Shown: piece after piece, positions 1-64,000 of the stretch | How the letters are laid out: every line of letters begins with the position of its first letter | Position numbering within the stretch: the first letter of the stretch is position 1 | Source of the DNA: Bacillota bacterium | GTDB taxonomy: Bacteria; Bacillota; Ch66; Ch109 | NCBI GenBank assembly: GCA_050952625.1 | Contig: JBMNLH010000001.1 | Coordinates: 928,001 to 992,000 of the forward strand | Length of the DNA: 64,000 nt | Reading direction: 5' to 3' | The notes under the pieces: model-generated | What the model saw: the letters and a program-made list of their open reading frames with translations, nothing else | Told to the model about the DNA's origin: nothing | Databases searched by the model: none | Position numbers and translations under genes: made by a program

Positions 1-1
1 A

Positions 2-1654
2 CGAGAAATAAACCCTGTCGATACTTTATCACCGGCGTCAGATCGTTTGAGTGAGCTACTAGAGCAGCTCGATCCGCTAGACGAAGTGGTTGAGTTAATT
101 ACCAAAGCATTGGTAGATGATCCACCAATCTCAATCCGCGAAGGTGGTCTGATTCGAAGTGGGTATGACCCGGAAGTTGATCGTCTTCGAGAGGCGGCTG
201 GAGGAGGCAAGCAATGGATTGCTGGTCTGGAAGCCCGTGAGCGGGTCCGCACCGGGATTAAATCTCTCAAGGTCGGCTTTAATAAAGTGTTTGGTTACTA
301 CCTGGAGGTGACAAAACCTAATCTACCACAAGTGCCGGCAGATTATCTGCGTAAGCAGACGTTGGCTAACGCGGAACGATTTGTGACGCCAGAATTAAAA
401 GAGTACGAGGCTTTGGTGCTAGGAGCCGAAGATCGGGTAGTCGGACTGGAATACCAAATTTTTGTTCGGGTGCGGGAGCAGGTTGGACAGCACGCCAGTC
501 GAATCCAGCGGACTGCTCGAGCTCTAGCCGAGTTAGATGTCCTCTGTTCGTTAGCGGTTGTAGCTGTCAATAATAATTATTGTAAGCCAGTAGTAGACGC
601 CGCAAATCAATTGATTATCAAAGAGGCTCGACACCCAGTAGTTGAAAAATATCTGACCGAGCAGGTTTATGTGCCGAATGATATCAGCATGGATGGTCAG
701 ACCAATTTTTTTATGTTGATTACCGGGCCCAACATGGGCGGGAAAAGCACCTACTGTCGCAGTATTGCCCTGATTTGTCTGTTGGCGCAAATGGGAAGTT
801 TTGTGCCTGCCCGAGAAGCCAAGATTGGCCTAGTCGATCGTATTTTTGCCCGAATCGGGGCTAGTGATGATCTAGGTAGCGGCCAAAGCACTTTTATGGT
901 TGAAATGAATGAAGTAGGTAACATCGTTAATACGGCCACGTCCCGCAGCTTGGTGATTCTAGATGAGGTCGGACGTGGTACCAGTACTTATGATGGATTG
1001 AGCATTGCTTGGTCACTGACAGAGTTTATCCACAATCAGATCCAGGCCCGGACTCTATTTGCTACCCACTACCACGAATTGACTGAGTTAGAAAAACAGT
1101 TGCCCGGGCTAAAGAATTATAGTGTGGCGGTTCGGGAACAAGAGGAAGGGATTGTATTTTTACATCGGGTTGTTCCCGGCGGGGTTGACCGTAGTTATGG
1201 TATTCAAGTGGCTCGCCTAGCTGGTCTTCCTAAAGACCTCATTGAACGGGCAGGGCAGATCCTACAAGAACTAGAGCAAAGGGAGGCCGGGCGGGAAAAA
1301 AGTCAGCCCTCGGAAAAGGTTATTCCTTTCAGTAGCGGTTCTGAATTGGCCCAGAAGACTAGATCAGGCTTTAGGGCAGAAGCAATGTTCAAGTCAGATT
1401 TTAAGTCTGAAAAATTAACAAAAAAGATTGTAAAAACGGCACTGCAGGATACAGCGGCTAGTTACTTTCAAGCTGATTCGGAAGCACCGGGGTCGAGTGT
1501 TTCGTTAGGTCAACCGGTTCAGTTAAGTCTACTGGAATGGGAGAGCCATCCGATCCTCGAGGAAATCAAAAATATGGATTTAATGAACCTAACTCCCCTG
1601 GAGGCACTGAATCGATTGAATGAAATCCAACAGAAATTACGCCAAAAGGGTTAA
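2..1654 (+). CDS. mutS: DNA mismatch repair protein MutS (5'-truncated by window edge)
   Basis: GPNMGGKST Walker [37 protein letters not shown]; frame open from base 2. Confidence 0.97.
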
Positions 1655-1745
1655 GAAGTGTCTGAAGACGACTCACTATGCTGCTAATCAATAATTAATC
1701 CTGACCGGAGTCATACGGTACATTAAAGAGAGGTGGAAATAAACA

Positions 1746-3441
1746 ATGTTGATAGGGATTGATGTGGGAGGAACCTACACTGACGCAGCCCTTATCCAGA
1801 ATCGCCAAGTGTTACGCTGGGCTAAGACTCCAACTCGACCAGAATTGCTTTCGTCTTTATTAGAAGTTCTGGATCAGATTATGGAGGGTGTAGACCCATC
1901 GACTGTTAAACGAGTATCCCTTAGTACCACCCTGATTACGAATTTGATTGCTGAAGATAAAGTGGAGCCGGTAGCTTTGCTGGCTATTCCCGGGCCGGGG
2001 GTCAACCCGCATAGTTTTTCAGTTTTTGATAATGCCTATTTATTAAGTGGGGCAATTGATTATCGGGGTAGAGAAACAGCGAAACTTGTTCAGGCAGAAG
2101 TGGCAGAGGTTATTCGGAAGGTAGACCAAAAGGGATTTAACAAAGTCGCCGTTGTCGGCAAGTTCTCGGTCCGTAACAATCAACATGAGCAGGCAATAGC
2201 CAAGTATGTCGCTGATCATTACCCACATATCCAGGTTGAAATGGGACATCAAACAGCCGGTCAACTTAACTTTCCACGCCGAGCCGTCACCACCCAGTTA
2301 ACCGCGGCTACTCGACCGGCTTATCGGTGCTTTATTGACCAGATACGGGCAGCTCTTAAGGAACGTCGGATTGAGGCACCAGTCTACATTTTAAAGGCAG
2401 ATGGAGGCACCTTGCCTTTGGAAAAGGCAGTCGACGTCCCAGTAGAAACCATTTTTTCCGGACCGGCCGCTAGTACCATGGGGGTACTGGCACTGACACC
2501 GGCCGGTCAAACCTCTGTGGTTGTCGATATTGGGGGTACGACGACGGATTTGGCCTTGATCCTGTCCGGTAAACCGTTGCTGTCATCCAAAGGAGCTCGG
2601 GTTAAAGAGCATTTGACTCAGGTGCGAGCCTTTGCCGTGAAATCAGTCGCTTTGGGAGGAGACAGTGCTGTTCGGGTTAAGAACGGGTATTTAGAAGTAA
2701 GCCCGGAGCGAGTGGGGCCCGGCCTGCTGTTTGGGTGGATCAGTTCCAACGCCGACAGATGCCCTGCGGGTTTTGGGGTTGGCCGATATCGGCGAAGAGG
2801 CCTTAGCCCGGGCCGCGATTCGGGAGCTTTCGGCCAAGCTGTCTTCTGAGTTGGTCAGTTCGGAAGAGGACCCGGTTAAAGCTACGGCTAGGTTGGTCTT
2901 AAATATCGTAGTTGATCGAATGATTCGCGAAATTGAGGAGATGTTTTTGGCCTGGGAACAGGAACCAGCTTATCGAGTCTGGGAAATGATGCAAAAAGAA
3001 CGAGTTCGGCCACAAAACGTGGTAGGCGTGGGTGGATCAGCCTCTTCCCTGGTTCCGCTGGTAGCCGAGCGAATGGGTTGTGTGGGAATTATTCCAGAAC
3101 ACGCCCCGGTTGCCAATGCCCTAGGAGCGGCGGTGGCCCGGCCAACCCTAGGAATAACCTTGAGGGTTGATACTGAACAAGCGTTTTATTCAATCGCAGA
3201 AGACGGAACTCAGAAAAAATCAACCAAACTAAGTAAGTATCACCTTGAAGAAGCTCAGAATCTTGCCAAGCAGTTACTCAAGGAGCGGGCCGAACAGATG
3301 GGTCTAAGTGGCTACAGCCAGGAAGCAGAAGTGACGCATAGTGAATTGTTTAATATGATCCGGGGATGGAGCCGGGTTGGTCGACTGATTGATGTTGTCG
3401 TTCAGATACCAGCCGGGCTGATTCCGGAGTGGGTTGATTGA
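1746..3441 (+). pseudogene. Hydantoinase/oxoprolinase family protein with a frameshift near 2720 (real or sequencing error)
   Basis: GIDVGGTYTD and VVDIGGTTTD in ORF 1746-2849; GG..PTPTDAL and VANALGAA continue in the other frame (2731-3441); one extra base in GGGCCCGGCC. Confidence 0.85.
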
Positions 3442-4862
3442 GAGGAGGAAAGCCCATGCAACAGAGAATAAAACCCTGGAAACAACGACGCTGGGATGAC
3501 ATAGATAAAAAACACAGACGGACGGGATTAGTTTTTTTTCCGGCTTTTGACTGGGCAATTTCCGCTACTCACCCGGAGCGGGAAGAACGGCTTCTATATA
3601 CCAAGGACCAAATTTTTGAAGAGGGCTTAATGGATCTCCCTCAGATTATTGAATACAAGGCTGGAGTGGCTACGGAAAAAGACGTTGCCCGAGTTCATTT
3701 TTGCGTCCCTAATGTCCGAACTCAAATTACGGATGCGCACCTGATTTCCGTTGGAAGTGCCATGGTCCTGGCCGATGCCTTTATGCAAGGTGAGGTAACC
3801 AACTCTTTTGCCCTAGTGCGGCCCCCTGGTCATCATGCCATGCGGGTAGCCCATGGTAATCGTGGCTTCTGTAACATTAATAATGAAGCGATCATGATTG
3901 AGTATCTGCGCCGAAAGTATGGTTTACGCCGGGTAGCGATTGTCGATACGGATGTGCATCACGGCGATGGAACCCAGGAAATATTCTATCATGATCCAGA
4001 TGTCCTCTTTATTTCTTTTCATCAGGATGGCCGGACTCTTTACCCGGGGACCGGGTTTGTCCCGGAACTGGGCGGACCGGGAGCATATTGCTCAAACATT
4101 AACATTCCATTACCGCCGGGAACGACTGATGAGGGTATCCATTATGTTCTGGATAACTTAGTATTACCAATTTTAAATGATTTTGATCCAGAAATTGTGG
4201 TCAACTCCGCAGGTCAAGATAACCATTATACCGATCCTTTAGCTAATATGCAGTGGACCGCGGCTGGTTATGCCTTGCTGAACGAAAAATTACGCCCAGA
4301 TTTGGCGGTCCTTGAAGGAGGATATGCTATTGAAACCGCGCTTCCCTATGTTAATACTGGAATTATCTTGGCTATGGCCGGGTTGGATTATTCCTGGGTA
4401 CGGGAACCGCAACTGCAGCCGGGCAGCCTGCGCATGAGCAGTTCGGTTAAAGAACGGGTGGAGGGAGTCGTGGATCAACTGCAAAAGATCTGGGCCAACC
4501 GGGAGGAATTGGCGAAAAAGCGCAAAGAAGAGGTGGGTCCGTACTTCAAGGAACGAAAGAGGATTTATTACGATACCGATCAAATCGAGGAAAGTCAGGA
4601 TATTACGGTTAAAATGTGCGATCATTGTTCCGGTTACATTTTGCTTCATTCTCGAGCAGAACGAATGTGGAACAGCCAGGCGATTACCGGTGTCTCTATT
4701 CCGCTCTATGCCTGCTCAGCCTGTCAGCGGGAAGGCCGAGCAACATATCAGGAGGCTAAGGTAAAGGCGGATTACAAAACGGATGTAGTTTACCTTCAAG
4801 ATAAGGTCGCAGATGAGTTTATCCAATGGCATCCAACGCGCCAAGAAGAAAAACGATATTAA
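3438..4862 (+). CDS. Histone deacetylase family amidohydrolase
   Basis: RPPGHHA, GFCNINN, DTDVHHGDGTQ, SAGQD, LEGGY; C-terminal CxxC...CxxC. Confidence 0.93.
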   Translation: MRGGKPMQQRIKPWKQRRWDDIDKKHRRTGLVFFPAFDWAISATHPEREERLLYTKDQIFEEGLMDLPQIIEYKAGVATEKDVARVHFCVPNVRTQITDAHLISVGSAMVLADAFMQGEVTNSFALVRPPGHHAMRVAHGNRGFCNINNEAIMIEYLRRKYGLRRVAIVDTDVHHGDGTQEIFYHDPDVLFISFHQDGRTLYPGTGFVPELGGPGAYCSNINIPLPPGTTDEGIHYVLDNLVLPILNDFDPEIVVNSAGQDNHYTDPLANMQWTAAGYALLNEKLRPDLAVLEGGYAIETALPYVNTGIILAMAGLDYSWVREPQLQPGSLRMSSSVKERVEGVVDQLQKIWANREELAKKRKEEVGPYFKERKRIYYDTDQIEESQDITVKMCDHCSGYILLHSRAERMWNSQAITGVSIPLYACSACQREGRATYQEAKVKADYKTDVVYLQDKVADEFIQWHPTRQEEKRY

Positions 4863-7122
4863 AGAAATGAAGGATGATAGAGGGATGACCAACCGAATTC
4901 GTCTGCTTGACGAAGCGACTATTAATCAAATAGCTGCTGGAGAGGTTGTAGAACGCCCGGCTTCCGCACTTAAAGAATTAATTGAGAATTCACTGGATGC
5001 CGGCAGCACCCGGTTGGATATTGAACTGGAAGAAAGCGGATTGCGCTTAATTCGGGTGACAGATAATGGTTGCGGGATGAATCCGGAAGAGGTACGCTGG
5101 TCAATTGAACGGCATGCCACCAGCAAAATTGCTTCAGCTCAGGATTTGTTGCGCATTGTCAGTTTTGGTTTTCGAGGAGAGGCTTTATCCAGCATCGCTG
5201 CGGTTTCTCGCTTGGAACTAGTCAGCCGGCCGACTGATCAGTTAGAGGGAATTCGGCTCGTGACCGAAGGCGGAGAAGTTCAGAGGATTGAGCCAGTCGG
5301 AACCCCAATCGGCACCCGTACCACGATTCGAGATATATTTTATAATCTGCCAGTTCGCAAAAAATTCCTCAAGAGTCCAGCGACCGAACTGAGGTATGCA
5401 GTTGACCTAGTCAGCCGTTTGGTTCTGGGTAATCCACAGGTGGCTTTTCGGTTGCGAGTTCCTGATCGAATCTTGATTCAATCCAGCGGGAATAGCCGTT
5501 TACTAGAAGCAATCGCCGCTGTTTATGGGTCAGAGATCGCTCAACAGATGTTAGTAGTAGGTGATGGAGAGAACGGTCAAAATGCCCCGGCTACTGCATT
5601 GGGGGCACCTAGTTTGTCTTCTCAAACAAAGAGTTGCCAGCAGAGGTCTGAGTCGAGTAAAGTCCGAGTTTGGGGTTATGTATCTGGCCCCGGTCTGACT
5701 CGAAGCAACCGGCACCAACAGTGTTTTTTGGTTAACCGTCGTTATATCCAAAGCCGACTGCTGCAGGAAGCCGTGAATGAAGCCTATCGCGGTGTAATTC
5801 CCCCTCAGCGATTTCCGTTAGTCGTTCTACACCTGGAGGTAGACCCAGAATTGATTGACGTTAACATCCATCCGGCTAAGCTACAGGTTCGTTTTCAGGA
5901 GGAAGAGGCTGTTTTTCAGGCTGTAGTCCAGGGGCTGCGACAGGCTCTCCGTCCTGCTTCAGTTATTCCGCGGTTTGATTTTGGCAAAAACAGCTTTGGC
6001 ATAAACAGCGGAGATAAAAAGGTAGAAGAGCAATACTTATCAAATCCTCGGCAAGTATCTATGGTTGAAAGCCTAACATGTTCAACCTATGACGCAACAA
6101 ATAATGCCACTGGTGTTATAAATAGTGAGCGGTCCAGTATTATAAAAAACAACCCAACAACCGATTCGTCCGATAATGCGGCTAATAGTTCATCCAATGA
6201 TTTAATAAATGGTCTAACGGACGATTCAAGAAACAACTCGATTAATAACCCAACAAGAAATTTAACGATTGACTCAACAAGTAACCCTGATACTGGCCAA
6301 TACTCTGAACAACAGCCGGGAGAAGTTGCGATTGCTGAAGTTAACCTGGATATTTATCAAGCAGAAAATCTATTAGTTGCCGGTGAAGCTGTTCAGCACC
6401 CAAAAGAGCAACAAACAAAACTTTTACCAGTACCGGACGAGATGAACGATTCTTTTGCTAACAACAATAAAATCTATAAGCCAGAGAAGCATAAATATGA
6501 AAAATTAGATTCAGTGGGCTTTGCGGGTGACCAGACAATAAAAAATACCTTAGCTGATTTGCTACCTAAGGCTCAAGTAGCCGGTACTTATATCGTGGCG
6601 GAAGGGCCAGATGGTCTTTATATTCTCGATCAGCATGCGTTGCATGAACGAATCCTTTACGAAAAAATATTGGTTGATCTTGAGGAAGATCGCCACTTCA
6701 GTCAGACCGTTCTCTACCCAGAAACGGTTGAGCTAACCCCTGAGGAAAGGGAAAGGTTTACCCAACATATTATTCCCCTTCGCAATTTGGGGTTTGTCGT
6801 TGAGCATTTTGGCGGCAATACCTTTTTGTTACGAGGGATTCCAGCCTTTATTAAAGGTAGTGGTAAAGAGGTCTTTCTTGATCTTTTGGATTACTTAGTC
6901 GACCGACCGCGATTGGACGAGCGGCGTTTATATGAAGAGATGGCAGCCCGCTTGGCCTGTCATCAGGCAATCAAAGCCGAGGAACGGTTAAACCAGGCGG
7001 AAATGGAGACCCTGGTTTTGCATATGGCCAGTTTGAGTAGTCCTTACGCTTGTCCCCATGGGCGACCAACGATCCTGAAATTGTCGTGGACCGAACTTGG
7101 ACGGCGTTTCCATAGACGTTAA
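4813..7122 (+). CDS. mutL: DNA mismatch repair endonuclease MutL (true start probably ATG at 4885)
   Basis: IAAGEVVERP, KELIENSLDA, GFRGEAL, DQHALHER, ACHQAIK, CPHGRP. Confidence 0.97.
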   Translation: MSLSNGIQRAKKKNDIKEMKDDRGMTNRIRLLDEATINQIAAGEVVERPASALKELIENSLDAGSTRLDIELEESGLRLIRVTDNGCGMNPEEVRWSIERHATSKIASAQDLLRIVSFGFRGEALSSIAAVSRLELVSRPTDQLEGIRLVTEGGEVQRIEPVGTPIGTRTTIRDIFYNLPVRKKFLKSPATELRYAVDLVSRLVLGNPQVAFRLRVPDRILIQSSGNSRLLEAIAAVYGSEIAQQMLVVGDGENGQNAPATALGAPSLSSQTKSCQQRSESSKVRVWGYVSGPGLTRSNRHQQCFLVNRRYIQSRLLQEAVNEAYRGVIPPQRFPLVVLHLEVDPELIDVNIHPAKLQVRFQEEEAVFQAVVQGLRQALRPASVIPRFDFGKNSFGINSGDKKVEEQYLSNPRQVSMVESLTCSTYDATNNATGVINSERSSIIKNNPTTDSSDNAANSSSNDLINGLTDDSRNNSINNPTRNLTIDSTSNPDTGQYSEQQPGEVAIAEVNLDIYQAENLLVAGEAVQHPKEQQTKLLPVPDEMNDSFANNNKIYKPEKHKYEKLDSVGFAGDQTIKNTLADLLPKAQVAGTYIVAEGPDGLYILDQHALHERILYEKILVDLEEDRHFSQTVLYPETVELTPEERERFTQHIIPLRNLGFVVEHFGGNTFLLRGIPAFIKGSGKEVFLDLLDYLVDRPRLDERRLYEEMAARLACHQAIKAEERLNQAEMETLVLHMASLSSPYACPHGRPTILKLSWTELGRRFHRR

Positions 7123-7200
7123 CCCTAATGAACAACAGCAAGAAAGTCTGGCGAAAAATCTAAAAGAGCGTTTAAGCAAGGCGAACTAAATCTGGAAAAG

Positions 7201-8115
7201 ATGGGAATTATTATGGAGACAATGATTGATCGGCTGCGAAAGATGGAAGCCGATTTTCGCCAAACCCAGGATATCCAAGCCCTTGTAGATACCATAATGA
7301 TTACGACTAGTCAGGACAAACCAGACCAGATAGAACGTGGTCGGACTTTAGCCAGAGAGCTTGGCTGCCGATTTTGTTGGCGCCGACAAAGACCTTTATC
7401 CCAGTTTATCGAAGATTTGCCTGTCCAGGGAATAGTGGTGGTTGAGTCTGACCGCCTTACTTTTCAATCAAGAGTAGGGCCTAAGTTCTTTTATCACCCG
7501 AATATGGCCCGGCACCGGGCCTTGAACTGGTTAAGAGGTGGAGTTGATCCTATGGTGACAGCGATGGGTCTATCACTAGGAATGACAGTGCTCGACTGTA
7601 CCTTAGGCTTGGGAAGTGATGCCTTAATCACCAGTCTAGCTGTGGGAGAGCTAGGGCTAGCGGCCGGCCTAGAGGTTTCGCCGATTCTCTCCGTGTTAGT
7701 TCAACGAGGCTTTAAGGAGTATCCATGGAGTAGTATTCCTCAAATTGGGGAATCACTACAGAAAGCAGCTGGTAGAATTCGGGTATTTAATCTAGATCAT
7801 TGCCAAGCTTTAAAACGATTAGATGACAAATCATTTGATGTAGTTTATTTTGATCCGATGTTTCAACAGTCAGTCTGGTCGGCTAAAGGGATTGCCGTGG
7901 TTCGAAACCTAGGCTGTCCTAATACCTTAGAACCGGATACCCTCTATGAGGCAGCGAGGGTGGCTCGATATCGGGTAGTTGTTAAAGAAAGAAAAGGGAG
8001 TCAGGTGTCAGCCAGACTTGGCCTAAACCGTGTAATTCAGGGAGCGAATCGAATAAGTTACGGAGTTCTGGAGGTTTCCAGGGATAGAGGTTTGGGTGAT
8101 GATGTAAGATGTTAA
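7201..8115 (+). CDS. Class I SAM-dependent methyltransferase (RsmJ-like)
   Basis: VLDCTLGLGSD and DVVYFDPMF motifs; usual position between mutL and miaA. Confidence 0.85.
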   Translation: MGIIMETMIDRLRKMEADFRQTQDIQALVDTIMITTSQDKPDQIERGRTLARELGCRFCWRRQRPLSQFIEDLPVQGIVVVESDRLTFQSRVGPKFFYHPNMARHRALNWLRGGVDPMVTAMGLSLGMTVLDCTLGLGSDALITSLAVGELGLAAGLEVSPILSVLVQRGFKEYPWSSIPQIGESLQKAAGRIRVFNLDHCQALKRLDDKSFDVVYFDPMFQQSVWSAKGIAVVRNLGCPNTLEPDTLYEAARVARYRVVVKERKGSQVSARLGLNRVIQGANRISYGVLEVSRDRGLGDDVRC

Positions 8116-9059
8116 AGCCTCTGGTGATTCTCGTGGGCCCTACCGCCACGGGAAAAAGCGCAGTCGCTATTGAGCTAGCCAGGCAGTTAAACGGAGAGAT
8201 TGTATCCGGCGACTCAACTCAGGTTTACCGAGGTTTGGATATAGGCACAGCCAAAGTTCCTCTGACCCAGAGGAAACTTGCGCCCCATCATTTAATAGAC
8301 ATTATTAATCCAGAAGATTCTTTTAGCGTCGCTGATTTTCAAAAAAGGGCAACTCAGGCCATTGAAGAGATTCACCAAAAAGGTAAGTTGCCGATCTTGG
8401 TGGGGGGAACTGGACTATATATTCGTTCTGTTGTGGATCCATATCAGTTTGCCGAAGTGGCCACTGATCTTTCGTTACGTCATTCGTTGCAGCAAGAAGC
8501 GATTCGGGTGGGTGAAGCCGAGATGCACCGGTGCCTGGGGGAGATTGATCCGCCGGCGGCTGAGCGAATTCACCCCGGAGATATTCGGCGAGTTATTAGA
8601 GCTCTAGAGGTCTATTACCTGACTGGTCAGCCTATTTCCAGTTTTCATCATCTCGGGAAGAAAACTGCTCAAAAGTACAACTCCGTTTGGATTGGTTTAA
8701 ATTTACCCAGAGAGCTGCTTTACCAAAGGATAGAGCGTCGTGTTGATGAAATGCTCGAAGCCGGTCTGGTAAACGAGGTGGAGAGGTTGCTGTCCCAGGG
8801 AGTAGATCCCGGAAGCAACTCAATGCAGGCCTTAGGTTATAAAGAGATTATCGGGTATCTAAAAGGAGAATATGATTTACCCACAGCAGTGAATTTAATT
8901 AAGCGGAATACCCGGCGCTTTGCCAAACGACAGTTGACCTGGTTTCGTCGGGATAGCCGAATTCATTGGTTTGACGTTGCCAGTTATCCCGATTTGCCGG
9001 AACTCATACAAAAAATATGTCTAGTTGTTGGCAGGACAATCAACATAAATGTAGAATAG
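8109..9059 (+). CDS. miaA: tRNA dimethylallyltransferase
   Basis: GPTATGKS, DSTQVYRGLDIGTAK, TRRFAKRQLTWF. Confidence 0.97.
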   Translation: MLKPLVILVGPTATGKSAVAIELARQLNGEIVSGDSTQVYRGLDIGTAKVPLTQRKLAPHHLIDIINPEDSFSVADFQKRATQAIEEIHQKGKLPILVGGTGLYIRSVVDPYQFAEVATDLSLRHSLQQEAIRVGEAEMHRCLGEIDPPAAERIHPGDIRRVIRALEVYYLTGQPISSFHHLGKKTAQKYNSVWIGLNLPRELLYQRIERRVDEMLEAGLVNEVERLLSQGVDPGSNSMQALGYKEIIGYLKGEYDLPTAVNLIKRNTRRFAKRQLTWFRRDSRIHWFDVASYPDLPELIQKICLVVGRTININVE

Positions 9060-9060
9060 A
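9031..9060 (+). promoter_or_regulatory. SigmaH-type promoter upstream of hfq
   Basis: GCAGGA-N17-GAATA. Confidence 0.6.
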
Positions 9061-9161
9061 TTTGGTAAACAGGAACCATCAACGAATAGCGGTTAGGCTG
9101 ACAGAATTCAAGTCAGTAATTTTCAATTAAGAAATGAAAACAGAGCTGGAGGTTTGGAAAG

Positions 9162-9410
9162 ATGACAAAGAGCCAGATTAATTTGCAAGATTTAGTGTTG
9201 AATCAGGTTCGTAAAGATAGCATTCCGGTAACCATTTACTTAATAAATGGCTTCCAACTAAAAGGCTTTATTCGTGGCTTTGATAATTTTACGGTCATCA
9301 TTGAGTTTGATGGTAAACAACAAATGGTTTATAAGCACGCTATTTCTACTATCACTCCCAGTCGACAGGTAAGTTTGTTGTCCCCGGAGCAGAATAAAGA
9401 GGTCAAATAA
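9162..9410 (+). CDS. hfq: RNA chaperone Hfq
   Basis: [29 protein letters not shown]. Confidence 0.97.
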
Positions 9411-9441
9411 CCTGCGAAAAAAATTAAACGGTTATATTCGG

Positions 9442-9472
9442 AAACCAGGCTTCTTTTGGGTCTGGTTTTTCT
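9442..9472 (+). terminator. Intrinsic terminator after hfq
   Basis: AAACCAGGC...GTCTGGTTT stem followed by T-rich tract. Confidence 0.6.
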
Positions 9473-9583
9473 TCTATTTTCTTGTTTTTTAATAATAATA
9501 TAAACAAAATAAGAAAAAGGTTGATTTGAATATTGGATAAATAACCGGAAATTAAAAAGTAGAATGGTTTAATCAATCTCAAA

Positions 9584-10231
9584 TTATTGAACGATTAGTT
9601 TTAACACAGCCTCCGTTTCAATTAAGTTTGGGACTACCAAATCAGCTTCTTTTAGTTGTTCCAGATTATTTCGGTGGGCTACTCCAATACACCGCATACC
9701 GGCAGCTTTAGCTGAACGAATTCCTGAGGGTGAGTCTTCTATAACAGTACAGTTTTGCGGTTCAATTCCCAAAAGTTTCGCAGCTTTTAGGTAGCCGTCC
9801 GGGGCCGGTTTGTGGATCGAGACGGTTTCTTTGCCAACCAAGATCGTAAACAAATGAATAATCCCGGCGGACCGCGTGACTGTTTCGATGTTTTCGATCC
9901 AGGCACTGGAGACAATGGCCAGTTTAAAATGAGGAGCTAGTTGCTGAACTAATTGAATAACCCCGGGATAAATCTTGATCTGACTTAATAAAGTGCGGAA
10001 AACAAACTGTTTTCGATAAACCCATTTCCGAGGATCTTCCTCACAGCCTAGACTTTTAAGAAGACCAGCGGCGAATACGTGGTCTTCAAGTTCGATGGCT
10101 GGGAGGCACTGTTCCCGAGAGACCGTAAGACCATGCTCCTGAAAGGTTTTTTCCCAAGCGTCAGCGTGAAACTGTTGAGTGTCAACAATCACTCCGTCAA
10201 AGTCAAAAATTACGGCTTTAGTTAATGGCAT
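9584..10231 (-). CDS. HAD family phosphatase (beta-phosphoglucomutase-like)
   Basis: FDFDGVIVD, KPAPD, IEDSPSG. Confidence 0.9.
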   Translation of the reverse strand: MPLTKAVIFDFDGVIVDTQQFHADAWEKTFQEHGLTVSREQCLPAIELEDHVFAAGLLKSLGCEEDPRKWVYRKQFVFRTLLSQIKIYPGVIQLVQQLAPHFKLAIVSSAWIENIETVTRSAGIIHLFTILVGKETVSIHKPAPDGYLKAAKLLGIEPQNCTVIEDSPSGIRSAKAAGMRCIGVAHRNNLEQLKEADLVVPNLIETEAVLKLIVQ

Positions 10232-10250
10232 CTAAATGTCCGTCCTTTTA

Positions 10251-11663
10251 TCAAGTTTCATAGTTGGGGTCGTTTTTCATTTCTTCCGGTGGCTGACCGT
10301 TTTCTAAGACCTTTACCATCGCTTCTAAACTGGAGTTGGCTAGAGCCCTTAACAGTGGTTGTTGGGTAGGCTGTCTTCCATTTTGTAGTTCTAAGGCAGC
10401 GGCTAAGGCCAGCCGGGCATTGCTTAATTGTTCGGTGGATAAGAAGATCATTGCCATGTGCTCGAGGCGTCGTTGGTAACTGAGCCTCAGTTCTTCTCCA
10501 AAGAGGTTCTCAATAATCCCCTGGACCAGTTTGGCTTGGAATTCTTGTAAAAAGGTTCCGGCAACCACAATTCGGCTTCGACGACGTTCTAATAGTTTTT
10601 GAGCGTAGTCACTTACTATAGATGGCTCAAGAAGCCAGTTCCTCATTTCCGGGGTTTGGACCAAATTCTCAGATAGAGGAAGTAAATAAGAGCGAGAGTC
10701 CTTTATTTCATCCAGGGATATGATTTCATAAACTGGGTGTTGAAGTCGAGCTTGCTCCGCGTCAGATACCTTAAAATAACGTCGCCAGGCGACAAAATCA
10801 AGCGGCAGAGGACTATTGCTCGCTTTATTTTTTTGTTCGTGAACCATTATTAGATAATTAAGGTATTCACGTTTAGTCGGAACCACCCGGATTCCGGTTG
10901 TCTTCAGATCCCATTCCGCTAGAAAACCAGATAGCTCCCGCTGGTTAAAGCTATAGATCCGGCAATCTTTTAGGCCAATCAAGTCATTCATCAGGATTAC
11001 CGCAGTTTCGAGTTTGCCTCCGGGAGAACGCATCACCAGAATACCCATAATATTACCGCTACCATCCAGGCTGGAAACATAGCTTTGCTGGTATTGCCGC
11101 TCAGCAGAAATGTTGAAGGCGGGCTTGGCTGGAGCCGAGTGCTCGATATTTGATTCGTTACTCTTTGCTACGGGAGCTACGGGAGTAATTCCAGCACTTT
11201 TCAGGTGGTGCAGAGAGCGGTTTAGTTCTTTTTTCAGCTCTTTCGTTATCGATGATTTTTCTAGATCCCATTGATTCTGCTCCACCATGCGGGTCAGGAT
11301 GAGGACCGCCTCTGGACACCGGATCAGACCGAGTGCTTGCACAGCAGCGATTACCACCTGCGGGTTAGGATGATGGACCGCTTTTTCCAGTAGTGGGAGT
11401 GATTTTTCCCCCTTTTCCCGGGCTAGAGCGAGCAATACTCGAGCAATGGTTTGATCGGGAAAACCCGACATCATTTGGAAGATCTGCTCGCTGTTGACTT
11501 GGTCTTTAACCATTTCCGCGTGCGTAGCTTCCAGCAGTCTTTGAGTTAAAACTGGGAATTCGTCTTTTGAGGTTGGACTAGATATCGCTCTATGGTTACT
11601 ACTAAAGCTGTCTTTTTGCTGTTTGCTATCTTTGCGGTAATTCTTTTTCAGTCTTTTAGACAT
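10251..11663 (-). CDS. HEAT-repeat-containing hypothetical protein
   Basis: Long ORF with RBS AGGAGG; VVIAAVQALGLIRCPEAV..L HEAT-like unit. Confidence 0.7.
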   Translation of the reverse strand: MSKRLKKNYRKDSKQQKDSFSSNHRAISSPTSKDEFPVLTQRLLEATHAEMVKDQVNSEQIFQMMSGFPDQTIARVLLALAREKGEKSLPLLEKAVHHPNPQVVIAAVQALGLIRCPEAVLILTRMVEQNQWDLEKSSITKELKKELNRSLHHLKSAGITPVAPVAKSNESNIEHSAPAKPAFNISAERQYQQSYVSSLDGSGNIMGILVMRSPGGKLETAVILMNDLIGLKDCRIYSFNQRELSGFLAEWDLKTTGIRVVPTKREYLNYLIMVHEQKNKASNSPLPLDFVAWRRYFKVSDAEQARLQHPVYEIISLDEIKDSRSYLLPLSENLVQTPEMRNWLLEPSIVSDYAQKLLERRRSRIVVAGTFLQEFQAKLVQGIIENLFGEELRLSYQRRLEHMAMIFLSTEQLSNARLALAAALELQNGRQPTQQPLLRALANSSLEAMVKVLENGQPPEEMKNDPNYET

Positions 11664-11849
11664 TATTAAATCCTCCTGGACTCGTGGTATTATGTAAGTT
11701 TTTTAGATTGAGATAATGTAATTATAGTCGTTTGTTTTCCAGTAGTGCAAGCAGCCGACAAACTATAGTCTTCAGAATTTGAAGAGAACTTGTCAAGTAT
11801 CCTGGTTATCGATAAAATGGGGGTATCTTTAGATGGAGGAGAAAGCTTA

Positions 11850-12374
11850 ATGACAAATCACAATTTAAACAATCTGCTGACAGAGTTGAATGATCAAGAA
11901 TATGCTCAGCTATTAACGGCAGCGTCCAGATTTCTACAAGATTTAGATCATCGTTCCTTTGATGAGGCCATATCGAATACGGACACAGTCTCCGATGCGG
12001 TCTTAGCCATGGCAGTGCATTATTTCGTCAAAGAAATGGTACCTATTCCCGTTGAGGATATCGGGATGGCTAAGATTGAAAGAGCAGCCGCCGGTTCGGC
12101 TGAAAAACGCAAAGAATTGCTTACTTTGTATCTAGGCACCAGTTTGCTTGGTTATCAAAATACCGGCCAGTTTGCTGGTCTCTCTTTTGGGGCAACTGAG
12201 AAAGAGCTTTTCGCTACTTATGCAATTATTAAGGCTTTTTATGACTTAGACAATCCGCATCGTCCCAGTGCCGAGGCTGGTCGGGTATTCTTTTGGCCAA
12301 AACGGAGCTTAGAAGAGAAGCTTAAAGCCATTGTGATTAAACGTGGTTTGAATCAGCCTAGCCGATGGAGTTAG
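11850..12374 (+). CDS. Hypothetical protein
   Basis: GGAGGA RBS before ATG 11850; no recognisable motif. Confidence 0.6.
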   Translation: MTNHNLNNLLTELNDQEYAQLLTAASRFLQDLDHRSFDEAISNTDTVSDAVLAMAVHYFVKEMVPIPVEDIGMAKIERAAAGSAEKRKELLTLYLGTSLLGYQNTGQFAGLSFGATEKELFATYAIIKAFYDLDNPHRPSAEAGRVFFWPKRSLEEKLKAIVIKRGLNQPSRWS

Positions 12375-12414
12375 GATATTTCAGTTAGCAAAACCCGATT
12401 TTGGTGCTGACCGG

Positions 12415-12443
12415 CAGGAATAACAGAATAACTGGCGAATAAC
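12415..12443 (+). promoter_or_regulatory. SigmaH-type promoter
   Basis: GCAGGAATA...GCGAATAA spacing. Confidence 0.45.
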
Positions 12444-12469
12444 TGGACAGTGAATTCTCTTAATGAAGG

Positions 12470-13279
12470 ATGGTCAACTCCATCGTGTCTATTCGTTTTA
12501 TTTCGCTTTCTTCCAGCAGCCGATACGGGAATGCTTACCTCTTTGAAGGTCCTCAGGGAACCAGGATCCTAATTGATTGTGGAGTTAAGCTGCGTCGGAT
12601 GGAAAAAATTTTGGATGAATTAAGAGTAGATCCCCTATCCATTCAGGGTATATTTTTGACCCACGAACATTATGACCATATCGCTGCCTTGAAGTTACGG
12701 ATTCCCTTACCCCAAAGATATGGAATTCCGGTCTATGCTACCTCCCACTTGTGGTCAGTTATCAAGAAAACAATAGGGCCTCTCGACAGTTGCCTGGTTC
12801 GTCGGGTACCCCGAAATGCAACCTTAAGAGTAGGTGAGTTATCGATAACTAGCTTTGGCAAGCCACATGATGCAGTAGACCCGGTTAGCTTTTTGATTCG
12901 CACCAATAATGTTAAAGCGGCGGTGGTAACCGACTTAGGATGGGTTCCAGATTCTTTGATCGAACTTTTAAGGGGAACCGAATACTTGGTTTTCGAAAGC
13001 AACCATGACCAGGAGATGGAATTGAATTCTGGTCGTGATGATCGATTGGTGCAACGCGTATTAGGCAGTAACGGGCATCTTTCCAATCATCAAGCCGCTA
13101 GAGCCCTCTCTAAAATTATTAATCAGGATACTCGAGGGATAATGCTGGCTCATCTCAGCCTTGATTGCAACCAGCCTGACCTGGCCCAAAGAATAGTCGG
13201 TAAGGAACTGCGGGTAGTAAATTATCAAGGATTTTTGACCGTAGCCCCCGGGGATGGTCCTAGTAAGTGGTTTCCCTGA
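12470..13279 (+). CDS. MBL-fold metallo-hydrolase (YycJ/WalJ-like)
   Basis: THEHYDH, HDAVDP, TDLG, ESNHD, GHLSN, AHLS. Confidence 0.9.
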   Translation: MVNSIVSIRFISLSSSSRYGNAYLFEGPQGTRILIDCGVKLRRMEKILDELRVDPLSIQGIFLTHEHYDHIAALKLRIPLPQRYGIPVYATSHLWSVIKKTIGPLDSCLVRRVPRNATLRVGELSITSFGKPHDAVDPVSFLIRTNNVKAAVVTDLGWVPDSLIELLRGTEYLVFESNHDQEMELNSGRDDRLVQRVLGSNGHLSNHQAARALSKIINQDTRGIMLAHLSLDCNQPDLAQRIVGKELRVVNYQGFLTVAPGDGPSKWFP

Positions 13280-13321
13280 TCGCAACAGACATGGAATATC
13301 TCTGGGAAGAGGTGAGACTGG

Positions 13322-13945
13322 ATGGCCAACGTTTCAGGTTCTGCTATGGCAGCAGCAGCAGAAGTGTATCTTCGGGACGAGTTGAAGACTGGCACGTTAA
13401 GACACCAGTTATTTCCCATGTTAACCGGGTTCGGCATCCGGGACTATGCGGATACCGTACGAACTCTAGGGTTAAACTACGTAACTGAGATTGGCCGCCG
13501 GGTGCTGGGGATGACAGCGGTCTCTGAGTACCCAGTTTTTCCGCAAGGAAAGTACAATGCGCGGGATTATCGAGAGGTTAAACTGGGCTCGGTCTGGTTT
13601 GAAAAGTTAACCAATCAGCCTTTTTTGGTTGGTGAGTTTGAACGGTATGAAGAGGCGGTTGGCCAAACAAGCCGGTTGCGAGTCAGGGTGGAGGACCTGT
13701 TGCTGGGTTATCACCAGTTGGGTGCCCAACCCCAAATAGTCCTCCTGGTTTACTGGACCCTTAGCAAGACTAATCCTCCACGGGCCGATAAATTCATAAA
13801 ACTGTTGGAACAGGGGTTTTCTTTGCCTAATACGAGTTTGGTACCTGGGGTGATCGCAAGTAACACCAAGATTCTGGTCTATTATTGCTTAGCCTCAGGT
13901 ACCCGGGACAACCTGATACTCAACCAATGGATTGAGATAAAATAG
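13322..13945 (+). CDS. Hypothetical protein, possible degenerate PD-(D/E)XK fold
   Basis: SEYPV...KLGSVW...LVGEFER pattern; RBS GAGGTG. Confidence 0.55.
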   Translation: MANVSGSAMAAAAEVYLRDELKTGTLRHQLFPMLTGFGIRDYADTVRTLGLNYVTEIGRRVLGMTAVSEYPVFPQGKYNARDYREVKLGSVWFEKLTNQPFLVGEFERYEEAVGQTSRLRVRVEDLLLGYHQLGAQPQIVLLVYWTLSKTNPPRADKFIKLLEQGFSLPNTSLVPGVIASNTKILVYYCLASGTRDNLILNQWIEIK

Positions 13946-13953
13946 TGTTTAAA

Positions 13954-14808
13954 TTATATTAAATGTAGAATCCGGGCAGCATTTTGACCCAGAATTTTTT
14001 CCTTACTGGCTTCGGATATAGGTAATTCACGGATTTGCTGAATATTATTCTTAAGATCCGGGACGCCCGGCCAATCAGAAGCATAGATAATTTTATTAGC
14101 ATTACGTTCGAACTCGGGGAAGTAAGAAAGCAGCCGCTGGGGTGGCAAGCCGGCTATTTCCATATAGAGGTTTGGATGCAGTCGAGCCAAAAAGAAGGCT
14201 TGGTCATACCAAAATCCCCGTCCGCTGTGAACCATCAGCATATTTAGGTCTGGAAAATCTACCGCTAGATCGTCAAAGAATACCGGTTCGCCGTATTTGA
14301 GCCGCGCCCCTTTAAACACAGAGGATCCAGTATGAAACATGATCGGGATGCCTAGTTCCTGGGCTATTGAGTATAGGGGATAAAGCTTGTGATCATTAGG
14401 ATAGAAGTATTGGTAAGTAGGGTATAGTTTTAATCCCTTAAAACCTCGTTTAACCACTAACTCTTCAAGCAAACGAGCTGGACTAGTTTCCAAATAGGGA
14501 TTAATACAAGCAAAAGGGATCAGAGAGTCGTGTCCCTGACAAAATTCTTCGACTTGCTCATTAGTCGCTATTCCAGTCGTAATCGGCGATATCTCTGCCA
14601 AAATAACAGCGTAATCTACCCCGGATTCTTTTAGGAATTTAATAAATGTGTCCGGCTTTTTATATGTTTCGCGGTATTCGTCAAAAGATACCGGGTTCAT
14701 TCTCTTCATCCATGCCAGAGTGGAGGGGCTAAACCATTCGTAGTCTACCAGATGGACGTGGAAATCGATAACCAGGGATCGGTTAATTGATTGCTTTACA
14801 GGCTCCAT
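13954..14808 (-). CDS. Amidohydrolase_2 family protein
   Basis: IDFHVH, GLKLYP, FHTG, VHSG, YASDWP. Confidence 0.9.
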   Translation of the reverse strand: MEPVKQSINRSLVIDFHVHLVDYEWFSPSTLAWMKRMNPVSFDEYRETYKKPDTFIKFLKESGVDYAVILAEISPITTGIATNEQVEEFCQGHDSLIPFACINPYLETSPARLLEELVVKRGFKGLKLYPTYQYFYPNDHKLYPLYSIAQELGIPIMFHTGSSVFKGARLKYGEPVFFDDLAVDFPDLNMLMVHSGRGFWYDQAFFLARLHPNLYMEIAGLPPQRLLSYFPEFERNANKIIYASDWPGVPDLKNNIQQIRELPISEASKEKILGQNAARILHLI

Positions 14809-14900
14809 ACAGAAAAACCTCCTTGACTTCCAGAGAAAACGTCAGACCGCCGGGAACCAGCGGTCACAACCTATTAGTATTATAATTTGTTAAACCAGAC

Positions 14901-15689
14901 CTACCATTCCCGGCTACTACCGCCACCCCCACCAGAACCGCCGCCGCCAGAGAAACCACCGCCGCCTCCCCAGCCGCCGCCACCACCGCGGAATAACATG
15001 GATAAAATCAGTCCAAAGATAAAGCCGTCAAAAAACTGACGATCCAGGAAATAAAGGAGTACTAACCCTAGCACAATGAGTATTATTTGCCAGGTAGAAA
15101 GACTATTGCCGGTTGGTTGAGAGTTTAGCCTTTCTGGTTGCTGATTACTCATATTAAGGGTCACCTGATACTCGTTGGCGGTTTCCTGGGCTAAAGCAAG
15201 AAAACCGTTTAGGATTCCCTGATTGTAATCGTTCTGTTTGAAATAGGGGATCATGTAATCATCTTGAATCCGGCCGGTCTTGCCGTCTGGTAGGGCACCT
15301 TCCAGACCATAGCCCACTTCAATACGTGATTTTCGTTCTTCGGGAATCACCAGCATTACCAAACCGTTATTCAATTCCCGATCACCGACTCCCCAATCAC
15401 GTAAAATTCCCAAACCTAATTCTTCAAGCGGCCTATCCTCAGAACTCCTTAGGGTAACCACCACAATCTGAGCCTTGGTTTTTGCGGCCAGGTCCTGGTT
15501 TACACTGATTATCAGATCTTCAACCTGGGAACTAATAACCTGGGCCTCATCTAGGACATAAAAAGTAGCCGGGGGGCTTGGGATAGGGGAAGCAGCATTT
15601 AAGCCATTACTAATTGTCCCCAGGCAGAAGGTAATTAAACCAAGCATTAAGATAAGAACCAGGGACAGGCGTTTAAATCTGGTTTGCAT
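14901..15689 (-). CDS. TPM domain protein (YgcG/DUF477)
   Basis: RIEVGYGLEGALPD, TM helix, Gly-rich C-terminus. Confidence 0.92.
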   Translation of the reverse strand: MQTRFKRLSLVLILMLGLITFCLGTISNGLNAASPIPSPPATFYVLDEAQVISSQVEDLIISVNQDLAAKTKAQIVVVTLRSSEDRPLEELGLGILRDWGVGDRELNNGLVMLVIPEERKSRIEVGYGLEGALPDGKTGRIQDDYMIPYFKQNDYNQGILNGFLALAQETANEYQVTLNMSNQQPERLNSQPTGNSLSTWQIILIVLGLVLLYFLDRQFFDGFIFGLILSMLFRGGGGGWGGGGGFSGGGGSGGGGGSSREW

Positions 15690-15729
15690 ATTATCCTCCA
15701 GACTAACCTATTAACAATACACTGTAGAT

Positions 15730-16290
15730 TTACTTCGAAAAATCTACATTAGGGACTGTCTTGGCTTCTTCCTCAGCTCTAAAATATTCTCGGTCATCGA
15801 AGCCGAAGATACCTGCATAAACGTTAGTCGGGAATCGTTTGATTGTGGCATTATAGCTCTGTACTGCATCATTGTAATCTTTACGAGCTGTGGCTAAACG
15901 ATTCTCTGTTCCGGCCAGTTCATCTTGTAATTGTCGAAAGTTGGCATCAGCCTTCAGGGTCGGATAGTTCTCCACTACAGCCAATAATCGAGAGAGAGCT
16001 GAATTCATTGCCTGATCAGCTTCAAACGCTTCGGCGACTGATGCTGCTCCAGCCATTTTAGTTCGGGCATCAGCCAGTTGTGTGAAAATCTCCTGTTCAT
16101 GAGCGGCGTAGCCTTTAACTGTGTTGACCAGATTAGGAATAAGATCAGCTCTGCGTTGCAATTGGTTTTCTACCTGGCTCCATTTCCCATCAACGTTTTC
16201 GTTTAGGCCAACTAAGCTGTTATAACCGGAAATAAGTACCAAAGCTAGAACAACTACAACCCCTATGGTAATCCATACACCTTTTGACAC
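15730..16290 (-). CDS. lemA: LemA family protein
   Basis: QRRADLIPNLV, ENYPTLKA, TENR. Confidence 0.95.
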   Translation of the reverse strand: MSKGVWITIGVVVVLALVLISGYNSLVGLNENVDGKWSQVENQLQRRADLIPNLVNTVKGYAAHEQEIFTQLADARTKMAGAASVAEAFEADQAMNSALSRLLAVVENYPTLKADANFRQLQDELAGTENRLATARKDYNDAVQSYNATIKRFPTNVYAGIFGFDDREYFRAEEEAKTVPNVDFSK

Positions 16291-16462
16291 ATTTCCACCC
16301 TCCTATGATTTATTTATAATTAGTCTACGAGAATTAGCAACAATTGTCCACCCTTATTCCTAGTTTTACTACTTAAACTGTGAGCTGTCATTCCGTAGTC
16401 ATAATAGTATTGTAACACTTACAACGAAGGCAGCGTAAAATAGGTACACCAGGAATATATGA

Positions 16463-17560
16463 ATGGGTGGTGAAAGTATGGAAATTCGATATCGCTATAC
16501 GAAAGGTTCAGAACTAAACCATCATTATTTCGTCAATCAACGCGAACTTCCTCCAGTCGGAGCGGTTCATCTTCTTCAACCTTGGGATAAGCTGGTTGGT
16601 CCAAACAGACAATTCAATAATGGTCATCAGATTAATCCTACTGGAGGAATCCAAAACAGTATTGAGTCAATTGGAGGACACACCCTCCAATCAGGGGAAT
16701 GGGGAGGATATCAAAAATACAATGAGGTTGAGCGTGCCCGTCGAATTGCCGAGATTAACCGGGAATTAAATTCCCTAATTGGTCTGGATAAGGTCAAGAA
16801 ACTAGTAAGGGAGCTTCAGGCCTTTGTAGAAATACAACATAAAAGAGCCAGAGAACAACTGGCCACGGATCCTTTAGTATTGCATACTATTTTTAAGGGC
16901 AACCCTGGGTCAGGAAAAACCACGGTCGCTCGTCTGATCGGCCGGCTGTTTAAAGAGATGGGGGTCCTGCAAAAGGGGCACCTAGTCGAAGTGGAAAGAG
17001 CGGATCTGGTGGGAGAATATATTGGCCACACGGCCCAAAAAACCCGCGATCAGGTAAAAAGGGCCCTGGGAGGAATCTTGTTTATTGATGAAGCTTACTC
17101 ATTGGCCCGAGGGGGTGATAGGGACTTTGGTAAAGAAAGTATAGATGCACTGGTCAAGGCAATGGAGGATCACAAGGAAAATCTAATTCTCATTTTGGCT
17201 GGTTATCGGGAAGAAATGGATCGGTTTATCCGAGCCAATCCGGGAGTACGATCACGTTTCCCAATTCAAATCGACTTTCCCGATTATACGGTTGAGGAGT
17301 TAATGCAGATAGCCAATCTAATGTTGAGTCAACGTCAATACTGCCTATCTGTCGAAGCCCGGGCAGAATTAGAAAGAATCTTGGAGCATCATGTAAGGGT
17401 GGGGATGGGACACAACGGTAATGCCCGCTTGGTCCGCAACTTAATCGAACGGAGTATTCGTCGTCAGGCTGTGAGGTTGGTGCACCAAAAAGAAATAACC
17501 AGAGAGGATTTGGTTTTAATACGTCGTCAGGATATTGAGGTCAGAAATGGTGACGTGTAA
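16463..17560 (+). CDS. spoVK: Stage V sporulation AAA ATPase SpoVK
   Basis: GNPGSGKT, LFIDEAYSL, FGKESID, GNARLVRN; upstream of hflX. Confidence 0.9.
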   Translation: MGGESMEIRYRYTKGSELNHHYFVNQRELPPVGAVHLLQPWDKLVGPNRQFNNGHQINPTGGIQNSIESIGGHTLQSGEWGGYQKYNEVERARRIAEINRELNSLIGLDKVKKLVRELQAFVEIQHKRAREQLATDPLVLHTIFKGNPGSGKTTVARLIGRLFKEMGVLQKGHLVEVERADLVGEYIGHTAQKTRDQVKRALGGILFIDEAYSLARGGDRDFGKESIDALVKAMEDHKENLILILAGYREEMDRFIRANPGVRSRFPIQIDFPDYTVEELMQIANLMLSQRQYCLSVEARAELERILEHHVRVGMGHNGNARLVRNLIERSIRRQAVRLVHQKEITREDLVLIRRQDIEVRNGDV

Positions 17561-17599
17561 ACCCATGCCGGGTATGGTATAATCTGCTCAATTAATGAA

Positions 17600-18889
17600 A
17601 TGGGGGAGAGCCTTACGCAACAGATAAACCAGGCATTGACGGAAAAAGTTATTCTGGTAGGTCTGGAAACACCTAACGATCCGGATGGTCTTGTTTTACT
17701 GAAGGAATTGGGTAGGCTGGCGGATACAGCCGGTGCCCAGGTAGTTGATCAAATATTACAAAAACGTTTACAGCCCGATTCTAGCTTTTTTATAGGTCGA
17801 GGCAAGGCCGAAGAGTTACGGGAGCGATGTGCTGTTTTCGAAGCTGACTTGGTCATCTTTAATGATGAGTTAACCCCAGTTCAAGTGAGAAACCTGGAAC
17901 AAATTCTAAACTGCCGAGTTTTAGATCGGACTAATCTTATCTTAGATATCTTTGCCCAGCGGGCGCAGACCAACGAAGGGAAGCTTCAAGTTGAACTGGC
18001 GCAACTCCGTTATCTTTTACCTCGTTTAATAGGTCAAGGGATGAAGCTTTCTCGATTGGGTGCCGGCCTTGGCACCCGCGGACCTGGAGAAACCAAGCTA
18101 GAAACAGATAGACGTCATATACGCCGACGAATTCGGGTTTTGGAGCAGGAACTGGATAAAATTAGACAACGTCGTAAACTTCAACGTGAGCGACGAGAAC
18201 GTCTCGGATTACCAGTTATCGCCTTGGTGGGTTACACAAATGCGGGAAAAAGTACGCTGCTTAATCGACTGTCAAAAACAGAAACCTTGGCAGAAGACCG
18301 ATTGTTTTCCACTCTAGATACACTAAGTCGATTGGTGAAACTACCCGATGGTCGTTTGGTGCTGGTCAGTGATACAGTTGGTTTTGTTCGTAAACTACCG
18401 CATCACTTAGTTGCTGCCTTTCGGGCTACCCTGGAGGAAGTACGAGAGGCCGATTTAATCCTACATGTGATTGATCTTAGCAGTCCAGAAATGGAGATTG
18501 AAAAAAAGGCCGTTGAACAAGTTTTGCGAGAAATTGAAGCCGATAATAAGGCAACCCTTTTGGTTTACAATAAACTTGATTTATTGCCCGAGGATGGTGG
18601 AGATTGGATTGGTCTAGGCGAATCTGCCGCGGTGTTAATTTCAGCCCAAAAAGACCAAGGGATCCCAGAATTGCTTCAGCAAATAGCCCAAAATCTTCCG
18701 CGTCCTGGGGCTAAGGTGGCTTTGGAATTACCGCTGGCAGAAATTAGGTTTCTATCTTTGATTCATTCGCAGGGAAAAGTGTTTAGTCAGGAATATCAAG
18801 GTGATCGAATCCTGATAACCGCTTGGTTAGAGCCTCGGTTATTAACCCAGCTAAAGTCGTTTATCGTGAAAGAATATAGTGATAGATAA
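17600..18889 (+). CDS. hflX: GTPase HflX
   Basis: GPGETKLE, GYTNAGKS, DTVGF, NKLD. Confidence 0.97.
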   Translation: MGESLTQQINQALTEKVILVGLETPNDPDGLVLLKELGRLADTAGAQVVDQILQKRLQPDSSFFIGRGKAEELRERCAVFEADLVIFNDELTPVQVRNLEQILNCRVLDRTNLILDIFAQRAQTNEGKLQVELAQLRYLLPRLIGQGMKLSRLGAGLGTRGPGETKLETDRRHIRRRIRVLEQELDKIRQRRKLQRERRERLGLPVIALVGYTNAGKSTLLNRLSKTETLAEDRLFSTLDTLSRLVKLPDGRLVLVSDTVGFVRKLPHHLVAAFRATLEEVREADLILHVIDLSSPEMEIEKKAVEQVLREIEADNKATLLVYNKLDLLPEDGGDWIGLGESAAVLISAQKDQGIPELLQQIAQNLPRPGAKVALELPLAEIRFLSLIHSQGKVFSQEYQGDRILITAWLEPRLLTQLKSFIVKEYSDR

Positions 18890-18930
18890 AAAAGACTTAG
18901 GTTTTGGCCTAATTAGTCTGGAGGAAGAAA

Positions 18931-20322
18931 GTGAGTCATAGTAAAGTTGGATATTGTCCATATTTCAAGAAAATTGGAGTCGAAATGATTAACGCATCGG
19001 ATTTAATTGTGGAAAAGCCGGAGGATCTCCTCAAAGGTTTAATGCAACAAGTCTTAAATCATGAGTTTGAATTGTCACCGAAACTAATTCAATTGGCTGA
19101 AGAGGTCGAAGAGGAAATACAGTCTCAAGAAGCCCGAATTCGTCTTATCGTTACTTTGAATCAGCTCAGGGTGCTGCAAGCCTTTCGGGAGGCAGGTATT
19201 TCAGAATATCATCTCAAGGAAACAACCGGTTACGGTTATGGAGATATTGGACGAGAAGGGCTAGATCAGATATTTGCCCGGGTATTCGGGGCGGAAGCGG
19301 GATTGGTTCGCTTACAAATGGTTTCCGGCACTCATGCTCTGGCGGTGGCACTTTTTGGCAACCTCCGGGCCGGAGATGAATTAATCTCAGTAACCGGTGC
19401 CCCTTATGACACCCTAGCGGAAATAATCGGGATTAGTCAGGGTCCGCCGCCACCTGGATCCTTAAGCGAATTAGGGGTAATCTATCGTGAAATACCTTTG
19501 AAAAAGGGTCGACCGGATCTAGAAGCTGTTAACCGCACAATAGGCCCTAGAACAAGGATGGCTTTGATTCAACGATCGAGTGGATACTCTTGGCGACCCG
19601 GTTTGACTATTAGACAGATTAAAGAGCTGATCGATACCATCAAATCAATTAATCCTAATACCTTGGTACTAGTTGACAACTGTTACGGTGAATTTGTTGA
19701 GGAGCAGGAGCCGGGCATGGTCGGGTCGGACCTAACCGTGGGATCCCTGATTAAAAATCCGGGCGGAGGCTTAGCTCCTAGTGGCGGCTATATAGTTGGG
19801 CGACAAGATTGCGTTCAGGCAGCTGCTAGACGTTTGACTGCTCCTGGGATCGGGATGCACGTAGGGGCAACTCTAGGAGTCAACCGCTGGTTCTATCAAG
19901 GTCTATTTATGGCTCCTCAAATAGTTGGTCAAGCCTTGCGCGGGGCCTTATTTGCCTCTCGTCTGTTTCAAAGATTAGGCTATGAGGTTCAGCCCCAACC
20001 AAGTGATATTCGGGGAGATATTATTCAGGCGATAAAACTGAATACTCCTGAAGCTTTGGAAAGTTTCTGTCGGGTGATACAACAGTATTCTCCAATCGAT
20101 TCTACAGCCACCCCGGTTTTTGACGAACTCCCCGGCTATGATCATCAAGTTATTATGGCGGCTGGAACCTTTGTCCAAGGAGCCTCCTTGGAACTCAGTG
20201 CTGATGCTCCATTAAGTTCACCTTATATAGCTTTTTTGCAAGGGGGCCTTAGTTTTGATCATACCCGAATTGCGACGCTATGTGCCGCTCAAGCCCTTCT
20301 AAATGAGAGCATATCTTTATAA
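18931..20322 (+). CDS. YnbB-type methionine gamma-lyase family (aluminium resistance) PLP protein
   Basis: VSGTHAL, DNCYGEFVE, GSLIKNPGGG, ELSADAP; follows hflX. Confidence 0.92.
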   Translation: MSHSKVGYCPYFKKIGVEMINASDLIVEKPEDLLKGLMQQVLNHEFELSPKLIQLAEEVEEEIQSQEARIRLIVTLNQLRVLQAFREAGISEYHLKETTGYGYGDIGREGLDQIFARVFGAEAGLVRLQMVSGTHALAVALFGNLRAGDELISVTGAPYDTLAEIIGISQGPPPPGSLSELGVIYREIPLKKGRPDLEAVNRTIGPRTRMALIQRSSGYSWRPGLTIRQIKELIDTIKSINPNTLVLVDNCYGEFVEEQEPGMVGSDLTVGSLIKNPGGGLAPSGGYIVGRQDCVQAAARRLTAPGIGMHVGATLGVNRWFYQGLFMAPQIVGQALRGALFASRLFQRLGYEVQPQPSDIRGDIIQAIKLNTPEALESFCRVIQQYSPIDSTATPVFDELPGYDHQVIMAAGTFVQGASLELSADAPLSSPYIAFLQGGLSFDHTRIATLCAAQALLNESISL

Positions 20323-20338
20323 GAAAGAAGGTGAAAAT

Positions 20339-20824
20339 ATGGGCGAAATAGATTGGAAGGCAGTTTTAGCTCTAGTAGTGATGCTGGCGGGAATGGCCGG
20401 GACCGTTTTACCAGTAGTCCCCGGCATTCCAATGATTTTCTTAGCTATGTTCGGTTATGATTGGGCTAATGATTTTCAAATTCTCGGCATGTATTTTCTA
20501 GGGCTGATGCTGGCCTTGACAGTACTTAGCTTGGTGGCTGATTATTTGGCTGGTGTCTTTGGCGCTCAAAAATTTGGAGCTTCCATTTGGGGTAAGATTG
20601 GAGTTGTTGTCGGTGGCATCGTTGGTTTTGTATTCTTTCCTCCAATCGGCATATTTCTTGGTCCGCTGATAGGAGTGATTTTGGGAGAATTATTAGCGGG
20701 TAAACAGGCGCGGGAGGCTGTTCTAAGCGGTTGGGGCACTTTTTTGGGAATTTTAGCTGGGGTAGTAGCTCGTCTAACTATTGCTTGCATTATGGTAGTG
20801 GCGTTTCTGTTCAGAGTATTCTGA
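20339..20824 (+). CDS. DUF456 membrane protein
   Basis: G..LPVVPG, FGAS, GPLIG...GEL; hydrophobic; RBS AAGGTG. Confidence 0.85.
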   Translation: MGEIDWKAVLALVVMLAGMAGTVLPVVPGIPMIFLAMFGYDWANDFQILGMYFLGLMLALTVLSLVADYLAGVFGAQKFGASIWGKIGVVVGGIVGFVFFPPIGIFLGPLIGVILGELLAGKQAREAVLSGWGTFLGILAGVVARLTIACIMVVAFLFRVF

Positions 20825-21019
20825 TAAAATGGATCGGTAAAAAAACTTTTGCCTCGCTATACTCATAATGCAAAAACAAGGATTCAACTTTTAAAAAATC
20901 ATTCAAAGAAAAGAACAATTAAACATAGACACAATAATTAAAGAATAATTTTAATGTTTCTATTTGTTATGCATGGTCAAAGTTAATTATATTATCTATA
21001 TTAATTAAATCATGTAAAG

Positions 21020-21622
21020 CTAAAATCGCCGAATTAGTCCAATCACCTTACCTAAAATGGAAACCTCTTTGGTAATAATTGGTTCCAGAGTGGGGTTCTC
21101 TGGCTGTAATCGTATATAGCCCTCTTCACGAAAGAAACGTTTTACAGTAGCCTCTTCTCCGAGTAAGGCTACCACAATATCTCCGTCAGTTCCTGAATTC
21201 TGCTGACGAACCAGGACATAGTCTCCATCATAAATGCCGGCCTCATACATACTGTCTCCTCTAACCTTGAGCATAAACACCTTGTCTTCTCGGACAAAGT
21301 CTAAGGGCAAGGGAAAAACATCTTCCGTATTCTCCACGGCCAGAATGGGATCTCCGGCAGTAACTTTTCCTACTATTGGTACATTAATTACTTCTTTTTG
21401 GGACACGCCATCTTCAATTATTTCGATCGCTCTAGGTTTAGTCGGATCTCGACGGATATAACCGTATTCTTCCATCTGTCTTAGGTGCCCATGGACCGTT
21501 GAACTGGAACTTAATCCGACAGCCACACCAATTTCGCGGACAGAAGGGGGATAACCTTTGGTGCGCGTTTGTTTTTTTATAAAATCTAGAATTGCCTGCT
21601 GTCGGGGTGACAGATCTTTCAT
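21020..21622 (-). CDS. lexA: SOS repressor LexA
   Basis: [13 protein letters not shown] cleavage site, GDSM, TVKR; start MKDLSPRQ after GGGAGG. Confidence 0.97.
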
Positions 21623-21676
21623 ATTTTTCCCTCCCAGCCTTATTTTTTTTATTATAACATAAGTCTGTCCATTGGG

Positions 21677-21688
21677 AAACATTTGTTC
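21677..21688. promoter_or_regulatory. Probable LexA (Cheo) box at the lexA promoter
   Basis: AAAC-ATTT-GTTC versus GAAC-N4-GTTC, upstream of TGTTATAAT -10 on the minus strand. Confidence 0.6.
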
Positions 21689-21702
21689 TTTTGGACCTCA
21701 AG

Positions 21703-22500
21703 CTAAATTTTATGCTTAACTTTCCAAAGTTGATTAGTATCAATATTTTTAAGTGAACCTTGCAGTCGAGCGAAAATCCCCGGAATCTTTTGTTCTAGAT
21801 CAGCGATTATTTCTTTAATAACCTGGCGTTTTGTTTGACCATTAGCAGGACAAAAATTTTCAACTAATGGTAAATTCAAATTAGTCACTGCTTCTTGAAT
21901 AACTGCTTCTCGAATATAGACTAGTGGTCGGATTACCCTAAGATCTTGTCGAGTAAGATAGGTATTAGGTAAGAAGGTAGTGATGCGCCCCTCATAGAAC
22001 ATGCTCATCAAAAGTGTTTCTACGGCATCATCGGCATGATGGGCCAAAGCAACCTTATTACACTTAAGCTTTTTGGCTAAATTGTTCAAGGCACCCCGGC
22101 GAAGGTGAGCGCATAGGGAACAGGGATTACTTTCTTGGCGCTCCTCAAAAACAATCCGGCCTATTGCTGTAGCCTCAATATAAAATGGAACACTTAATTG
22201 ATGGCAAAATTCGACAAGACCAGTGAAATTTGAACCCCAACCTAGATCCAGAGTAATTGCCTTGAGTTTGAAATCAACCGGGGCAATCCGTTGTAGACGA
22301 GTAAGAAGCCAAAGCAAAAGGACGCTATCCTTGCCTCCTGATAAACCAACAGCTATTTGGTCACCTTCCTGAATCATTTGATAATCAGCGATTGCCTGTC
22401 CAAACTTTTTATTAAGTGCATTATGATATGAATGTTTCATAATCTTTCCTCCAGCAACACGTTCTGATTGAAAACTTTTATAATCGTTATTATCCGTCAA
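21703..22500 (-). CDS. ttcA: tRNA 2-thiocytidine biosynthesis TtcA family protein
   Basis: SGGKDS PP-loop, CSLC, RRG, HHADD, IRPL. Confidence 0.88.
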   Translation of the reverse strand: MTDNNDYKSFQSERVAGGKIMKHSYHNALNKKFGQAIADYQMIQEGDQIAVGLSGGKDSVLLLWLLTRLQRIAPVDFKLKAITLDLGWGSNFTGLVEFCHQLSVPFYIEATAIGRIVFEERQESNPCSLCAHLRRGALNNLAKKLKCNKVALAHHADDAVETLLMSMFYEGRITTFLPNTYLTRQDLRVIRPLVYIREAVIQEAVTNLNLPLVENFCPANGQTKRQVIKEIIADLEQKIPGIFARLQGSLKNIDTNQLWKVKHKI

Positions 22501-22639
22501 ATCATTTGAGAATACTGAGTGATATATCTTGTTATACCTAGCTTGAATAGCTTAATGGGTTAGAGTACAATGGGCTAAAGTATTGATCATAGACGCTGTT
22601 CTTATAAATATAATATCAAAATAATATGCTATCACAGAG

Positions 22640-23740
22640 GTGGATAAAAAATTGCTGACTTGTGGAATTATTGGATTACCAATGGTAGGAAAGACGACTT
22701 TTTTTAATTTATTAACTCAAGCTAAGGCTGAGACATCTAATTTCTATTCTGGCCGGACCGAGACAAACCGAGCAACAGCACGGATCCCAGATAATAGGAT
22801 TGACTTTCTTTCAGATTTATATCGACCGCGCCGGACCATTTACGCTCAGTTAGAAGTCATTGATGTAGTTGGACTGGTTCGGGGATCAAGTCAGGGGCAG
22901 GGAGTAGGTAATGCCTTTCTAACTGCCGTAAGAAATGCGGATACGTTGATTCAAGTTGTGCGGGTTTTTGAAAATCCTGAGGTGCCGCACCCAGAGAATA
23001 CAATAGATCCAGTGCGCGATATTGAAACAATCAATCTGGAATTATTATTAGCTGATTTGGAAATGGTAGAAAAAAGGATCCAACGAATAGAAGCGGGTAA
23101 GAAAAAAACCGAGCAATTAAAAGAGTTGGAGATATTGAAAAAAATTAAAGTTGGTTTAGAAGAAGAACGATCGATCCATAATCTTGGACTAACAGAGGAA
23201 GAAGCCTTTCAGATCCGATCGTTCGCCTTTCTTACTGAAAAACCAATGCTCCTCGTGGTGAATTTAGATGAAGAACAGCTTAGAAATAGCCATTACCCTG
23301 GAAAGTCGCAACTAGAGGCCTATGCGCTGGAAAAAGGAATACACGTGCTGGAAGCCTGTGGCAGGGCAGAAATGGAAATAAGCGAACTGAGTCAGGAAGA
23401 CCAAAAAACCTTTTTGGAAGATTTGGGTATTACTGAACCAGGTATCCATCGAGTTGCTCAAGCGATGTATCATAATCTGGGGCTAATCTCATTCTTAACG
23501 GTCGGCGAAGACGAAGTAAGGGCCTGGACTATCGAAAAAAATACGCCGGCAAAAACAGCGGCGGGAAAAATACACTCAGATATCGAGAGAGGGTTCATTC
23601 GAGCTGAGGTAGTTAAGTATCATGATTTGCATGAACTAGGATCAATGGTGAAGGTAAAGGAAAAGGGCCTTTTTCGACTGGAAGGCAAGGATTATTTGGT
23701 TCAGGATGGCGACATTATAAATTTCCGATTTAATGTTTAA
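22640..23740 (+). CDS. ychF: Redox-regulated ATPase YchF
   Basis: GLPMVGKTT, GLVRG...GNAFL, GKIHSDIERGFIRAE, DGDII.FRFNV. Confidence 0.95.
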   Translation: MDKKLLTCGIIGLPMVGKTTFFNLLTQAKAETSNFYSGRTETNRATARIPDNRIDFLSDLYRPRRTIYAQLEVIDVVGLVRGSSQGQGVGNAFLTAVRNADTLIQVVRVFENPEVPHPENTIDPVRDIETINLELLLADLEMVEKRIQRIEAGKKKTEQLKELEILKKIKVGLEEERSIHNLGLTEEEAFQIRSFAFLTEKPMLLVVNLDEEQLRNSHYPGKSQLEAYALEKGIHVLEACGRAEMEISELSQEDQKTFLEDLGITEPGIHRVAQAMYHNLGLISFLTVGEDEVRAWTIEKNTPAKTAAGKIHSDIERGFIRAEVVKYHDLHELGSMVKVKEKGLFRLEGKDYLVQDGDIINFRFNV

Positions 23741-23826
23741 GATAGTCTGCGACTGTGCCTTGCGGGCATTGACCAGTTAACAAGATCAGTAATAACAAAG
23801 ATACTGCTTAGGGAGGGCGGAGGGTC

Positions 23827-25176
23827 GTGCAGGTAATCATAGTCGGCGCGGGTAAAGTTGGCTTTAATCTAGCACAAATGTTGTCCTATGAACAGCACGA
23901 TGTCGTGGTCATTGAAATGGACGATGAAAGACGGCAAATAATTGGTGAACACCTGGATATCCAGACAGTTGGCGGGAATGGGGCTAGTCCGACTGTTCTT
24001 CAGGAAGCAGGTGTTCGGAAAGCAGACATGCTGATTGCCGTTACCGAAATGGATGAAATTAATATGGTTGCCTGCATGATGGCTAAACAGTTCGGTGTTC
24101 CGCGAACGGTGGCCAGGGTGCGTAATCCTGAATACACCGAAGGCCAACCCTCAGTCTCTTATCGTGAAATGGGAATTGACTTTATAATTAATCCGGAGCA
24201 GGTTACCGCCAGAGAAGTGGCAAAGGTGATCGAAGTTCCAGAAGCCTTAAACGTAGATTATTACGCTGAGGGTCGCATTCAAATGATTGAGGTCAAGATA
24301 AGTCCCCAAGCCCCAGTTGTCGGGAAAAAGCTGAAGGACCTCAACATTCCTAATCAGTGTTTGATTGCCTGTATCCTTCGGGATAGCGGTATGGTCGTTG
24401 CTCGGGGGGAAGATATGATCCAGGCGGGTGACTTGGTCTTTATAATTCTCCGCACCAAGGACACAGTAACCGTGGAAAAGATCATTGGGAAACAGATTAG
24501 TCGGGCGAGTACCGTCACTATCCTGGGAGCCGGCAGAATAAGTTATTACCTTACCGCTTACTTGCTGAGAAAGAAGCTGGCTTCAGTCAAAGTAATTGAG
24601 AAAAACCGGACAATCGCTAAGCAGTTTGCCCAACGCATGCCTGAAGCTTTGGTTATTAACGGGGACGGAGCAGATACGGAGTTATTACGCGAAGAAAATA
24701 TTGGTGAATCCGATGTATTTGTCGCTGTAACTGATGATGATAAAATGAACCTTTTAGTCTCATTATTGGCTAAAAACTTAGGCGTCAAGAAAACGATAAC
24801 TCAGGTTAGACGTTCTGACTATTCTACTCTAATGGAACAGGTTGGCATTGACGTAGCCGTAAGTCCTCGTTTATTGACGGCGGAAGCCATCCTTCGTTTT
24901 ATCCGACGGGGAAATATTGTCTCGGTTACCCTGGTGGGCGGAGATAAAGCTGAGGTAATAGAACTCATTGTGCCGGAAAAATCACTGGTTACCAATCGAT
25001 CATTAAAGCAAATTAACCTGCCGTCGGGAACCCTTGTGGGAGCGATTCAACGGAAAAATGATGTGCTTATTCCCAAAGGCACTGATGTGATCCGAGCAGG
25101 AGACCAGGTGATGGTTTTTAGCCTGCCGGAACACATTCACTTGGTTGAGAAATACTTCCAGGCCAACGGGGGGTAA
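23827..25176 (+). CDS. trkA: Trk potassium transporter NAD-binding subunit
   Basis: Two RCK domains with GAGKVG and GAGRI. Confidence 0.95.
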   Translation: MQVIIVGAGKVGFNLAQMLSYEQHDVVVIEMDDERRQIIGEHLDIQTVGGNGASPTVLQEAGVRKADMLIAVTEMDEINMVACMMAKQFGVPRTVARVRNPEYTEGQPSVSYREMGIDFIINPEQVTAREVAKVIEVPEALNVDYYAEGRIQMIEVKISPQAPVVGKKLKDLNIPNQCLIACILRDSGMVVARGEDMIQAGDLVFIILRTKDTVTVEKIIGKQISRASTVTILGAGRISYYLTAYLLRKKLASVKVIEKNRTIAKQFAQRMPEALVINGDGADTELLREENIGESDVFVAVTDDDKMNLLVSLLAKNLGVKKTITQVRRSDYSTLMEQVGIDVAVSPRLLTAEAILRFIRRGNIVSVTLVGGDKAEVIELIVPEKSLVTNRSLKQINLPSGTLVGAIQRKNDVLIPKGTDVIRAGDQVMVFSLPEHIHLVEKYFQANGG

Positions 25177-25184
25177 GCAGTGAA

Positions 25185-26621
25185 GTGAATTACCACCTCT
25201 TATTATCTTACTTGGGTCGGTTTCAACTAATTATTGGTATTTTTATGTTCTTGCCGATCCCTTGGGCTTTGTATTATCAAGAGAGCCTGGTCCCATTGAT
25301 TAGCTCCGGCTTAATTACAGTGACCTTTGGGTTGGCAATGGTTTTGAGATTTAGCAACAAAGGTAGTATTCGTTATCGGGAAGCCTTCGCTCTCGTAACC
25401 TTAAGCTGGATTTTAGCCTCTGGCTTTGGTTCTCTCCCGTACCTATTTTCGGGAACATTAGGTAATTTGGCAGATGCTTTTTATGAAACTATGTCCGGGT
25501 TTACAACCACCGGATCAAGTGTTTTAACGGATATAGAGGTAGTATCAAAAAGCATCCTATTCTGGCGAAGTCTCACCCACTGGCTGGGCGGTATGGGGAT
25601 TATCGTTTTGCTGGTAGCTTTGTTGTCCCAGTTAGGAGTGGGAGCCAATCAGGTTTTTCGGGCCGAGGTGCCGGGGCCGGTGGCCGAAAAGATAACGCCG
25701 CGTGTAGCTGAGACAGCTCGGATTCTCTGGCTGATCTATGTAATAATGACTATCATCGTGACTTTGCTTTATTGGATCGCGGGAATGACGCCTTTTGATG
25801 CCTTGTGCCACGGCTTTTCCACATCAGCTACCGGCGGCTTTTCCACTCGGAATATGAGTATCGGGTTTTACAGTCCACTAATTCAATGGATTACACTAAT
25901 CTTTTTGTTTTTATCTGGGACCAACTTTGCCTTATATATTCAAGCCATAAAAGGCAAGACTCTAAAGGGTTTTTGGAAGGACCCGGAATTCAAGCTTTAT
26001 GGGAGTATAATTATAGTTGCTACACTAATTGCGTCCTGGCAAATTCGCCATTTGTATCCTCTGGGAGAATCATTAATCCGGACCGCCTTATTTCAAGTCG
26101 TCAGCCTAGTGACTACGACGGGTTATGCTACAACTGATTATGGGATTTGGCCACCCGTTACTCAATTGATCTTGCTATTTCTTATGTTTATTGGGGGCTG
26201 CAGTGGTTCTACGGCTGGAGCGATAAAAGTAGCAAGGTTAAGGATAATTCTGGGGCAGACAGCTAGTGGGTTAAAACAATTGATTCATCCCCGCGGAGTG
26301 TTTGCGGTTCGCTTTGGTGACAAGACTTTATCTGATGAAGTTAGCATCAATGTCTTGCAGTTTTTTTCTCTGTACATAATGATTTTTGCCGGTGGGTCAA
26401 TAATCTTATCCGGCATGGGTATTGATTTACTAACCGCATTTACGGCAGCAGCCGCTAATATAGGGAATGTGGGACCAGGCTTAGGTTTAGTTGGTCCAAT
26501 TAATAACTATCAAGCTCTGCCAGATGCTGCCAAGTGGCTGCTCAGCCTAATGATGCTGCTCGGTCGTCTGGAGATATTCACCGTATTGGTTCTGATTTCC
26601 CCGGCTTTTTGGAAGAAATAA
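25185..26621 (+). CDS. trkH: TrkH potassium uptake permease
   Basis: SGFTTTG, TGGFS, TTTGY, GNVGPG, GRLEI. Confidence 0.95.
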   Translation: MNYHLLLSYLGRFQLIIGIFMFLPIPWALYYQESLVPLISSGLITVTFGLAMVLRFSNKGSIRYREAFALVTLSWILASGFGSLPYLFSGTLGNLADAFYETMSGFTTTGSSVLTDIEVVSKSILFWRSLTHWLGGMGIIVLLVALLSQLGVGANQVFRAEVPGPVAEKITPRVAETARILWLIYVIMTIIVTLLYWIAGMTPFDALCHGFSTSATGGFSTRNMSIGFYSPLIQWITLIFLFLSGTNFALYIQAIKGKTLKGFWKDPEFKLYGSIIIVATLIASWQIRHLYPLGESLIRTALFQVVSLVTTTGYATTDYGIWPPVTQLILLFLMFIGGCSGSTAGAIKVARLRIILGQTASGLKQLIHPRGVFAVRFGDKTLSDEVSINVLQFFSLYIMIFAGGSIILSGMGIDLLTAFTAAAANIGNVGPGLGLVGPINNYQALPDAAKWLLSLMMLLGRLEIFTVLVLISPAFWKK

Positions 26622-26663
26622 GCATTTCCAGGTTGAGTCAATTTAAAGACAGGAGGATTTCAA

Positions 26664-28148
26664 GTGAAAGGACAGTTTGCTGCTTTAAAGACATTATATT
26701 CCTTAGCTGAAATCCGCAATATTCCGGTCTTTGTCGTTGGTGGAACGGTACGGGATTTATTGTTGGGAAGAAGAATTACTGATTTGGATGTCTTAATATT
26801 TGGCAATGTTTGGAAACTGGCACCGGAGTTGGCTCAAGCCTTAGAGGCGACTTGGTTTGTCTTAGACGAACAGACTCAGACTGCTCGGGTAGTTTTACAT
26901 AATCAGCAATCTCAATTAAATATTGACCTCGTTGGGGCAGGGTATAAAAGCCTGCACGAAAATCTGGTGGAACGTGACTTTACCATCAACGCCATGGCCA
27001 TTAACCTGTCAGATTGTCTGATCCATTTTGAGAGTATAAATAATAATAATAATAAAGTCGATAACTATCCTTTTTGGGGCCAATTATTTGATCCTTTAAA
27101 AGGGCGGGATGATTTACGGGCTGGTATTCTTCGGGTAACCGGGGAGAAGGTATTTCAACGGGATCCTTTACGTTTATTGAGGGCGGTCCGACAATCAGCG
27201 ACTCTGGGTTTACTAATTGAAAAGTCAACCTGGGCTTTAATAAAACAGCAAGCTGGTTTAATTTCTCAAAGCTCACCGGAACGGGTAAGGGATGAACTAT
27301 TTAAAATTCTAGCGTTAAATGATGCCCATTACTGGATGACTCAGCTAGACGAACTAGGTTTGCTGGACCAAGTCTTGCCTGAGTTGATGACTTTGAAAGG
27401 AGTTCAACAAAACGAACACCATTCGTTGGATGTGTGGGGACACTGTCTGGCTACCCTGGAAGAGCTGGAAAAACGACCCTGGGAAGGTTTGCTAACTCGG
27501 AAGATAGAGGCGCGGGTTAACCAGTTTCTTACTGAAGAGGTAGTGGTGGGTCGATCAAAGTGGAGTTTATTAAAGCTAGCTGCTCTGTTACATGATATGG
27601 GTAAACCGGAAGTTAAGGCCAGTAAGTCGGGAGGAAAGGTAGTATTCTATGGTCATGAACAAGCAGGGGCTCGTCGTGTTCGGCAAATAGCCGATCGAAT
27701 TAAACTATCAAGTCGAGAAAAGAGAATACTGGCTACAATAATTGATCAACACATGCGTCCTTTTCATCTTTTTCGGGCTAAGAATCATACAGCTAAGGCA
27801 GAGTGCCGATTCTTTTTTAGTGCAGACTGTGAGACAATTTCCGTTCTTTTGCTGTCAATAGCTGATCGCCGGGCGGGAAGAGTTAGGACTGATGCTAAGG
27901 AAACAACAGATTACCAACACTTTATTAAGATTTTACTTGAAAAGTACTTAGACGAATTTCAGCCAATTAGAGAGCATCGGATCATTCGCGGTCGGGAGAT
28001 AATGACCGTTTTTGGACTCAAACCAGGACCATCGATCGGGAAATTGTTAAAAAGGGTTGAGGAAGCTCAGGTGCTAGGTCAAATCCATACCCAGGAAGAT
28101 GCCTTAAGGTTGGTAGGTCAAATTCTGAAAAATAGCCGAGTATATTAA
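26664..28148 (+). CDS. CCA-adding/poly(A) polymerase family nucleotidyltransferase with HD domain
   Basis: VGGTVRD..DLD, RDFTINAMA, DPLRLLR, LLHDMGKP, PGPSIG. Confidence 0.9.
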   Translation: MKGQFAALKTLYSLAEIRNIPVFVVGGTVRDLLLGRRITDLDVLIFGNVWKLAPELAQALEATWFVLDEQTQTARVVLHNQQSQLNIDLVGAGYKSLHENLVERDFTINAMAINLSDCLIHFESINNNNNKVDNYPFWGQLFDPLKGRDDLRAGILRVTGEKVFQRDPLRLLRAVRQSATLGLLIEKSTWALIKQQAGLISQSSPERVRDELFKILALNDAHYWMTQLDELGLLDQVLPELMTLKGVQQNEHHSLDVWGHCLATLEELEKRPWEGLLTRKIEARVNQFLTEEVVVGRSKWSLLKLAALLHDMGKPEVKASKSGGKVVFYGHEQAGARRVRQIADRIKLSSREKRILATIIDQHMRPFHLFRAKNHTAKAECRFFFSADCETISVLLLSIADRRAGRVRTDAKETTDYQHFIKILLEKYLDEFQPIREHRIIRGREIMTVFGLKPGPSIGKLLKRVEEAQVLGQIHTQEDALRLVGQILKNSRVY

Positions 28149-28288
28149 CAATGTACCATGCTGTGCCAATATAATACAGTGACTATCCGAAATATCATAG
28201 GTTCAAGTTCCAACTATGGTGATTACTATTGCGCCATGGTTATAGATTGTCAACAAGAGTCTGCTATAATGAGCCAGGGGGGAAGACC

Positions 28289-29239
28289 ATGTTACTGGAT
28301 TTCTTCAAAAGAAGATCGCGATCCAGAAAACAGGCTAACGATATATTGGGAAAGCCGAGTCAATTAGTTAATGAGTCTGTCAATGCCCCACAAATAAAGG
28401 CACAAGAATTCTCGTCTGAAGATACTTCCGAAGATGTTAGGGCAGGAGATGTTTTAGAGATTAAGGAAAAGACGGTTGGGGCAATTAGCATCAACAGCAC
28501 CAATCATCAAGCAGTTCCGGCTTGGACTAGGGGCTGGTTAGGAAAAAACGACACTGATATTTCAGATAGTATTACTTCTGATAAATCTACTCTAACTACG
28601 AATAGTAACCCTGAGAATCTAAACGCTTCTAGTAAATCCGCTATTGCAGAGGACCCAGAACTACCCATAGTAGATTTGGTTGAACCGCGAAACGTGGAAG
28701 TAAGAGAAATGATATTAAGACAGATCCAGAATTCGAGATCAGTTGCCCGTTATATGTGTAGTACAGAGAATTTAGTAGAAGAACAGATTCGAAAGTCTAT
28801 GGAAAGAGGAGAGTTTAATAATCTTCAGGGAAAAGGCAAACCCTTAAAATTTGAGGAAAATCCATATGAAAACCCGGAGTTGAGGCTCCCCTTTAAAATT
28901 TTGAAGGATGCTGGTTTTGCCCCCTATTGGATTGAGATGAGTAAACAGATTGATGCAGAGATAGCCGCCTGTCAGATGATTTTTGAAAAGTTCCTAGATA
29001 ACCTTGCCTTTCGTAAGGCCCGTTACGGATATATCAAAAGAACTCCCGAATTTGAGCTGCGATTAAGGGATGTACTGAAAACTTGCAGCGAAAAGTTTGA
29101 TGAGATTAATAAAAAAATCGATAAGTACAATATGATTGTCCCTATGTACTGGTTGCAAAGGAAGAAAATTGACACTGAGATTGAGATGGCTAATTTTCGT
29201 CGACGTTTAGATGATCAATTATGGGGAAGATCACACTAA
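28289..29239 (+). CDS. DUF1992 (DnaJ-family-associated domain) protein with long disordered N-terminus
   Basis: EEQIRKSMERGEFNNLQGKGKPL, ILKDAGFAPYW. Confidence 0.8.
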   Translation: MLLDFFKRRSRSRKQANDILGKPSQLVNESVNAPQIKAQEFSSEDTSEDVRAGDVLEIKEKTVGAISINSTNHQAVPAWTRGWLGKNDTDISDSITSDKSTLTTNSNPENLNASSKSAIAEDPELPIVDLVEPRNVEVREMILRQIQNSRSVARYMCSTENLVEEQIRKSMERGEFNNLQGKGKPLKFEENPYENPELRLPFKILKDAGFAPYWIEMSKQIDAEIAACQMIFEKFLDNLAFRKARYGYIKRTPEFELRLRDVLKTCSEKFDEINKKIDKYNMIVPMYWLQRKKIDTEIEMANFRRRLDDQLWGRSH

Positions 29240-29294
29240 AACGCAAACGTATGACAAGTACCCTTATAGCAAGCAAGAAAGAGAGGTCGTTTGG

Positions 29295-30146
29295 GTGTAT
29301 CTAGGGGCTCATCTGTCAATATCTCAGGGTTACCGTAGCGCAGTAACATCTGCTTTAGAAATTGGGGGGAATACCTTCCAGTTTTTTACCCGTAATCCCC
29401 GAGGGGGGCGAGCAAAAAAATTAGACTCTCGGGACGTAGAGCAGTCAATAAAACTTTGCCAGTCTTATGGGTTTGGCCCTTTGATTGGGCACGCTCCATA
29501 TACGATAAACTTAGCTTCTCCGACTGAAAGGACCCGAGAGTTTGCCATAATGGCTCTTAAGGAAGATTTAGTTCGGGTAAAGAGTGTTGGTGCTGCTTAT
29601 CTTGCAGTTCATCCTGGAAGTCATGTTGGAGACGGAATTGATCGGGGTTTAACCAGAATTATAGAGGGATTAAATCGAGTTTTTTCTGATTTGGATTTAC
29701 CTGCTTTAGATGGGGTTATGCTACTACTAGAAGGAATGGCTGGTGAGGGGTCAGAAATTGGTGATCTTTTTGAACAGCTAAACTGCATCCGGCGAGGAAT
29801 TAAATATCAGGACCGAGTAGGGGTTATTCTGGATACCTGCCATCTTTACGCAGCGGGATATGATATTAGAAACAATCTAAATCAGGTATTAGAGAGTTTT
29901 GATCGAGCAGTTGGCCTGGAACATCTCAAGGCTTTCCATATCAATGATTCTAAATATCCATTAGGTAGTAGAAGAGACCGTCACGCTAATCTGGGGGAGG
30001 GTTATTTAGGACTGGACTTTTTTATTAAATTTATACGACACCCCTTAGTACAAGAATTGCCCCTAATTCTGGAAACACCAGGAGATATAGCTGTTTATGC
30101 CAAAGAAATAGCCTTGTTAAAGAGTGGAGTAAAAAGAGAGCAGTAA
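29295..30146 (+). CDS. nfo: Endonuclease IV
   Basis: GAHLS, HAPYTINLA, HPGS, DTCH, HINDS, DRHAN, ILETP. Confidence 0.96.
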   Translation: MYLGAHLSISQGYRSAVTSALEIGGNTFQFFTRNPRGGRAKKLDSRDVEQSIKLCQSYGFGPLIGHAPYTINLASPTERTREFAIMALKEDLVRVKSVGAAYLAVHPGSHVGDGIDRGLTRIIEGLNRVFSDLDLPALDGVMLLLEGMAGEGSEIGDLFEQLNCIRRGIKYQDRVGVILDTCHLYAAGYDIRNNLNQVLESFDRAVGLEHLKAFHINDSKYPLGSRRDRHANLGEGYLGLDFFIKFIRHPLVQELPLILETPGDIAVYAKEIALLKSGVKREQ

Positions 30147-30234
30147 TCTAAGAATTATAAGAAAGGTGGTGCCATCCTGGTTTTTGGCAGCATACAAGAA
30201 GAGTTAATGTCGTAAAACCTTCCTCGTTAATAAG

Positions 30235-30400
30235 ACACGCAGGGAAAATCGGGTGCGGACAGATAACCAGCAATGGGTAACACCCCCTTAGGGCTGAACC
30301 GGATCAGCGCGATTATAAACTACCCGAAGCATCAGCGAGAGCGGAGAGCGGATGGAATAACTGAATCCAGTGATGCTGCCTTCCGTTGGTCGGCGGAGAG
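30235..30400 (+). ncRNA. Candidate structured RNA, family not recognised
   Basis: GC-rich island with nested helices and GNRA loops: GGGTG/CACCC, CCA-GCAA-TGG, GCTGA/TCAGC, AGCATCA/TGATGCT, GC-GAGA-GC. Confidence 0.45.
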
Positions 30401-30461
30401 AAACTAAATATATCAGAATTGTCCTTGATAAATAAGATATATTTAGATTTCAAAACCGGGT

Positions 30462-31319
30462 TTGCTAATGACTGTTCTTGTGACTTATCATGAGGATTTT
30501 AGCAATCAGGGATATCCATTCTTAAAGTACCGGCTCAAACCTTCTTTTCAGGCACTTCAAAAACTAGTTAGCGAAAAAACTCTTCCAGTTAAAGTTATCG
30601 AACCAAGGGTAACCGAAGATATTATAAATCTCGTTGACCGGATCCACAATTGGCGACATATTCGGGACGTTCAGGATTCTGGTTACTACGAGGTTTCCCT
30701 GTTATCAGTGGCTAGTGTTGTTCAGGCAGCAGAGTTATTGTCAATAGATAGGACCTATAGTTCTGGTTTTGCCTATGTAGGTGCTGCCGGACATCACGCT
30801 AGTCCGATGGGTTTTTGGGGATTTTGTTTTCTTAACGATATCGCTGCAGCTATTACTAGATTGCGTGACTTAGGCAAAGATAGATTTCTAATATTGGATG
30901 TAGACCCGCACTTCGGAGATGGAACACGAGCCTTTTTTGAAAAGGATAAGAATGTTATACATATAAATATTTACACTGGCAATAAAGATGAAATCGACTT
31001 AAACCTAAATAATTATGATTACGGTTTGCCATACAATGCCAACGACGACGATTTTGAGGTCACTTTGGAACGGGCTTTATCCCATTCTTTTGATTTTGAT
31101 TTGATGTTTATAGTTTTTGGGCACGATTCTCATATCTCGGATTACGGTGGTTTTGCTTTTTCCGACGCAGTCTACCCAATTTTAGCTAACAAGGTTAAGG
31201 AATATGCAGCTATGCGGCCACATCTTTGGGTATTAAGTGGCGGTTCAGAAATAGAAGTAGCGTCGCGGGTTATTCCAGCTATTATTAAAGTATTAGCGAA
31301 AGATACGAAGGGCAAATAA
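30462..31319 (+). CDS. Second histone deacetylase family protein
   Basis: GHHA, GFCFLND, DVDPHFGDG, GHD; SGGS in place of EGGY. Confidence 0.85.
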   Translation: MLMTVLVTYHEDFSNQGYPFLKYRLKPSFQALQKLVSEKTLPVKVIEPRVTEDIINLVDRIHNWRHIRDVQDSGYYEVSLLSVASVVQAAELLSIDRTYSSGFAYVGAAGHHASPMGFWGFCFLNDIAAAITRLRDLGKDRFLILDVDPHFGDGTRAFFEKDKNVIHINIYTGNKDEIDLNLNNYDYGLPYNANDDDFEVTLERALSHSFDFDLMFIVFGHDSHISDYGGFAFSDAVYPILANKVKEYAAMRPHLWVLSGGSEIEVASRVIPAIIKVLAKDTKGK

Positions 31320-31546
31320 GTGTTAATATATTATTGTATTGTCTAAAAGCAGGGTTTTAACAAATTAGATTTACCAAATAGATTCTCAATTTATCCATTA
31401 AAAGCTAGGTTAATCCGTTGCTAGATGGATATTCAGGCAACGGAATTTATTTATACTATGGATATGAAATGACAAATTATATTAATCACAAATTAATAGA
31501 TTGCTTGTTTAATAGAAATAAAAACGCAAATTAACATAGTAAGTCA

Positions 31547-31569
31547 TTAGTGATGCATAAAATTTAACC
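31547..31569 (+). repeat. Dispersed TAGTGATGCA-type repeat end
   Basis: CATTAGTGATGCATAAAATTTAA is the exact reverse complement of 40911-40933; a variant occurs at 42052-42070. Confidence 0.75.
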
Positions 31570-31657
31570 CATTTCTTCTAAGTGCATTTTACACTGGCTT
31601 ATATATAGGGTCAAATAGACGAAGATTGAATATTCTGAACCGAATAGTCTGGAAAAC

Positions 31658-32203
31658 TTGCCGTATCCCTTATTTGTCAAAACTCGGTTTGATATCGGGA
31701 CTAAAAAAATAGCCAAAGCCAATAATCCAGAAGAGCTTGAGCAGCTACTGCGGGTTACAGAGAAACCAATAATTCAGGAGTATCTCGACGGCGAGGAGTT
31801 TACCGTTGATCTATTAGCTGATTTGTCGGGCAAGGTGATCATGACTTCTCCTCGAAGGCGGCTTGAGGTTAGAGAGGGAATCAGCACCAAAGGAATAACC
31901 GTCAAGAATGAATTGTTATCTGAACTGGCTGCGGCTTGCGTTGAGACATTTCCTCTACCCGGGGTATCTAACGTTCAGATAATAGTTGACCAATCCCAAA
32001 ACAGGTTGTGCGTAGTCGATGTTAATCCGAGATTTGCAACTGGCGGACTACCGCTGGCGATTGCGGCCGGTTTTAATATTCCCGACTTACTGATAAAGCT
32101 CTTATTAGGTCAACCACTTAAAATAGTTGAGCCAGAGGCAGGCGTAGTTATGATGCGGTATTGGCATTCAGTGTGCGTTAGAAGTGATCAACTCGTTAAC
32201 TAA
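31658..32203 (+). pseudogene. ATP-grasp protein fragment (N-terminally truncated)
   Basis: YPLFVK, IIQEYL.GEEFTVD, DVNPRF; no N-terminal domain or clear RBS. Confidence 0.65.
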
Positions 32204-32328
32204 AAGGAGATTTCAACTGCGGCTGCATTCTGAGCAGGGTGAAGAATCTTAAACTTTATAAGATTTGTTCCGGTTTAGCCTGCTGGCCAGGTTAAAACAT
32301 AAGCGTTGTCTATTTTGGCAGGATTAGT

Positions 32329-32355
32329 AAACCCGGGGTTAACACCCGGGTTTTT
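32329..32355. terminator. Intrinsic terminator
   Basis: AAACCCGGG...CCCGGGTTTTT. Confidence 0.7.
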
Positions 32356-32841
32356 ATCAAAATTGCTTAGGATTGTTCAATCATTTTATTTAGTTCATTT
32401 ACCAAAACAGTTGGATTGACTTTGTGAGCTAGAGCAGCCTGCTCTAGTGTCTTACGACCATCACCACCTCAACAACCGACAGTGATATGGTATTTTTTAA
32501 AAATGTTGTAAGTCCTAGGATATTTTTTTACAACGTCAATTACCCGCCAATCTGTAGTAATCACCAGATAATTTCCCCCTTTCCAAGTAATGCTTAGGCT
32601 TCCTATATTTATTAAGATATTATCAACCGGTCAGATATGTTCAGACTTTAGAGTAAAGAATTGATTCGTTATTGTTGCTGTGTCATGTAACACTTCCCCT
32701 GGCAATCGAATAAATTATTGTAGAAGTTGGAAGTGCTGTTAAAAAAATAACAATCAAGGCAGATGAAACCAAACAGGTTATATTACTGGCTTGCTTTGGC
32801 ACAACCGCTTTGCAGAATTATCAAAAAGGAGGATGCGTTAG

Positions 32842-33504
32842 ATGGCTATTACTTGTTTCGACCCGACCGGTAATTGTGGAGATTGTTGTACTATATTTAA
32901 CAATCCTGAACTTAGAGCAAAGTTTGGAATTCTGAATCAAGAAGCCTTTTGTCACTGCCGGGATATCTGTGCCCATGAAGTCCGTCTCATTTGTGCTAAA
33001 CCGGTTGATTTTAGCATTCCGATTCCAGCCGTAGCGGACGGTTTGGGGCCCGGTTGCCGTGGAGAAAGGATCCCGTTGAATCCGGATGGCGGTTGCAATA
33101 TTGTGGTTACCTGTGCGGATGAGAGACTAGGGGAAAACTGTGACCGGGTATTTATCAATGTCGGGTTCCAGATAATCCTGAGCACAATCACCGGCACCTT
33201 AATGATTCAGCGAAACCTTCCCCTTGAGTGTACAGAGTTTTTTCCTTTCCCGGATGGAGGCGGTCCGATCAGTGGAGCGGCTCTCAGGGAAAGATTAAGA
33301 GAAATTGATGGCTCTTGTATTGTTGTCCAACTCCAGTGTGAAGTTCTAGATTCTGGTAATCCTCGGGTGCGGGTCTTTGGCAATGTGGTCGATAAACTGT
33401 GGAAGGAAGAAAACCTGTGGGTTCAAGCCATACGGCCATATCGTGGAATTACGGTTTCACAGAAATTCCCGGAGCCGCATGAAATCGGCCCCTGTCCGGT
33501 GTAG
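32842..33504 (+). CDS. Cysteine-rich hypothetical protein (possible spore coat/exosporium)
   Basis: AAGGAGG RBS, 16 Cys in 220 aa, own terminator. Confidence 0.7.
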   Translation: MAITCFDPTGNCGDCCTIFNNPELRAKFGILNQEAFCHCRDICAHEVRLICAKPVDFSIPIPAVADGLGPGCRGERIPLNPDGGCNIVVTCADERLGENCDRVFINVGFQIILSTITGTLMIQRNLPLECTEFFPFPDGGGPISGAALRERLREIDGSCIVVQLQCEVLDSGNPRVRVFGNVVDKLWKEENLWVQAIRPYRGITVSQKFPEPHEIGPCPV

Positions 33505-33618
33505 AAGGTTAATTAAATCGACATTAGCCGGGAATCTGAATCTGGATCAGAATTGACAGATATTTACCGGTTCATCTAGCATTTTTTAAAATAAACAGTA
33601 ATAATTGAGAATAAGAGC

Positions 33619-33646
33619 GAGCGGGCCTTTAATGACCCGCTCTTTT
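33619..33646 (+). terminator. Intrinsic terminator
   Basis: GAGCGGG...CCCGCTC followed by TTTT. Confidence 0.75.
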
Positions 33647-33739
33647 GTACTAAACTAGATAATTACGGTCGTTTTTTACTCTGAGTCATTAGGCTTTTTC
33701 ATTTTCTAACGTGTATCTATCTACATGGGATTCAGTAAC

Positions 33740-33779
33740 TAACCACCCATGCCCGTTAGGCACACCACGGATGAAAATA
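33740..33779 (+). repeat. Dispersed repeat, copy 1
   Basis: TAACCACCCATGCCCGTTAGGCACACCACGGATGAAAATA, near-identical to 35379-35419. Confidence 0.8.
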
Positions 33780-33874
33780 GCGGACATTTGTCATCCTGAG
33801 TGCTAGCGAATGATCTTGCTTCTTAGGGTGGAGGATCTCAGATAAAGATATCTGTGTGGTTTTGCCTATGCCGG

Positions 33875-35245
33875 TTAACTGTTGTCAGTCTCAGGATTAT
33901 AGGGTTTAGTGCCGGTGTCACCGTTTTCGATAATTTTTGTACTTTGTGGTCTCTCGTCTTGTTGAACAAAATAATAAGCAGCAGCATTATTTGGTATAGA
34001 ATCAGTTTGGTTATCAGTTATAATCGTGGGTCTGTGCTTCCAAAGAGCAACTGGCGACCTAGAAGTAATAATAGGAGTATCCGAAGGTATAGTCTGGTCT
34101 TCCTCTTCTTGTTTAACGAGATCAGCTATACTATTTTCTATAATTTGGAGACGGGAGACTAGGTTAGCTAGCAAGTCATCGTATTTAGTTTGTATGTTCA
34201 GATCAGCCAAGTCGTTTTCAATTACCTGGAGACGGGAGACTAGGTTAGCTAGCAAGTCATCGTATTTAGTTTGTATATTCAGATCAGTCAAGTCGTTTTC
34301 AATAACCTGGAGGCGAGAGGTTAGGCTAACTAAGTCTTCGGCTTTAGCTCTTTTATCAAGCTCGCTAAATACTAATTCAATAGATTGAAAGTGGTAAATC
34401 ATTTCTTCTAACGGTTTAATAAGGCTGGCTTTAATTTCCAGGGTTTGAAGGCGAGAGATTATATCATCAAGAAGACCTTCATCGTTTTTTCTGTTCATTT
34501 CCGTTAGTTCTTGTTCTAAAGCTTGGAGACGAGATGTCAAATTTTTTAGTAATTCGTTTATTTTCCTGTTTTCTAATTCCTGCTCTATGTTCCAGCTTCG
34601 ATTTTTAACATATTCGGCTTGTTCGCCAGTTAATACGCCTTGTATTTGATCTAGATTAATTGTATCGGGTAGTAAGTAAATTTTAGTATCTTCTGTTTGG
34701 TAAACTAGGTTTTCATTATTTAAAAATTGTTCAAGTTCGGGAATGTCTAGAGGTGGATCACTTGTATCAGGGATTTGATTTGTAATCTCTTCTTGGTCTG
34801 ATTTCGATTTTTTCATATGTTTTTTGCCTCCGTGTTGATTTTTCTTGTTATTATGAAGCTTAGGATTTATCGGTTTTAAACGGTTAGCTTTTGCCTGGGA
34901 GGAGATTTTCCGGTTTTTTACCTTAGACGAGTTTGCAATCCGGGTATCAATTACTTTTGCTTTCGATTCAAGTTCTATCTCGTTAAGCGGTTTAAAAACA
35001 ATAGGTTCAAATTCTACATTTAGAAGTGGTTGATTTTCGATATTTTGGTCAATTAAAGATGAGGGTTTTTCGATAGCAATTATTTGAGGAAGTGCCAAAT
35101 TCCCTACAGCCTTGAACTCTTTAATTATTGATTTATGGACCTTCTCCTCAGTTGGTTTTGATCCAGGTTTTGAGCTTTTAGATTTTTTTTTCCCAATGGG
35201 AAGTCGATGCTGGGCAGATAGTAACGGTTTAACGTTAGGGTCCAT
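33875..35245 (-). CDS. Coiled-coil hypothetical protein with 27-aa SRLQ repeats
   Basis: Long ORF, RBS AAAGGAG, Lys-rich N-terminus, internal repeats. Confidence 0.75.
   Translation of the reverse strand: MDPNVKPLLSAQHRLPIGKKKSKSSKPGSKPTEEKVHKSIIKEFKAVGNLALPQIIAIEKPSSLIDQNIENQPLLNVEFEPIVFKPLNEIELESKAKVIDTRIANSSKVKNRKISSQAKANRLKPINPKLHNNKKNQHGGKKHMKKSKSDQEEITNQIPDTSDPPLDIPELEQFLNNENLVYQTEDTKIYLLPDTINLDQIQGVLTGEQAEYVKNRSWNIEQELENRKINELLKNLTSRLQALEQELTEMNRKNDEGLLDDIISRLQTLEIKASLIKPLEEMIYHFQSIELVFSELDKRAKAEDLVSLTSRLQVIENDLTDLNIQTKYDDLLANLVSRLQVIENDLADLNIQTKYDDLLANLVSRLQIIENSIADLVKQEEEDQTIPSDTPIITSRSPVALWKHRPTIITDNQTDSIPNNAAAYYFVQQDERPQSTKIIENGDTGTKPYNPETDNS
34147..34320. repeat. 81-bp intragenic tandem repeat
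   Basis: GGAGACGGGAGACTAGG at 34147 and 34228, variant at 34309. Confidence 0.9.
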
Positions 35246-35327
35246 AGTATTAACTCCTTTCTGGGCAAAGGTCTCTATTGAATGAATAAAACAAATCCGT
35301 TGTAAATTACGTAAACTAGCTATTGTT

Positions 35328-35354
35328 AATATATGCCTTGAAAGTAAATTTGGT
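35328..35354 (-). promoter_or_regulatory. SigmaK-type promoter for the coiled-coil gene
   Basis: AC-N17-CATATATT. Confidence 0.55.
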
Positions 35355-35378
35355 GAGCTAGTAGGTACATGATTTCGT

Positions 35379-35419
35379 TAACCACCCATGCTCGCTAGGC
35401 ACAACCACGGATGAAAATA
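35379..35419 (+). repeat. Dispersed repeat, copy 2
   Basis: Matches 33740-33779. Confidence 0.8.
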
Positions 35420-35475
35420 ACACAAACTATAAGGAAAGTATTATTTACTTATAGGCATAAAAAGAGGCCCTGTCG

Positions 35476-35580
35476 AGTGAACTCGTTCAGCTTCGCTGAA
35501 CATCGAGGCGTCAGGTGGAGACTCTACTCCACCTGACGTTTGAACAAGAAAACCCCCACTTATAGAAGTAGGGGTCTTTT
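35476..35580. mobile_element. Palindromic MITE-like element with IS200/IS605-type end hairpin, copy 1
   Basis: GTTCAGC/GCTGAAC, CGTCAGGTGGAG/CTCCACCTGACG and ACCCC.ACTT/AAGT.GGGGT hairpins; other copies at 52146 and 57755. Confidence 0.7.
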
Positions 35581-35632
35581 AAACTCAGATAAATTCTCGA
35601 GGACCTGCTTCATCGCAAAGCAAACTCTTTAA

Positions 35633-36631
35633 TTATTCTCGACCATAAGCTTTAGGCAGCCGGCCACTGGTCACTGATTCGGCCCGTAATTGACGACCAA
35701 CGATCCGTTCGACCATTGCTCCCAGATCAAGGAGTTTATCAACGTCTATTCCGGTTTCGATGCCCATTCCATCCAGCATTACCACCAGGTCTTCGGTGCA
35801 GACGAGGCCGGTTCGGCTAGGATCGGAGTAATAGTACTTACCGGTTCCAGATACCGGAACTCCATCGATAAAGTTAGCCGGTTGGCCACCAATACCACCC
35901 AAAGTAGCGTCGAAACAGGCAATCCCTGCCTGCATTGCGGCTAAGACATTAGCCAAGCCCCAGCCTCGGGTAACGTGAAAGTGGGCAACGTGCCTTTCCG
36001 GATGCGGGTCACGGTCCAGGACCTTGGCGAAGTATTCATAAATCTTATCAGGACTGGCCTGACCATCATGGTCAGCGTGGCAGACATCGTCAACTCCCAT
36101 CTTTAACAGCCGGTCGGTAAAGTCTACTGCCCAGTCCATCGGGACCGGACCAGCAATTGGGCAGCCCCAGATGGTACTAACTGTAACTGAGAATTTAATC
36201 CCGGCATCGCGCGAAAGTTGCAACCACTTTTCGATATTGGCCCAGTGTTCGGTAATCGGCCTTCCCGCATTAACCAGGTTGTGAGCCTCACTCGTCGAGA
36301 TAGTCACTGAAATCCGGTCCGGGCCATATCCGGCTTCCTTATCTTTAATTGCGTCCATTACTGCTCGTTCAGTCATGGTTACGACGGTGTATTCCATTCC
36401 GGGAACCCGTTTGATTCGCTTCATCAGTTCATGGGCATCCTTGAATTGAGGCATCCGTTTGGGATTGCCAAAGTTTGATACCTCAATTTTTTTAAAACCG
36501 GCATCAACCAAGGCATCCAGAACATACATCTTGGCATCAGTGGGAATAAACTTCTCTTCGTGTTGGAAACCATCGCGGGCGGTGATGTCACAAACATGGA
36601 CAAACTTGGGCAGATTGGCAAATGGGTTCAT
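35633..36631 (-). CDS. Hydroxymethylglutaryl-CoA lyase-like (DRE-TIM metallolyase)
   Basis: RDGFQHE, HFHVTRG, GGIGG, TEDLV. Confidence 0.88.
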   Translation of the reverse strand: MNPFANLPKFVHVCDITARDGFQHEEKFIPTDAKMYVLDALVDAGFKKIEVSNFGNPKRMPQFKDAHELMKRIKRVPGMEYTVVTMTERAVMDAIKDKEAGYGPDRISVTISTSEAHNLVNAGRPITEHWANIEKWLQLSRDAGIKFSVTVSTIWGCPIAGPVPMDWAVDFTDRLLKMGVDDVCHADHDGQASPDKIYEYFAKVLDRDPHPERHVAHFHVTRGWGLANVLAAMQAGIACFDATLGGIGGQPANFIDGVPVSGTGKYYYSDPSRTGLVCTEDLVVMLDGMGIETGIDVDKLLDLGAMVERIVGRQLRAESVTSGRLPKAYGRE

Positions 36632-36815
36632 GTAATTAAACTCGCTCCTTTCAAGCCTCTCGTGTAAAACTGATTAGGTTTGCGTTTTCCGGCTTATTGC
36701 TTACTGATTCTACAAATAAAGCACTTTTTCCTGCTAGCGGATAGGAAGAGTTGTCAAAGAAGATTGAAAAATCAAGCGGGTAAAACACAGGTATCAATTA
36801 GTTGTTAATTGCAAA

Positions 36816-36839
36816 TAACCCGCCTATACCGGCGGGTTA
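36816..36839. terminator. Hairpin downstream of the sigK 3' half (probable sigK terminator)
   Basis: TAACCCGCC-N6-GGCGGGTTA. Confidence 0.65.
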
Positions 36840-36908
36840 AATTATGATTTAGCAGTAAGGGCAATTCAGTTTTATAATATAATGGACCGAATATTATCAA
36901 ACGAATAA

Positions 36909-37202
36909 TTATGGTTTGTATTTATTGGATGGGGAATCCATTGACAGTTCGCGCATCAGTTTTTGAATGGCTCGCTTCTCAATCCGACTAACATAACTCC
37001 TGGAGATTCCTAACATCCTAGCTATTTCTCGCTGGGTTTTTCGAAAACTGTTAAACAATCCAAAACGTAAGACTAGGACGTTTCTTTCGCGTGGGGATAG
37101 TCGTTTGACTCTTTCACGTAATCGGTCTTCCTCAAAACGTCCCTCTACTGTCTCTTGAACTATCTCCGGTTCAGTGCCTAGAACATCTAGCAGGGTGATT
37201 TC
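36909..37202 (-). CDS. sigK: sigK 3' half (spoIIIC equivalent; regions 3-4), no start codon, missed by the ORF track
   Basis: Hand translation: EITLLDVLGTEPE...LSPRERNVLVLRFGL...KTQREIARMLGISRSYVSRIEKRAIQKL; 97 codons then TAA. Confidence 0.95.
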   Translation of the reverse strand, partial: EITLLDVLGTEPEIVQETVEGRFEEDRLRERVKRLSPRERNVLVLRFGLFNSFRKTQREIARMLGISRSYVSRIEKRAIQKLMRELSMDSPSNKYKP

Positions 37203-37231
37203 GTTAACCTCTCCATGTTATCTATTGTATT
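37180..37231 (-). other. attR-like site (P-GA-B'), core GA at 37202-37201
   Basis: Minus strand ATAGATAACATGGAGAGGTTAAC-GA-AATCACCCTGCTA. Confidence 0.88.
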
Positions 37232-37247
37232 AACCCGAGACAAAAGA

Positions 37248-37510
37248 CTACTTTTTATAAATGTCTCCGCGTGGCCCGATGACCTCAATAATTATTAATT
37301 GATCTTCAATTATAAGGTCATAAATAATCCGTATGTCGCCAATGCGACCCCTGTACTTCTGATTAAAGCCCCGTAACTGCTTAATATTTGTCCGCTGAGG
37401 GGATCAACGGAAATGGCTTCAATTGCAGCCGCAATACGTTTTTGGGTAGCCCTATCAACACGTTTAAGATAGTTGCGAGGCTGAGCTAACAGCTTGACCT
37501 CATAGGTCAA
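37248..37510 (-). pseudogene. RelE/ParE toxin, frameshifted
   Basis: MTYEVKL...RIAAAIEAI..DP, then in a shifted frame IKQLRG...YRGRIGDIRIIYD...IGPRGDIYK. Confidence 0.85.
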
Positions 37511-37877
37511 GTTCTCGTTTGAGCTCATCCCAGCTAACGCCACCTTTCCGACGTTGTTCCTTACTCAAGGCTGCTATTTCATTTTCTGGCCAATCTAAGT
37601 AAATAGTATCTTGGCAGGAAGGGCAGATGAATTCATCATGCCAGGTTTTAGTTTCATCCGTGTTTGGATTATCCAGTAGATCAGCTAACACTAGGGGTGT
37701 GCTGCATGTGGTACAAAACGGGTCAATGTAGAAGGGGCTGCTCCCAGGCCGTGGTATGACCGCACTTTCTGGTTGTACCCTTTCTACTAGTTTTTCAAGA
37801 TACTTTTTGGCTCTCTCTATGTTTTGCTCCGGAAGCCTAGCAACTAGGCGGTAAAGCTCTTCCTTGGGTAAGCTCAT
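37500..37877 (-). CDS. Probable antitoxin with CxxC...CxxC insertion
   Basis: KEELYRLVARLPE N-terminus, GVSWDELKREL C-terminus, overlaps the toxin start. Confidence 0.7.
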   Translation of the reverse strand: MSLPKEELYRLVARLPEQNIERAKKYLEKLVERVQPESAVIPRPGSSPFYIDPFCTTCSTPLVLADLLDNPNTDETKTWHDEFICPSCQDTIYLDWPENEIAALSKEQRRKGGVSWDELKRELDL

Positions 37878-38026
37878 TAAAAATCATCCCTTCTGCTTTT
37901 CCCATTTTTTCTACCTTTCCCACAGTACTTTAGGTAGTTTTACCCCCTTCAACAATTAATCCAGTCTCTGGAGAGTAGCGTACATAATTATATTACCAAT
38001 TAGTTACTATAACTGTAAATTATAAT

Positions 38027-39598
38027 TCATATTAATAGATAAACATTAAGCGTAAAGTTATCAAGCCTTGCGCTTTTTTCTTTATAATACACGGCTTTAT
38101 CTACGATAGTTTTAAGTAGTGTATTTTTCTTTACTACATCGTCGGTGGCTTGGTAAGCGTCCAGGACATGCCGAATGGTCGGGATGATCTGCTGGTGGGT
38201 GCGCTCCCGTTCCTCAATTTCATTTATTTCATCCTGAACCTGTTGCAGAGACTTGCTCGCGGCCTCGATCCTCTCAGTAACAATCTTATTGCGTTCAAGG
38301 TAGGTGGGTATATCATAGACACCCTGTTCCAGAAGGTCCTGGAGGCGTGACTTTTGCTTTTGCAGTTCCTCTAGCTGCCTGGTCAAGTTCTCGATAACCG
38401 AATTAGGTATAAGCGGTTCAGCCGTGGCCGCTATCTCCCGGGCCAGTTGCTCCTGGTTCAGTTCTAAGTTTGCTAACTCTTCCTCCAAGGTTTGCAACAA
38501 CCTTTTTTCAACAAAACTGAAAAGGGACGATTTGTTGTCACATCCTGCATGGATGCATTTACACATATTAGATTTGTGTCCGGACTTTTGTTTATTGGAT
38601 TGTAAAACCATTCGGCGTCCGCATTTGCCACAAACGATCAGACCGGCTAAAGGATTTTTAGGTTTCGTCTTTGTGCGCACAACAGTATTTTTTTTAAGGT
38701 TGTTTTGTGCAGCATAAAAAATATCCTTCTCGATTAAAGGTTCATGCTTCCCTTCTACATCAATCCACTGCTCCCTGGGACGAGCATAACCTATTTTACG
38801 GGATCGATCCCGATATTTCTTTTTCCACTGAATTCGTCCGATATAAACCTCATTGCTAAGTATAAAACGAACAACAGAAGGTTCCCAAACACCTCCTCTA
38901 ACCGGGCTTTTAACCTTCATTTCATTTAATCGATTAGCAATTCTAGTACTGCCAATAGGGTTGCCATCGTTACCATTAACGTACCAGTTATAAATTAGAC
39001 GAACAATTTCAGCATCTTTATTGGGGATCAGGACCTTATCAGGCCCTCGATCGTAGCCAAAAGGGGGACGGGTCCCGATATACTTCCCGTCCTTAACCGC
39101 CATTACCCGACCCCGTTGAAGACGCTTGTTGATAATCTTCAGTTCCCGTCTAGCCATGAAAGCCTCGAATTCGCTCCATTCTTCATCGAGCTCATCATCC
39201 AAGTCATACACCTTCCGAGGGGTAATGATGAGGGTAGAGGAGGCTTTAAACGCCGCCAGAATGGTCCCCTGATCAATCATGTCGCCCCGTCCAAGCCGGT
39301 CCAGATCCATGCATAGGACCGCATCATATTCACCCGCTTCAACTTCATGGAGGAGGCGTTGCATTTCTGGACGGTCTGATATATGTTCGCCACTAACAAT
39401 TTCTTCGAAAATGGATACTACGTTAAGACGGTTGCGCTGGGCCAGTTCGGTAAGAGCTTTGCGATGCTTAGATAAAGTATCACCTTCACCCCGAGATTCA
39501 GCTTCAAAATCTGCCCGGGATTTACGAAGATACATGGCTACTTTATTAAGATCACGAGGAAAATCGGCTGGCAAGATAAACACCCCTGACGATAACAT
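38027..39598 (-). CDS. spoIVCA: Large serine recombinase, SpoIVCA-like (likely start TTG 39574)
   Basis: YLRKSR catalytic Ser, DRLGR, PFGY, Y.G recombinase domain, GLIVCGKCG zinc ribbon, coiled coil; intact. Confidence 0.92.
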   Translation of the reverse strand: MLSSGVFILPADFPRDLNKVAMYLRKSRADFEAESRGEGDTLSKHRKALTELAQRNRLNVVSIFEEIVSGEHISDRPEMQRLLHEVEAGEYDAVLCMDLDRLGRGDMIDQGTILAAFKASSTLIITPRKVYDLDDELDEEWSEFEAFMARRELKIINKRLQRGRVMAVKDGKYIGTRPPFGYDRGPDKVLIPNKDAEIVRLIYNWYVNGNDGNPIGSTRIANRLNEMKVKSPVRGGVWEPSVVRFILSNEVYIGRIQWKKKYRDRSRKIGYARPREQWIDVEGKHEPLIEKDIFYAAQNNLKKNTVVRTKTKPKNPLAGLIVCGKCGRRMVLQSNKQKSGHKSNMCKCIHAGCDNKSSLFSFVEKRLLQTLEEELANLELNQEQLAREIAATAEPLIPNSVIENLTRQLEELQKQKSRLQDLLEQGVYDIPTYLERNKIVTERIEAASKSLQQVQDEINEIEERERTHQQIIPTIRHVLDAYQATDDVVKKNTLLKTIVDKAVYYKEKSARLDNFTLNVYLLI

Positions 39599-39610
39599 CT
39601 TTATCTATTG

Positions 39611-39640
39611 TTATTCGTCGAGGAGAGGGGAATTCCTGCA
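39611..39640 (-). promoter_or_regulatory. SigmaH-type promoter of the recombinase
   Basis: GCAGGAATT-N14-GAATAA. Confidence 0.65.
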
Positions 39641-39641
39641 G

Positions 39642-39836
39642 TTACTTCCTTAACTCCAAGCGTAGCTGAATCAGTACCAACCGCAATTTCCCCATAAGTC
39701 TAATCAATTCCTCCCATAAGCGAAACTGGGTCAACGGGGAGCCAGTAAATGTTTGCTCGTTTGATAACCACCTGGCCAGCCCGAGTGTTCTTTCGACACG
39801 TGGATCGCTAGGTAAAACATCAGTCCTTTTCATCAT
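39642..39836 (-). pseudogene. ImmA/IrrE-like metalloprotease N-terminal remnant
   Basis: LPSDPR...ARWL, then shifted frame NIYWLPVDPVSL; position between integrase and repressor remnant. Confidence 0.45.
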
Positions 39837-40027
39837 AAATTCCTTGAATCCCTAGTAAATAGATTGGAAGTAGAATGTTAGGTTAATTACTAAACTTTAA
39901 TCGATCTCAAATTAGAAGTGCCTATATAAATATAAAAACCTGTCTTTTTATTATCCACAGGTTTTCAGTCGTATATCTATTTAATTTATCTAATCCTGTT
40001 AATTTCTGAATGTTTAATGACATTTTC

Positions 40028-40135
40028 TCACGCTGCCTTATTCACAAGAGCTAGGGCCTTTATCAACTTTTTTCGGTCCCATAATTCAATGTTAGAGTTT
40101 TTGGCTTCTTTCTGAGCCTGTTCAGATAAGCGAGT
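40028..40135 (-). pseudogene. C-terminal remnant of an Mrr-type restriction endonuclease
   Basis: LSEQAQKEAKNSNIELWDRKKLIKAL*. Confidence 0.55.
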
Positions 40136-40180
40136 CTTAATGTTTTTTTCGTTTTCTTGTCAGTCAAGAGAAATCGTGTA

Positions 40181-40372
40181 TTACTTTAACCGCTTAAGAA
40201 TAACGACTTCCTCTTCCTGGGTGGATAAGCGTTTGTCAATTCTTTTGATATCTTCCCAAACGTAACGGAGTTCATTTTTTATTGACGTTACATCTGCTTG
40301 GAGTAACTTTTGGCCTTCGGCCAATGTCTGGAGTTGTTGTAGTACAAGCTCCTGGAATTTCCCGTTATCCAT
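40181..40372 (-). CDS. Small coiled-coil phage-like protein (63 aa)
   Basis: AAAGGAG RBS, MDNGKFQELVLQQL... Confidence 0.6.
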   Translation of the reverse strand: MDNGKFQELVLQQLQTLAEGQKLLQADVTSIKNELRYVWEDIKRIDKRLSTQEEEVVILKRLK

Positions 40373-40409
40373 AGCAATCTCCTTTCTGGTGCCCGATACG
40401 GATCTCAAT

Positions 40410-40470
40410 TTAACGCGGCCAAGGAGATAATCGGGCGATACATTAAAAAAGTCAGCAATAACTAAACATA
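40410..40470 (-). pseudogene. Deletion remnant of an XRE-family repressor
   Basis: RBS plus ATG-TTT-AGT joined out of frame to IADFFNVSPDYLLGR. Confidence 0.6.
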
Positions 40471-40646
40471 GCATCACCTTCCAGTTTATTATACTCACAT
40501 AATGTAAGTAAAACAACGCTCCTCACGTAAGTGAAAATAATTTGAATATGGGGCCCGACTGCTTTCGATCTGTGAGTATAATAACAAATAAAGTTGCTTA
40601 CTAAAAATATCCATGATTGGAGGTAATCACTTACAAAACACACGGT

Positions 40647-40674
40647 TTGTCCTTGACCGACAACTGCATAGATC
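40647..40674 (+). promoter_or_regulatory. Mother-cell-type -10 (CATAGAT) with SpoIIID-like box
   Basis: CATAGATC at 40667; AAGGACAA (WWRRACAR) on the minus strand at 40647-40654; -35 weak. Confidence 0.4.
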
Positions 40675-40693
40675 AGTAGTGGGTGATGCCTTC

Positions 40694-40870
40694 ATGAAAC
40701 CGGAGATTAAGCTGGTCGGCGAAAAGAAAATAGAACGGACAACAATCCGCGTATTCCGTCCAGAGCTAAGTTTTGAAGAGCGAGAGTTTCGAATGAAGTT
40801 ACTGCACACTGCCGTTGCGGACTGCTATCGTTCGTCGACGAATCGGGTAGAGGGTAGCGGCACTAGTTGA
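40694..40870 (+). CDS. 58-aa protein, candidate recombination directionality factor
   Basis: GGGTGA RBS; TTIRVFRPELSFEEREFRMK; small intact gene among decayed ones. Confidence 0.55.
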   Translation: MKPEIKLVGEKKIERTTIRVFRPELSFEEREFRMKLLHTAVADCYRSSTNRVEGSGTS

Positions 40871-40910
40871 GGAGTACAAGATAGGTTGTACTAAGATAAG
40901 AATTTACGAA

Positions 40911-40945
40911 TTAAATTTTATGCATCACTAATGTAGCCTGATTAT
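40911..40945. repeat. Repeat end plus left copy of 12-bp inverted repeat (TAGCCTGATTAT, 40934-40945)
   Basis: Reverse complement ATAATCAGGCTA at 42069-42080. Confidence 0.75.
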
Positions 40946-41145
40946 CTTCTTCAGTACCGACACTTGGCCGGCTCCGAAACTATCAAAAAACCAATTACTC
41001 CCCCTAGAATCAAACTAATAATTGTGTTCTCAATCACGTTTAAACACCCTCTCTTTTTGATTTCACCTTATAAGCCCATCCGGAATAAACTGTAATTAAA
41101 CGCCAGGGTTTTTTCTCCAATTGATTTCCACATTTATCCTTCGAT

Positions 41146-41182
41146 TTGGACAGGCACTAGTTTACGATAACAACCATATTAT
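41146..41182 (+). promoter_or_regulatory. sigK promoter (sigmaK/sigmaE type) with SpoIIID box
   Basis: TTGGACAG (WWRRACAR) at 41146, AC at 41156, 17-nt spacer, CATATTAT at 41175. Confidence 0.75.
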
Positions 41183-41216
41183 GTAGAGCAAGCTCCGCTT
41201 CAAAGGGGGATTAAAT

Positions 41217-41647
41217 GTGTACCTGGATCTTACGACACCCTGGTTATCCTTTTGTTTTCCTGGATTGCTCCTTTTAGTTGGATATATCACTAATCAAACT
41301 TTCCCGCATCCACTGTCCGAAGATCAAGAAACATCATGCCTTCGACGTTTTCGCAATGGCGATGAGGAGGCTAGAAATTTACTTATTGAACATAATCTTC
41401 GGCTCGTCGCGCATATTTTAAAAAAATTTGATGGAACTGGCGAAGATACCGATGATCTTATTTCTATTGGAACCATTGGATTGATTAAAGCAATCAACAC
41501 CTTCGATCCAGATAAAGGTGCTAAACTAGCCACTTATGCTGCCCGTTGCATCGAAAACGAGATCCTAATGCATTTACGAGCATCACGGAAAAATAAAGGT
41601 GAGGTATCCCTATACGATCCTATTGGCACGGATAAAGAAGGTAATGA
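41217..41647 (+). CDS. sigK: sigK 5' half (spoIVCB equivalent) with pro-sequence; reads through to a stop at 41726 in this orientation
   Basis: [67 protein letters not shown]. Confidence 0.96.
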
Positions 41648-41676
41648 GTTAAGCTTGCTAAGTTATCTATCAATTT
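41625..41676 (+). other. attL-like site (B-GA-P'), core GA at 41646-41647
   Basis: GATAAAGAAGGTAAT-GA-GTTAAGCTTGCTAAGTTATCTAT. Confidence 0.88.
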
Positions 41677-41755
41677 ACTGTGGTCAAAAAGTCCCAGGCC
41701 AGCGGGCACAGGAGCGTTTTTCATAGTAAGGCCAGTGCAATTTGTAAGTATTAAC

Positions 41756-42045
41756 TAATTATAGCTTAACTTATTAAATTTAACTGTTTTTAATTTATTG
41801 CTAATATATCCAATAATACCTTTCCCCTGATTTGTCACACGGAATGAAAAAAGTCTCAAGCCTCCAGGTGTTATACGGACGTGCCAAGAAAACAATAGTT
41901 TTTCTCCGTCGATTCCGGTAAACGTATGCTCGTCTTTAAAACGAATTATTGTTTCTGGGCTTTCTGGAGTAAACTTACTTGAAAATTGACTAGGGTCAAA
42001 TTTTCCAGGTTGCCATCTAGTAAATTATTTGTTTAACTCATCTAA
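41756..42045 (-). pseudogene. Fragment of a hypothetical cargo protein beyond attL
   Basis: LDELNK*FTRWQPGKF...TPESPET...TF...FSWHVRITPG...IGYI; internal stop, no start. Confidence 0.5.
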
Positions 42046-42051
42046 TTAAAA

Positions 42052-42080
42052 AGTTTAATGCAACACTAATAATCAGGCTA
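42052..42080. repeat. Repeat end plus right copy of 12-bp inverted repeat
   Basis: TTTAATGCAACACTA followed by ATAATCAGGCTA. Confidence 0.75.
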
Positions 42081-42162
42081 ACGAAAGATTCTTAAACTCA
42101 ACTGGAATCTATGGTTGACTTGAGGCAATGTTTGGATGATGTTATAATGATAAACGAATTGC

Positions 42163-42693
42163 ATGGAGGGTATCGTTTTGAAGAAGAAAATCATCCAGTT
42201 GCTGAGACCGAAGCTTTTTGTCAGATCAATAACGGATGTTACTCCGGACATCCTTGATTCTTTTCAGGTTAAAGGGATTATCATAGACCTGGATAATACC
42301 CTTACTCCATGGCAAAGCGAGTTTTTAGCCCCAGATAATATTCGTTGGCTCAATACTATTAAGAGCCACGGTTTTCAAGTCTGTCTAGTTAGTAATAATA
42401 AGGGCGAAAGAATAAAGAAGATTGCCAGCATCTTGGATATTCCTTTTGTGGCCAAGGCCTCTAAACCCCGGCGACGGGCTTTCTTAAAGGGAATGAAAGC
42501 CATTGGGACTAAGCCTCAAGAAACAGCAGTAATTGGCGATCAGGTTTTTACTGATGTTTTAGGCGGAAACAGACTTGGGCTATGCACGATACTCGTCGAC
42601 CCTTTAAGTTCATATGAATTTGTTGGGACCCGTTTAATGCGGATTCCCGAGCGAGCGGTGCTAAACCTAATTCGGAGGCCGAATAAGTTATGA
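42163..42693 (+). CDS. yqeG: YqeG family HAD IIIA phosphatase
   Basis: DLDNTL, VSNN, KP, IGDQVFTDVLGGNR. Confidence 0.93.
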   Translation: MEGIVLKKKIIQLLRPKLFVRSITDVTPDILDSFQVKGIIIDLDNTLTPWQSEFLAPDNIRWLNTIKSHGFQVCLVSNNKGERIKKIASILDIPFVAKASKPRRRAFLKGMKAIGTKPQETAVIGDQVFTDVLGGNRLGLCTILVDPLSSYEFVGTRLMRIPERAVLNLIRRPNKL

Positions 42694-43562
42694 GCAAAAG
42701 GAAAGAAATAACTGGTGTGACTGAAATATTTGGGGTGATGGGCTATCCGGTAGCCCATTCGCTATCTCCGGCCATACAAAATAAGGCATTTGATTATTAT
42801 GAATTAGATAAGATTTATTTGGCTTTTGCTGTACCCCCCAACTGCCTGACTCAAGCCTTGAATGGTTTAAGGGCTTTAGGCGTAATCGGGGTTAATGTCA
42901 CCTTGCCCTATAAAGAGGCTGTAGCCAGACAGGTCGATCTCCTTTCTCCAGAGGCCCAATTGATTGGGGCGGTAAATGTCTTGCGTTTTGACCAGGATCG
43001 TTTGGTTGGTCATAATACCGACGGTACCGGATTTCTGCAGTCACTTGAACAAGATGCTGGCTTTACGCCTGCCGGAAAAAAGGTTCTGGTTCTAGGGGCT
43101 GGCGGAGCAGCGAGAGCAGTTACTTTGACCCTGGCTCGATTTGGGGCGGCGCATATAAGCATAGCCAATCGAACTCGAAAACGGGCTACGGAACTGGCGA
43201 CAGAAGTTGAGGCAAGAACTGGCCTAAAAGCAGTGGGGCTAAGCTTAGAACCAAGTGAACTGAAACCCTGGGTTCCCGAGGCGGATTTGGTGATTCAAGC
43301 TACCTCGGTTGGTTTATACCCAAAGGGTGAATCGCCAAGTTGGTTTAATCCGGATTGGCTATCGCCAACTGCGTTAGTCTGCGATCTCATTTATCGGCCT
43401 CGACCCTCTGAGTTTTTAAAGAGGGCTGCTTTAAGAGGATGTCGTACCTTAGACGGGTTAGGCATGCTCTTATATCAAGGGGCGCAATCTTTCACCTGGT
43501 GGACGGGTTTGGAAGCACCGGTCGACGTAATGCGGCAGTCATTGTTAAAACAGCTTGGCTGA
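42690..43562 (+). CDS. aroE: Shikimate dehydrogenase
   Basis: HSLSP, NVTLPYK, NTDG.G, GAGGAARA, GLGMLLYQG. Confidence 0.96.
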   Translation: MSKRKEITGVTEIFGVMGYPVAHSLSPAIQNKAFDYYELDKIYLAFAVPPNCLTQALNGLRALGVIGVNVTLPYKEAVARQVDLLSPEAQLIGAVNVLRFDQDRLVGHNTDGTGFLQSLEQDAGFTPAGKKVLVLGAGGAARAVTLTLARFGAAHISIANRTRKRATELATEVEARTGLKAVGLSLEPSELKPWVPEADLVIQATSVGLYPKGESPSWFNPDWLSPTALVCDLIYRPRPSEFLKRAALRGCRTLDGLGMLLYQGAQSFTWWTGLEAPVDVMRQSLLKQLG

Positions 43563-43863
43563 AGGAAAGTAGAATCAAATAGGAATATTACCATGTTTTC
43601 CTGCGTCCAAAAATAGGCACTCCAGAAAAGTGGTTTCTGTGTTTTTGGATTGCAGTAAGAATAAGCAAATAACACATTCGTTATCGTTTGTGTTGTTTTC
43701 ATAAAGTGGTTGTGCTCAGATAGGTATGAGTGGTTTATCTGAATCCGGAAAGCTTAATACAGATAGTGTTAAATTAGGCAGCAAATGCATGAAAATAAAC
43801 TAATTGGCTATTGTTAACAGGCGATTGGTCAATTTATCTTGGGAAAGAAGAGGTGGGGCCTAG

Positions 43864-44337
43864 ATTGCTAATCAAGGTTCAATTAAACATGTAGCTGGGT
43901 TTACCCTGGTTGAGCTATTAGCAGTATTGGTGGTTCTTGGAATGGTTTCTCTAATGGCTTGGCCGGTGTTTAATCGGACATTGGCTAACCACCAACTCAG
44001 GCAAACTGCTGAGCAAATGGCTTGGGAATTACGAGCGCAGCAGCAAGAAGCCATTGCTTTTGGTTCCTCACGCCAAATTGAGTTTTCCCTTTACGGTAAT
44101 TACTATAATGTGTTAAAACCAGAACTTCGGCGAGTTTACCTGCCCGAAAAAATCCGTTTTCATTATATAACCATCCCTAAAACGGGAGGGAACCGCTATT
44201 TGTTAGATTTTGACATTCTCGGTCGACCTAATCTTGGGGGGACGATTGCTTTGAAAAACGAATTTGGTTCGGAGCAATATGTAATCATCACACCGGTAAT
44301 CGGTCGAATCAGAATCTCCGATAAACCGCCGGAGTGA
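43864..44337 (+). CDS. Prepilin-type (ComGD/FimT-like) minor pilin, probable ATT start
   Basis: GFTLVELLAVLVVL cleavage motif lies upstream of the ORF-track start; in-frame TAG immediately precedes ATT at 43864; RBS AGAGGTGG. Confidence 0.8.
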   Translation: MANQGSIKHVAGFTLVELLAVLVVLGMVSLMAWPVFNRTLANHQLRQTAEQMAWELRAQQQEAIAFGSSRQIEFSLYGNYYNVLKPELRRVYLPEKIRFHYITIPKTGGNRYLLDFDILGRPNLGGTIALKNEFGSEQYVIITPVIGRIRISDKPPE

Positions 44338-44541
44338 GGTCCACTCTAATAGTAACTATCCTCGTGTTTGAACTCGTCAGCAGGCAGATTGGGAACGAAA
44401 ATAAATGATGCAAATCGTCAATCACGGACCTTCGTTATTACACGGCGCAGTCAGGGGTTTTCCTGTTCGGATGGTGTTGCCAAGTAATATGGGGGTCTAC
44501 TTAAATAATTTGACATAAAACTTTTATGGTGGTGTGACGTA

Positions 44542-45774
44542 ATGAGTACTTTACGATATCTAACAGCCGGAGAATCCCATGGACCGGCCTTGACTGCTAT
44601 CCTGGAAGGCGTACCCGCGGGTCTATTTTTGTTAACCGAGGCAATTAACCGTGATTTGATCCGACGTCAGGGAGGTTATGGCCGAGGAGGACGAATGAAG
44701 ATCGAGCGTGATCGAGTTACCCTGCTTTCAGGGGTCCGGGGAGGAGTGACCCTGGGGAGCCCGATTAGCCTGCTTATTCAAAACCGTGATTGGGAAAACT
44801 GGTCAACCATAATGGGGCCAGGACCAGAAGCAAATACTAATGAACGGAAAGTAACCCGACCACGGCCTGGTCATGCAGATTTGGGAGGGGCGTTAAAATA
44901 TCGCCATCAAGATCTGCGAAATGTTCTGGAACGAGCCAGTGCGCGAGAAACCGCGGCCCGGGTGGCCGTAGGATCAATCGCCCGAACCATCCTGGAGCAG
45001 CTAGGAGTTACAGTTATGGCGTGGGTTGAACAAATCGGTCCGGTCCGGTCAACTGAAGCCTCCCGGGAGGTTTTTGAGCAATGGCTTACCGAAGGGTCCA
45101 ACTTCTCTGGTCCAACGGACCAATCATTTCTCCAAAGTTGGCGGCAGAGAATCGAGAAATCACCAGTTTACTGCCCGGATGTGGAAGCTTCCCGGAAAAT
45201 GGTCGAAGCGATTGATTCTGCCCGAGAAGAGGGAGACACACTCGGGGGAATTTTTGTGATCACTGCCTGGGGTTTACCTTCTGGGCTGGGCAGTTATGTC
45301 CATTGGGATCGTCGGTTAGATGGCCGTTTAGCCGGTGCCGTGATGAGTATTCCCGGCATTAAGGGAGTGGAGATCGGGCAAGGGTTTGAAGTGGCTCAAG
45401 AACGAGGCTCAAAAGCTCACGATGAGATATTTTATTCTTCCCAAGCCGGCATTTACCGGGAGACTAATCGAGCTGGCGGGTTGGAGGGAGGCGTCACTAA
45501 CGGACAGCCGCTGGTAGTCAGAGCAGCGATGAAACCAATTCCGACCCTGATTAATCCATTGCGCAGCGTGGACCTCGAAACGCGAGAGGCGGTCTTCGCA
45601 GCAGTGGAACGGTCGGATGTTTGTGCTGTGCCGGCCGTGAGCGTTGTTGGTGAGGCTGCAGTCGCTTTTGTTTTAGCCCAAGCGGTGTTGGAAAGATTTT
45701 CAGGAGATACGATGGAGGAGCTCCAAAAGGACTGGGCAGATTACTTTGATTACCTCCGGAAAGTGAGGCAATAG
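44542..45774 (+). CDS. aroC: Chorismate synthase
   Basis: [33 protein letters not shown]. Confidence 0.97.
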
Positions 45775-45777
45775 TTA

Positions 45778-46368
45778 TTGAAGACCAATATAACCTTGAT
45801 CGGCTTTATGGGAACCGGCAAAACAGCGGTGGGGCGAAGTCTGGCCTCTCTAGTAGAAAAAGACTTTGTGGATACTGATGCCGAAATAGAGAAAGTGGTT
45901 GGCCTAAAAGTTGAAGAGATTTTTTCCCGCTTCGGCGAGGTGCGTTTTCGTTCCGAAGAGTCACTGATAATCAAGAAGGTAGCTGCACGGCAAAACTGTG
46001 TCATCTCGACTGGCGGGGGAGCAGTTTTAAACAAAGTCAATTGGGAGGCCTTGAGGGCCTCTTCTTATATCGTGTGTCTGGTTGCTTCCCCGGAAGTAAT
46101 TCAATCTAGAGTAGCCCGTCGAGTTCGTCCCTTGCTCCGCAAGGATCGTTCACTAGACCGAATACAAGAACTGTTAAAAGAAAGGGAACCCTTTTACCAG
46201 GGAGCAGATTTGTACATCGATACCTCTGAGGTCAGTTGCCAGGAAGTGGCGCAACAAATCTATGACTGGTGGAACAAACAGGAAAAAATGCAAGGGAGCT
46301 CGGTAAAGACATCCAGTAAGAACATAGATGATAAGATTATTATGGAAAAGGCGCGAAACGAACTCTAG
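45778..46368 (+). CDS. aroK: Shikimate kinase
   Basis: GFMGTGKT, DTD, GE..FR, STGGG, RPLL. Confidence 0.95.
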   Translation: MKTNITLIGFMGTGKTAVGRSLASLVEKDFVDTDAEIEKVVGLKVEEIFSRFGEVRFRSEESLIIKKVAARQNCVISTGGGAVLNKVNWEALRASSYIVCLVASPEVIQSRVARRVRPLLRKDRSLDRIQELLKEREPFYQGADLYIDTSEVSCQEVAQQIYDWWNKQEKMQGSSVKTSSKNIDDKIIMEKARNEL

Positions 46369-46394
46369 AAGATTGTAGTAAGGACGGGATTTAG

Positions 46395-47498
46395 TTGAAC
46401 ACTGTTAAGCACTCTTTAATGGTTAACTTGGGTGCAAACTCTTACCCTATTTATATCCAGGCCGGAGTATTGGAACACCTAGGCTTATTGGTGCAACAGG
46501 CGGGACTGGGGCCCAATGTTTTATTGGTCACTAATCCGACCGTGGGGGGTTATTATTTAGTCCCAGCGCAGAGAAGTTTGGAAGCGGCTGGACTTAGGGT
46601 CAGCGTGGCGACGGTGCCGGATGGGGAGGAGTATAAAAGCTTGGAATGGGCTAGTCGCCTGTATGATGCAGCTTTGGAGGCGAGGCTTGACCGACGGTCG
46701 CCAGTGGTTGCCTTGGGCGGCGGGGTAATCGGCGATTTGGCCGGCTTTGTTGCGGCTACCTATCTTAGAGGCGTTCCCTTGATTCAGATCCCGACCACTC
46801 TTTTGGCCCAAGTGGACAGCAGTGTCGGAGGAAAGGTGGCGGTGAACCACCCCCGAGGCAAAAACCTGATCGGTGCTTTTCACCAGCCGGCTCTGGTTTT
46901 AATTGATCCGGTTCTGCTCAGGACATTATCCCAAAGAGAATATATTGCTGGCATGGCGGAAGTGATCAAGTACGGCGTAATCTGGGATGGGGATTTCTTT
47001 GCTTATCTAGAAGAGGAAATAGCTAGGGCACTTCAATTGGATACCGAAGTCACCACGAGGGTGATCACGCGCTGTTGTTCGATCAAGGCTAAGATTGTCG
47101 AGCAGGATGAGCGGGAATATGGGGTCCGGACCCTGTTAAATCTGGGTCACACCGTGGGGCATGCCATAGAGGCAATAACCGGCTATCAAGCGTACCGACA
47201 TGGGGAAGCAGTCGCCATCGGCATGGTGGCAGCCGGTTTGCTGGCGGTTGAGCTTGGCTGGTGGGAAAAGTCAGACTGTGAGCGGTTAAATCAACTATTG
47301 ACCCGAACCGGCCTACCAATGACAATTCCAGGGGTTGACCCCAATCGACTTTTGGAACTGATGCAGCACGATAAGAAAGTGCTGGATGGAACCCTGAGAT
47401 GGGTGTTGCCCCGGAAGTTGGGCGAGGCAGGGGTGGTTAGTCAACTATCCGATGATCTGGTGTTAAGGTCTTTAAGGAGGATAATTTTAGATCGCTAG
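46395..47498 (+). CDS. aroB: 3-dehydroquinate synthase
   Basis: GGGVIGDLAGF, PTTLLAQVDSSVGGK, LNLGHT, HGEAV. Confidence 0.97.
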   Translation: MNTVKHSLMVNLGANSYPIYIQAGVLEHLGLLVQQAGLGPNVLLVTNPTVGGYYLVPAQRSLEAAGLRVSVATVPDGEEYKSLEWASRLYDAALEARLDRRSPVVALGGGVIGDLAGFVAATYLRGVPLIQIPTTLLAQVDSSVGGKVAVNHPRGKNLIGAFHQPALVLIDPVLLRTLSQREYIAGMAEVIKYGVIWDGDFFAYLEEEIARALQLDTEVTTRVITRCCSIKAKIVEQDEREYGVRTLLNLGHTVGHAIEAITGYQAYRHGEAVAIGMVAAGLLAVELGWWEKSDCERLNQLLTRTGLPMTIPGVDPNRLLELMQHDKKVLDGTLRWVLPRKLGEAGVVSQLSDDLVLRSLRRIILDR

Positions 47499-47559
47499 AT
47501 TGAAGTGCTTGAGAATTATAATAACTAGAGAAGATATTGGTAATAAATAAGGCGTCAGA

Positions 47560-47590
47560 GAAGGAATTGATTGGGGAATATAGAATATAT
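47560..47590 (+). promoter_or_regulatory. SigmaH-type promoter of the pilus operon
   Basis: GAAGGAATT-N14-GAATAT. Confidence 0.55.
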
Positions 47591-47681
47591 AATACATTTA
47601 AGTCGAATATAGGTTATTACTATTTTGAGGTTTTGATAATAAACGAGATTAATCAATTCTTGTGTTGGTTTGGAGTGAGAA

Positions 47682-49373
47682 ATGTATCCTCAAAGGCACT
47701 TGCTTGGTGAAGTGATTAGAGATTTGGGCTTTATTAATCAGTTTCAGCTTGAAGAGGCCCTTCAGGAACAAAAGAATAGCGGCAAGCGATTAGGAGAAGT
47801 TCTGTTAGAAAAAGGTTATCTCACCGAAGAGGCTTTACTCAGCTGTTTGGAGCAGCATTTAGGAATCTCCAGAATAGGTTTAAGCCAGATAAATTTGAAT
47901 GGCGATCAACTTGAATTAATTCCACTTTCTATAATCCAAAGGCATCAAGTTGTGCCAGTTAAAATAAAAGACAATCAGCTTATCTTGGCGATGGTTGATC
48001 CACTAAATGTTTTAGCGATTGAGGATGTTCGGATGGCTTCTGGTTATGAAGTTATCCCAGTTTTAATCAGCCCACGGGAGATTAAATTAATAATTAATCG
48101 TTTAGTCAGTTTAAGAGCGCGGGTTGATCTGGAAAAAGCCGCCCAAAGCCTTAAAGAGGACACGGAATCTTACTTAGCGGCCAACCAGTCCGAACTACGA
48201 ACTCAGGAACCGGCAATTGAACCACTAGTAGTTAAAATAGTTAATGGAGTTATTAACCAAGGAGTGGTAAGCCGAGCGAGTGATATTCATATTGAACCAC
48301 AGGAGAAGGAACTGCGAATCCGCTACCGCATTGACGGTGTTTTGCATGAAGCTATGTCCTTGCCCCTGAAGAGCCACGGATCAATCGTATCTCGAGTAAA
48401 GATAATGGCTAATCTGGATATTGCGGAAAGACGCTTGCCGCAAGATGGAAGGATTCATCTATCTGGTGAAACCAACCCCTTGGATTTGCGAATTTCTACG
48501 CTGCCAACAGTTTTTGGCGAGAAGGTGATGCTTAGGATTCTGGATCGCCGGGAAACAGTTCCCACAATTGATAAGCTGGATCTACGCGGTTCAAATCTAA
48601 TTAATTTTAAAGATATCATTTCTCGATCCGCTGGTTTGATTTTAGTTTGCGGTCCGACTGGAAGCGGTAAGACAACAACACTGTATTCCCTTCTTACCTT
48701 TCTCAACAGCGTGACGCGGAATATGATCACTCTGGAAGACCCGGTTGAGTGTATTATCCCCGGGATTAATCAAGTTCAGATTAATTCGCGAAGCTGTTTT
48801 GGTTTTGCCTCTGGGTTGCGTTCCGTTTTACGTCAAGATCCGGACGTAATTATGGTCGGTGAAATCAGGGATCGAGAAACGGCTGAGCTAGCAGTTCGGG
48901 CAGCAATTACCGGACATTTGGTGCTAAGTACTATTCATACCCGTCGGGCAGCCGGGGCGGTGACTCGTTTAATCGATATGGGTATTGAACCATATCTATT
49001 AATGTCTTCTTTAGTAGGAGTTATCGCCCAGAGATTGGTTAGAAGGGTTTGTCTTGAGTGTGGGACCCCAATTCCAGTTACTGTCGAGTCAGCCCGCCAG
49101 TTGGGCATCAACCCTGAAAATGCCCAATTAAGGCAAGGTCAGGGGTGCTCTTGGTGTGGTGATACCGGCTACTGGGGTCGGATGGCGATCCATGAGGTTA
49201 TGGTGATAACCCCTGAAATTCAAGAATTGATCAGGCAGCAAGTGCCCGAAGGGATATTGGAAAAGACTGCGGTTGCTCAAGGAATGATAACCCTCAGGCA
49301 GGATGGTCTGGACAAGGCTTTACTGGGCGAAACCGCTATTGAAGAGGTTTTGAATGCTGTTGATCAGTATTAG
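47682..49373 (+). CDS. pilB: Type IV pilus assembly ATPase PilB
   Basis: N-terminal LGE repeats (MshEN-like), ASDIHIEP, GPTGSGKTT, RQDPD, TGHLV, CxxC pairs. Confidence 0.93.
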   Translation: MYPQRHLLGEVIRDLGFINQFQLEEALQEQKNSGKRLGEVLLEKGYLTEEALLSCLEQHLGISRIGLSQINLNGDQLELIPLSIIQRHQVVPVKIKDNQLILAMVDPLNVLAIEDVRMASGYEVIPVLISPREIKLIINRLVSLRARVDLEKAAQSLKEDTESYLAANQSELRTQEPAIEPLVVKIVNGVINQGVVSRASDIHIEPQEKELRIRYRIDGVLHEAMSLPLKSHGSIVSRVKIMANLDIAERRLPQDGRIHLSGETNPLDLRISTLPTVFGEKVMLRILDRRETVPTIDKLDLRGSNLINFKDIISRSAGLILVCGPTGSGKTTTLYSLLTFLNSVTRNMITLEDPVECIIPGINQVQINSRSCFGFASGLRSVLRQDPDVIMVGEIRDRETAELAVRAAITGHLVLSTIHTRRAAGAVTRLIDMGIEPYLLMSSLVGVIAQRLVRRVCLECGTPIPVTVESARQLGINPENAQLRQGQGCSWCGDTGYWGRMAIHEVMVITPEIQELIRQQVPEGILEKTAVAQGMITLRQDGLDKALLGETAIEEVLNAVDQY

Positions 49374-49427
49374 GATGGTGCGGTCATTAACACGCAATCC
49401 TTATGGTGAGAGGGAGTACTCGTATCC

Positions 49428-50645
49428 ATGGCAATTTATGGATATGAAGCCCGGGATGCAAAAGGGAATAAGTTGAAGGGGACCCTGGAAGCCGAAACCC
49501 AAGAAGCTTTAGTCGAACAACTGTTTAAGCAGGGTTTTTTTGTTATTCGGGTGACCACTCAGAATTCTGCCTATGGGGAATCTTGCCTGAAGTCGATTGC
49601 GCGAAAACCGGTTAGGCTATGGGATTTGGCGATCTTTACCCGTCAGTTTTCAATTATGTTCAAGGCCGGAATTCCGTTAGACCAGATACTAAGGACCCTT
49701 CAGCACCAAACCTCTAATCGGGCTTTAAGCGAAGTAGTATTCAAGGTGCATCAGGAGGTAAACCGGGGAGAGCCGTTATTCGCAGCATTAGCCAGGCATC
49801 CGGGGGTTTTTAATAGCCTTTATGTGGCTATGGTCAAGGCTGGGGAAATGGGGGGCATTCTAGATGTAATACTCGATAAACTAGCTCTGATCATCCAGAA
49901 GGAATTAGATTTAAAGGGACGGGTTAGAGCCGCAGTTTTTTATCCGGGATTATTAATCGTATTTGCCCTGATCGTAGTTGCTTTTTTTGTCTTAGGAGTC
50001 GTGCCGAGTTTAGTAAGTGCTTCGATACAACTAGGAGCCGAACTCCCCGCGTCAACTCAGTTTTTAATCATTTTTCACCAAACAGTTCGCGATTGTTTCT
50101 GGTTAATCGTAGTGGGATTTATTAGTATCATCGCGTTCCTAAAATGGTTTTATCATACTCAGAGGGGAAGAGTACTGACAGATCAGTTGTTGCTTAACCT
50201 ACCGATAATGGGAAAGCTTATTTTGAGGGTTGAGACTGCCCGTTTTGCTAGTACCTTATCTGCCCTCGTATCTAGCGGAATTCCATTAGTTCAAGCGATG
50301 GAAATTGTTGAGGGTATTATGACTAATCGGGTAATCGGTAGAGCCATAGCCCAGGTTCGACAGCGAATAACCGAGGGAGACAGTATGGCGATTCCGCTTG
50401 CCAGTGTCGGAGTATTTGAGCCTATGGTAATTCAGCTGGTTTCAGCGGGTGAAGAAAGCGGGGAACTGGAGAAAATGCTCGCTCATGTTGCTGATTATTG
50501 CCAAATGGAGGTAGAGAATGTTGTCGCGATCGTAACTCCTCTGATTGAACCGGTTTTGATAATACTCATTACCATATTAGTTGGCTTTATCGTCTTATGT
50601 ACGGTAATGCCTATGTTTGAAGTCATGAACACGATTGCTTTATAA
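49428..50645 (+). CDS. pilC: Type IV pilus platform protein PilC (T2SS F family)
   Basis: AGEMGG, FYP, AGEESG, IEP; TM segments. Confidence 0.93.
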   Translation: MAIYGYEARDAKGNKLKGTLEAETQEALVEQLFKQGFFVIRVTTQNSAYGESCLKSIARKPVRLWDLAIFTRQFSIMFKAGIPLDQILRTLQHQTSNRALSEVVFKVHQEVNRGEPLFAALARHPGVFNSLYVAMVKAGEMGGILDVILDKLALIIQKELDLKGRVRAAVFYPGLLIVFALIVVAFFVLGVVPSLVSASIQLGAELPASTQFLIIFHQTVRDCFWLIVVGFISIIAFLKWFYHTQRGRVLTDQLLLNLPIMGKLILRVETARFASTLSALVSSGIPLVQAMEIVEGIMTNRVIGRAIAQVRQRITEGDSMAIPLASVGVFEPMVIQLVSAGEESGELEKMLAHVADYCQMEVENVVAIVTPLIEPVLIILITILVGFIVLCTVMPMFEVMNTIAL

Positions 50646-50711
50646 ATAGTCTGAGTTTGTGTAGTTTAGTATTCACTATTAACAATCGGGAGTCTATTTG
50701 TAAAGTGAGGA

Positions 50712-51191
50712 GTGATGATGATCAACAGGAGAACTCTCTTTAATCATCTGGCTAGATCAAGATTTTCATCTAGAAAAATGAAGACGTATGGTGCGGTTAT
50801 CGGCATATTACCTCAAAGCTTACGCGGAAACAAAGGTTTTACGATTGTCGAGCTATTGGCAGTTCTGGTTATCTTAGGTGTTATAGCTGGGATTGCGGTC
50901 CCCAAGGTTAGTCAAACTATCCAAAATTCTAAGGTTAAAGCCTGTGAGGCCAATCTGGACCTGATTACCCAGGCCATAGAACGTTATGGAATGGACCATA
51001 TTGATGCGACGACCGGTCAACCGGATTATCGCGGAATCGGTGAAGATGATTGGGATGAACTGATACCGGATTATTTTGATGTAAAGAATAAATCAGCAGG
51101 CAAACCAACTTGCCCGGTAGATGGAGAGGTCTATTCACTTTCCGCCGGAGGATTAAATACCATGCCGGAAGTAAAGTGTAATGGCCATTAA
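50712..51191 (+). CDS. Type IV pilin (probable major pilin)
   Basis: KGFTIVELLAVLVIL. Confidence 0.88.
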   Translation: MMMINRRTLFNHLARSRFSSRKMKTYGAVIGILPQSLRGNKGFTIVELLAVLVILGVIAGIAVPKVSQTIQNSKVKACEANLDLITQAIERYGMDHIDATTGQPDYRGIGEDDWDELIPDYFDVKNKSAGKPTCPVDGEVYSLSAGGLNTMPEVKCNGH

Positions 51192-51199
51192 TAACAAGT

Positions 51200-51625
51200 A
51201 TGACAATGCTTTTAAGTCTGCCTGACAGATTAAAAACAGAACAGAAAGGTTTTTCCTTAATAGAGGTCTTAGCTGCTATCCTGATCATAGCCGTGACAAT
51301 AACGCCGATTTATTATGTCTTAACCTATAACTCTCTGGTTATAGCCGCTTCGGGACGACAGACTCAGGCAATGTTATATGCTCAGGAGATAATGGAGCGG
51401 CTAAAAGCTAATCCACATTCCTTAGGAGTAGCAGAAGGGGAATATGACGCCAGTAACCTAGACCAGTTGGGTATTTCCGAAGCTCCGCCGGTTGGGTTAG
51501 TGCCGTTGGTCATTATTGCTTGGGAGAATCAGAGTTTGGGACTGTATCGAGTAACGGTCAAAGTTCAGTGGCAGCTCAGAAAAGTCAGAGAGGTTGAGTT
51601 AACCACTTTGCTATTTTCACGCTAG
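51200..51625 (+). CDS. Minor pilin (PilV-like)
   Basis: KGFSLIEVLAAI. Confidence 0.85.
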   Translation: MTMLLSLPDRLKTEQKGFSLIEVLAAILIIAVTITPIYYVLTYNSLVIAASGRQTQAMLYAQEIMERLKANPHSLGVAEGEYDASNLDQLGISEAPPVGLVPLVIIAWENQSLGLYRVTVKVQWQLRKVREVELTTLLFSR

Positions 51626-51658
51626 GTTTAATAACTAGAGAAATATGAAGGCAGAAAA

Positions 51659-52150
51659 ATGCGAGCTCTTTTGCTTGGGATCAGGTTATGGCGCGAAAAA
51701 GGGTTTACGTTAATCGAGTTGCTGGCAGCATTATCCATAATTTCTTTAGTGATTTTGATTGCTTCGACGGTCCTTTTGACCGGTCAAAAGGCAATATATC
51801 AAAATGGTAGTGTCGTCGAAATGCAGCAAGTCGTTCGTTCTACTATGCAGTTTATGATTAGAGAAATTCGGTCGGCCCAGAAAATAGTAGAGATTCAACC
51901 AAACCGATTGACGCTGATTAATCATGAGGGAAATAAAATAGCATACCGGATGAGCGGAGGGACCTTGTGGCGAGATTTTTACCTTACTCCTACTTCGACT
52001 ATTAGGAGTACAAGCCACCCTTTAGCGAATCAAATTGTAGACATAACTTTTACTGCCAGTGAAACCAGGGGAGTTAAGATTTGTTTAACTGCCGGGCAAG
52101 AAAATAAAGAGTATTATTTAAGTACTTTTGTATACCCACGGGTAGAGTGA
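51659..52150 (+). CDS. Minor pilin (PilW-like)
   Basis: KGFTLIELLAAL, REIRSA. Confidence 0.85.
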   Translation: MRALLLGIRLWREKGFTLIELLAALSIISLVILIASTVLLTGQKAIYQNGSVVEMQQVVRSTMQFMIREIRSAQKIVEIQPNRLTLINHEGNKIAYRMSGGTLWRDFYLTPTSTIRSTSHPLANQIVDITFTASETRGVKICLTAGQENKEYYLSTFVYPRVE

Positions 52151-52245
52151 ACTTGTTTAGCTTCGTCGAACACAGAGGCATCAGACGGAGACTCTGCTTC
52201 ACCTGAAGCGGTAAACAAGGTAATCCCCACATAGAAGGGAGTCTT
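52146..52245. mobile_element. Palindromic MITE-like element, copy 2 (diverged)
   Basis: Aligns with 35476-35580; its AGTGA start overlaps the pilin stop codon. Confidence 0.7.
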
Positions 52246-52290
52246 CAGATTTAGACAAAGCCGAGAATTCAAGGAGTTCAATAGATAATT

Positions 52291-52773
52291 GTGTCTAATG
52301 TTAAAAATATAACATTAATAAATAGGCGGAATAATACTCGCAATGAGCCAGGGTCAGTATTGATTGTGGTGGTGTTGATAGTTGCCACTTTAATGGCGAT
52401 CAATGGTGCCTTACTGATCAACTCAGCCTTTGAGGCGCGGATAGCGGCAAACCATGAACGTGCCGTAGTTTTGCAGTATTTAGCTGATGCCGGAATTGAA
52501 AAAATGCGGGCTGAACTAATCCATAATGAAGGTTTAGTTAATTATGAGAACGAATCAACTTTGGAAGACATTCAGTTTATCTTTGGGATGATGACCAATT
52601 TCGGGGAGGCAGAGATATCCAGTAGCCTGCGTGGTCCAAATTTACGAGATAACTTGGAAATCCAATCAACCGCCAGACTACCGGACGGGTCAAAAAAGAC
52701 AATTCTGGTTGAGCTAAAACCACCGTTTAATGAAGCAGCAATTAGTACTTATTCAGAAATATACCTCCCGTAG
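52291..52773 (+). CDS. PilX-like minor pilin
   Basis: GSVLIVVVLI, YLADAGIE. Confidence 0.8.
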   Translation: MSNVKNITLINRRNNTRNEPGSVLIVVVLIVATLMAINGALLINSAFEARIAANHERAVVLQYLADAGIEKMRAELIHNEGLVNYENESTLEDIQFIFGMMTNFGEAEISSSLRGPNLRDNLEIQSTARLPDGSKKTILVELKPPFNEAAISTYSEIYLP

Positions 52774-52814
52774 ATTGGCGGAAGCAATAATTTTGAAAGG
52801 TTGATGAGGGTATC

Positions 52815-54425
52815 ATTTGTTGCCTTGGGAAACGGAGTCAAGTTGTAGATAGAGTTAGTCTCGACATAAACAGTCATTCAATTAAAATGGTGCAACTTAG
52901 GCAGCACCGGGGTGAATTGTGCCTGGTCAAATGGGGGAGAGTGGATACACCAGCCGGGATTATTGATCGAGGCCTGGTGAATGACCCGATAAAACTGGGT
53001 GAGGCGATCAGTTCTCTTTTCAGTCAGCTGGGAGTCCGAAAGCCAGGGGTTGCCGCTGCCGTTTCTGGGCAACAGATTTTTCTCCGTCACCTTACTCTCC
53101 CGTTAATGCCTCATAGGGAGATGGTTCAGGCAATTAAATACCAGCTTCAAGGTCTGCTGCGGATTCCGTCGGCAGAGATCCGCTATGACTTTATCCGGTC
53201 AGACTTAAATACTCAACCATCAGAAGATGGACTCATCGAAGTTACGGTGGTGGCAACCAGACGCTCCGTGATTGAGGGTTTAAAAGAGAGCATCGTCAGG
53301 GCCGGGGCAATTCCGCTTGTTTTGGGGATCGAACCATTAGCCATATATCGTTTGCTCCAAAGCAAAGAACCGGTTCCGGCTGCACCGTCAAGGGTTTTGC
53401 TAGTCAGTATTGGTCGGACGATCACCCAACTCAGTATCTTTGAACAGGGCGTGCTCCGATTTAATCGGACGTTAATGTTGAATGCAGCTACTGATCAGGA
53501 AAGTGTTGATTTCCAGAACGTGGTTAGGGAGGTTTCCACAGAAGTCTGGAGAACCTTGGAATATTATCAGTTGGAATATCCGGAGGCTCAGGTGGAGAGG
53601 ATTCTCCTGACGGGAGAGGCAACCCGGTTTGGGGGCTTCTCGGCCGTGTTGGGTCAGGTGGATATTCCCATAATTAAGTTGGATCCGTTGGCGAGGATTC
53701 GGTTTGAGAAATCAGTTACTGAGGCGGAAGCGGAAGAGCTCAGGACGAGTTATGGCGTGGCCCTGGGCTTAGCCGCCAGTGTAATCGATGCGCCAGCTGG
53801 TTATATCAATCGGTTGACCCACGGCAAGAGAATTCCCTCTTTCCGACGGATTTCATGGCCGGGGCGGCTGGACCGACACTTATGCGCTAACCAGATCAAT
53901 TTATTTAGGGAAGACAATCTACCTGATTCCTCAAAGAAGAACCTAATCCTAATTGGTGCCTTAAGCTTATTGCTCGCTTTCTCTTTGCCGGGCTACTTAT
54001 GTTACAGTTTAAGTCAAAAAGTGCAGGAACAAGAGAGTCGCTACCAGGAATTGCGCGATATCTTAATCGCAAAGGGCCTGCTAGTCAGTCAGGGGGCCAA
54101 TCGGGATTTATTTGCCTCCACCGCTTGGGAAAAAGAACTTCAACTCAGTCAATGGCAGATTGACCGTGATCAATGGTCGAAAACACTATCGGAGATATAT
54201 AAAACGATTCCGGTTGGCTGTTATTTGAAGGAAATACGCCAATATGAGACTGGAGTCAGATTGATCGGACAAGCCCGGTCTTATCCTGATTTAGCTCAGT
54301 TTATTGCTGCCATTGAAGAGCTAGAGATGTTCACAGAGGTGGACCTGATTAACAGTAAATACGACTCATTAGCCAAAGAAGTGCCTTTTGAACTACAATG
54401 CAACCGATTTAGCAAGAATTATTAA
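52815..54425 (+). CDS. PilM-PilN fusion (start uncertain; first ATG at 52887)
   Basis: VSLDINSHSIKMV upstream of the ATG, ILLTGE, ALGLA, then QINLF, TM helix and PilN-like domain. Confidence 0.8.
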   Translation: MCCLGKRSQVVDRVSLDINSHSIKMVQLRQHRGELCLVKWGRVDTPAGIIDRGLVNDPIKLGEAISSLFSQLGVRKPGVAAAVSGQQIFLRHLTLPLMPHREMVQAIKYQLQGLLRIPSAEIRYDFIRSDLNTQPSEDGLIEVTVVATRRSVIEGLKESIVRAGAIPLVLGIEPLAIYRLLQSKEPVPAAPSRVLLVSIGRTITQLSIFEQGVLRFNRTLMLNAATDQESVDFQNVVREVSTEVWRTLEYYQLEYPEAQVERILLTGEATRFGGFSAVLGQVDIPIIKLDPLARIRFEKSVTEAEAEELRTSYGVALGLAASVIDAPAGYINRLTHGKRIPSFRRISWPGRLDRHLCANQINLFREDNLPDSSKKNLILIGALSLLLAFSLPGYLCYSLSQKVQEQESRYQELRDILIAKGLLVSQGANRDLFASTAWEKELQLSQWQIDRDQWSKTLSEIYKTIPVGCYLKEIRQYETGVRLIGQARSYPDLAQFIAAIEELEMFTEVDLINSKYDSLAKEVPFELQCNRFSKNY

Positions 54426-54454
54426 TAGATTCGATTGTTGAGCCATAAAGGCAT

Positions 54455-55096
54455 TTGAAGGGTTCGGATATGTCAATGACCTTACGCGAGAAGATATTAG
54501 TTGGAGCCGCTTTAGCAACTGTAATATTAGGAATAATCTACCATTACTGGTACCAGCCCACTCAATTAAAGCTAAGTGAGCTGACTAATCAGATCGAGAT
54601 ATATGAGACAGAATTAAATCGCTTTCAGAATAAATCTGATAATTACCATAATGGTTTAGATAGTACGGACACTTTTCAAAGTCTACCGGAAATGCAGCGG
54701 CAACTAACCGAACAGGTTCCTTACCGGGAAGCCGTCCCAGAGTTAATTATTCATTTACATACATGGGCCGGACAAACCGGGACTACGTTAACCGGGTTTG
54801 GTTTGGAGAAAAAAACAACTGATTCAAGGTATAAGACTTCCGCTTATCGCCTTCAGGTATATGGTGGATTTACCGAGATTTGCGAGTTTGTCCGAAGACT
54901 GGAGCAATCAAAACGGTTAATCAGGATTGAAGAAATTAACCTAACTAGCGGAGATTCAAGCTTGGGCACGGCTATTAGTCAACTAGAGCCAGCAACTGCC
55001 TCTGGTTTAGAATCTTCTTCATCGGCGAAGAGCAACTCTCTGAAGGCGGAAATTCGATTTTCTACTTATATTGATACTGCTCCGGACGCTAAGTAA
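54455..55096 (+). CDS. PilO-like protein
   Basis: TLREKIL, TM helix, coiled coil, G.F..I..F...LE...RLI. Confidence 0.8.
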   Translation: MKGSDMSMTLREKILVGAALATVILGIIYHYWYQPTQLKLSELTNQIEIYETELNRFQNKSDNYHNGLDSTDTFQSLPEMQRQLTEQVPYREAVPELIIHLHTWAGQTGTTLTGFGLEKKTTDSRYKTSAYRLQVYGGFTEICEFVRRLEQSKRLIRIEEINLTSGDSSLGTAISQLEPATASGLESSSSAKSNSLKAEIRFSTYIDTAPDAK

Positions 55097-55340
55097 TAGC
55101 CATCATGAAAAATTGCTCGCGCATTGTTCTAATACTGGTCAGCGATTGGTGATTTACCTCATTTATTCTCGTTCCCAGTCTAGGCTGCTGACCGTGTTAA
55201 AACACACGCGTTAGAGTTTTGGGGTAGTAGACTACCCGGGATAGTAAACCTGTCTTCGTGTCCCACGTTGCGATAAGTGATGAACTATGTTAAGCTATTA
55301 TTAGTTTCATTGGTTAGATAATAGAATATAAGCAGATTTC

Positions 55341-55420
55341 AGCTAGGGGTGCCGTAAGGCTGAGAGGGAGTGATCCCGACCCTTTGAACCTGATATGGGT
55401 AATTCCATCGTAGGGAAGCG
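55341..55420 (+). promoter_or_regulatory. TPP riboswitch
   Basis: GGGGTGCC...GGCTGAGA...ACCCTTTGAACCTGAT...GTAAT...CGTAGGGAA upstream of thi genes. Confidence 0.96.
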
Positions 55421-55451
55421 AAACTATAGAGTGGATTGGACACATTATTTG

Positions 55452-55480
55452 AGCTTACCCTTGAGGTAGGCTTTTTTATT
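55452..55480 (+). terminator. Riboswitch expression-platform terminator
   Basis: AGCTTACC...GGTAGGCT followed by TTTTT. Confidence 0.8.
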
Positions 55481-55553
55481 GGATCAATCAGGCTTTGTGG
55501 TTAGCTGTGGATGATGACTGCGGAGCAAATATAACTTGGGGGTGGATCCGGTT

Positions 55554-55754
55554 TTGAAGCTGTTGATTAACGGGAAAGAGGAAACATTGTCTAGGGAAAT
55601 GACCTTGGTGGAGCTTATCTCACAGCGCGGGTTAAATCCAAAATCAATTATTGTTGAGTATAATTATGAACTAGTTAAGGAGGAGGTATGGCCGCAGATT
55701 AAACTAAAGGAAAGTGATCGGGTTGAAATACTCAGATTCGTCGGAGGGGGTTAA
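55554..55754 (+). CDS. thiS: Sulfur carrier ThiS
   Basis: INGK, VEYN, D.VEI..FVGGG. Confidence 0.95.
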
Positions 55755-55758
55755 ATAT

Positions 55759-56529
55759 TTGTCGGATGCATTAATTATCGGTGGACAAGAAGTAAATAAC
55801 CGGCTTTTTTTAGGGACCGGGAAGCTAGCCTCTAACCAACTCATTCCCGAGATCGTAAAGGCCTCAGGGAGTCAGGTCGTAACTGTTGCCTTAAGAAGAG
55901 TGGACTTTGAGAGTGAGGATGAAAACATCGTTAGTTATGTCCCCAAGGACTGCATTCTAATGCCCAATACTTCGGGGGCCAGAACCGCCGAGGAAGCAGT
56001 CCGCATTGCCCGGCTGGCCAGAGCAGCCGGTTGCGGGAATTGGGTTAAGATCGAAGTAATTACCGACACCAAGTATTTGCTGCCGGACAATTATGAGACG
56101 GTTAAAGCTACTGAAATCTTGGCTGGGGAAGGATTTGTGGTTTTGCCATACATCAGCCCGGATTTAATGGTGGCCAGGCAATTACAAGCCGCCGGAGCTG
56201 CCGCAGTAATGCCCCTAGGTGCCCCGATTGGCAGTAACCGAGGGCTCAGAACCAGGGAGTTGATTAGAATCTTGATTGAGGAGATTTCTCTCCCAGTCAT
56301 TGTCGATGCCGGGCTTGGCCGACCTTCCGAGGCAGCTGAGGCAATGGAAATGGGAGCAGCGGCTGTGTTAGTCAATACAGCCATCGCTACGGCCAGAGAT
56401 CCAGTGGCGATGGCCAAAGCTTTTAGCCTGGCCGTAATGGCCGGCCGGATGGCATATTTGGCTGGACCTGGAGCAATCCGGTTATATGCGGAGGCCTCTT
56501 CTCCGCTGACGGGGTTTTTGCGAGATTAG
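55759..56529 (+). CDS. thiG: Thiazole synthase
   Basis: [28 protein letters not shown]. Confidence 0.96.
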
Positions 56530-56643
56530 ATTATTATAGCATTAATGTTGAATATTTATTTTTACCAAACAAGTAATTGTGGTGAAAGGTGATGGATCCA
56601 GTTAATGCTTGAATACCTAACTTTAAGATAGAAGGCGATATAG

Positions 56644-57747
56644 ATGAGTTTCTATCAAGAATATCGGCAATATAAAGATTTTGATTATGCGGGATTTTTT
56701 GCTCAGATTAACGAGGCTGATATCGAAAGGATTTTGGGTAAAGAACGGATCAATGAATTAGATTATCTGGCTTTGCTTTCTGAAACGGCCGAGCAGTATT
56801 TGGAACCCATGGCCCAAAAGGCGCACCGGCTGACGGTCCAACACTTTGGTCGGGTTATTCAGCTATATACCCCAATTTACCTGGCTAATTACTGTGCGAA
56901 TTTTTGTGTTTACTGCGGTTTTCGGGCGAGCAATAAACTGAAACGCAAAAAGTTAAGTCTGGCCGAGGTGGAAAAGGAAGCCGCACTGATTGCCGCCACC
57001 GGCCTAAAGCATGTGATCATCTTGACTGGTGAATCGCGAAAAATGTCGCCGGTTTCATACATTAAAGATTGCGTCGAAGTGCTTAAAAAGTATTTTGCTT
57101 CCATCTGTATTGAGGTCTACCCCTTAGAAGAACATGAGTATGCGGAATTGATTCAGACGGGCGTGGATGCTTTAACCATCTACCAGGAAACATACAATGA
57201 AGATTTGTATTTGGAATTGCATCCCGCGGGTCCCAAGAGAAACTACCTTTACCGTTTAGAAGCTCCGGAGCGAGCCTGTCAGGCTGGCATCAGGTCCGCT
57301 AACCTGGGAGCTTTATTGGGTCTGGACCAATGGCAGCCCGATGCCTTCCTGACCGGATTACACGCTCATTACTTGCAGAAGAACTACCCGGGAGTAGATG
57401 TCGCCATTTCCTTGCCCCGCCTGCGGCCGCACTTGGGTGGTTACCAACCTCGCTGTATAATTAGTGATAAAAACTTGGTGCAATACATGCTGGCCTTTAG
57501 ACTATTTATTCCCCGCGCCGGGATCACTATTTCCACCCGGGAACGGGCTGAGTTTCGGGATAATTTGCTTCGGTTGGGTGTAACCAAAATGTCGGCTGGG
57601 TCATGTACGGCGGTCGGGGGCCGGGCTAGCGACAATGAGGTAATTGGCCAGTTTGACATATCTGATCAACGTGGGGTGGAAGAGATGAAGAAAATGGTTT
57701 ACGCCCAGGGATATCAGCCAGTTTTCAAAGACTGGCATCAGTTTTAA
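56644..57747 (+). CDS. thiH: 2-iminoacetate synthase (radical SAM)
   Basis: [27 protein letters not shown]. Confidence 0.96.
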
Positions 57748-57754
57748 CCGTAAT

Positions 57755-57778
57755 AGTGAACTCGTTCAGCTTCGCTGA
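57755..57778. repeat. Truncated copy 3 of the palindromic element
   Basis: AGTGAACTCGTTCAGCTTCGCTGA identical to 35476-35499. Confidence 0.75.
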
Positions 57779-57819
57779 CTTGATTTTACTATATATCCAT
57801 TGCTATCCGGAGGAAACTA

Positions 57820-58470
57820 ATGAATGACTTTGAACGGGCTCTAGTTGCTTGTATCGGGCGGGACCGTTTGACGATCATCCAAAGTATTCAGGTTGGGATT
57901 GCCGGGGCTGGTGGCTTAGGCTCAAATTGTGCCCAATTTCTGGTTAGAAGCGGGTTTAAGAAACTAAAGATCGTTGATTTCGACGTGGTTGACTGGACCA
58001 ATCTTAACCGCCAGTTTTACTTTGCGGATCAGGTGGGATCCAAGAAAGTTGAAGCCTTGCGGCAGAATCTGCTGCGCATCAACCCGGACCTGGATCTTGA
58101 GTTATTAGATCAAAAAATAACCCGGGATAATGCAGATAGTTTGTTTGCGGACTGTCAGATTGTCGTTGAAGCCCTAGATCAGGTCGAGAGCAAAAAACTA
58201 ATGGTTGAAACATATCTGAATTCAGGCAAGCTGCTGGTCTGTACTTCTGGCTTGGCTGGTTGGGGTAAGAGTGATGATATTGTCATCAACCGGCTCAAAG
58301 AAAACTTTTACTTAGTGGGGGATCTGATTCGCGAAGTGGGGCCGGCTGATCCACCCATGGCCCCGCGAGTGAGTATTGCCGCGGCCAAGGAAGCGGATGT
58401 GATCCTTGCTTATGTGTTAAATTGTCTTGCGGAAGGTGGACAGAATGATGAAAAAAACCGCCATGGCTAA
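57820..58470 (+). CDS. thiF: ThiS adenylyltransferase
   Basis: GAGGLGS, DFDVV..NLNRQ. Confidence 0.93.
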   Translation: MNDFERALVACIGRDRLTIIQSIQVGIAGAGGLGSNCAQFLVRSGFKKLKIVDFDVVDWTNLNRQFYFADQVGSKKVEALRQNLLRINPDLDLELLDQKITRDNADSLFADCQIVVEALDQVESKKLMVETYLNSGKLLVCTSGLAGWGKSDDIVINRLKENFYLVGDLIREVGPADPPMAPRVSIAAAKEADVILAYVLNCLAEGGQNDEKNRHG

Positions 58471-59104
58471 TTTATTGGCGGCTGATCTGTATGGTTTAAC
58501 GGCGGAAGAGTATTCGCTAGGCCGAAATAATGTCGAAGTAGTTTCCCAAATGATCAAAGCCGGACTTAAAGTGATTCAGTATCGAGAGAAAGATAAAAAG
58601 ATGCGGGAAAAGTATCAAGAATGTTTGAAATTACGGGAGATAACCCGGCAGGCTGGGGTTACTTTTATCGTCAATGATCATGTAGACTTAGCTCTTTTGG
58701 TTGGCGCTGATGGGATCCATCTGGGCCAGGATGACCTCCCAGTTAATCGGGTGAGAGAATTGGTCGGTAAGGATATGCTGATTGGGTTATCTACCCATTC
58801 GCCGGCTCAGGCTCAATCCGCCCTGGAAATGGGCGTTGATTATATCGGGGTGGGGCCGATCTTTAGCACGCAGACCAAAAAGGATGTTTGTGCTCCAGTC
58901 GGTTTGGAATATCTAGACTATGTAGTCAAGCATATCCCTCTTCCTTTTGTCGCGATTGGCGGTATTAAGGAACATAACATCGCTGAAGTTGCCCGGCGGG
59001 GAGCCATATGCATTGCTTTAGTCACGGAAATTGTGGGGGCCACAGATATCGAAGCTAAGATTCGTAACCTGAGGGCCTGCCTTAACCGCAGCAATCGACT
59101 CTGA
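58445..59104 (+). CDS. thiE: Thiamine phosphate synthase
   Basis: QYREK, VND, HLGQDD, GLSTH, TQTK, AIGGI. Confidence 0.96.
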   Translation: MMKKTAMANLLAADLYGLTAEEYSLGRNNVEVVSQMIKAGLKVIQYREKDKKMREKYQECLKLREITRQAGVTFIVNDHVDLALLVGADGIHLGQDDLPVNRVRELVGKDMLIGLSTHSPAQAQSALEMGVDYIGVGPIFSTQTKKDVCAPVGLEYLDYVVKHIPLPFVAIGGIKEHNIAEVARRGAICIALVTEIVGATDIEAKIRNLRACLNRSNRL

Positions 59105-59120
59105 CAGAAATAATGCTTAT

Positions 59121-59180
59121 TCATCTCCCGCCTTCACTTTCACTTCGTGAGCCAGGCAGCTTAGAGGCGAGAGACTTTTT
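59121..59180. repeat. Hairpin resembling an IS200/IS605 end remnant
   Basis: TCTCCCGCCT...AGGCGAGAGA followed by CTTTT. Confidence 0.4.
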
Positions 59181-59245
59181 GGCCCATGATGTTAAATGTT
59201 AAAGCTAATACGGTTATGCTTGTTATGTTTTAGAATCTAACAGGA

Positions 59246-60547
59246 TTGAAGGGAGACGGATTGATGAATTATACGACGCAGATGGATGCTGCGCGCAAGG
59301 GGATTATCACTGGGGAAATGGAGAAGGTAGCCAGTAAAGAGAACATAGCGGTCGAGCGGCTTCGTCAATTAATGGCAGATGGCCGAGTAGTTATCCCGGC
59401 CAATAAAAACCACCGGTCATTAGATCCAGAAGGCATTGGTGAAGGGTTGAAAACCAAAATTAATGTTAATCTTGGTGTTTCGCCGGACTGCTGTAATATC
59501 GAACTTGAACTAGAAAAGGCCCGCCAGGCCATTGATTTAAAGGCTGACGCCATTATGGACCTGAGTTGTTACGGGAAGACCGAAGAATTCAGACGAAAGC
59601 TGGTGGGCATGTCGCCAGTCATGATCGGTACCGTGCCGGTCTATGATGCGGTTGGGTTCTATGATAAAGAGTTAGCGGACATTACCGCTGAAGAGTTCTT
59701 GAGGGTGGTGGAAAAGCATGCCCAGGACGGGGTCGACTTTATGACCATTCATGCTGGAATCAATCGGGAAACAGCCGCCCGGTTCAAGAAAAATCCCCGG
59801 TTAACCAATATCGTATCCCGGGGTGGGTCGCTGCTCTTTACCTGGATGGAGCTTAATGGACAGGAAAACCCATTTTATGAACATTATGACCGCCTGTTGG
59901 AGATTTGTGCCCGTTATGATGTGACCATCAGTCTGGGGGATGCCTGCCGCCCGGGCAGTATCAAGGACGCGACAGATGCTGCGCAAATTCAAGAACTGAT
60001 TATTCTCGGTGAATTGACCCAACGGGCCTGGGAACGAAACGTTCAGGTCATGATTGAGGGACCAGGGCACATGCCGTTAAATGAAATCATTTCCAATGTA
60101 CAATTGGAAAAGAAGCTGTGCCATGGGGCTCCTTTTTATGTGCTTGGTCCGCTGGTGACGGATGTGGCGCCCGGGTATGATCATATTACTAGTGCAATTG
60201 GCGGGGCACTAGCCGCGGCCCACGGGGCTGATTTTCTTTGTTATGTTACGCCAGCGGAGCACTTGCGGCTACCTGACCTGGAAGATATGAAAGAGGGGAT
60301 CATTGCCTCCCGCATTGCGGCTCATGCCGCGGATATCGCCAAAGGTTTACCTGGAGTCCGGCAATGGGATGACGCCATGAGTGAGGCTCGTAAAAATCTG
60401 GATTGGGAGCGGATGTTCCAATTGGCGATTGATCCGGAAAAAGCTAAGCGGTATCGGGCGGAATCACTTCCCGAACACCAGGATACATGTACGATGTGCG
60501 GCAAAATGTGTGCTGTTCGAAATATGAATAAGGTGTTAAGCGGGTGA
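59246..60547 (+). CDS. thiC: Phosphomethylpyrimidine synthase
   Basis: [29 protein letters not shown]. Confidence 0.97.
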
Positions 60548-60918
60548 GAATTGTTTGACATCGGTAAAAGTTTGAACGGTTTATTACAAGAATTAGCGAT
60601 GAAGGTTAATCGGAAATTAAATTTTTCTGTTCTGATAGTGCTGTCAAGCAGCATGAGGGTCTCCTATAGAACTAAGCAAGCAATGGTCAGCCGCCGGGTT
60701 GGCCATTATTACGTAAAATACTGTTTTTTGGTAATAATATGATATGCGATAGAAGTACTATTATTCAATTGAAAAGGTATTCAATAGAAAAGGCTGAGGT
60801 TTACTAATCGTATGCATAGCGTTTAGACAACTAGTGGACAATAATTTCAGGAAGCGATATTATGGTAATCAACAGGTATGAAGGAAGGGCCTGGAAATAT
60901 GGTTCGAGGTGAAAAGTA

Positions 60919-62379
60919 TTGATCGGAAAAGATGGATTAAAAGAAATACTATCAATCGCTTTGATCAACGGCGGAGACTTTGCCGATATCTTTTTGGAGC
61001 GGCGCCGGACAAGTATGGTTTTCTGCGAAGATAATCGGATTGAGCGAGTGAATACCGGTTTGGATGTTGGAGCCGGAATCAGGGTCATTCAAGGGGACAA
61101 CACTGCTTATGCCTATACCAATGATCTGTCCCTGACCGGCCTGAATGAGGCGGCCCGGATCGCTAGTCATGCGGTGCAGGGTGAGAACCGGGATTTAACT
61201 ATTGATTTAAGGACTGTCACGTCGCCAGTTGAACTAATAATTGAGGAAAGGCCCGATTCAGTGGCCATTGACCGTAAAGTTGAGGAAGTAGAGCGGGCCA
61301 ACCGCACCGCCCGAGCCGTCGATCCGCGGATCAAGCAAGTGGCTGTATCTTATGGCGACGTGGTGCAGAACGTGGTTGTGGCTAATTCCGAAGGAAGCTA
61401 CGTCGAGGACGAACGGATTCGGACCCGTTTTGTGGTCAATGCGGTTGCAGCGGAGGGATCCTTGATTCAAACCGGCTATGAGGCTGTTGGGGGCCACGTT
61501 GGTTATGAGTTGTTTAAGGAGAAAGGCATGTCGCCGGAAGCAGTCGCTAAGGAGGCTGCCCGCCGGGCAATCCTGATGTTAGGGGCCAGACCGGCTCCGG
61601 CCGGTCGGATGCCGGTCGTGATGGCCGGGGAAGCTGGCGGCACGATGGTGCACGAGGCCTGCGGCCATGGCCTGGAGGCGGATCATATCCAGAAGCAGTT
61701 GTCTGTTTACGCGGGTAAAGTTGGACAGCCGGTGGCTTCAGAATTAATTTCCGTAATTGATGATGCGACTTTGCCGGGTAAGTACGGATCCTATCGTTTT
61801 GATGATGAAGGGGTTCCGGGACAGCGGAAGGTTTTGATAAAAAACGGCATTCTCCAAGACTATATGTATGATGGACTGACCGCTCGCAAAGAGGGGCGGC
61901 CTTCAACGGGCAATGGTCGGCGCGAATCCTTTCATTACCGACCAATTCCCCGCATGACGAATACTTATATCAAGGCTGGCCAGGAGGCTCCGGAGAAAAT
62001 AATCCGTGACACGCGGCGAGGACTGCTGGTTAAGAAGATGGGTGGGGGCCAGGTGAATACGGTTAATGGTGATTTTGTTTTTGACGTTTCCGAGGGTTAC
62101 TTGATTCAAGATGGGGAGATTGGCCCCCCGGTACGCGGGGCCACCCTTACCGGCAATGGCCCGGAGACGTTACGCATTGTCGAGCGGGTCGGCAAAGATC
62201 TCGGTTTTGGGATCGGTACTTGCGGTAAAGATGGTCAGGGAGTCCCCGTTTCTGACGCGCAGCCAACGTTGGCGATTCGCGAACTGGTCGTTGGTGGAGT
62301 GGAGGTGCCGATATCGCCTAATGGTGAGATTTGTCGTTTGGAGCTTAAAGAAGCAAATCGATCGAGTTGGGACTGGTAG
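60919..62379 (+). CDS. tldD: TldD metalloprotease
   Basis: HEACGHGLEAD, GNGRRES, RMTNT, CGKDGQ. Confidence 0.95.
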   Translation: MIGKDGLKEILSIALINGGDFADIFLERRRTSMVFCEDNRIERVNTGLDVGAGIRVIQGDNTAYAYTNDLSLTGLNEAARIASHAVQGENRDLTIDLRTVTSPVELIIEERPDSVAIDRKVEEVERANRTARAVDPRIKQVAVSYGDVVQNVVVANSEGSYVEDERIRTRFVVNAVAAEGSLIQTGYEAVGGHVGYELFKEKGMSPEAVAKEAARRAILMLGARPAPAGRMPVVMAGEAGGTMVHEACGHGLEADHIQKQLSVYAGKVGQPVASELISVIDDATLPGKYGSYRFDDEGVPGQRKVLIKNGILQDYMYDGLTARKEGRPSTGNGRRESFHYRPIPRMTNTYIKAGQEAPEKIIRDTRRGLLVKKMGGGQVNTVNGDFVFDVSEGYLIQDGEIGPPVRGATLTGNGPETLRIVERVGKDLGFGIGTCGKDGQGVPVSDAQPTLAIRELVVGGVEVPISPNGEICRLELKEANRSSWDW

Positions 62380-62474
62380 ATGTCTTTGTCGTTTTCATTC
62401 TCTATTTGTCCCGTCTGGTGGCATGAAGGTCAACTCTAGAGTGATGTAAAGGGCACAGGAAGGAGTAAGGTTCA

Positions 62475-63818
62475 ATGCAAAGTCAGCTTTCCCAGAGAGC
62501 TGTTGAAGTGGTGCACAGAGCTCAACAATTAGGCGCGGCCATGTCAGAGGTGTTTTTTGTTAATTCCAAGGTGTTAACAATCGAGGTTCGTGAACAAACG
62601 GTCGAGAATCTGAAGCTGGCCGAGGAACGAGGCTTAGGTCTGCGAGTGTTTAGGGATGGCCGGATGGGTTTTGCCTATTCTGCAGATTTAAGCCCGGAAG
62701 CTGTGGAAGAAGTCATCCTGGCGGCCTTAGCTAATAGTCGGCAAACAACAGTTGACGAAGGAAACTGCCTCCCCTCACCGGTTGCCGGTTACCCAGAATT
62801 AGACTTGTATGACCCAAGAATTCGTCAAGCGGAGGTCGAAGCAAAAATAGAACTAGCTAAAGAAGTAGAACGTGTCGGCCGCGAATATGATCCACGAATC
62901 AAGATTACGGAATCTGCTGGTTATGAAGACAGCGAGTATCAGATAACTGTAGCTAACTCGTTGGGGTTAAACGCTTCCTATAGTGGAGCCTATTGTGGAT
63001 TGTATCTAGTAGTGGTGGGTCAAGAGCAAGATGATAACCAAACCGGATTTGCTGTCCAGTATCGTTTGCGATATGATGAGTTAGAGCCAAATAAGGTTGG
63101 TCGTGAGGCAGCTGAAAAAGCGGTTCGCATGCTAGGGGCCAGGAAAATAGAGACCTGTCGCGTACCGGTGGTCCTGGATCCGTATGTCGCGACCAGCTTT
63201 TTGGGGGTGCTGGCACCAGCATTGACAGCGGAGGCGATGCAAAAAGGCAAATCTCTTTTTGCGTCCCGGCTGGGACAGTCAGTTGGTTCAGAAGCCATAA
63301 CCATCATTGACGATGGTACCTTGGCCAACGGTATTGCTTCTTCCCCTTTTGATGGCGAAGGGTTCCCATCGAGTCGGACGGTCCTGATCGATCGAGGGAA
63401 TTTGCAAACATTTTTATATAACACCTATACAGCAGCCCGAGATGGAGTGGTCTCTACCGGCAACGGGGTGCGGGGTTCATTTAAATCTACTCCCGAAGTT
63501 GGCACCACTAACTTTTTTATTCAGCCCGGATCTATTTCGCCGGAAAAATTAATCAGCGATATAAGTGAAGGGCTTTACATCACTGAAGTTATGGGGATGC
63601 ATACAGCAAATCCCATCTCTGGTGATTTCTCGGTTGGAGCGGCTGGTCTTTGGATTAAAAACGGCGAATTAACCACGCCGGTTCGGGGAGTGGCGATCGC
63701 TGGCAATTTGGCTGAACTGCTTCAGGCAGTTGAAGGAGTAGCGGATAACCTGACCTTTTTTGGCGGCAAAGGGTCACCCACCATTAGAATTGGTCGGATG
63801 ACGGTTAGCGGGGCTTAG
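62475..63818 (+). CDS. pmbA: PmbA/TldE protein
   Basis: FDGEG, STGNG, NPISGDFS; lacks HExxxH; paired with tldD. Confidence 0.92.
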   Translation: MQSQLSQRAVEVVHRAQQLGAAMSEVFFVNSKVLTIEVREQTVENLKLAEERGLGLRVFRDGRMGFAYSADLSPEAVEEVILAALANSRQTTVDEGNCLPSPVAGYPELDLYDPRIRQAEVEAKIELAKEVERVGREYDPRIKITESAGYEDSEYQITVANSLGLNASYSGAYCGLYLVVVGQEQDDNQTGFAVQYRLRYDELEPNKVGREAAEKAVRMLGARKIETCRVPVVLDPYVATSFLGVLAPALTAEAMQKGKSLFASRLGQSVGSEAITIIDDGTLANGIASSPFDGEGFPSSRTVLIDRGNLQTFLYNTYTAARDGVVSTGNGVRGSFKSTPEVGTTNFFIQPGSISPEKLISDISEGLYITEVMGMHTANPISGDFSVGAAGLWIKNGELTTPVRGVAIAGNLAELLQAVEGVADNLTFFGGKGSPTIRIGRMTVSGA

Positions 63819-63931
63819 CTTTTTTGGCCAGAAAGTAGTGATCTAATTATGATAAATCGCCCAATCGCTGCCCTTCGTTAAAACACTACGCAATTATATA
63901 ATACTCTTTCTCTGATGAAGGGGGGTTGCTT

Positions 63932-64000
63932 GTGCCTAAGATTCTGGTTCTGCATGGACCTAATTTAAATCTGCTTGGTCTTCGTGAGCCGAGTGTTTAC
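63932..64000 (+). CDS. aroQ: Type II 3-dehydroquinate dehydratase (3'-truncated by window edge)
   Basis: [23 protein letters not shown]. Confidence 0.92.

Follow-up and report, generated by a model that had tools for sequence, protein, structure and literature searches.

A sigK gene split into opposed halves around a large serine recombinase suggests a skin-type element that works by inversion in a Bacillota bacterium

It is proposed that sigK in the window (the whole stretch of 64,000 nucleotides analysed, from a Bacillota bacterium) is interrupted by a skin-type element that probably works by inversion and not by excision. The two halves of the gene diverge on opposite strands around a gene for a large serine recombinase (LSR), with about 4.4 kb between them:

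36909-37202, minus strand: sigK 3' half, 97 codons plus stop, with sigma-70 region 4 and a TIGR02846 match.
40934-41216, plus strand: native sigK upstream region (promoter), which travels with the 5' half and is colinear with L026 1170-1451 of an intact relative.
41217-41645, plus strand: sigK 5' half, 143 codons, with the pro-sequence, sigma-70 region 2 and a TIGR02846 match.

The plus-strand ORF at 41217-41726 is sigK-like as far as ...DKEGNE and non-sigK beyond, and the minus-strand reading of 37205-36909 translates as NEITLLDVLG...ISRSYVSRIEKRA...KYKP*. The NCBIfam SigK equivalog TIGR02846 matches the 5' half with 223.3 bits (E 2.9e-66) over model positions 12-140 of 227 and the 3' half with 109.5 bits (E 1.8e-31) over positions 140-226; for both halves it outscores the SigE model. 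These translations and profile matches bear out the sequence-only reading, which had described sigK as split into oppositely oriented pieces. Both halves are free of stops and frameshifts, and the 3' half has no in-frame start codon between the upstream stop and the junction. That reading had also joined the pieces in frame (143+97=240 aa); its frame and total are right, since the 143-codon and 97-codon pieces share the junction dinucleotide GA. It had named another intact sigK as an alternative: a profile search of the genome, about 4% of which is unassembled, found no second copy, and the only other strong TIGR02846 match is SigE, whose gene scores 405 and 403 bits on SigE models.

Four features between the halves concern the recombination machinery and its neighbours:

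37310-37877, minus strand: two overlapping small ORFs of 77 and 125 aa, with weak matches only (RelE-like phrog_1213, E 0.0012).
38027-39598, minus strand: LSR, 523 aa, with Resolvase, Recombinase and Zn_ribbon_recom domains and a match to phrog_95 integrase.
40181-40516, minus strand: 111-aa ORF weakly matching phage transcriptional regulators (phrog_8, E 2e-5).
40694-40870, plus strand: 58-aa candidate recombination directionality factor, with homologues beside related LSRs and predicted LSR binding.

The LSR is full length and has the architecture of a serine integrase, an N-terminal catalytic domain followed by a C-terminal extension, at least some 300 aa long in such enzymes, with Recombinase and zinc-ribbon domains (PF00239, 67.2 bits; PF07508, 78.2 bits; PF13408, 26.1 bits; phrog_95 integrase, 378 bits). 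The catalytic S27 of the RKSR motif is invariant in 11/11 aligned LSR sequences, as are the Zn-ribbon cysteines C323, C326, C348 and C353 in the same alignment, so that the domains and these residues uphold the earlier claim of an intact recombinase between the halves. For neither the LSR nor the 58-aa ORF was a promoter of sporulation type found. Homologues of the 58-aa ORF sit divergently beside 66-67% identical LSRs in the related elements L039/L054 and L055, which probably represent two organisms; Pfam-type, NCBIfam and phrog profile searches detected no known family for it. The predicted complex of the 58-aa protein with LSR residues 175-523 scored 0.75 against 0.00 for the best control, a value that may partly reflect likeness to known structures, since solved complexes of LSRs with recombination directionality factors exist. 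In calibration the 0.75 mark was reached by 58/80 solved complexes and 2/110 mismatched pairs; at least 77% of the contacts agree among runs, and partner pLDDT is at least 69. The structural prediction supports binding of the 58-aa protein to the LSR. Because its ORF is kept beside related LSRs and it is predicted to bind the LSR here, the protein is a candidate directionality factor, such factors being small proteins that are encoded with an integrase, bind to it and switch it to attL x attR.

The two junctions carry the predicted attachment sites of this enzyme:

37201-37202, minus strand: crossover dinucleotide GA of the left site (attR-type), TC on the plus strand, with the same GA position in L054 and L055.
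37203-37225, plus strand: element-side half-site, P arm of attR, 18/23 identical to 41648-41670 in direct orientation, its motif kept in L054/L055.
41646-41647, plus strand: crossover dinucleotide GA of the right site (attL-type), from the junction sequence.
41648-41670, plus strand: element-side half-site, P' arm of attL, from comparison with the arm at 37203-37225 and with related elements.

Read on the plus strand, each junction consists of a sigK half followed by a similar 23-nt arm; at the crossover GA alone is common to both junctions, and it is inverted between the sites. The predicted sites thus appear to have the imperfect inverted-repeat arms around a 2-bp crossover that characterize LSR sites, with the arms kept in two related elements. 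Small serine invertase switches of the Hin/Gin type employ a recombinase of about 190 aa and two identical inverted repeats; this type was considered and rejected, given an enzyme of 523 aa with LSR domains and hybrid attL/attR sites that share only the element-side arm. As in skin elements, the insertion interrupts sigK and encodes a SpoIVCA-like recombinase, but in place of the co-oriented halves and excised circle of those elements it has halves on opposite strands and inverted core dinucleotides.

We propose that the junctions are attL and attR of the element's own LSR, placed head to head, and that in sporulating cells, presumably on the mother-cell side, the LSR aided by the 58-aa factor would catalyse attL x attR recombination and so flip 37203-41645. 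This flip would turn the 5' half and its native 283-bp upstream region onto the minus strand, ahead of the 3' half, so that an intact sigK of 240 codons results and a palindromic attP forms at the opposite end, with no DNA released. We infer all three of its occurrence, its timing and the control of its direction by the 58-aa protein. The geometry, the intact LSR, the inverted att sites and the lack of a second sigK support the earlier suggestion that inversion rebuilds the gene, promoter included, with no DNA lost.

The origin of the arrangement can be read from its outer boundaries:

40911-40933, plus strand: IS terminal 23 nt, right-end type, without an IS body, matching a resident IS.
40934-40942, plus strand: copy of a 9-bp target-site duplication, TAGCCTGAT; full IS copies also make 9-bp duplications.
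41671-42045, no strand assigned: leftover cassette DNA right of attL, with no ORFs of its own of at least 50 aa, absent from the intact relative.
42046-42071, plus strand: IS terminal segment of about 25 nt, left-end type, without an IS body, from the same resident IS.
42072-42080, plus strand: other copy of the 9-bp target-site duplication, at present in inverted orientation, ATCAGGCTA, from comparison with the intact relative.

In a same-genus genome, the intact relative, sigK is unbroken at the same locus. The extra DNA compared with this relative comprises 37215-40933 and 41645-42070 only, its outer ends are IS termini beside the 9-bp duplication, and flipping the att-to-att segment back makes that duplication direct. 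The cassette termini match the resident IS at 23/23 and 24/25 nt, and full copies of this IS with transposase ORFs are present in the genome, flanked by 9-bp duplications. No IS body was matched by tblastx within 39500-42200 and no transposase domain was found among the scanned ORFs, so that the insert has the make-up of an IS-bounded passenger cassette: IS termini, a target duplication of the length made by the IS, and no transposase. Sequence comparison makes it likely that such a cassette was inserted and that an attP x attB inversion then split sigK. In this history a 4.15-kb cassette, containing the LSR, the 58-aa factor and an intact attP between IS terminal repeats, would first have been inserted 283 bp upstream of sigK, with a 9-bp target duplication as its mark; the LSR would then have recombined the cassette attP with an attB inside sigK, inverting the DNA between them. 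With attP and attB on the same molecule, the reaction gives inversion and not integration. Mobile insertion cassettes have IS terminal repeats around passenger genes, and the flipped-back insert resembles them in its IS termini at both ends, its 9-bp duplication and its lack of a transposase; it differs from them in that the passenger is a complete site-specific recombination unit that then rearranged its neighbourhood.

The mini elements L039/L054 and L055 split sigK at the same codon, their arms have the same motif and GA position as the att sites here, and they share the pairing of an LSR with a small ORF; they differ in being 2.3 kb long, with co-oriented halves (excision type) and without IS ends and extra ORFs. 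In L057, a 47% identical LSR abuts a sigK 5' half ending at residue 143. The sequence-only reading had proposed comparing orientation across relatives, and among same-contig split sigK genes in the sampled genomes the halves are co-oriented in 20 of 22 and inverted in 2. The other inverted case, G353, is a second, independent inversion-type split sigK: its halves lie on opposite strands, its 594-aa LSR is unlike the one here, its split site (..ARCIE / NEILMY..) is different, its attP arms match at 20/22, and no similarity is detectable between its small ORF and the 58-aa factor. G402, a sister species of G353, has the same split and the same LSR. The 5' halves of the two are identical at 71/71 aa with 27 synonymous differences (dN/dS 0.006, dS about 1), a sequence comparison indicating that the G353/G402 split gene is under strong purifying selection. 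The G402 3' half is not assembled, so that this strongest selection argument covers a split shown inverted only in G353. For the gene in the window, dN/dS against the intact same-genus gene (G001) is 0.066 for the 5' half and 0.085 for the 3' half, values that include the time before the split.

Misassembly of truly co-oriented halves was an alternative from the outset, the genome being apparently metagenome-derived with IS-end repeats nearby. In contigs from another pipeline (Logan), the left junction is bridged in three of the four runs examined (X1, X3 and X15) and the right junction in all four (those three plus X9); X1 and X3 possibly represent the source sample, and X9 and X15 bear no such flag. 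The IS-end repeats are just 23-25 nt long and in direct orientation. Since independently assembled contigs bridge both junctions, the opposed orientation holds, and an assembly error is hardly credible. Every run found to contain the stretch is a metagenome. The arrangement occurs in samples from 2016 (X15, with both junctions bridged) to 2025 and in strains 1-3% diverged in the flanking DNA. The earlier idea was to look for reads across the junctions; the contigs show the split form only, with neither a rejoined sigK nor a reconstituted attP among the assembled contigs of the four runs, in which rare variants are dropped, and no contig of this species turned up in a metagenome scan.

The absence of the rejoined form from these contigs and from the scan is what one would expect if an accidental attP x attB inversion had broken sigK for good, in a lineage that no longer completes sporulation and whose pieces have not yet decayed. 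The digesters named in the run labels are continuous habitats in which sporulation might be dispensable, and in 2/4 runs (X9 and X15) the LSR carries G327E, at a column invariant in the 11-sequence alignment and adjoining a zinc-binding cysteine, which could reflect relaxed constraint on the LSR in those strains. We nevertheless consider such a dead end unlikely. All 4/4 tested sporulation genes (Spo0A, SpoIIID, SpoIVA and DpaA) are intact above the cut-offs, and the halves themselves are intact: in the divergent X15 strain three of the four changes in the 3' half are synonymous and the fourth, a stop 2 codons early, trims two terminal residues as in the intact relative. The persistence of the arrangement over years and strains and the conserved 5' half of the parallel case also argue against permanent loss.

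The earlier statement that sigK can only be rebuilt by flipping stands for the geometry of a one-step inversion; its exclusiveness does not, because a two-step route is geometrically possible, though unlikely as a programme. A transposase acting at the IS ends could re-invert 40934-42071, which gives co-oriented halves flanking one 4.15-kb element, a skin that could then be excised as a circle, and the resident IS copies could supply the enzyme. This route would need precise transposase-mediated inversion in every sporulating cell, while the LSR sites alone suffice for one-step repair; we know of no developmental programme of that kind and regard the route as very improbable, if slightly less so than misassembly. 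A heritable on/off switch is a somewhat weaker contender than the dead end, and doubtful: rare vegetative flipping would create subpopulations able or unable to finish sporulation, with the LSR alone flipping the segment back. Inversion retains both sites on the chromosome and is reversible in principle, and LSRs alone carry out attP x attB recombination, the C. difficile enzyme having been described as inverting plasmid DNA between opposed attB and attP in E. coli (PMC5025042). Against such a switch, contigs of all four runs show a single orientation, and known sigK elements are described as being controlled by mother-cell factors (PMC5025042).

Developmental inversion of sigK may not be confined to this lineage. 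It is an evenly balanced proposition that some sigK-capturing elements form a class that cannot be lost, in which an integrase-attP unit lands beside sigK and splits it by inversion and each sporulating mother cell reverses the split; such elements would have emerged on two or more occasions, from integrases unrelated to each other and at different positions in the gene. If the class is real, it would escape the curing to which skin elements of the excision type are exposed, because nothing is excised, and would provide a route for a selfish element to become unlosable while its host stays fertile. Serine integrases and directionality factors would then naturally serve as chromosomal toggles in differentiation, as they do in synthetic biology. 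The locus would also offer a worked example of origin, with an IS-borne integrase-attP unit delivered next to its target, and compact testable parts: two sites of about 50 bp, one integrase and one 58-aa factor. In the G353 lineage a three-gene host transporter operon lies on the invertible segment, which suggests that the flip could be linked to the expression of genes other than sigK.

Among programmed DNA rearrangements in bacteria, the excision that restores sigK is a textbook example; what would be new here is skin-type reconstitution by inversion instead, with the flip itself inferred. The earlier remark that no described inversion-activated sigK was known to its author agrees with the literature searched, in which neither a natural inversion-type sigK nor inversion of sporulation genes was found; developmental inversion has been described in one cyanobacterium, for nif genes. 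The skin element of Bacillus subtilis (recombinase SpoIVCA, or CisA) is described as a 42-48 kb prophage-like element between co-oriented halves that is excised as a circle, and it likewise interrupts sigK, has its own LSR and allows the gene to be rebuilt by site-specific recombination at short sites (PMC11249958, PMC5025042); the element here differs in its 4.4 kb, opposed halves, head-to-head sites, lack of anything excisable and different split site. In Clostridioides difficile, skinCd is reported to employ the recombinase CD1231 and the directionality factor CD1234, a pairing of an LSR with a small direction-setting factor for which there is a candidate here (PMC5025042). The natural skinCd element excises, and the inversion by CD1231 was obtained on an engineered test substrate (PMC5025042), whereas opposed sites are the natural chromosomal state here, and our candidate factor is without a detected family. 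Another minimal gene-intervening element that is not a prophage and sits in a sporulation gene is gin, in gerE of Bacillus cereus ATCC 10987, described as undergoing a sporulation-specific rearrangement (PMC5595907). The nearest analogy for the inversion is in heterocysts of Calothrix sp. NIES-4101, where nif genes are restored by seven excisions and two inversions according to the title of a preprint (PMC11249958): there too inversion contributes to restoring a developmental gene in cells that have differentiated terminally, but in a cyanobacterium, by other recombinases, and involving neither sporulation nor sigK.

The sequence-only reading had placed the two halves of sigK, the gene for a late sporulation sigma factor, divergently on opposite strands around a large serine recombinase (LSR). 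ORF translation and a domain search confirmed this arrangement, and on re-translation the coordinates, the reading frame and the count of 143 + 97 = 240 residues proved right. The split gene and its junctions comprise:

37202 down to 36909, minus strand: sigK 3' half, translated as EITLLDVLG...ISRSYVSRIEKRA...KYKP and then a stop
37202-37201, minus strand: left crossover GA, inverted relative to the right GA
37203-37225, plus strand: left element-side arm GTTAACCTCTCCATGTTATCTAT, 18/23 identical to the right arm
38027-39598, minus strand: LSR of 523 aa between the sigK halves, with Resolvase, Recombinase and zinc-ribbon domains
41217-41726, plus strand: ORF containing the sigK 5' half, matching SigK to ...DKEGNE (codon 143, base 41645), with unrelated sequence beyond
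41646-41647, plus strand: right crossover GA, common to both junctions
41648-41670, plus strand: right element-side arm GTTAAGCTTGCTAAGTTATCTAT, 18/23 identical to the left arm

On the 227-position SigK equivalog (NCBIfam), the 5' half scores 223.3 bits over positions 12-140 and the 3' half 109.5 bits over positions 140-226; each of the two scores higher on SigK than on SigE. The catalytic serine S27 and four zinc-ribbon cysteines of the LSR are invariant in an alignment with ten relatives. At each junction, read on the plus strand, a sigK half is followed by a similar 23-nt arm, and GA is the only pair of bases common to both junctions at the crossover. Because the sigK halves run opposite ways, these direct-repeat arms together make up one imperfect palindrome, which is what an attP of an LSR shared out between attL and attR should show. 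Serine integrase sites that have an asymmetric core and lie head to head cause the intervening DNA to be inverted. According to passages of PMC5025042, the C. difficile sigK recombinase inverted DNA between opposed sites on an engineered plasmid in E. coli.

Two small overlapping ORFs adjoin attR at 37310-37877 (minus strand), one with a weak RelE-like match (E 0.0012), and the pair may be an addiction module; 37576-37867 (292 nt) has a 73% identical copy at C4:295328-295619 of the genome. A 456-aa ORF at 33875-35245 (minus strand) contains repeats some 27 residues long (…LVSRLQVIENDLxDLNIQTKYDDLLAN…) and resembles a repetitive coiled-coil protein.

The opposed orientation of the halves is not an assembly error. 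The 5.5-kb stretch is present, whole or in part, in 20 of the 24 public runs listed (17 studies), and the runs that carry it are labelled anaerobic digester, bioreactor or biogas metagenomes. Four metagenome runs were compared over 35500-43500, all as Logan contigs, the assembled contigs of such runs; X1 and X3 may be the source sample, and X9 and X15 are not flagged as such. One 12,348-nt contig of X1 spans the whole stretch, the X3 contigs 35500-38078 and 38052-42076 span the left and right junctions, respectively, X15 (2016) bridges both (36872-37263 and 41534-41954), and X9 (2020) bridges the right one (41340-42018). Misassembly, named earlier as a refutation, is not borne out by these contigs. 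The Logan contigs of the four runs contain no strand-changing joint at 37202 or 41647; since such contigs drop rare variants, this lack says nothing on the absence of the rejoined form, in which the 5' and 3' halves are joined. Loose contig ends at 41648 (three in X3, one in X1) continue into an intact sigK, which we assign to other organisms because its letters differ from those of the 3' half in the window. A metagenome scan with an intact SigK of the same genus (367 relatives, 80 loci kept), which may omit records close to the window's genome, gave a best identity of 79%, so it held no contig of the window's species in either orientation.

A second intact sigK had also been named as a refutation, and none was found in the genome containing the window (2.9 Mb, 9 contigs, estimated 95.9% complete). 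The sole other strong match to the SigK model, C1:673881-674510, is assigned to SigE, since it scores 404.9 and 403.1 bits on two SigE equivalogs, over their cut-offs, and 256.7 bits on SigK, under the cut-off.

All four sporulation proteins tested in this genome score over their cut-offs (Spo0A, 414 bits; SpoIIID, 139; SpoIVA, 800; DpaA, 360), and neither sigK half contains a stop or frameshift. Compared with the intact gene of G001, a genome of the same genus, the 5' half shows 24.5 synonymous and 6.5 nonsynonymous differences (dN/dS 0.066) and the 3' half shows 7 and 2, respectively (dN/dS 0.085); these values also span the time before the split. The 3' half of the X15 strain, whose left junction is bridged, differs at four positions, three of them synonymous; the fourth places the stop two codons early, giving the ...NKY end found in G001. 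Since no in-frame start codon occurs near the junction, the 3' half cannot be made as a protein of its own. Against continued use of the split gene, the LSR carries G327E (window 38619) in X9 and X15, in a column that is invariant in 11 aligned LSRs and adjoins a zinc cysteine, and T406N (window 38382) also occurs in X9. Sequence and comparative evidence support the reading of this locus as an inversion-type sigK; the flip of 37203-41645 and its timing we infer.

To our knowledge, the attL x attR reaction needs a recombination directionality factor in all LSRs studied. The candidate here is a 58-aa ORF at 40694-40870 (plus strand). Each of the two close relatives has a homologue (53% and 47% identical) lying divergently beside its LSR, and a fourth homologue, from a protein database, is 71% identical. 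The ORF matched no family in Pfam, NCBIfam or PHROG, a homologous-protein search returned two proteins, one of them the ORF itself, and all matches in a protein atlas were below 0.9 (best 0.87); the nearest named atlas cluster, with TnpW on 35% of its members and a score of 0.75, is a lead only. A complex prediction that paired the 58-aa protein (alignment of 4 rows) with LSR residues 175-523 (alignment of 11 rows) gave a median of 0.75 over three runs, and the highest of three controls was 0.00. Of 80 solved complexes, 58 attained the 0.75 mark, as did 2 of 110 mismatched pairs. Contact agreement between runs was at least 77% and partner pLDDT at least 69, and the predicted interface comprises the last twelve LSR residues (512-523) with scattered residues in 362-382 and 473-498. 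The prediction supports binding of the 58-aa protein to the LSR, and we propose that it would act as the directionality factor. LSR-factor complexes have already been solved (PMC11722253), so likeness to them may contribute to the 0.75 pass.

Related elements occupy the same site. LSRs 66-67% identical to that of the window interrupt sigK at the same codon in the relatives' loci L039/L054 and L055, where the halves are co-oriented around a 2.3-kb element and the junctions have the same arm motif and GA position as in the window. L039 and L054 are probably one organism reached by two routes, because they have the same 67% identical LSR and an identical small ORF. In a fourth genome (L057), a 47% identical LSR adjoins a sigK 5' half that stops at residue 143, with the corresponding 3' half on the same strand at a distance of 43 kb. 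A search of genome contigs with the LSR gave only two related loci. Because the relatives split the same codon with the same arms and GA position, this LSR family targets this sigK site, and the copy in the window is set apart only by relative site orientation.

The comparison with G001 also bears on how that orientation arose. Its locus L026 contains an intact 239-aa sigK flanked, as in the window, by an HMGL-like gene at one end and by yqeG and aroE at the opposite end. It aligns by blastn in three blocks, which, with the features at the outer ends of the extra DNA, are:

L026 1-1178 = window 43248-42071, minus strand: 95% identity
L026 1170-1879 = window 40934-41644, plus strand: 91% identity
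L026 1871-3456 = window 37214-35627, minus strand: 95% identity
40911-40933: IS end, last 23 nt, with no IS body
40934-40942: 9-bp native sequence TAGCCTGAT adjoining this IS end; its complement is at 42072-80 beside the other end
42046-42070/1: other IS end, about 25 nt, with no IS body

By these blocks, a native segment of about 700 bp, which takes in the upstream region and the 5' half of sigK, is inverted in place relative to L026, and 37215-40933 and 41645-42070 are extra. The outer ends of the extra DNA are IS termini: the 17-mer TTTWATGCAWCACTAAT has 19 matches in the genome with at most one mismatch, versus 0 for a reversed-pattern control, and seven pairs of matches, spaced by roughly 1.6 kb, mark out full copies of the IS that have transposase-like ORFs. 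Genome locations of the IS include C1:1115322-1116922, C1:1123542-1125143, C3:121450-127566, C5:17220-18826 and C5:112436-114039. Target duplications of 9 bp are readable at the ends of several of the full copies, of which there are at least seven. A solo IS end at window 31546-31562 (minus strand) is identical over 23-24 nt to the end at 40911-40933. The inverted native segment 40934-41644 is 91% identical to the same-genus genome, with both flanks at 95%, and dS is 0.30 in the 5' half versus 0.12 in the 3' half; chance, a more variable intergenic part or a separate history of the segment could be the cause.

Flipping the att-to-att segment back on paper yields a standard insertion: a single cassette of 4.15 kb that ends in inverted IS termini, is flanked by a direct 9-bp duplication and lies 283 bp upstream of an intact sigK. 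The cassette carries an intact attP as well as the LSR and the small ORFs. In the simplest history, transposition in trans would first have delivered this IS-bounded cassette with its complete integrase-attP unit; the integrase would then have acted on attP and the attB close by, both being on one DNA molecule. An identical final map would result if the element had integrated normally and abutted IS ends had later given rise to a secondary inversion of 40934-42071. We rank this course below delivery of a cassette, since it is not obvious where abutted IS ends lacking an IS body would come from. A whole IS split by the inversion was rejected, as just the terminal 23-25 nt match and neither blastn nor tblastx matched the IS body. 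An X9 contig (depth 9.3) joins 42068, through the letters GTG, to 39979. This joint was rejected as an empty site, 42046-42070 being an IS terminus that ends ..CACTA(G/A)TG, and is best taken to show that in another strain an IS end abuts 39979 (joint strand not given); so read, it would be an IS insertion polymorphism inside the element.

In a SigK-model survey of 401 genomes of the same phylum, 265 had a match over the cut-off; of the individual matches, the best 150 were considered, with 566 further ones beyond them. A re-search, among the matches listed (34 further matches lay outside these), covered 33 genomes that had at least two matches, none of them over the cut-off, and whose best E was about 1e-73 to 1e-81; genomes that had just one match or a poorer best E, such as G002, G152, G187, G247, G254, G296, G332, G344, G382 and G399, stood outside this set. 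Split cases from the first 41-genome search were added to the count. Among the matches listed, sigK was split on one contig in 22 genomes, with co-oriented halves in 20 and halves on opposite strands in two, the window's genome and G353; 16 of the 33 fell outside the 22, with halves on different contigs, one half only or an unclear pattern.

Genomes with co-oriented split sigK
G003, G018, G025, G030, G043, G089, G102, G120, G165, G193
G201, G206, G242, G252, G258, G278, G304, G335, G356, G390

The sigK pieces of G018 (C2:11469-12138; positions 6-132 and 137-226) lie 17 nt apart on the same strand, which suggests a frameshift or very small interruption, not an element. The 6.8-Mb genome G028 has, within 90 kb (C1:1542779-1632479), six or more truncated sigK-like matches that cover model positions about 60-227, in addition to an intact sigK.

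G353, which belongs to another family than the window's genome, is a second, independent case of opposed sigK halves. Its 5' half (ending ..ARCIE) precedes a 594-aa LSR that has all three domains; next come a TAXI-TRAP transporter cluster of three genes and, on the opposite strand to the 5' half, the 3' half (NEILMY...). The element-side arms form an inverted repeat with 20 of 22 positions matching. In G401, of the same genus, an intact sigK lies directly between a penicillin-binding-protein gene and yqeG. Relative to G401, it is the 3' half that is inverted in place, flanked by inserts of 5.9 kb and 375 bp, so that the layout is the mirror image of that in the window. The transporter cluster (L065 7013-10744) lies inside the invertible segment and is not at this position in G401; its orientation relative to its surroundings would change with each flip. 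A 69-aa ORF of G353 found no support in an hhalign comparison with the factor alignment (Prob 0.1, E 0.54). G402, a third genome of this genus, matches G353 colinearly over the 5' half and the LSR and on into the transporter genes (76-87% nucleotide identity); no 3' half turned up in the G402 assembly (87% complete), and the inverted orientation is seen in G353 only. Over 71 comparable codons the two 5' halves encode identical proteins despite 27 synonymous differences (dS about 1.0, dN/dS 0.006), and because of this identity we conclude that a split sigK of the G353/G402 type has stayed under strong purifying selection across a speciation.

The sequence-only reading knew of no described inversion-activated sigK. 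Full-text literature searches, subscription-journal papers on intervening elements aside, likewise turned up no account of inversion restoring sigK, or any other sporulation gene, in nature. A preprint surveys 15 skin elements (10.1101/2022.02.25.481979), and its text passages, figure and supplementary table aside, contain no words beginning 'inver' or 'opposite'. The defining feature of skin elements is excision from between co-oriented halves, and the element in the window lacks it; nor is the element a Hin/Gin-type invertase switch. Developmental restoration of genes by inversion is described, in passages of PMC11249958, for nif genes in heterocysts of Calothrix sp. NIES-4101.

Follow-up and report, generated by a model that had tools for sequence, protein, structure and literature searches.

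In the window, the whole 64-kb stretch of DNA that was analysed, sigK, the gene for a sporulation sigma factor, exists as two opposite-facing halves around a serine integrase gene. The rebuilding of sigK by skin excision is a textbook programmed bacterial DNA rearrangement, and the locus would represent an inversion version of it. The explanation considered probable here is a skin-type sigK-intervening element with inverted attachment sites, in which a large serine recombinase (LSR) and a small directionality factor (RDF) flip the segment and rebuild sigK. No paper describing a sigK inversion was found in the literature, and the element is regarded as a new skin-element variant.

The split sigK gene and its intact counterpart

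The 5′ half (41217..41647, + strand) encodes the pro-sequence and region 2, with matches to Sigma70_r2 (1.6e-19) and to positions 12-149 of TIGR02846, and ends with ...DKEGNE at the core GA, after which the frame of the OFF state continues to a stop codon at 41726. The 3′ half (36909..37202, − strand) reads EITLLDVLG..., encodes region 4 and carries the stop codon, as determined from its translation, its match to positions 138-226 of TIGR02846 and its alignment with a congener. The interruption of the coding sequence lies directly after ...DKEGNE, at the conserved GNE codons, and the DKEGNE codons and the GA are the same in all other loci with a recovered half. The upstream/promoter region of sigK (40934..41216, +), aligned with 1170-1451 of the congener locus L097 within a 91%-identical block, is located inside the invertible segment and would move with the 5′ half. 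By profile search of the whole 2.9-Mb genome, the split gene was found to be the single sigK.

A genome of the same genus (G001) has an element-free, uninterrupted sigK of 239 aa, to which the halves of the window were aligned up to the GA, with an overlap of just 6 nt at the GA and with 95% identity for the 5′ half. The dN/dS values against the congener were 0.020/0.300 and 0.010/0.120 for the sigK halves and 0.009/0.166 for a neighbouring gene; with ratios near 0.07-0.09, purifying selection is indicated for both halves. Spo0A, SpoIIID and SpoIVA were all found above cut-offs in the genome and, together with the selection on sigK and the complete recombinase, may be taken as signs of a system in use. 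The organism is known from metagenomes only and its sporulation is read from genes, which was counted against the preferred explanation.

Compared with the congener, the extra DNA consists of two blocks, which is relevant to how the layout arose. The second block, made up of the P′ arm and 398 bp (41648..42068, +), lies outside the invertible segment and is absent from the congener. A 12-bp repeat, TAGCCTGATTAT, delimits the extra DNA on its outer sides, at 40934..40945 (+) and, as a reverse-complement copy, at 42069..42080 (−); the congener has one copy of it. The two-block arrangement had not been seen in the first-pass annotation of the window.

Attachment sites and the GA core

The attL-like site (41617..41677, +) is composed of a B arm, the core GA at 41646-41647 and a P′ arm at 41648-41670, and the attR-like site (37171..37231, −) of a P arm at 37225-37203, the core GA at 37202-37201 and a B′ arm; both were delimited from the sequence, repeat search, arm symmetry and other loci. 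The + strand at 41640-41670 reads ...GGTAATGA before the junction and GTTAAGCTTGCTAAGTTATCTAT after it, and the − strand at 37225-37194 reads ATAGATAACATGGAGAGGTTAAC and GAAATCACC, respectively. It had been proposed from the sequence that the joined non-coding arms form perfect inverted repeats of 9 bp (outer) and 5 bp (inner) around GA, and both repeats were recovered, with symmetry at 18/23 positions (binomial P = 1.4e-7, computed for a fixed register on arms joined by script). The contiguous 23+2+23 symmetry, scanned at every window position, reached a maximum of 15/23, at 3 places. The arm pair was listed by the repeat search as a direct repeat as well, the 9-mer ATAGATAAC occurs in two exact copies on both strands of the 64 kb, both at the arms, and the sigK-side arms of the two sites are unlike each other.

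The assignment of GA as the crossover agrees with several properties of the sites. GA is the centre of arm symmetry and the sole stretch common to both sites (preceding base T/C, following base G/A), and a join directly after it yields GGT AAT GAA ATC (GNEI), matching the intact sigK of the congener. The dinucleotide is GA in every recovered site elsewhere, including 12/12 loci with both halves; these sites were anchored on the codons that tblastn aligned at the ends of the sigK halves, and this anchoring assumes a homologous position, so the agreement speaks for site conservation and not for independent mapping of the cut. In PMC10745906, the B. subtilis recombination site is described as characterised by AATGA, and insertions at nt 423 are described in B. 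cereus strains. The same AATGA had been noted at the 5′ site, where it is present (41643-41647), but the 3′ site reads AACGA, and only GA is shared rather than a 5-bp repeat. By eye, GATAA is found at −20..−16 in the P arm and at −15..−11 in the B arm, a shift of 5 bp that is shown weakly by the right-hand B′ arm; a 5-bp rule for the spacing of half-site motifs in attP and attB was reportedly given by Rutherford et al. in 2013. The sites have the properties of serine integrase att sites, namely a length of about 50 bp, an imperfect dyad, a 2-bp crossover and the motif spacing, and their crossover position and arm motifs are common to the sigK elements of many Bacillota.

Recombinase and candidate directionality factor

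The recombinase gene (38027..39598, −) encodes an LSR of the SpoIVCA kind with the domain set of this family, as Resolvase (PF00239), Recombinase (PF07508) and Zn_ribbon_recom (PF13408) were all matched above cut-offs. The longest ORF of the gene spans 523 aa, with translation probably starting a few codons further in; the catalytic-serine motif YLRKSR (S27) is invariant in the alignment, and SPbeta integrase structures were matched (9dxh, E 4e-53). The gene is located about 800 bp from the sigK 3′ half on the same strand, and its relatives flank split sigK genes in many genomes, so that a recombinase beside a split sigK, as expected of a skin element, is found here.

The other element genes comprise a RelE/ParE-like toxin gene (37248..37543, −) with a frameshift near 37395-37400, whose 3′ piece matches phrog_1213 (RelE-like toxin, 1.5e-6), a 125-aa ORF with CxxC...CxxC (37500..37877, −) and weak matches only, which is possibly the antitoxin partner, and an XRE-type repressor remnant (40181..40516, −) reduced to its helix-turn-helix tail (phrog_8 transcriptional regulator, 2e-5). 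The decay of these genes, with the toxin gene frameshifted and the repressor gene shortened, was counted against the preferred explanation.

The candidate RDF is an 85-aa ORF (40613..40870, +; start uncertain), divergent from the recombinase and about 1 kb away. Its homologues adjoin related recombinases in four loci (L016, L017, L101 and L057) and, more weakly, in 7 further loci; the 2.3-kb element of L016 contains no further ORF family with such a recurrent position next to related recombinases. The ORF matched no family in Pfam, NCBIfam or PHROG and no sequence in the PDB, and similarity to a named RDF was absent. Binding was supported by complex modelling, in which the recombinase with the 85-aa protein scored 0.77 and the best of 3 controls 0.00. 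The modelled contact lies at the C-terminal tail and the base of the recombinase coiled coil, contacts agreed between runs to at least 82% and the partner pLDDT was at least 61; the mark used was reached by 58/80 solved complexes and 2/110 mismatched pairs. The score may partly reflect likeness to a solved complex, as the structure of a relative of the recombinase, the SPbeta integrase, has been solved. On the conserved synteny and the model, the 85-aa product is proposed as the RDF of the recombinase. What looks like a −10 box of the sigma-A type, lying within an inverted repeat of 14 nt, precedes the ORF; a sporulation promoter was found neither there nor before the recombinase gene, which was counted against the preferred explanation.

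Proposed inversion and alternative explanations

The non-palindromic cores are oppositely oriented, TC on the + strand at 37201-37202 (GA on the − strand) and GA at 41646-41647, and recombination between them would therefore invert rather than excise. Excision could not join the halves, because both they and the core dinucleotides are inverted; only flipping of 37203-41647 would restore sigK. The directly oriented attL and attR and the excised circle of a skin element are thus absent here. In the proposed mechanism, sigK would be split between the two strands of the germline chromosome in vegetative cells and spores; the LSR with its small RDF would pair the attL-like with the attR-like site and cut at the central GA, and the segment 37203..41647 (4,445 bp with one core copy) would flip, so that the halves would be joined in frame (GNE/ITLL) on the − strand behind the native sigK promoter. 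The chromosome would also retain an attP, adjoining 41648 at a distance of 4.4 kb. We infer both the occurrence of this inversion and its timing. As nothing is excised, the reaction would never release the element and could not cure the chromosome of it.

The toggle geometry predicted in the first-pass annotation, with attB (intact sigK) and attP both staying on the chromosome after inversion, follows from the inverted cores. A return from ON to OFF by the recombinase alone could then take place, and its premise of attB x attP recombination by the integrase alone accords with published plasmid assays, in which CD1231 of C. difficile acted on such sites in inverted orientation in E. coli (PMC5025042). 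The product sites being 4.4 kb apart in cis, this back-reaction should be efficient; holding of the ON state would thus depend on the RDF blocking attP x attB, and the locus could serve as a natural test of directionality control.

All contigs that bridge the junctions in four metagenome runs from four studies (2016-2025) have the OFF form, and among them the contigs from other runs that support the arrangement of the window are record 11 of run X12, records 18 and 22 of X14 and records 30 and 31 of X9. ON junctions (intact sigK or attP) were absent from the contigs of the four runs, which is weak counter-evidence since the depth was 3-9 and contigs drop rare variants. The junction 42068/42069 was bridged by run X1 alone, from which the assembly may derive. 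A segment mis-oriented during assembly of the metagenome-assembled genome might be suspected, as the assembly comprises 9 contigs from bioreactor metagenomes; this is very improbable, however, because the arrangement of the window at 37202/37203, 40933/40934 and 41647/41648 is reproduced by independent contigs that span these junctions in three additional runs and studies, and the sites share just 18/23 arm positions, too few to mislead an assembler.

The two blocks bounded by the 12-bp repeat point to a second event, and an excision-type skin element may have been scrambled by a rearrangement at this repeat, leaving sigK unrebuildable and the lineage asporogenous or becoming so. The pseudogenes inside the element and the lack of an ON form in the contigs would fit this dead end, yet we consider it improbable. 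LSRs are indifferent to site orientation, and sites in an inverted arrangement still serve as substrates in the inversion assays described in PMC12286644 and PMC5025042. Moreover, the recombinase, both arms, both sigK halves under the selection noted above, the RDF-like ORF and the sporulation master genes are intact, and the layout was stable across runs from 2016 to 2025. The inverted layout was also found, as independent occurrences, at 2/12 other loci with both halves: in Petroclostridium sp. X23 (L057), where the halves are intact and a recombinase and an RDF-like ORF are present, and in Shimazuella soli (L035) for the last two sigK pieces; its recurrence with intact parts in two other lineages argues against a dead end.

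Inversion in both directions in growing cells, i.e. a rewritable phase switch that produces lineages with sigK heritably ON or OFF, or that resets the gene once sporulation has been aborted, is regarded as unlikely. In growing cells, the ON state would be of little phenotype, because both sigK transcription and pro-sigma-K processing are sporulation-controlled in B. subtilis; an intact sigK beside the recombinase was found in 0/80 related loci from other genomes, and every junction-bridging contig is in the OFF form. Such a switch would be favoured by the persistence of attB and attP in cis after inversion, by the sigma-A-like −10 box before the 85-aa ORF with no obvious sporulation promoter, and by CD1231, which is reported in PMC5025042 as constitutively expressed and able to invert attB/attP plasmids alone. 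In known systems, the rearrangement is described as confined to the terminal mother cell (PMC4191935). On these counts, the reversible or heritable natural sigK states suggested earlier for the locus are unsupported.

Beyond the rebuilding of sigK by inversion, a wider reading is put forward as speculative: a natural two-state integrase memory in a developmental gene, in which the recombinase plus RDF would write ON and the recombinase alone OFF, early or aborting cells would return to the germline state and the element would never be lost by itself. In this reading, an excision-to-inversion ratchet would have locked a mobile element into its host at least 3 times in Bacillota.

Comparison with known systems

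The skin element of B. subtilis similarly interrupts sigK at the GNE codons and has an LSR and inverted-repeat arms. Its LSR SpoIVCA requires the small RDF Skr according to PMC6957869, a role for which the 85-aa ORF is the candidate here. Unlike the present element, skin is 48 kb, has directly oriented sites and leaves as a circle, whereas here the sites are inverted and nothing would leave; AATGA is found at the skin site, while only GA is common to both sites here. Skr is described as encoded on the strand of spoIVCA, with an overlap at the 5′ end of that gene, whereas the present candidate is oriented divergently at a distance of about 1 kb.

In C. difficile, skinCd (CD1231 with the RDF CD1234) has the same protein junction (...DKEGNE/IS... 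in L079), its recombinase likewise adjoins the 3′ half on the same strand, and the recombinase of the window is 45% identical to the C. difficile sigK recombinase; the 85-aa ORF had no similarity to the two C. difficile loci (tblastn, E 0.01). CD1231 alone is reported to recombine attB x attP, including by inversion on a test plasmid (PMC5025042), but skinCd is 14.6 kb and excised, and its inversion belongs to an engineered plasmid substrate rather than a natural locus. The mini-skin elements of Thermoanaerobacterales bacterium 50_218 (L016) and a Bacillota MAG (L017) share recombinases 67% and 65% identical, respectively, the GA junction, similar arms and the 85-aa ORF family beside the recombinase; they differ in being of the excision type, with a 2.3-kb element separating two halves of like orientation, and are without decayed phage-like genes.

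The small serine invertases Hin, Gin and Mpi also flip a segment by a serine recombinase and so switch a gene; these enzymes of about 190 aa carry a C-terminal helix-turn-helix, use an enhancer together with two like sites and are freely bidirectional. An enzyme of this class was ruled out for the window on account of the 523-aa length, the LSR recombinase and zinc-ribbon domains and the unlike arms, and the Mpi model NF009949 gave 30.7 bits against a cut-off of 272. In heterocysts of Calothrix sp. NIES-4101, split nifH1, nifB and hypF are described as restored by inversion between inverted repeats (PMC11249958), with gene parts on the reverse strand, XisF-like serine recombinases nearby and a terminally differentiated cell as points of likeness; the cyanobacterial host, the other genes, the identical short inverted repeats and the XisH/XisI-like accessory factors set that system apart.

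The locus would be a natural counterpart of engineered integrase memory devices, for which the likeness drawn in the first-pass annotation is apt. In the original rewritable-memory paper, the integrase reportedly sets the state and the integrase with the RDF resets it. Inverted att sites likewise flank the segment in such devices, where the integrase sets by attB x attP to attL x attR and the integrase with the RDF resets (PMC12286644, PMC7102980), and inverted att pairs with or without RDF are described as a standard inversion assay and memory design (PMC12286644). These devices are man-made and flip a promoter, whereas here the flip would rebuild a coding sequence, and attL/attR is the state in which the locus naturally rests. 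As parts, the locus would offer four defined att sites, a recombinase of compact size and, from a family without a name, a candidate RDF, and the same inverted layout is available in a cultured organism, Petroclostridium sp. X23.

Split sigK gene and the element between its halves

The sigK gene of the window was found in two halves on opposite strands. The 5' half, which covers the pro-sequence and region 2 (41217-41647, + strand), was identified by domain match and translation; in the present state its reading frame is extended by unrelated codons as far as a stop at 41726. Translation identified the 3' half (37202-36909, - strand), which runs from EITLLDVLG... to the stop codon. No second sigK was found in the genome, the next best sigma genes being sigE- or sigG-like with at most 55% identity. 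Spo0A, SpoIIID and SpoIVA were all detected in the genome above the curated cut-offs.

A 523-aa ORF between the halves (38027-39598, - strand) encodes a large serine recombinase (LSR) with Resolvase, Recombinase and Zn_ribbon_recom domains. Its serine motif YLRKSR was invariant in the alignment with relatives, and the solved SPbeta integrase was matched with an E value of 4e-53. The recombinase and both non-coding arms of the att sites are intact and the other cargo is decayed: only the tail of an XRE repressor gene is left, and in a toxin-antitoxin remnant (37248-37877) the RelE/ParE-like toxin gene carries a frameshift near 37395-37400. The 125-aa ORF upstream of the toxin gene contains two CxxC pairs and had no family match. 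A perfect 14-nt inverted repeat (40486-40499 and 40571-40584; TTATTATACTCACA and TGTGAGTATAATAA, respectively) lies between the truncated XRE repressor gene and an 85-aa ORF; each copy contains a TATAAT-like box, and the pair therefore resembles the operator of divergent phage-type promoters whose repressor has been lost. Inspection by eye upstream of the recombinase gene and the 85-aa ORF revealed no convincing sporulation promoter.

Att sites and crossover

On the + strand, the 5' half ends with GGTAATGA, followed by the P' arm GTTAAGCTTGCTAAGTTATCTAT (41648-41670). On the - strand, the P arm ATAGATAACATGGAGAGGTTAAC (37225-37203) precedes the 3' half, which starts with GAAATCACC. The att strings read in the first-pass annotation were correct, matching both strands at the ends of the sigK halves. 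After a scripted join, 18 of 23 positions of the non-coding arms matched as inverted repeats (P = 1.4e-7 for a fixed register): all of the outer 9 and the inner 5, and 4 of the middle 9. The exact 9-mer of the arms occurs at two places in the 64 kb, both at the arms, and the same symmetry test found no contiguous site of at least 16/23 in the window (maximum 15/23, at three places). The dinucleotide GA is both the centre of symmetry and the sole in-register sequence common to the two sites, and the joined sigK reads GGT AAT GAA ATC (G N E I) in frame, with the join directly after GA. The crossover earlier proposed at GA is thus well supported. The GATAA motif of the B arm lies 5 bp nearer the core than that of the P arm, which fits the rule for attP and attB of serine integrases.

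On the + strand the core is GA at 41646-41647 and TC at 37201-37202. The two sites, an attL-like and an attR-like one, are therefore in inverted orientation, and a serine recombinase could act on them productively only by inverting 37203-41647. The first-pass annotation had also equated AATGA with the core of B. subtilis; this agrees with a passage of PMC10745906, in which the recombination site of B. subtilis is described as AATGA and insertions in B. cereus are placed at nt 423 of sigK, and it holds for only one of the two sites here, the second reading AACGA.

Copies of the arm motif (ATAGATAAA) with one mismatch were observed at the stop and start of the recombinase gene (38035-43 and 39600-08, respectively) in inverted orientation. 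The window contains 24 such one-mismatch matches against 14.4 expected, a number reached by 2 of 100 shuffles, and the copies at the gene ends could be due to chance.

Related loci and inverted layouts

Among thousands of recombinase homologues, the best 80 loci from species genomes were searched with both sigK halves. Every recovered half had the same end or start codons, with GA as the anchor dinucleotide. TTATCTRT was found at +16 to +23, the arm end, in the P' arms of the related loci, and ACAGATAA at the mirror position in their P arms. Both halves were recovered at the junction in 12 distinct loci, a sample picked by recombinase similarity and not a census: 10 carry them on one strand (excision type), including L016 and L017, the two closest relatives, whose elements span 2.3 kb, and 2 carry them on opposite strands. 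The first inverted case is L057 in the complete genome of Petroclostridium sp. X23 (attL at 11582, - strand; attR at 13296, + strand), where the invertible segment of 1.7 kb holds the sigK 5' half and an ORF like the putative recombination directionality factor (RDF) considered below, with the recombinase just outside. The second is L035 in Shimazuella soli (attR at 8915, + strand; attL at 14743, - strand), whose N piece consists of residues 112-144 only, indicating a sigK in more than two pieces. By eye, the reconstructed arms of both loci were symmetric too.

An earlier-stopping sigK 5' part was observed in L026, L035, L048, L099 (genome G004), L100 (genome G003) and L101, the stop falling after ...CIENE, near residue 112-119, or, in L101, near residue 65-67. 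A separate short piece of residues 112-144 was seen among these genomes, so that sigK is in at least three pieces there and has additional sites of insertion. In G004, the sigK 5' part and the gene found after sigK in the congener are divergent.

Related integrases were found in 27 phage records, of which that of Terrisporobacter phage TVCOM_ph1 was analysed. No contiguous attP of the present type was detected in it, the best symmetric sites scoring 16/23 and lacking the GATAA/TTATC motifs; its integrase probably targets a different gene.

Comparison with the congener and origin of the layout

Locus L097 of a genome from the same genus (G001) has an intact 239-aa sigK and no recombinase. Its DNA aligned to the window in three blocks: L097 1-1181 to 43248-42069, reversed, with 95% identity (aroE and a HAD phosphatase gene); 1170-1882 to 40934-41647 with 91% (sigK promoter and 5' half); and 1877-3380 to 37206-35703, reversed, with 95% (sigK 3' half and an HMG-CoA-lyase-like gene). 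The second and third blocks have a 6-nt overlap at GA. Against the congener, dN/dS was 0.020/0.300 and 0.010/0.120 for the sigK halves, and a neighbouring gene was much like them (0.009/0.166).

The extra DNA of the window relative to the congener lies in two blocks, 37203-40933 and 41648-42068 (4,152 bp in total). After the inversion it would form a single block that separates the sigK promoter from the phosphatase gene and carries attP at a distance of 421 bp from the right end. A 12-bp repeat marks the outer limits (40934-40945 and, as the reverse complement, 42069-42080), of which the congener has one copy, and about 20 nt of similar sequence lies just inside them (40911-40932 and 42049-42070). 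In the orientation with intact sigK, these outer ends would resemble terminal inverted repeats accompanied by a target duplication of 12 bp; alternatively, they could be taken for a second site of att type. Two histories fit the layout: an element carrying attP was inserted upstream of sigK and its own integrase then inverted attP x attB, or skin was inserted in the canonical way and a second inversion, at the 12-mer, came later.

Search for the inverted form

Metagenomes in which the organism occurs come from anaerobic digesters and bioreactors, and 18 runs contain at least half of its sampled words. The contigs of runs X1, X9, X14 and X12 were aligned to 35500-43500. Those of X1 cover the whole stretch, and X1 may be the source of the assembly. 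The att junctions and the 40933/40934 junction were crossed exactly as in the window by contigs of three further studies (X12 record 11; X14 records 18 and 22; X9 records 30 and 31). No junction of the inverted form (ON, with intact sigK and attP) was found among the contigs of the four runs over this interval at a depth of 3-9; since contigs drop rare variants and the depth is low, these data show only that the present split form (OFF) is the majority one. A loose end of X1 at 41648 was considered as the ON form and rejected, as it continues into the intact sigK of another organism with different downstream letters.

In one X9 contig 42068 is joined to 39979 with GTG between (the strand of the joint is not given), and a second X9 contig enters at 42046 from unlike sequence. 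These contigs suggest a second strain or element variant with other content between the same ends.

Candidate recombination directionality factor

Of the small ORFs in the element, only the 85-aa one (40613-40870) has homologues elsewhere, and these lie beside related recombinases. Relatives with 40-47% identity were found in L016 (9720-9926), L017 (9736-9915) and L101 (6319-6564), and weaker ones in seven further loci and L057 (12266-12499). The family shares the core KIGNTTIxVxAPxISEEER and is mostly divergent from the neighbouring SpoIVCA-like recombinases. In L016 it is the only non-recombinase family that recurs beside related recombinases, and its member there is flanked by the P arm and the start of the recombinase. 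No match was obtained in Pfam, NCBIfam or PHROG, and a profile search of the PDB gave chance-level matches only (E of at least 0.15).

Complex prediction of recombinase residues 305-523 with the 85-aa ORF product, using own alignments for both, scored 0.77 (0.75-0.78 in three runs), and the best of three controls scored 0.00. In the calibration of the tool, the mark was reached by 58 of 80 solved complexes and by 2 of 110 mismatched pairs, counts that are only rough with own alignments. Agreement between the runs extended to at least 82% of contacts, and the pLDDT of the partner was 61 or higher. The predicted contacts involve residues 362-374 and 467-498, taken to be the two coiled-coil ends, and the C-terminal tail 512-523. 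The model supports binding of the 85-aa ORF product by the recombinase; structures of the SPbeta integrase with its RDF exist, so part of the score may reflect likeness to them. Another small ORF, of 64 aa and immediately upstream of the recombinase (39642-39836), was weighed as a Skr-like RDF and rejected, having no homologue in any comparison locus and no family; the 85-aa ORF is therefore the preferred candidate, and RDFs of its family may be widespread among sigK elements.

Interpretation and comparison with known systems

The most fitting reading of the locus is a skin-type element that works by inversion, with all needed parts intact and an inverted layout that recurs in other Bacillota. 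Regarding the reversible toggle between attL/attR and attB/attP that had been proposed, the geometry and the expectation from integrase biochemistry agree with it; a back-reaction or a heritable ON state in nature did not gain support, the sole population data being OFF. The inversion reading is directly testable in the cultured relative Petroclostridium sp. X23, and is of interest for research on sporulation, mobile elements and integrase tools.

Neither a described sigK inversion nor a natural LSR/RDF invertible switch was found in the literature covered, outside which lay most subscription journals and, for the former, the figure and tables of a survey of 15 skin elements (bioRxiv 10.1101/2022.02.25.481979); the portion of its text covered reports varying orientation and makes no mention of inverted halves. 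According to passages of PMC6957869 and PMC5025042, B. subtilis skin is excised by SpoIVCA and its RDF Skr and C. difficile skinCd by CD1231 together with CD1234, respectively, and the latter source describes recombination of attB x attP by CD1231 alone, inversion on a test plasmid included. Inverted att pairs are presented in part of PMC12286644 as the format normally used for serine-integrase assays and memory designs, and in part of PMC11249958 nifH1, nifB and hypF of Calothrix are described as being restored by developmental inversion with XisF-like serine recombinases.

Follow-up and report, generated by a model that had tools for sequence, protein, structure and literature searches.

A 58-aa protein encoded on the plus strand of the window, the 64,000-nt stretch of Bacillota bacterium DNA analyzed here, is probably the cognate recombination directionality factor (RDF) of the neighboring large serine recombinase (LSR) of SpoIVCA type. 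Taken as a whole, the system is in our judgment a skin variant of a new, inversion-type kind, and its small protein a new RDF family member. The initial annotation had proposed the small gene as a candidate RDF under mother-cell control. Homologues, synteny with the LSR, a co-fold of the two proteins and the geometry of the flip all speak for the RDF reading; the mother-cell part of the claim stands in part.

Split sigK and a predicted invertible segment

The sigK gene of this genome is split into two parts encoded on opposite strands. The 5' part (41217-41647, plus strand; Sigma70_r2, 1.6e-19) carries the pro-sequence and region 2 and ends at the crossover, and the 3' part (36909-37200, minus strand; Sigma70_r4, 2.2e-16) carries region 4 and the stop. 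No other sigK is present in the genome, the next best match being 55% identical. The LSR (38027-39598, minus strand, 522 aa plus stop) was identified by Pfam (Resolvase 2.2e-18, Recombinase 6.1e-22, Zn_ribbon_recom 1.1e-5) and by PHROG (phrog_95 integrase, 1.6e-112), and its nearest solved structure is that of the SPbeta integrase (E 4e-53). A split sigK accompanied by a SpoIVCA-type LSR is the hallmark of a skin element and was found here; the direct attL and attR sites that would allow excision of a circle were not, the sites being inverted. The closest genomic relatives of the LSR, 66-67% identical, occur in two genomes of another genus, G193 (locus L020, with L022 being the same DNA) and G278 (loci L023 and L026). 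In L020 and L026, elements of ~2.2 kb split sigK at the same codon as in the window, and the two sigK halves share one strand, which is the classical excision type.

Alignment with L020 places the crossover at the GA in AAYGA. The attL-type site (41617-41677, plus strand) is made of the sigK B arm, the central GA at 41646-41647 and the P' arm, and reads ...GGTAAT GA GTTAAGCTTGCTAAGTTATCTAT on the plus strand. The attR-type site (37172-37232, minus strand) is made of the P arm, the central GA (plus-strand TC at 37201-37202) and the sigK B' arm, and reads ATAGATAACATGGAGAGGTTAAC GA AATCACCCTGCTAGAT... on the minus strand. When the outer arms are joined to rebuild attP, the dyad arms match at 18 of 23 positions (21 of 30) around the GA; the arms of sigK, which form attB, match each other at only 9 of 30. 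Because the central GA and the sigK halves lie on opposite strands at the two sites, recombination would invert 37203-41645 without excision. Within this 4.4-kb segment between head-to-head sites, delimited by that geometry, lie the LSR and the small ORF as well as the promoter and the 5' part of sigK.

The predicted product of the flip reads GGT AAT GA/A ATC ACC CTG CTA GAT (the slash marks the crossover), giving GNEITLLDVL. In G001, a genome of the same genus, an uninterrupted 239-aa sigK was found with GNEITLQDVL at the junction. Its 3,073-nt locus, L032, aligned to the window in three blocks: L032 1-798 with window 42865-42069 (reverse, 95% identity), L032 787-1499 with window 40934-41647 (forward, 91% identity) and L032 1494-3073 with window 37206-35627 (reverse, 95% identity). 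The three blocks fit an inversion exactly, and both the junction and the synteny that were predicted are confirmed, at the level of sequence, by G001. With 37203-41645 flipped, the genes stand in the G001 order (HMG-CoA-lyase-like gene, sigK, spacer, yqeG-like gene), and the spacer between sigK and yqeG retains ~4.15 kb of foreign DNA (37207-40933 plus 41648-42068). The second of these two blocks (41648-42068), composed of the P' arm and a start-less ORF remnant on the minus strand, sits between attL and the chromosome on the yqeG side, where homology to G001 resumes at 42069. An element end was recognized from repeats at 40913-40945: ~20 nt are repeated at 42051-42070, followed by 12 nt of the spacer, a second copy of which stands in inverse orientation at 42070-42081. 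The flip that the initial annotation had assumed is therefore borne out in its geometry by the head-to-head att sites and by the three-block alignment.

The split arrangement was bridged without differences by contigs of three other sequencing runs from different studies (X4, with both sites covered by its records 14 and 15; records 1 and 7 of X15; records 27 and 28 of X9). A rejoined sigK or an attP form was seen in no contig of these runs, contigs being products that drop rare variants. Loose contig ends at 41648 were considered as candidates for the rejoined form and dropped, as they continue as the sigK of other organisms. The dominance of the split state in three independent runs is an indirect sign against a constitutively active RDF, which would not give this picture.

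The absence of a rejoined form from the contigs, together with the decay of several neighboring genes, might be taken to mean that the locus is a dead rearrangement, with sigK permanently broken and the small ORF a relic. We regard this as very improbable, given that the LSR and the small ORF are intact, as are the two parts of sigK and the two att sites, that the only sigK of a genome possessing spoIIID and spoIVA is the one that is split, and that the arrangement recurs unchanged in three other runs. The decay itself is uneven. The small gene had been described as lying among decayed genes, and this holds for a frameshifted RelE-like gene (37310-37543; phrog_1213, E 0.0011), an XRE-like ORF lacking its N-terminal part (40181-40516; phrog_8, E 1.9e-5) and a start-less frame on the minus strand (41758-42027); it does not hold for the recombinase (522 aa) or for a 125-aa zinc-ribbon ORF, which are both intact.

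Another alternative dispenses with an RDF. Some large serine recombinases, such as TnpX, act in both directions alone, and the LSR could likewise turn the segment in either direction, or the switch could be set by the time at which the LSR itself is expressed. In B. subtilis, spoIVCA itself is placed under sigma-E and SpoIIID in the excerpted text of PMC10745906. We consider an RDF-free switch quite improbable at this locus, as the make-up of attL and attR is asymmetric (attP arms 18/23, attB arms 9/30), and asymmetric attL/attR sites of this recombinase family are described as blocked for reaction without an RDF (PMC12286644 and PMC5025042, both in part). The detection of the split state alone in contigs of the three DNA runs and the purifying selection acting on the small gene, described below, also argue against it.

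The small gene, its family and its upstream DNA

The small ORF extends from the ATG at 40694 to the TGA at 40868-40870 (plus strand) and is preceded by the ribosome binding site GGGTGAT (40681-40687), 6 nt 5' of the ATG, where GGTG is kept in L020 and L023. A longer open frame surrounds it, starting from an ATG at 40613 (85 aa) that has no ribosome binding site, and in the homologous L020 locus a TGA shuts the frame just 5' of the equivalent start. The conserved start is therefore the M-K-P at 40694, so that the gene occupies 40694-40870 and the remainder of the interval first marked, 40647-40693, is upstream DNA. The intact 58-aa ORF with its ribosome binding site was thus read correctly at the outset. 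Over 49 aligned codons, the window and L020 ORFs differ at 18, 16 and 33 first, second and third codon positions, respectively, with a pN of 0.33 and a pS of 0.92, that is, with saturated synonymous sites; the L020 and L026 homologues give a dN/dS of 0.36. Judged by these substitutions, the 58-aa ORF is a real gene under purifying selection. It lies 347 nt 5' of sigK on the same strand in either orientation of the switch, and read-through into sigK is possible.

No family of Pfam, PHROGs or NCBIfam was matched by the 58-aa protein. All its scores in the ESM Atlas were below 0.9, with the nearest named cluster, at 0.75, being at chance level, and a tblastn search against 50,697 phage records returned no match. 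Two known groups of directionality proteins were considered in particular. The TnpW family (PF14202) did not match the window protein at E <= 0.1, and its comparison with the relative P0005 gave only E 0.12, the 12.6 bits falling short of the cut-off of 25. None of the curated excisionase or Xis HTH models of Pfam, PHROGs and NCBIfam matched the window protein, and a comparison outside the window, of the small ORF at locus L043 with the ICEBs1 excisionase, gave E 0.085, its 12.6 bits staying below the cut-off of 100.

The initial annotation had conceded that homology was not demonstrated; homologues have now been found, and they lie beside the closest LSR relatives. One, P0002, was retrieved at 73% identity by a word-indexed search. 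An exhaustive profile search of 1.84 billion representatives yielded six proteins at E <= 0.001, of which P0003, P0004, P0005 and P0007 are true relatives and another is the window's own protein; P0006 was dropped as a spurious match to a repeat protein. The core of the family reads I-G-x-T-x-I-R-V-x-R-P-E-h-S-x-E-E-R-x-x-R-M-K-x-L-x-x-A-x-x-x-C-Y, with R19, P23, E29, R30 and A40 invariant in the alignment. The sole return of a metagenome scan, L019, was rejected as a chance match antisense to an unrelated gene, and a profile match in genome G357 (E 0.0083), located inside a 291-aa frame, was likewise treated as chance.

A motif pattern, composed after the family had been seen, was used for a wider search and picked one small ORF in each of the loci L043, L045 and L021. 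All three are divergent from the start of an LSR and lie within a few hundred nt of it, and the LSRs of L043 and L045 are 44-48% identical to that of the window. The family profile aligned with an intermediate protein, P0205, at hhalign E 4.5e-7 (probability 92.6%), and P0205 in turn matched the L045 ORF (identical to P0138) at BLASTP E 4e-10 and P0157, of the Bacillus cereus-group type, at BLASTP E 3e-15. Homology across the wider family is supported by this linkage through P0205. Set directly against P0138, the family profile gave no clear match, and the same was so for the 84-aa ORF of L021, beside a 45%-identical LSR, which is motif-like and gave hhalign E 0.012 and a probability of 3.7% against the family. 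With the wider seeds added, the profile retrieved 116 proteins at E <= 0.01, and every name given to them by the sources is "hypothetical protein" or an evident misnomer. The wider relatives suggest a larger family, as far as their sequences go. At L043, the LSR adjoins a dipicolinate synthase B gene that ends early. An element intervening in spoVFB, vfbin, is described for B. weihenstephanensis in the excerpted text of PMC4191935, and the candidate element at L043 matches it, one half of the dipicolinate synthase B gene being seen.

Gene order ties the small gene to the recombinase. In L020 and L026 the order is sigK 5' part, a 74-76-aa ORF, LSR, homologue of the small ORF and sigK 3' part, and the homologue is divergent from the LSR with ~100 nt between the two starts. 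The 74-76-aa ORF has no counterpart in the window (best tblastn E 0.26 and 0.68, both outside the element), which leaves the small ORF as the only accessory gene common to both lineages. In the window, the small gene is located 1.1 kb from the LSR, not adjacent to it, and we found no derivation of the window gene order from that of L020 by a single inversion. RDFs of large serine recombinases form a class by function, not by sequence, and one is expected in the same element as its LSR: here, the small ORF lies inside the invertible segment with the LSR, and its homologues stand beside LSRs in L020, L026, L043 and L045.

Co-occurrence with SpoIVCA homologues had been suggested as a check and was favorable among the close relatives. 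In one sample of 401 genomes of the phylum, 13 carry an LSR at E <= 1e-80, and the family profile matches four of the 401 at E <= 0.01 (G357 included). All three genomes with an LSR at least 66% identical were matched, and none of the 10 with LSRs of 36-48% identity was at E <= 0.01; at L044, a locus of the latter class where sigK is split at the same site, no family member was detected within 1.5 kb. As family relatives are few, these counts rest on two lineages. Within the window's own class, the small gene is present in one of seven genomes, and three other genomes of that class have an intact sigK, as judged by the length of the open frame.

The true RDF might instead be encoded by a 64-aa ORF located just upstream of the LSR on the same strand (39642-39836, minus strand), with the 58-aa protein doing something else. 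Its frame is open, and its size and position resemble those of Skr with respect to spoIVCA in B. subtilis, as far as PMC6957869 describes them in the extract used. This is nevertheless a slim possibility. No credible relative was found in 400 other genomes, the best match (E 0.0087) containing stops; no Pfam or PHROG family was matched, and the best Atlas score of 0.85 is uninformative. In addition, L020 and L026 have no room for such an ORF, the LSR starting ~100 nt from the small ORF.

The DNA in front of the small gene carries two conserved islands. A SpoIIID-type box at 40647-40656 reads AAGGACAA on the minus strand (plus strand TTGTCCTTGA) and contains a WWRRACAR match at 40647-40654, and a -10-like element, CATAGATCA, lies at 40667-40675 on the plus strand, within which ATAGATCA is invariant in the relatives. 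The CATAGAT (40667-40673) and the minus-strand WWRRACAR match reported earlier 5' of the ORF are accordingly both present. The WWRRACAR match alone means little, because such matches occur in the window at chance-level frequency (104, versus 86.5 +/- 9.2 expected, with 4 of 100 shuffles reaching 104). When the upstream DNA of the window, L020 and L023 is aligned, TTGTCCTTGA (10 of 10 columns) and ATAGATCA are invariant and are followed by the kept GGTG. The two islands are invariant although synonymous sites of the ORF are saturated between window and L020 (pS 0.92), and in the window they have stayed with the small gene, the LSR being 1.1 kb away. Upstream of sigK, a second WWRRACAR match, TTGGACAG at 41146-41153, comes before a CATATTAT. 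SpoIIID is encoded in the genome (139 bits, above the cut-off), and spoIVA is present.

The -10 of the small gene shows only a partial fit to the consensus sequences of sigma-E and sigma-K, and there is no matching -35. Inspection by eye of the regions upstream of spoIIID, spoIVA and sigK revealed no clear sigma-factor pattern, and a sigma-70 scan returned only one weak site, fewer than in shuffles. Contigs from an RNA library (X19) cover parts of the sigK 3' part, of the 125-aa ORF and of the LSR and leave the small ORF uncovered; contigs can show neither expression nor its absence, and no inference on expression is drawn from them. What speaks for the proposed mother-cell control is the conserved SpoIIID-type box, the CATA-type -10 and the spoIIID gene of the genome; the chance-level frequency of the motif and the absence of a fitting -35 speak against it. 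Mother-cell timing of the small gene is plausible from its upstream sequence; like its RDF activity, the timing and the cell type of its expression are inferred.

Predicted complex and comparison with known factors

Co-folding with the coiled coil of the recombinase, another check raised by the initial annotation, passed its controls (ipSAE 0.76). The small protein (alignment of 7 rows) was folded together with residues 305-522 of the LSR (63 rows), and the ipSAE values were 0.75, 0.78 and 0.76, the best of three controls staying at 0.00; the mark used is reached by 116 of 157 solved complexes and by 2 of 215 mismatched pairs. Contacts agree between the runs to at least 89%, and the pLDDT of the partner is at least 74. 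The predicted interface on the LSR comprises residues 361-373, 466-497 and 511-522: strand 13-23 of the small protein pairs with the last strand of the LSR (511-522) and its helix 30-47 packs on 361-373 and 466-497. Four of the five invariant family residues (R19, P23, R30 and A40) are in the predicted interface.

In the model of the LSR (pLDDT 88.5), the zinc-ribbon strands span 320-347, the coiled coil is formed by the outward helices 359-390 and 398-423 and the return helix 429-483, and beyond the coiled coil follow a helix (487-497) and two strands (498-504 and 515-520). Mapped onto this model, residues 361-373, 466-497 and 511-522 correspond to the beginning of helix 359-390, the end of helix 429-483, helix 487-497 and the last strand (515-520), which places the interface at the base of the coiled coil on DBD2. 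The model supports binding of the small protein to the LSR at the DBD2/coiled-coil junction, and it is from this model that we infer binding. Part of the co-fold result may reflect learned likeness, since the LSR is related to the SPbeta integrase, whose RDF complex is solved. Binding to the LSR at DBD2 near the coiled coil, as expected of an RDF, was thus found in silico only; in the part of PMC12286644 covered here, known RDFs are all predicted to bind at the base of the coiled coil despite their unrelated folds.

The co-fold also bears on the idea that the small protein is a leftover phage early gene, for instance a Cro- or Xis-like regulator or a protein of unknown role, that rides with the LSR and does not control it. 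The location of the gene is a typical place for phage early genes, adjoining the truncated XRE-like gene and an inverted repeat of operator-like appearance (40486-40508 and 40562-40584) that holds two TATAAT boxes, and the protein has no curated family match. Such an origin would still leave unexplained that the co-fold with the LSR succeeds while its controls stay at 0.00, that no HTH or excisionase family is matched and that L020 and L026 keep the small gene beside the LSR though no phage genes remain there. We judge it unlikely, if somewhat less so than the other alternatives, and retain the reading of the small protein as the RDF of the LSR.

Several characterized RDFs resemble this protein. 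In the excerpted text of PMC5025042, CD1234 is the RDF of the Clostridioides difficile skin element, whose LSR is CD1231. It has 72 aa and no database similarity, binds the LSR, is needed for attL x attR and not for attP x attB recombination, and has a sigma-E promoter with a SpoIIID box upstream. By comparison of descriptions, the window protein is similarly small, without database similarity and located in a sigK-splitting element. Unlike skinCd, which is excised as a circle, the window system has inverted att sites, and CD1234 differs from the window candidate in that its expression and activity are demonstrated.

SprB (YotN), the 58-aa RDF of the SPbeta integrase SprA, has an essential C-terminal helix, which cryo-EM of the SPbeta integrase shows packed between DBD2 and the coiled-coil base (PMC11722253, in part). 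The window protein has the same length, and its predicted interface with the LSR is at the same place on the recombinase, so far as that source describes it. SPbeta is an active phage that is excised, whereas the window segment would invert. Membership in the SprB/YotN family was considered and rejected: the family profile had no such match at E <= 10 among PDB chains including an integrase-YotN fusion (9dxd), and sequence similarity was not detectable in that search.

Skr, the 64-aa RDF of the B. subtilis skin, is encoded upstream of spoIVCA on the same strand with an overlap of 101 nt (extract of PMC6957869). Compared by description, both proteins are small, and the window gene differs from skr in being divergent from the LSR. 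The crossover of the B. subtilis skin is given as an AATGA motif at ~nt 423 of sigK in the sections at hand of PMC10745906; the target of the window element is also sigK, and the crossover position appears to be the same, the window having GGTAATGAG at 41640-41648. GirX, a 42-aa RDF, acts with GirC in the gin element that resides in gerE of B. cereus ATCC 10987, a minimal non-prophage element, and was identified as the only gene conserved with the recombinase (PMC5595907, in part). The window gene was singled out in a similar manner by conservation with the recombinase, as far as descriptions can be compared; its element differs from gin in targeting sigK, not gerE, and in that it would be inverted, not excised.

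Judged by analogy, the closest functional analogue is the engineered integrase/RDF inversion latch. In such synthetic latches, built for example on phiC31, a segment between inverted att sites is flipped one way by the integrase alone and flipped back by integrase plus RDF (PMC6511857, in excerpt); integrase inversion assays are also part of PMC12286644 in the text covered. The window segment likewise lies between inverted att sites and, unlike these engineered devices, would be a natural chromosomal switch. We found no literature report of natural sigK reconstitution by inversion, though a 2013 Molecular Microbiology paper on vfbin and vrin might bear on it. The Galperin survey preprint has no word starting with "inver"; in the excerpted texts, PMC5025042 has inversion only in plasmid assays, PMC4191935 has no "inver" word except "inverted repeat", and PMC12286644 mentions inversion only in assays.

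A model of the switch and its meaning

The model that we favor begins with the germ line, where sigK would be split, with its promoter and 5' part on the plus strand and its 3' part on the minus strand. The LSR alone would keep this split state at the facing attL- and attR-type sites. Once the small protein is made, its strand 13-23 and helix 30-47 would, as modeled, bind the zinc-ribbon/coiled-coil junction of the LSR, and this binding would redirect the coiled coil and so permit synapsis of attL with attR, as with known RDFs. The sites being inverted, the product would be a flip of 37203-41645 and not a circle, leaving an intact sigK on the minus strand. The conserved SpoIIID-type box and the CATA-type -10 suggest that the gene might be switched on in the mother cell, which would confine the flip to a terminal cell.

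A fuller reading that joins all of these parts is held more tentatively, at somewhat less than an even chance. The locus would act as a set-reset DNA latch, of natural origin, on a developmental sigma factor. In the spacer upstream of sigK, a mini-skin consisting of LSR, RDF and attP would have become fixed, and in the germ line the integrase alone would hold the 4.4-kb segment in its inverted state. The RDF, whose gene has a SpoIIID-type box and immediately precedes the promoter of sigK on the same strand, would flip the segment back in the mother cell, with nothing excised or lost. The 58-aa protein would be the first to be recognized of an unnamed but widespread family of RDFs for the SpoIVCA-type recombinases of several elements intervening in sporulation genes, including the spoVFB element of the Bacillus cereus group.

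Most serine-integrase tools are described as lacking their RDF half, RDFs being difficult to identify as they have neither sequence nor position in common (excerpt of PMC12286644). The candidate presented here is backed by synteny, selection and a co-fold, and the at least 116 unnamed proteins of the family could supply RDFs for many SpoIVCA-type recombinases. The locus would also offer integrase, RDF and att sites as a compact natural set already functioning as a switch by inversion. A survey of 15 skin elements is described, in the part covered, as finding no common gene besides spoIVCA (10.1101/2022.02.25.481979), and a recurring partner gene of the LSR would refine the view of spoIVCA as the sole common gene of skin elements. 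The inversion topology, in turn, would show that a sporulation gene can be reconstituted without loss of the element.

Other interruptions of sigK

The sigK 3' open frames found in two other genera within the family of the window organism, at L035 (contig C52 of genome G003) and L033 (contig C183 of G004), are just 136-137 aa long. In G003, a different serine recombinase directly precedes the sigK 3' part (start MLMHLRVVKK...) on the same strand; here an insertion of the skin type has arisen independently, at a sigK position that differs from that of the window. A further locus, L044 (contig C31 of G102), carries an LSR that is 47% identical to the SpoIVCA-type large serine recombinase (LSR) of the window (38027..39598, minus strand). 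It abuts a sigK 5' part that stops at the same residue as the one in the window (query 17-143). No member of the family of the 58-aa candidate RDF (40694..40870, plus strand) was detected within 1.5 kb at L044, and the 125-aa coiled-coil ORF found upstream is similar to the C-terminal part of the truncated XRE-like ORF of the window (40181-40516).

The minimal sigK-splitting elements of another genus, L020 and L026, share a second conserved ORF of 74-76 aa ending in ...EIRRRCEC (L020 7540-7764, minus strand; L026 3610-3840, plus strand), which has the sigK 5' part on one side and the 3' end of the LSR gene on the other. It had no match in Pfam and no counterpart in the window.

Related recombinases at other, possibly split sporulation genes

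Our analysis also uncovered an LSR 48% identical to that of the window at L043 (contig C77 of G074), where a gene for dipicolinate synthase subunit B, with an early stop, precedes it. A relative of the small protein (57-82 aa) is encoded there divergently from the LSR, and this same protein is common in the Bacillus cereus group, where it is named "hypothetical protein." Another split sporulation gene may be present in L021, an Alicyclobacillaceae MAG (5565-9624), in which an LSR 45% identical to that of the window has an 84-aa ORF divergent from it; the locus continues with a truncated YhbH-like ORF and another LSR. The 84-aa ORF has a motif resembling that of the small-protein family, IGETRVTVHSP...EER, and its hhalign comparison with the small-protein family gave an E value of 0.012 and a probability of 3.7%.

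Possible phage and toxin remnants in the window

The truncated XRE-like gene and the small ORF are separated by DNA with a 23-nt inverted repeat (40486-40508 and 40562-40584, 83% complementary). The repeat places TGTGAGTATAATAA on both strands and resembles the divergent promoter/operator of phage immunity switches. A zinc-ribbon ORF of 125 aa (within 37310-37877, minus strand) is intact, ends in ...GVSWDELKRELDL, and overlaps a RelE-like toxin gene. The C-terminal motif of this toxin, KYRGRIGDIRIIYDL, was found in another frame, and the toxin half of the toxin-antitoxin pair is therefore frameshifted.

Ends of the foreign DNA in the sigK-yqeG spacer

Synteny with G001, a genome of the same genus with an intact sigK, defined the borders of the foreign DNA (40913-40945 and 42051-42081). 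Each carries one of two end repeats of ~20 nt, AAATTTTATGCATCACTAAT and AAGTTTAATGCAACACTAAT, which are identical at 16 of 20 positions, and each repeat is followed by a copy of the 11-12-nt spacer sequence TAATCAGGCTA, the two copies being oppositely oriented. These ends are transposon-like; no transposase is present.

One exact element border, 42068, recurs in a 465-nt contig of depth 9.3 from X9, a run with contigs bridging the split state. There, sequence ending at 42068 is joined through the letters GTG to 39979-40336 on the same strand, forming the palindrome CACTAGTG at the junction. Depth in this run is 8.5-9.3 over 39968-41395 versus near 5 for the neighboring parts. The junction may reflect a differently arranged second strain, or else a tandem copy or circle.

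With sigK intact after the flip, the ~20-nt repeats would be terminal inverted repeats with a direct target duplication on either side. This configuration suggests that the LSR/RDF/attP unit came into the spacer between sigK and yqeG without using its own att sites.

Follow-up and report, generated by a model that had tools for sequence, protein, structure and literature searches.

In this genome a 12-base inverted repeat encloses the region upstream of sigK, the 5' half of the gene and an att junction. The repeat consists very probably of a 9-bp target-site duplication (TAGCCTGAT / ATCAGGCTA) plus three fortuitous bases, and the junctions at which it lies were in all likelihood made by a DDE transposase of the IS4 family. 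On its sequence, the element itself is a 4.2-kb transposase-less cassette, with genes for a large serine recombinase and a candidate directionality factor and with an attP mimicking sigK. The two halves of sigK are placed on opposite strands (5' half +, 3' half −) at a distance of 4.4 kb and can therefore be rejoined only by flipping the intervening DNA, not by excision. What the short inverted repeat is could be read only once an empty site and the IS ends of the same genome were compared with it. All features are compiled in Table 1.

Results

In the sister species (G001) sigK is intact and the element is absent. Homology to this locus breaks exactly at positions 37206, 40934, 41647 and 42069; the right flank with the YqeG-like gene is collinear, and the sigK promoter and 5' half are inverted relative to the sister's order, with 91% identity over 40934-41647. 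The order in the sister is ancestral, and the alignment thus bears out the proposal of the first-pass annotation that promoter and 5' half were turned around. The site of the 12-mer is single-copy in the sister, where it reads TAGCCTATTTAT and agrees at 10 of 12 bases. At the locus of G004 (75% identity) the inversion breakpoints are beyond mapping resolution.

Both copies of the 12-mer were found where the first-pass annotation had placed them, enclosing the sigK upstream region, the 5' half, the att junction (41646/47) and 421 bp of element DNA; likewise, flipping this block would indeed co-orient the sigK halves and form the predicted palindrome, which reads 16/19 with an 11-nt spacer and whose arms recur as direct repeat D5 (22 nt, 77%). 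Taken by itself the pair is within chance expectation, since the window, i.e. the whole 64,000-nucleotide stretch analysed, holds 21 perfect 12-mer inverted pairs at most 2 kb apart compared with 16.1 ± 5.2 (maximum 29) in 100 shuffles; the 12-mer occurs five times in the 2.9-Mb genome. We regard the repeat as real because its copies lie exactly at the homology edges with the sister species and both adjoin IS ends, and the homology edges also support the earlier view of the copies as true breakpoints.

Table 1 Features of the split sigK locus (positions within the window).
Feature	Position	Strand	Remarks
sigK 3' half	36909-37202	−	ITLLDVLGTEP...NKYKP; stop 36909-11; 96% identical to the sister's contiguous sigK
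attR	37201-37225		inferred crossover TC on + (37201-02) and element-side P arm (37203-25); repeat D3
E1, larger cassette part	37203-40933		absent from sister; homology blocks end at 37206 and 40934
RelE/ParE-like toxin remnant, frameshifted	37251-37543	−	two frames; ParE_toxin match weak (E 0.043), below cut-off
orf125	37500-37877	−	no family
Large serine recombinase, 523 aa, intact	38027-39598	−	Resolvase, Recombinase and Zn_ribbon_recom domains
XRE-type regulator fragment (orf111)	40181-40516	−	PHROG 8, transcriptional regulator (E 2e-05); no Pfam match
orf85, candidate recombination directionality factor	40613-40870	+	homologs adjoin the recombinase in 3/3 closest elements
IS4-type right end (IRR)	40875-40933	+	last 23 nt (40911-40933) as in the genome's IS copies, which end ...CACTAATG
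12-mer, left copy	40934-40945		TAGCCTGATTAT; probable 9-bp target duplication (TAGCCTGAT) at 40934-40942
Chromosomal sigK upstream/promoter region	40934-41216	+	inverted relative to sister
sigK 5' half	41217-41647	+	ends at inferred GA crossover (41646-47)
E2, smaller cassette part	41648-42071		P' arm, 89-codon open stretch, IS left end
P' arm	41648-70		within E2
89-codon open stretch in E2	41758-42024	−	no Pfam or PHROG family
IS4-type left end (IRL, reverse complement)	42046-42071	+	24/25 positions match, one extra T
12-mer, right copy	42069-42080		ATAATCAGGCTA, exact reverse complement of left copy; probable 9-bp target duplication (ATCAGGCTA) at 42072-42080
YqeG-like HAD phosphatase, right chromosomal flank	42163-42693	+	domain match

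The ends that adjoin the repeat correspond to those of a resident insertion sequence of 1602 bp, which is present in seven full copies and two end fragments. Its transposase matches DDE_Tnp_1 (E 7.8e-26) and NCBIfam IS4 (235 bits, cut-off 115), its ORF carries YRNRWAIELFFKWVK, its ends read CATTAGTG/CACTAGTG with 9-bp duplications, and these target duplications are perfect at five of the seven full copies. According to the portions of PMC2266710 that define the family, IS4 elements are recognised by a DDE_Tnp_1 transposase, the Y-2-R-3-E-6-K motif, CAT ends and a duplication of about 9-12 bp; a table there gives CAT ends and repeats of about 10 bp and references MIC231. Judged by these features, the resident IS is a member of the family. 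As in mobile cassettes, the terminal inverted repeats of the element match this autonomous IS of the same genome, at the right end in 23 of 23 terminal bases. The terminal base of the left end is A in the cassette and G in all seven IS copies, and consequently 9, 10 and 12 bp are all admissible lengths of the duplication. The two of twelve bases at which the sister's site differs count against the core claim of a transposase-made duplication.

The palindrome that emerges after flipping the 12-mer block is composed of the two IS ends, right and left, with the duplication between them, and contains no ancestral skin sequence, which speaks against its former reading as a restored ancestral structure. 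An IS4-type target-site duplication (plus 3 nt) at two IS-like ends of the element argues in the same way against two further options of the first-pass annotation, namely a one-off recombination through pre-existing homology and a second switch with the 12-mers as its sites. With repeats that represent a target duplication beside IS ends, the locus also differs from Hin/Gin-type systems, in which a small serine invertase acts on the bounding repeats.

With respect to sigK, in-silico inversion of 37203-41645 yields a 240-aa SigK, 227/240 residues of which are identical to the sister's protein. The same operation produces a 4157-bp unit, CATTAGTGATGCAT...ATGCAACACTAATA, between direct copies of ATCAGGCTA; the 9-bp copies are inverted as sequenced and become direct only following this att inversion. 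The 5' half scores 226 bits against NCBIfam SigK and 165 against SigE and shows a pN/pS of 0.08 versus the sister; the 0.40 obtained for the 3' half is unreliable, as an indel in the C-terminal region shifts the ungapped alignment. As in skin elements, the two parts jointly encode full-length SigK, att sites with a common crossover and symmetric arms are found at both junctions, and the element encodes a large serine recombinase with the catalytic serine. The direct orientation of halves and att sites that leads to excision as a circle is not found here. The position of the crossover was derived from dyad symmetry. The arms show dyad symmetry and are homologous to the att arms in the skins of G193 and G278, with which they also have the GA in common. 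Pairing of the arms with these two skins, counted by hand over 46 positions, gave 32 (recombinase-anchored) versus 28 (sigK-anchored) and 28 versus 26, differences that are too weak for an assignment.

The insertion target of the cassette lies about 280 bp upstream of the sigK start codon, and its attP resembles sigK codons. Since attP is recombined with sigK in the DNA as sequenced, the cassette is present in two parts, E1 and E2, between which the sigK promoter and 5' half sit, with the 3' half on the other strand. The first-pass annotation had described a cargo pseudogene within the bracketed block, stranded outside the att pair; element DNA is present there, but no confirmation as a pseudogene was obtained for the 89-codon open stretch, which in a protein atlas matched only unnamed clusters. 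Pfam and PHROG searches of the scanned cassette ORFs revealed no DDE or transposase domain.

The element encodes a single recombinase, which matches a PHROG integrase family (E 1.6e-112) and whose catalytic motif RKSR with S27 is invariant in 12 sequences. The small neighbour orf85 (85 aa) shares 18 invariant alignment columns with its homologs and had no match in Pfam, PHROG and NCBIfam searches. A structural model of the recombinase-orf85 complex scored 0.75, compared with 0.00 for the best of three controls; 58 of 80 solved complexes attain this value, as do 2 of 110 mismatched pairs, counts that are approximate here because custom alignments were used. The model runs agree in at least 84% of contacts with a partner pLDDT of at least 63, and place orf85 on recombinase residues 362-374, 470-498 and 512-523, just past the Zn-ribbon (316-356). 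Verified directionality factors bind the DBD2-coiled-coil junction, as stated in the relevant part of PMC12286644, and the modelled interface fits this position. Together with its conserved place beside the recombinase, the model makes orf85 a likely candidate for the directionality factor.

The closest recombinases are 66-71% identical and belong to the minimal skins G193 and G278 (2.3 kb) and the prophage-like skin L074/L078. The 71% match is a co-oriented, prophage-like skin, and nothing closer was found for cassette or recombinase in 401 genomes of the phylum, species-representative genomes, metagenome and viral contigs, plasmids and phages. DNA homology of E2 and the cassette flanks to the relatives' skins was restricted to recombinase, orf85, sigK and short att arms. 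The IS-end motif was present in 0 of 76 loci from other genomes. We found neither a second cassette copy nor another cargo-bearing IS-end pair in this genome, nor any strain in which a donor backbone separates the IS ends. In G193, G278 and L074 the recombinase is antisense to sigK and adjoins attL. After flipping of the 12-mer block it would be sense to sigK, unlike in these three closest elements; thus, the flip is no plain return to the kind of skin found in these relatives. An excisable precursor as favoured below would also hold the recombinase sense to sigK, which counts against that path.

The genome is a metagenome-assembled genome of nine contigs with 95.9% completeness. Contigs from 4 of 24 listed runs were compared, by which the support at the breakpoints called for in the first-pass annotation could be checked at contig level. 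Record 17 of metagenome run X2 (10,090 bp) covers 36500-42600 without interruption, differing at 13 bases and aligning gap-free, and contigs from X9, X15 and X13 bridge 40934, 42069-80, 41647 and 37203. Evidently, this independent contig with the whole arrangement contradicts the formerly considered assembly artefact. The four contig sets contained neither the flipped form nor any other joint at 40934/42080 or the att sites; contigs drop rare forms, and this absence is therefore uninformative as to whether flipping occurs. Some bins lack cover in X13 and X15, which carries no weight.

Discussion

The path which we favour by inference would have turned an excisable skin into an invertible one. 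A circular replicon with the cassette would have integrated into sigK by means of its recombinase and formed an ordinary excisable skin, in which the two IS ends would point towards one another with the replicon backbone between them. The resident IS4 transposase would then have cut both ends and joined them to a nearby target on the same chromosome ('inside-out' intramolecular transposition), and this single event would have dropped the backbone, inverted the block of promoter, 5' half and attL, and made the inverted 9-bp duplication. Inside-out transposition of this kind is known from Tn10/IS10. The target lies 1.1 kb from the attacking end, which is natural for an intramolecular reaction, and for a random insertion into 2.9 Mb it would be a coincidence of about 1 in 1000. 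For transposase-made junctions and an excisable-skin-first history jointly we estimate just under an even chance.

The step from excisable to invertible skin, already proposed in the first-pass annotation, is retained as the favoured path, but the same structure can be reached without any excisable stage. A mobile insertion cassette, set in motion in trans by the transposase of the resident IS4 element, may have transposed upstream of the sigK promoter with a direct 9-bp duplication, after which the recombinase would have split sigK by recombining attP with an inverted attB 0.7 kb away. Both histories end in an identical structure and are thus indistinguishable by sequence. For this order of events, which we consider somewhat doubtful, speaks that the flipped state is canonical (intact sigK, one cassette, proper inverted ends and direct 9-bp duplications), with the recombinase antisense and orf85 sense to sigK as in the three closest elements, and that seven potential helper IS copies reside in the genome; moreover, integrase alone drives attP x attB inversion between inverted sites, as the plasmid assays with C. 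difficile CD1231 in the part of PMC5025042 concerned indicate. It requires, however, a landing within about 1 kb of attB and in the right orientation in a 2.9-Mb genome, the genome holds no other cassette or cargo-bearing IS-end pair and the IS-end motif is missing from all 76 loci elsewhere, and one would expect a replicon that carries the cassette and an active integrase to enter sigK first.

The remaining explanations are far less probable. Had a classical skin with an ancestral palindrome shared the 12-mer with the DNA ahead of the sigK promoter, recombination through homology or microhomology could have flipped the block; the geometry fits and 12-mer inverted pairs are common in the window, but it would remain unexplained why the right and left IS ends stop exactly at the repeat and why nine of its twelve bases equal the duplication length of the IS family. 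Furthermore, 12 bp are very short for RecA-type recombination, and we consider this course very unlikely. Slightly less credence is given to replicative intramolecular transposition of a full IS within a classical skin, whose copies at both junctions later decayed to the target-proximal ends: it correctly predicts the right end at the left copy and the left end at the right copy, but two extra deletions, each sparing 25-60 bp at the correct end, would be required, the cassette holds no transposase remnant, and IS4-family elements move by cut-and-paste, which counts against a replicative mode. Still more improbable is a second active switch that flips the 1.1-kb block with the repeat and its arms as sites. 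Although the flip would bring arms and spacer together in a dyad of 50 bp that looks like a recombinase site, the arms are IS ends with copies throughout the genome, the single recombinase has att arms of unrelated sequence, the present IS ends in direct orientation are no transposase substrate, and the flipped form is absent from the four contig sets, which may miss rare forms. An artefact of metagenome assembly, for which the nine contigs and incomplete state of the genome could be adduced, has an almost negligible probability in light of the gap-free contig and the three further studies that bridge the junctions.

As to the predicted working of the locus, the recombinase together with orf85 would recombine attL with attR in the mother cell and flip 37203-41645; because the att sites are inverted, this predicted flip would rebuild sigK without loss of DNA. 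Tentatively, the locus may represent a developmental switch of natural origin that restores sigK by reversible inversion in place of excision, made by an IS4 transposase and a phage-type serine integrase acting on one cassette, with the inversion locking the transposon. On this reading, which we hold to be conceivable rather than probable, the IS ends would be direct and immobile in vegetative cells, and a complete transposable cassette would exist only in the flipped state of the mother cell.

The locus shares with the skin elements of Bacillus subtilis (SpoIVCA) and Clostridioides difficile (CD1231, factor CD1234), as far as excerpts of PMC5025042 and PMC4191935 describe them, a sigK split at the DKEGNE region, a large serine recombinase and dyad-symmetric att sites and, with the latter skin, a small partner protein. 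In contrast to both, the halves are inverted here, so that rejoining without DNA loss needs inversion, the element is edged by IS4 ends with a 9-bp target duplication, and the inverted segment holds the gene's own promoter and 5' half. Insertion codon, GA crossover, homologous att arms and an orf85 homolog are common to the G193, G278 and L074/L078 skins, which, unlike this element, are co-oriented and excisable, lack the IS-end motif and carry the recombinase antisense beside attL.

MIC231 is a mobile insertion cassette bounded by ends of IS231 (IS4 family). The element resembles such cassettes in its IS4-family terminal repeats around transposase-free passengers, the presence of the autonomous IS in the genome and a duplication of family-typical length. 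Its cargo differs from MIC231 in being a site-specific recombination module (integrase, candidate directionality factor and attP), and the cassette is split and would be locked by its own integrase. Intramolecular transposition of the inside ends of Tn10/IS10 promotes inversions, and the favoured path has in common with these the IS4-family chemistry, the loss of the DNA between facing ends, the inversion of a neighbouring segment and the inverted 9-bp duplications. The facing ends would, however, stem here from an integrase-split cassette and not from the two IS of a composite transposon.

In engineered serine-integrase switches, integrase alone converts PB to LR and the added factor reverses the reaction (inversion assays in the available parts of PMC12286644 and PMC5025042); the logic of inverted att sites is shared, and here a natural chromosomal case of it would control a developmental sigma factor. 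A full-text search of the literature for an inversion-type sigK or sporulation gene returned none, only plasmid inversion assays. The gerE/gin element was considered as a published case of inversion and rejected, as the word 'inversion' does not occur in the paper. If inversion occurs in sporulating cells, the locus would provide a natural case of a sporulation sigma factor being rebuilt by inversion. Two unrelated enzymes of mobile DNA, one a DDE transposase and the other a serine integrase, may together be able to turn a gene-interrupting element from 'cut out and lose' to 'flip and keep', the same logic that synthetic biologists build with inverted att sites. On a practical level, sigK halves on opposite strands and 4.4 kb apart are easily called a pseudogene, by which this digester organism would wrongly be marked as non-sporulating.

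Breakpoints of the split sigK locus

The 12-mer TAGCCTGATTAT at 40934-40945 recurs as its exact reverse complement at 42069-42080, and the sigK upstream region, the sigK 5' half and 421 bp of additional DNA lie between the two copies. The sigK halves are mutually inverted, and their strands bear out the first-pass annotation in that a flip of the 1.1-kb block renders them co-oriented. By itself a 12-bp inverted repeat is unremarkable in the window, where 21 such pairs at most 2 kb apart were counted versus 16.1 ± 5.2 in 100 shuffles, and other lines of testing were therefore needed.

The sigK 5' half was used as query against 41 related genomes. In G001, a sister species of the same genus, sigK is uninterrupted (95% identical, open frame of 249 codons), and the pN/pS of the 5' half relative to the sister is 0.08. 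Comparison of the G001 locus with the window by BLAST yielded three blocks (see table), leaving 3.7 kb (37207-40933) and 0.42 kb (41648-42068) of additional DNA in the window and unveiling the inversion of the promoter together with the 5' half. In G001 the 12-mer site is single-copy and reads TAGCCTATTTAT, with 10 of 12 bases as in the window. Both homology edges coincide exactly with this site, confirming the 12-mer copies as real breakpoints. The ancestral order was HMGL-like gene, sigK (-), promoter, 12-mer site and yqeG-like gene (+).

G004, a genome of the same family, carries a co-oriented skin that interrupts sigK near residue 118 and whose recombinase is a different one (24% identical; loci L013 on C74 and L033 on C183). 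Between its yqeG-like and HMGL-like flanks, the whole sigK::skin of G004 runs opposite to sigK in G001, and this orientation (sigK then yqeG, co-directional) is also that of the distant G193 and G278.

Features of the sigK locus and homology blocks shared with the sister species G001
Feature	Window position	Strand or orientation	Remarks
sigK 5' half	41217-41647	+	
sigK 3' half	36909-37202	-	
Large serine recombinase, 523 aa	38027-39598	-	Resolvase, Recombinase, Zn_ribbon_recom domains
orf85	40613-40870		homologs in related skins
RelE/ParE-like toxin gene	37251-37543	-	frameshift, two frames; downstream of 125-aa ORF without family
G001 1-1181	43248..42069	reverse	95% identity
G001 1170-1882	40934..41647	forward	91% identity
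G001 1877-3380	37206..35703	reverse	95% identity

IS ends and target duplication

The element-side DNA is alike at both 12-mer copies (direct repeat D5). With one mismatch at most allowed, a 13-mer from these arms matches the 2.9-Mb genome at 18 places, namely the two window arms, ten ends of full IS copies, two IS end fragments and four unrelated sites. The resident IS (1602 bp) has seven full copies, with 93.6-100% identity to the reference, and two fragments. Its 421-aa open frame encodes an IS4-family transposase (DDE_Tnp_1, E 7.8e-26, plus DUF4372; NCBIfam IS4, 235 bits, cut-off 115) in which the Y-2-R-3-E-6-K motif is visible, and the IS fits the family criteria as excerpted from PMC2266710. 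Perfect 9-bp duplications accompany five of the seven full copies. The remaining two, 6.6 kb apart on C1 (1115321-1125144), have no matched duplication of their own and share one cross-matched 9-mer, ATATTACTT, to the right of the first copy and to the left of the second, which suggests a rearrangement between copies or a composite unit.

The left arm (40911-40933) is identical to the 23 nt that close the IS right end, with weaker similarity back to 40875. The right arm (42046-42070) equals the 25 nt that close the IS left end apart from one additional T, and its terminal base at 42071 is A in place of the G of the IS copies. The 12-mer can thus be read as a 9-bp target duplication, with TAGCCTGAT at 40934-42 and ATCAGGCTA at 42072-80; at the remaining three bases the IS end matches the chromosome by chance. 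The 16/19 "restored palindrome", taken previously for an ancestral skin feature, is instead IS right end, duplication and IS left end.

Two further traces of this IS family were observed. At 31545-31640, a 96-nt piece of the same right end beside an ATP-grasp gene beginning mid-domain (31658-32203) looks like an IS-associated deletion. In metagenome run X9 a contig (record 26) from another population has cassette-internal position 39979 fused to an IS-family left end (...TTAAAAAGTTTAATGCAACACTAGTG) with 81 nt of IS-like interior before it, an independent IS insertion; this end is closer to the cassette right arm, extra T included, than the IS copies of the window's genome are.

Cassette contents and att sites

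No transposase domain was found in any ORF of the cassette (37203-40933 and 41648-42071). The sigK junctions carry dyad-symmetric arms around GA, in sigK sense ATAGATAAC..GTTAAC-GA-GTTAAGC..GTTATCTAT (repeat D3). orf85 has no family match and shows 18 invariant columns in four sequences. When orf85 was modelled in complex with recombinase residues 190-523, the score was 0.75 versus 0.00 for the best of three controls. Of 80 solved complexes 58 attained this score, as did 2 of 110 mismatched pairs, counts that are approximate since own alignments were used. Runs agreed in at least 84% of contacts, and partner pLDDT was at least 63. The modelled contacts on the recombinase (362-374, 470-498 and 512-523, C-terminal to the Zn-ribbon) agree with the DBD2-coiled-coil junction, which verified directionality factors bind according to excerpts of PMC12286644, and the model makes orf85 a likely directionality factor.

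The remainder of the cassette is degenerate, with an XRE-type fragment, small unassigned ORFs and what is left of the frameshifted RelE/ParE-like gene. Between the divergent XRE-type fragment and orf85, the 23-nt inverted repeat I1 (40486-40508 / 40562-40584, 83% complementary; inner 14 nt TTATTATACTCACA / TGTGAGTATAATAA) resembles a pair of operators placed over two TATAAT-like boxes.

Inversion in silico and proposed working

Inverting 37203-41645 in silico by script rebuilt a 240-aa SigK, identical to the sister's at 227 of 240 positions, and left a 4157-bp unit with start CATTAGTGATGCAT, end ATGCAACACTAATA and direct ATCAGGCTA on both sides. Judged by its sequence, this unit has the make-up of a textbook non-autonomous IS4 cassette upstream of intact sigK. 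We propose that sigK would be split in vegetative cells and the forespore, and that in the mother cell the recombinase and orf85 would recombine attL with attR, the flip of 4.4 kb that includes the promoter and 5' half rebuilding sigK on the - strand. Because the att sites are inverted, recombination would flip DNA and lose none; the split state places the IS ends in direct orientation, so that the cassette could not be mobilised. The locus adds an inversion-type, IS-built form to the known skins, and no report of an inversion-type sigK was found in the full texts searched.

Assembly support

The stretch is present in 20 of 24 listed metagenome runs (18 studies, one a possible source), and contigs of four runs from four studies (X2, X9, X13 and X15) were aligned to the window. 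A single 10,090-bp X2 contig spans 36500-42600 ungapped and differs at 13 bases; 40934 and 41647 are bridged by X9 and X15 contigs, 42069-80 by an X13 contig and 37203 by X13 and X15 contigs. Evidently, the arrangement is no assembly artefact, as had been considered. Alternative joints at these four places were absent from the four runs' contigs, which miss rare forms.

All 13 X2 differences lie at 42077-42540, inside and beyond the right duplication copy, with none in 36500-42076, and those of X9 and X15 fall mainly in the flanks (36539-36984, 42102-42378). The rearranged block is near-identical among strains while their flanks differ by about 2.5%, possibly through exchange with element-free strains in tracts ending at the heterology border.

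Origin of the arrangement

Both junctions were very probably made by a DDE transposase, and two histories yield exactly the same observed structure. We favour, at close to an even chance for transposase-made junctions and history together, a course in which an excisable skin came first. A cassette-bearing replicon would have integrated into sigK via attP as an ordinary excisable skin, with the replicon backbone between two IS ends that faced each other. After cutting at these two ends, a resident transposase would have attached them to a target 1.1 kb off on the same chromosome, a single event that would have removed the backbone, turned round the block of promoter, 5' half and attL, and left the duplication inverted. 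Tn10 inside-end inversions follow the same logic. This history explains the closeness of the target and agrees with the outline of the first-pass annotation, in which an inversion turned an excisable skin into an invertible one; its geometry holds and its outline of the history possibly does, whereas the repeat and palindrome it relied on are IS ends and target duplication.

A less probable course, though a serious one, is that the cassette transposed whole to a site upstream of the promoter and integrase alone then recombined attP with an inverted attB. Such integrase-alone attP x attB inversion was demonstrated on plasmids for a C. difficile enzyme, as excerpted from PMC5025042; the weak point is the positional coincidence demanded. 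Four other explanations are unlikely even when taken together: pre-existing 12-mers recombined, two IS copies left by a replicative inversion later decayed, the block is a second switch, or the arrangement is an artefact. 

Related skins

The skins that carry the closest recombinases are co-oriented, with the same sigK codon, homologous att arms and the same GA as in the window. Their recombinases are 66-71% identical to the window's; at E <= 1e-40, 25 of 401 phylum genomes matched, and two loci in genome contigs and four in metagenome contigs were added. Two relative skins, of only about 2.3 kb, consist of recombinase and orf85 homolog. Relative to the three closest elements, the recombinase-orf85 module is flipped against attP in the window.

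In the prophage-like skin L074/L078 (metagenome and IMG/VR contig) two elements interrupt sigK, one at about residue 65-67 with its own recombinase (25% identical) and a larger one, of more than 11 kb, at residue 143 carrying the 71%-identical recombinase. At least six additional partial sigK copies (query residues about 65-143) cluster in the related genome G028 (C1:1.54-1.63 Mb) and one lies in G010 (C5:209372-209896); these may be att-bearing fragments on elements.
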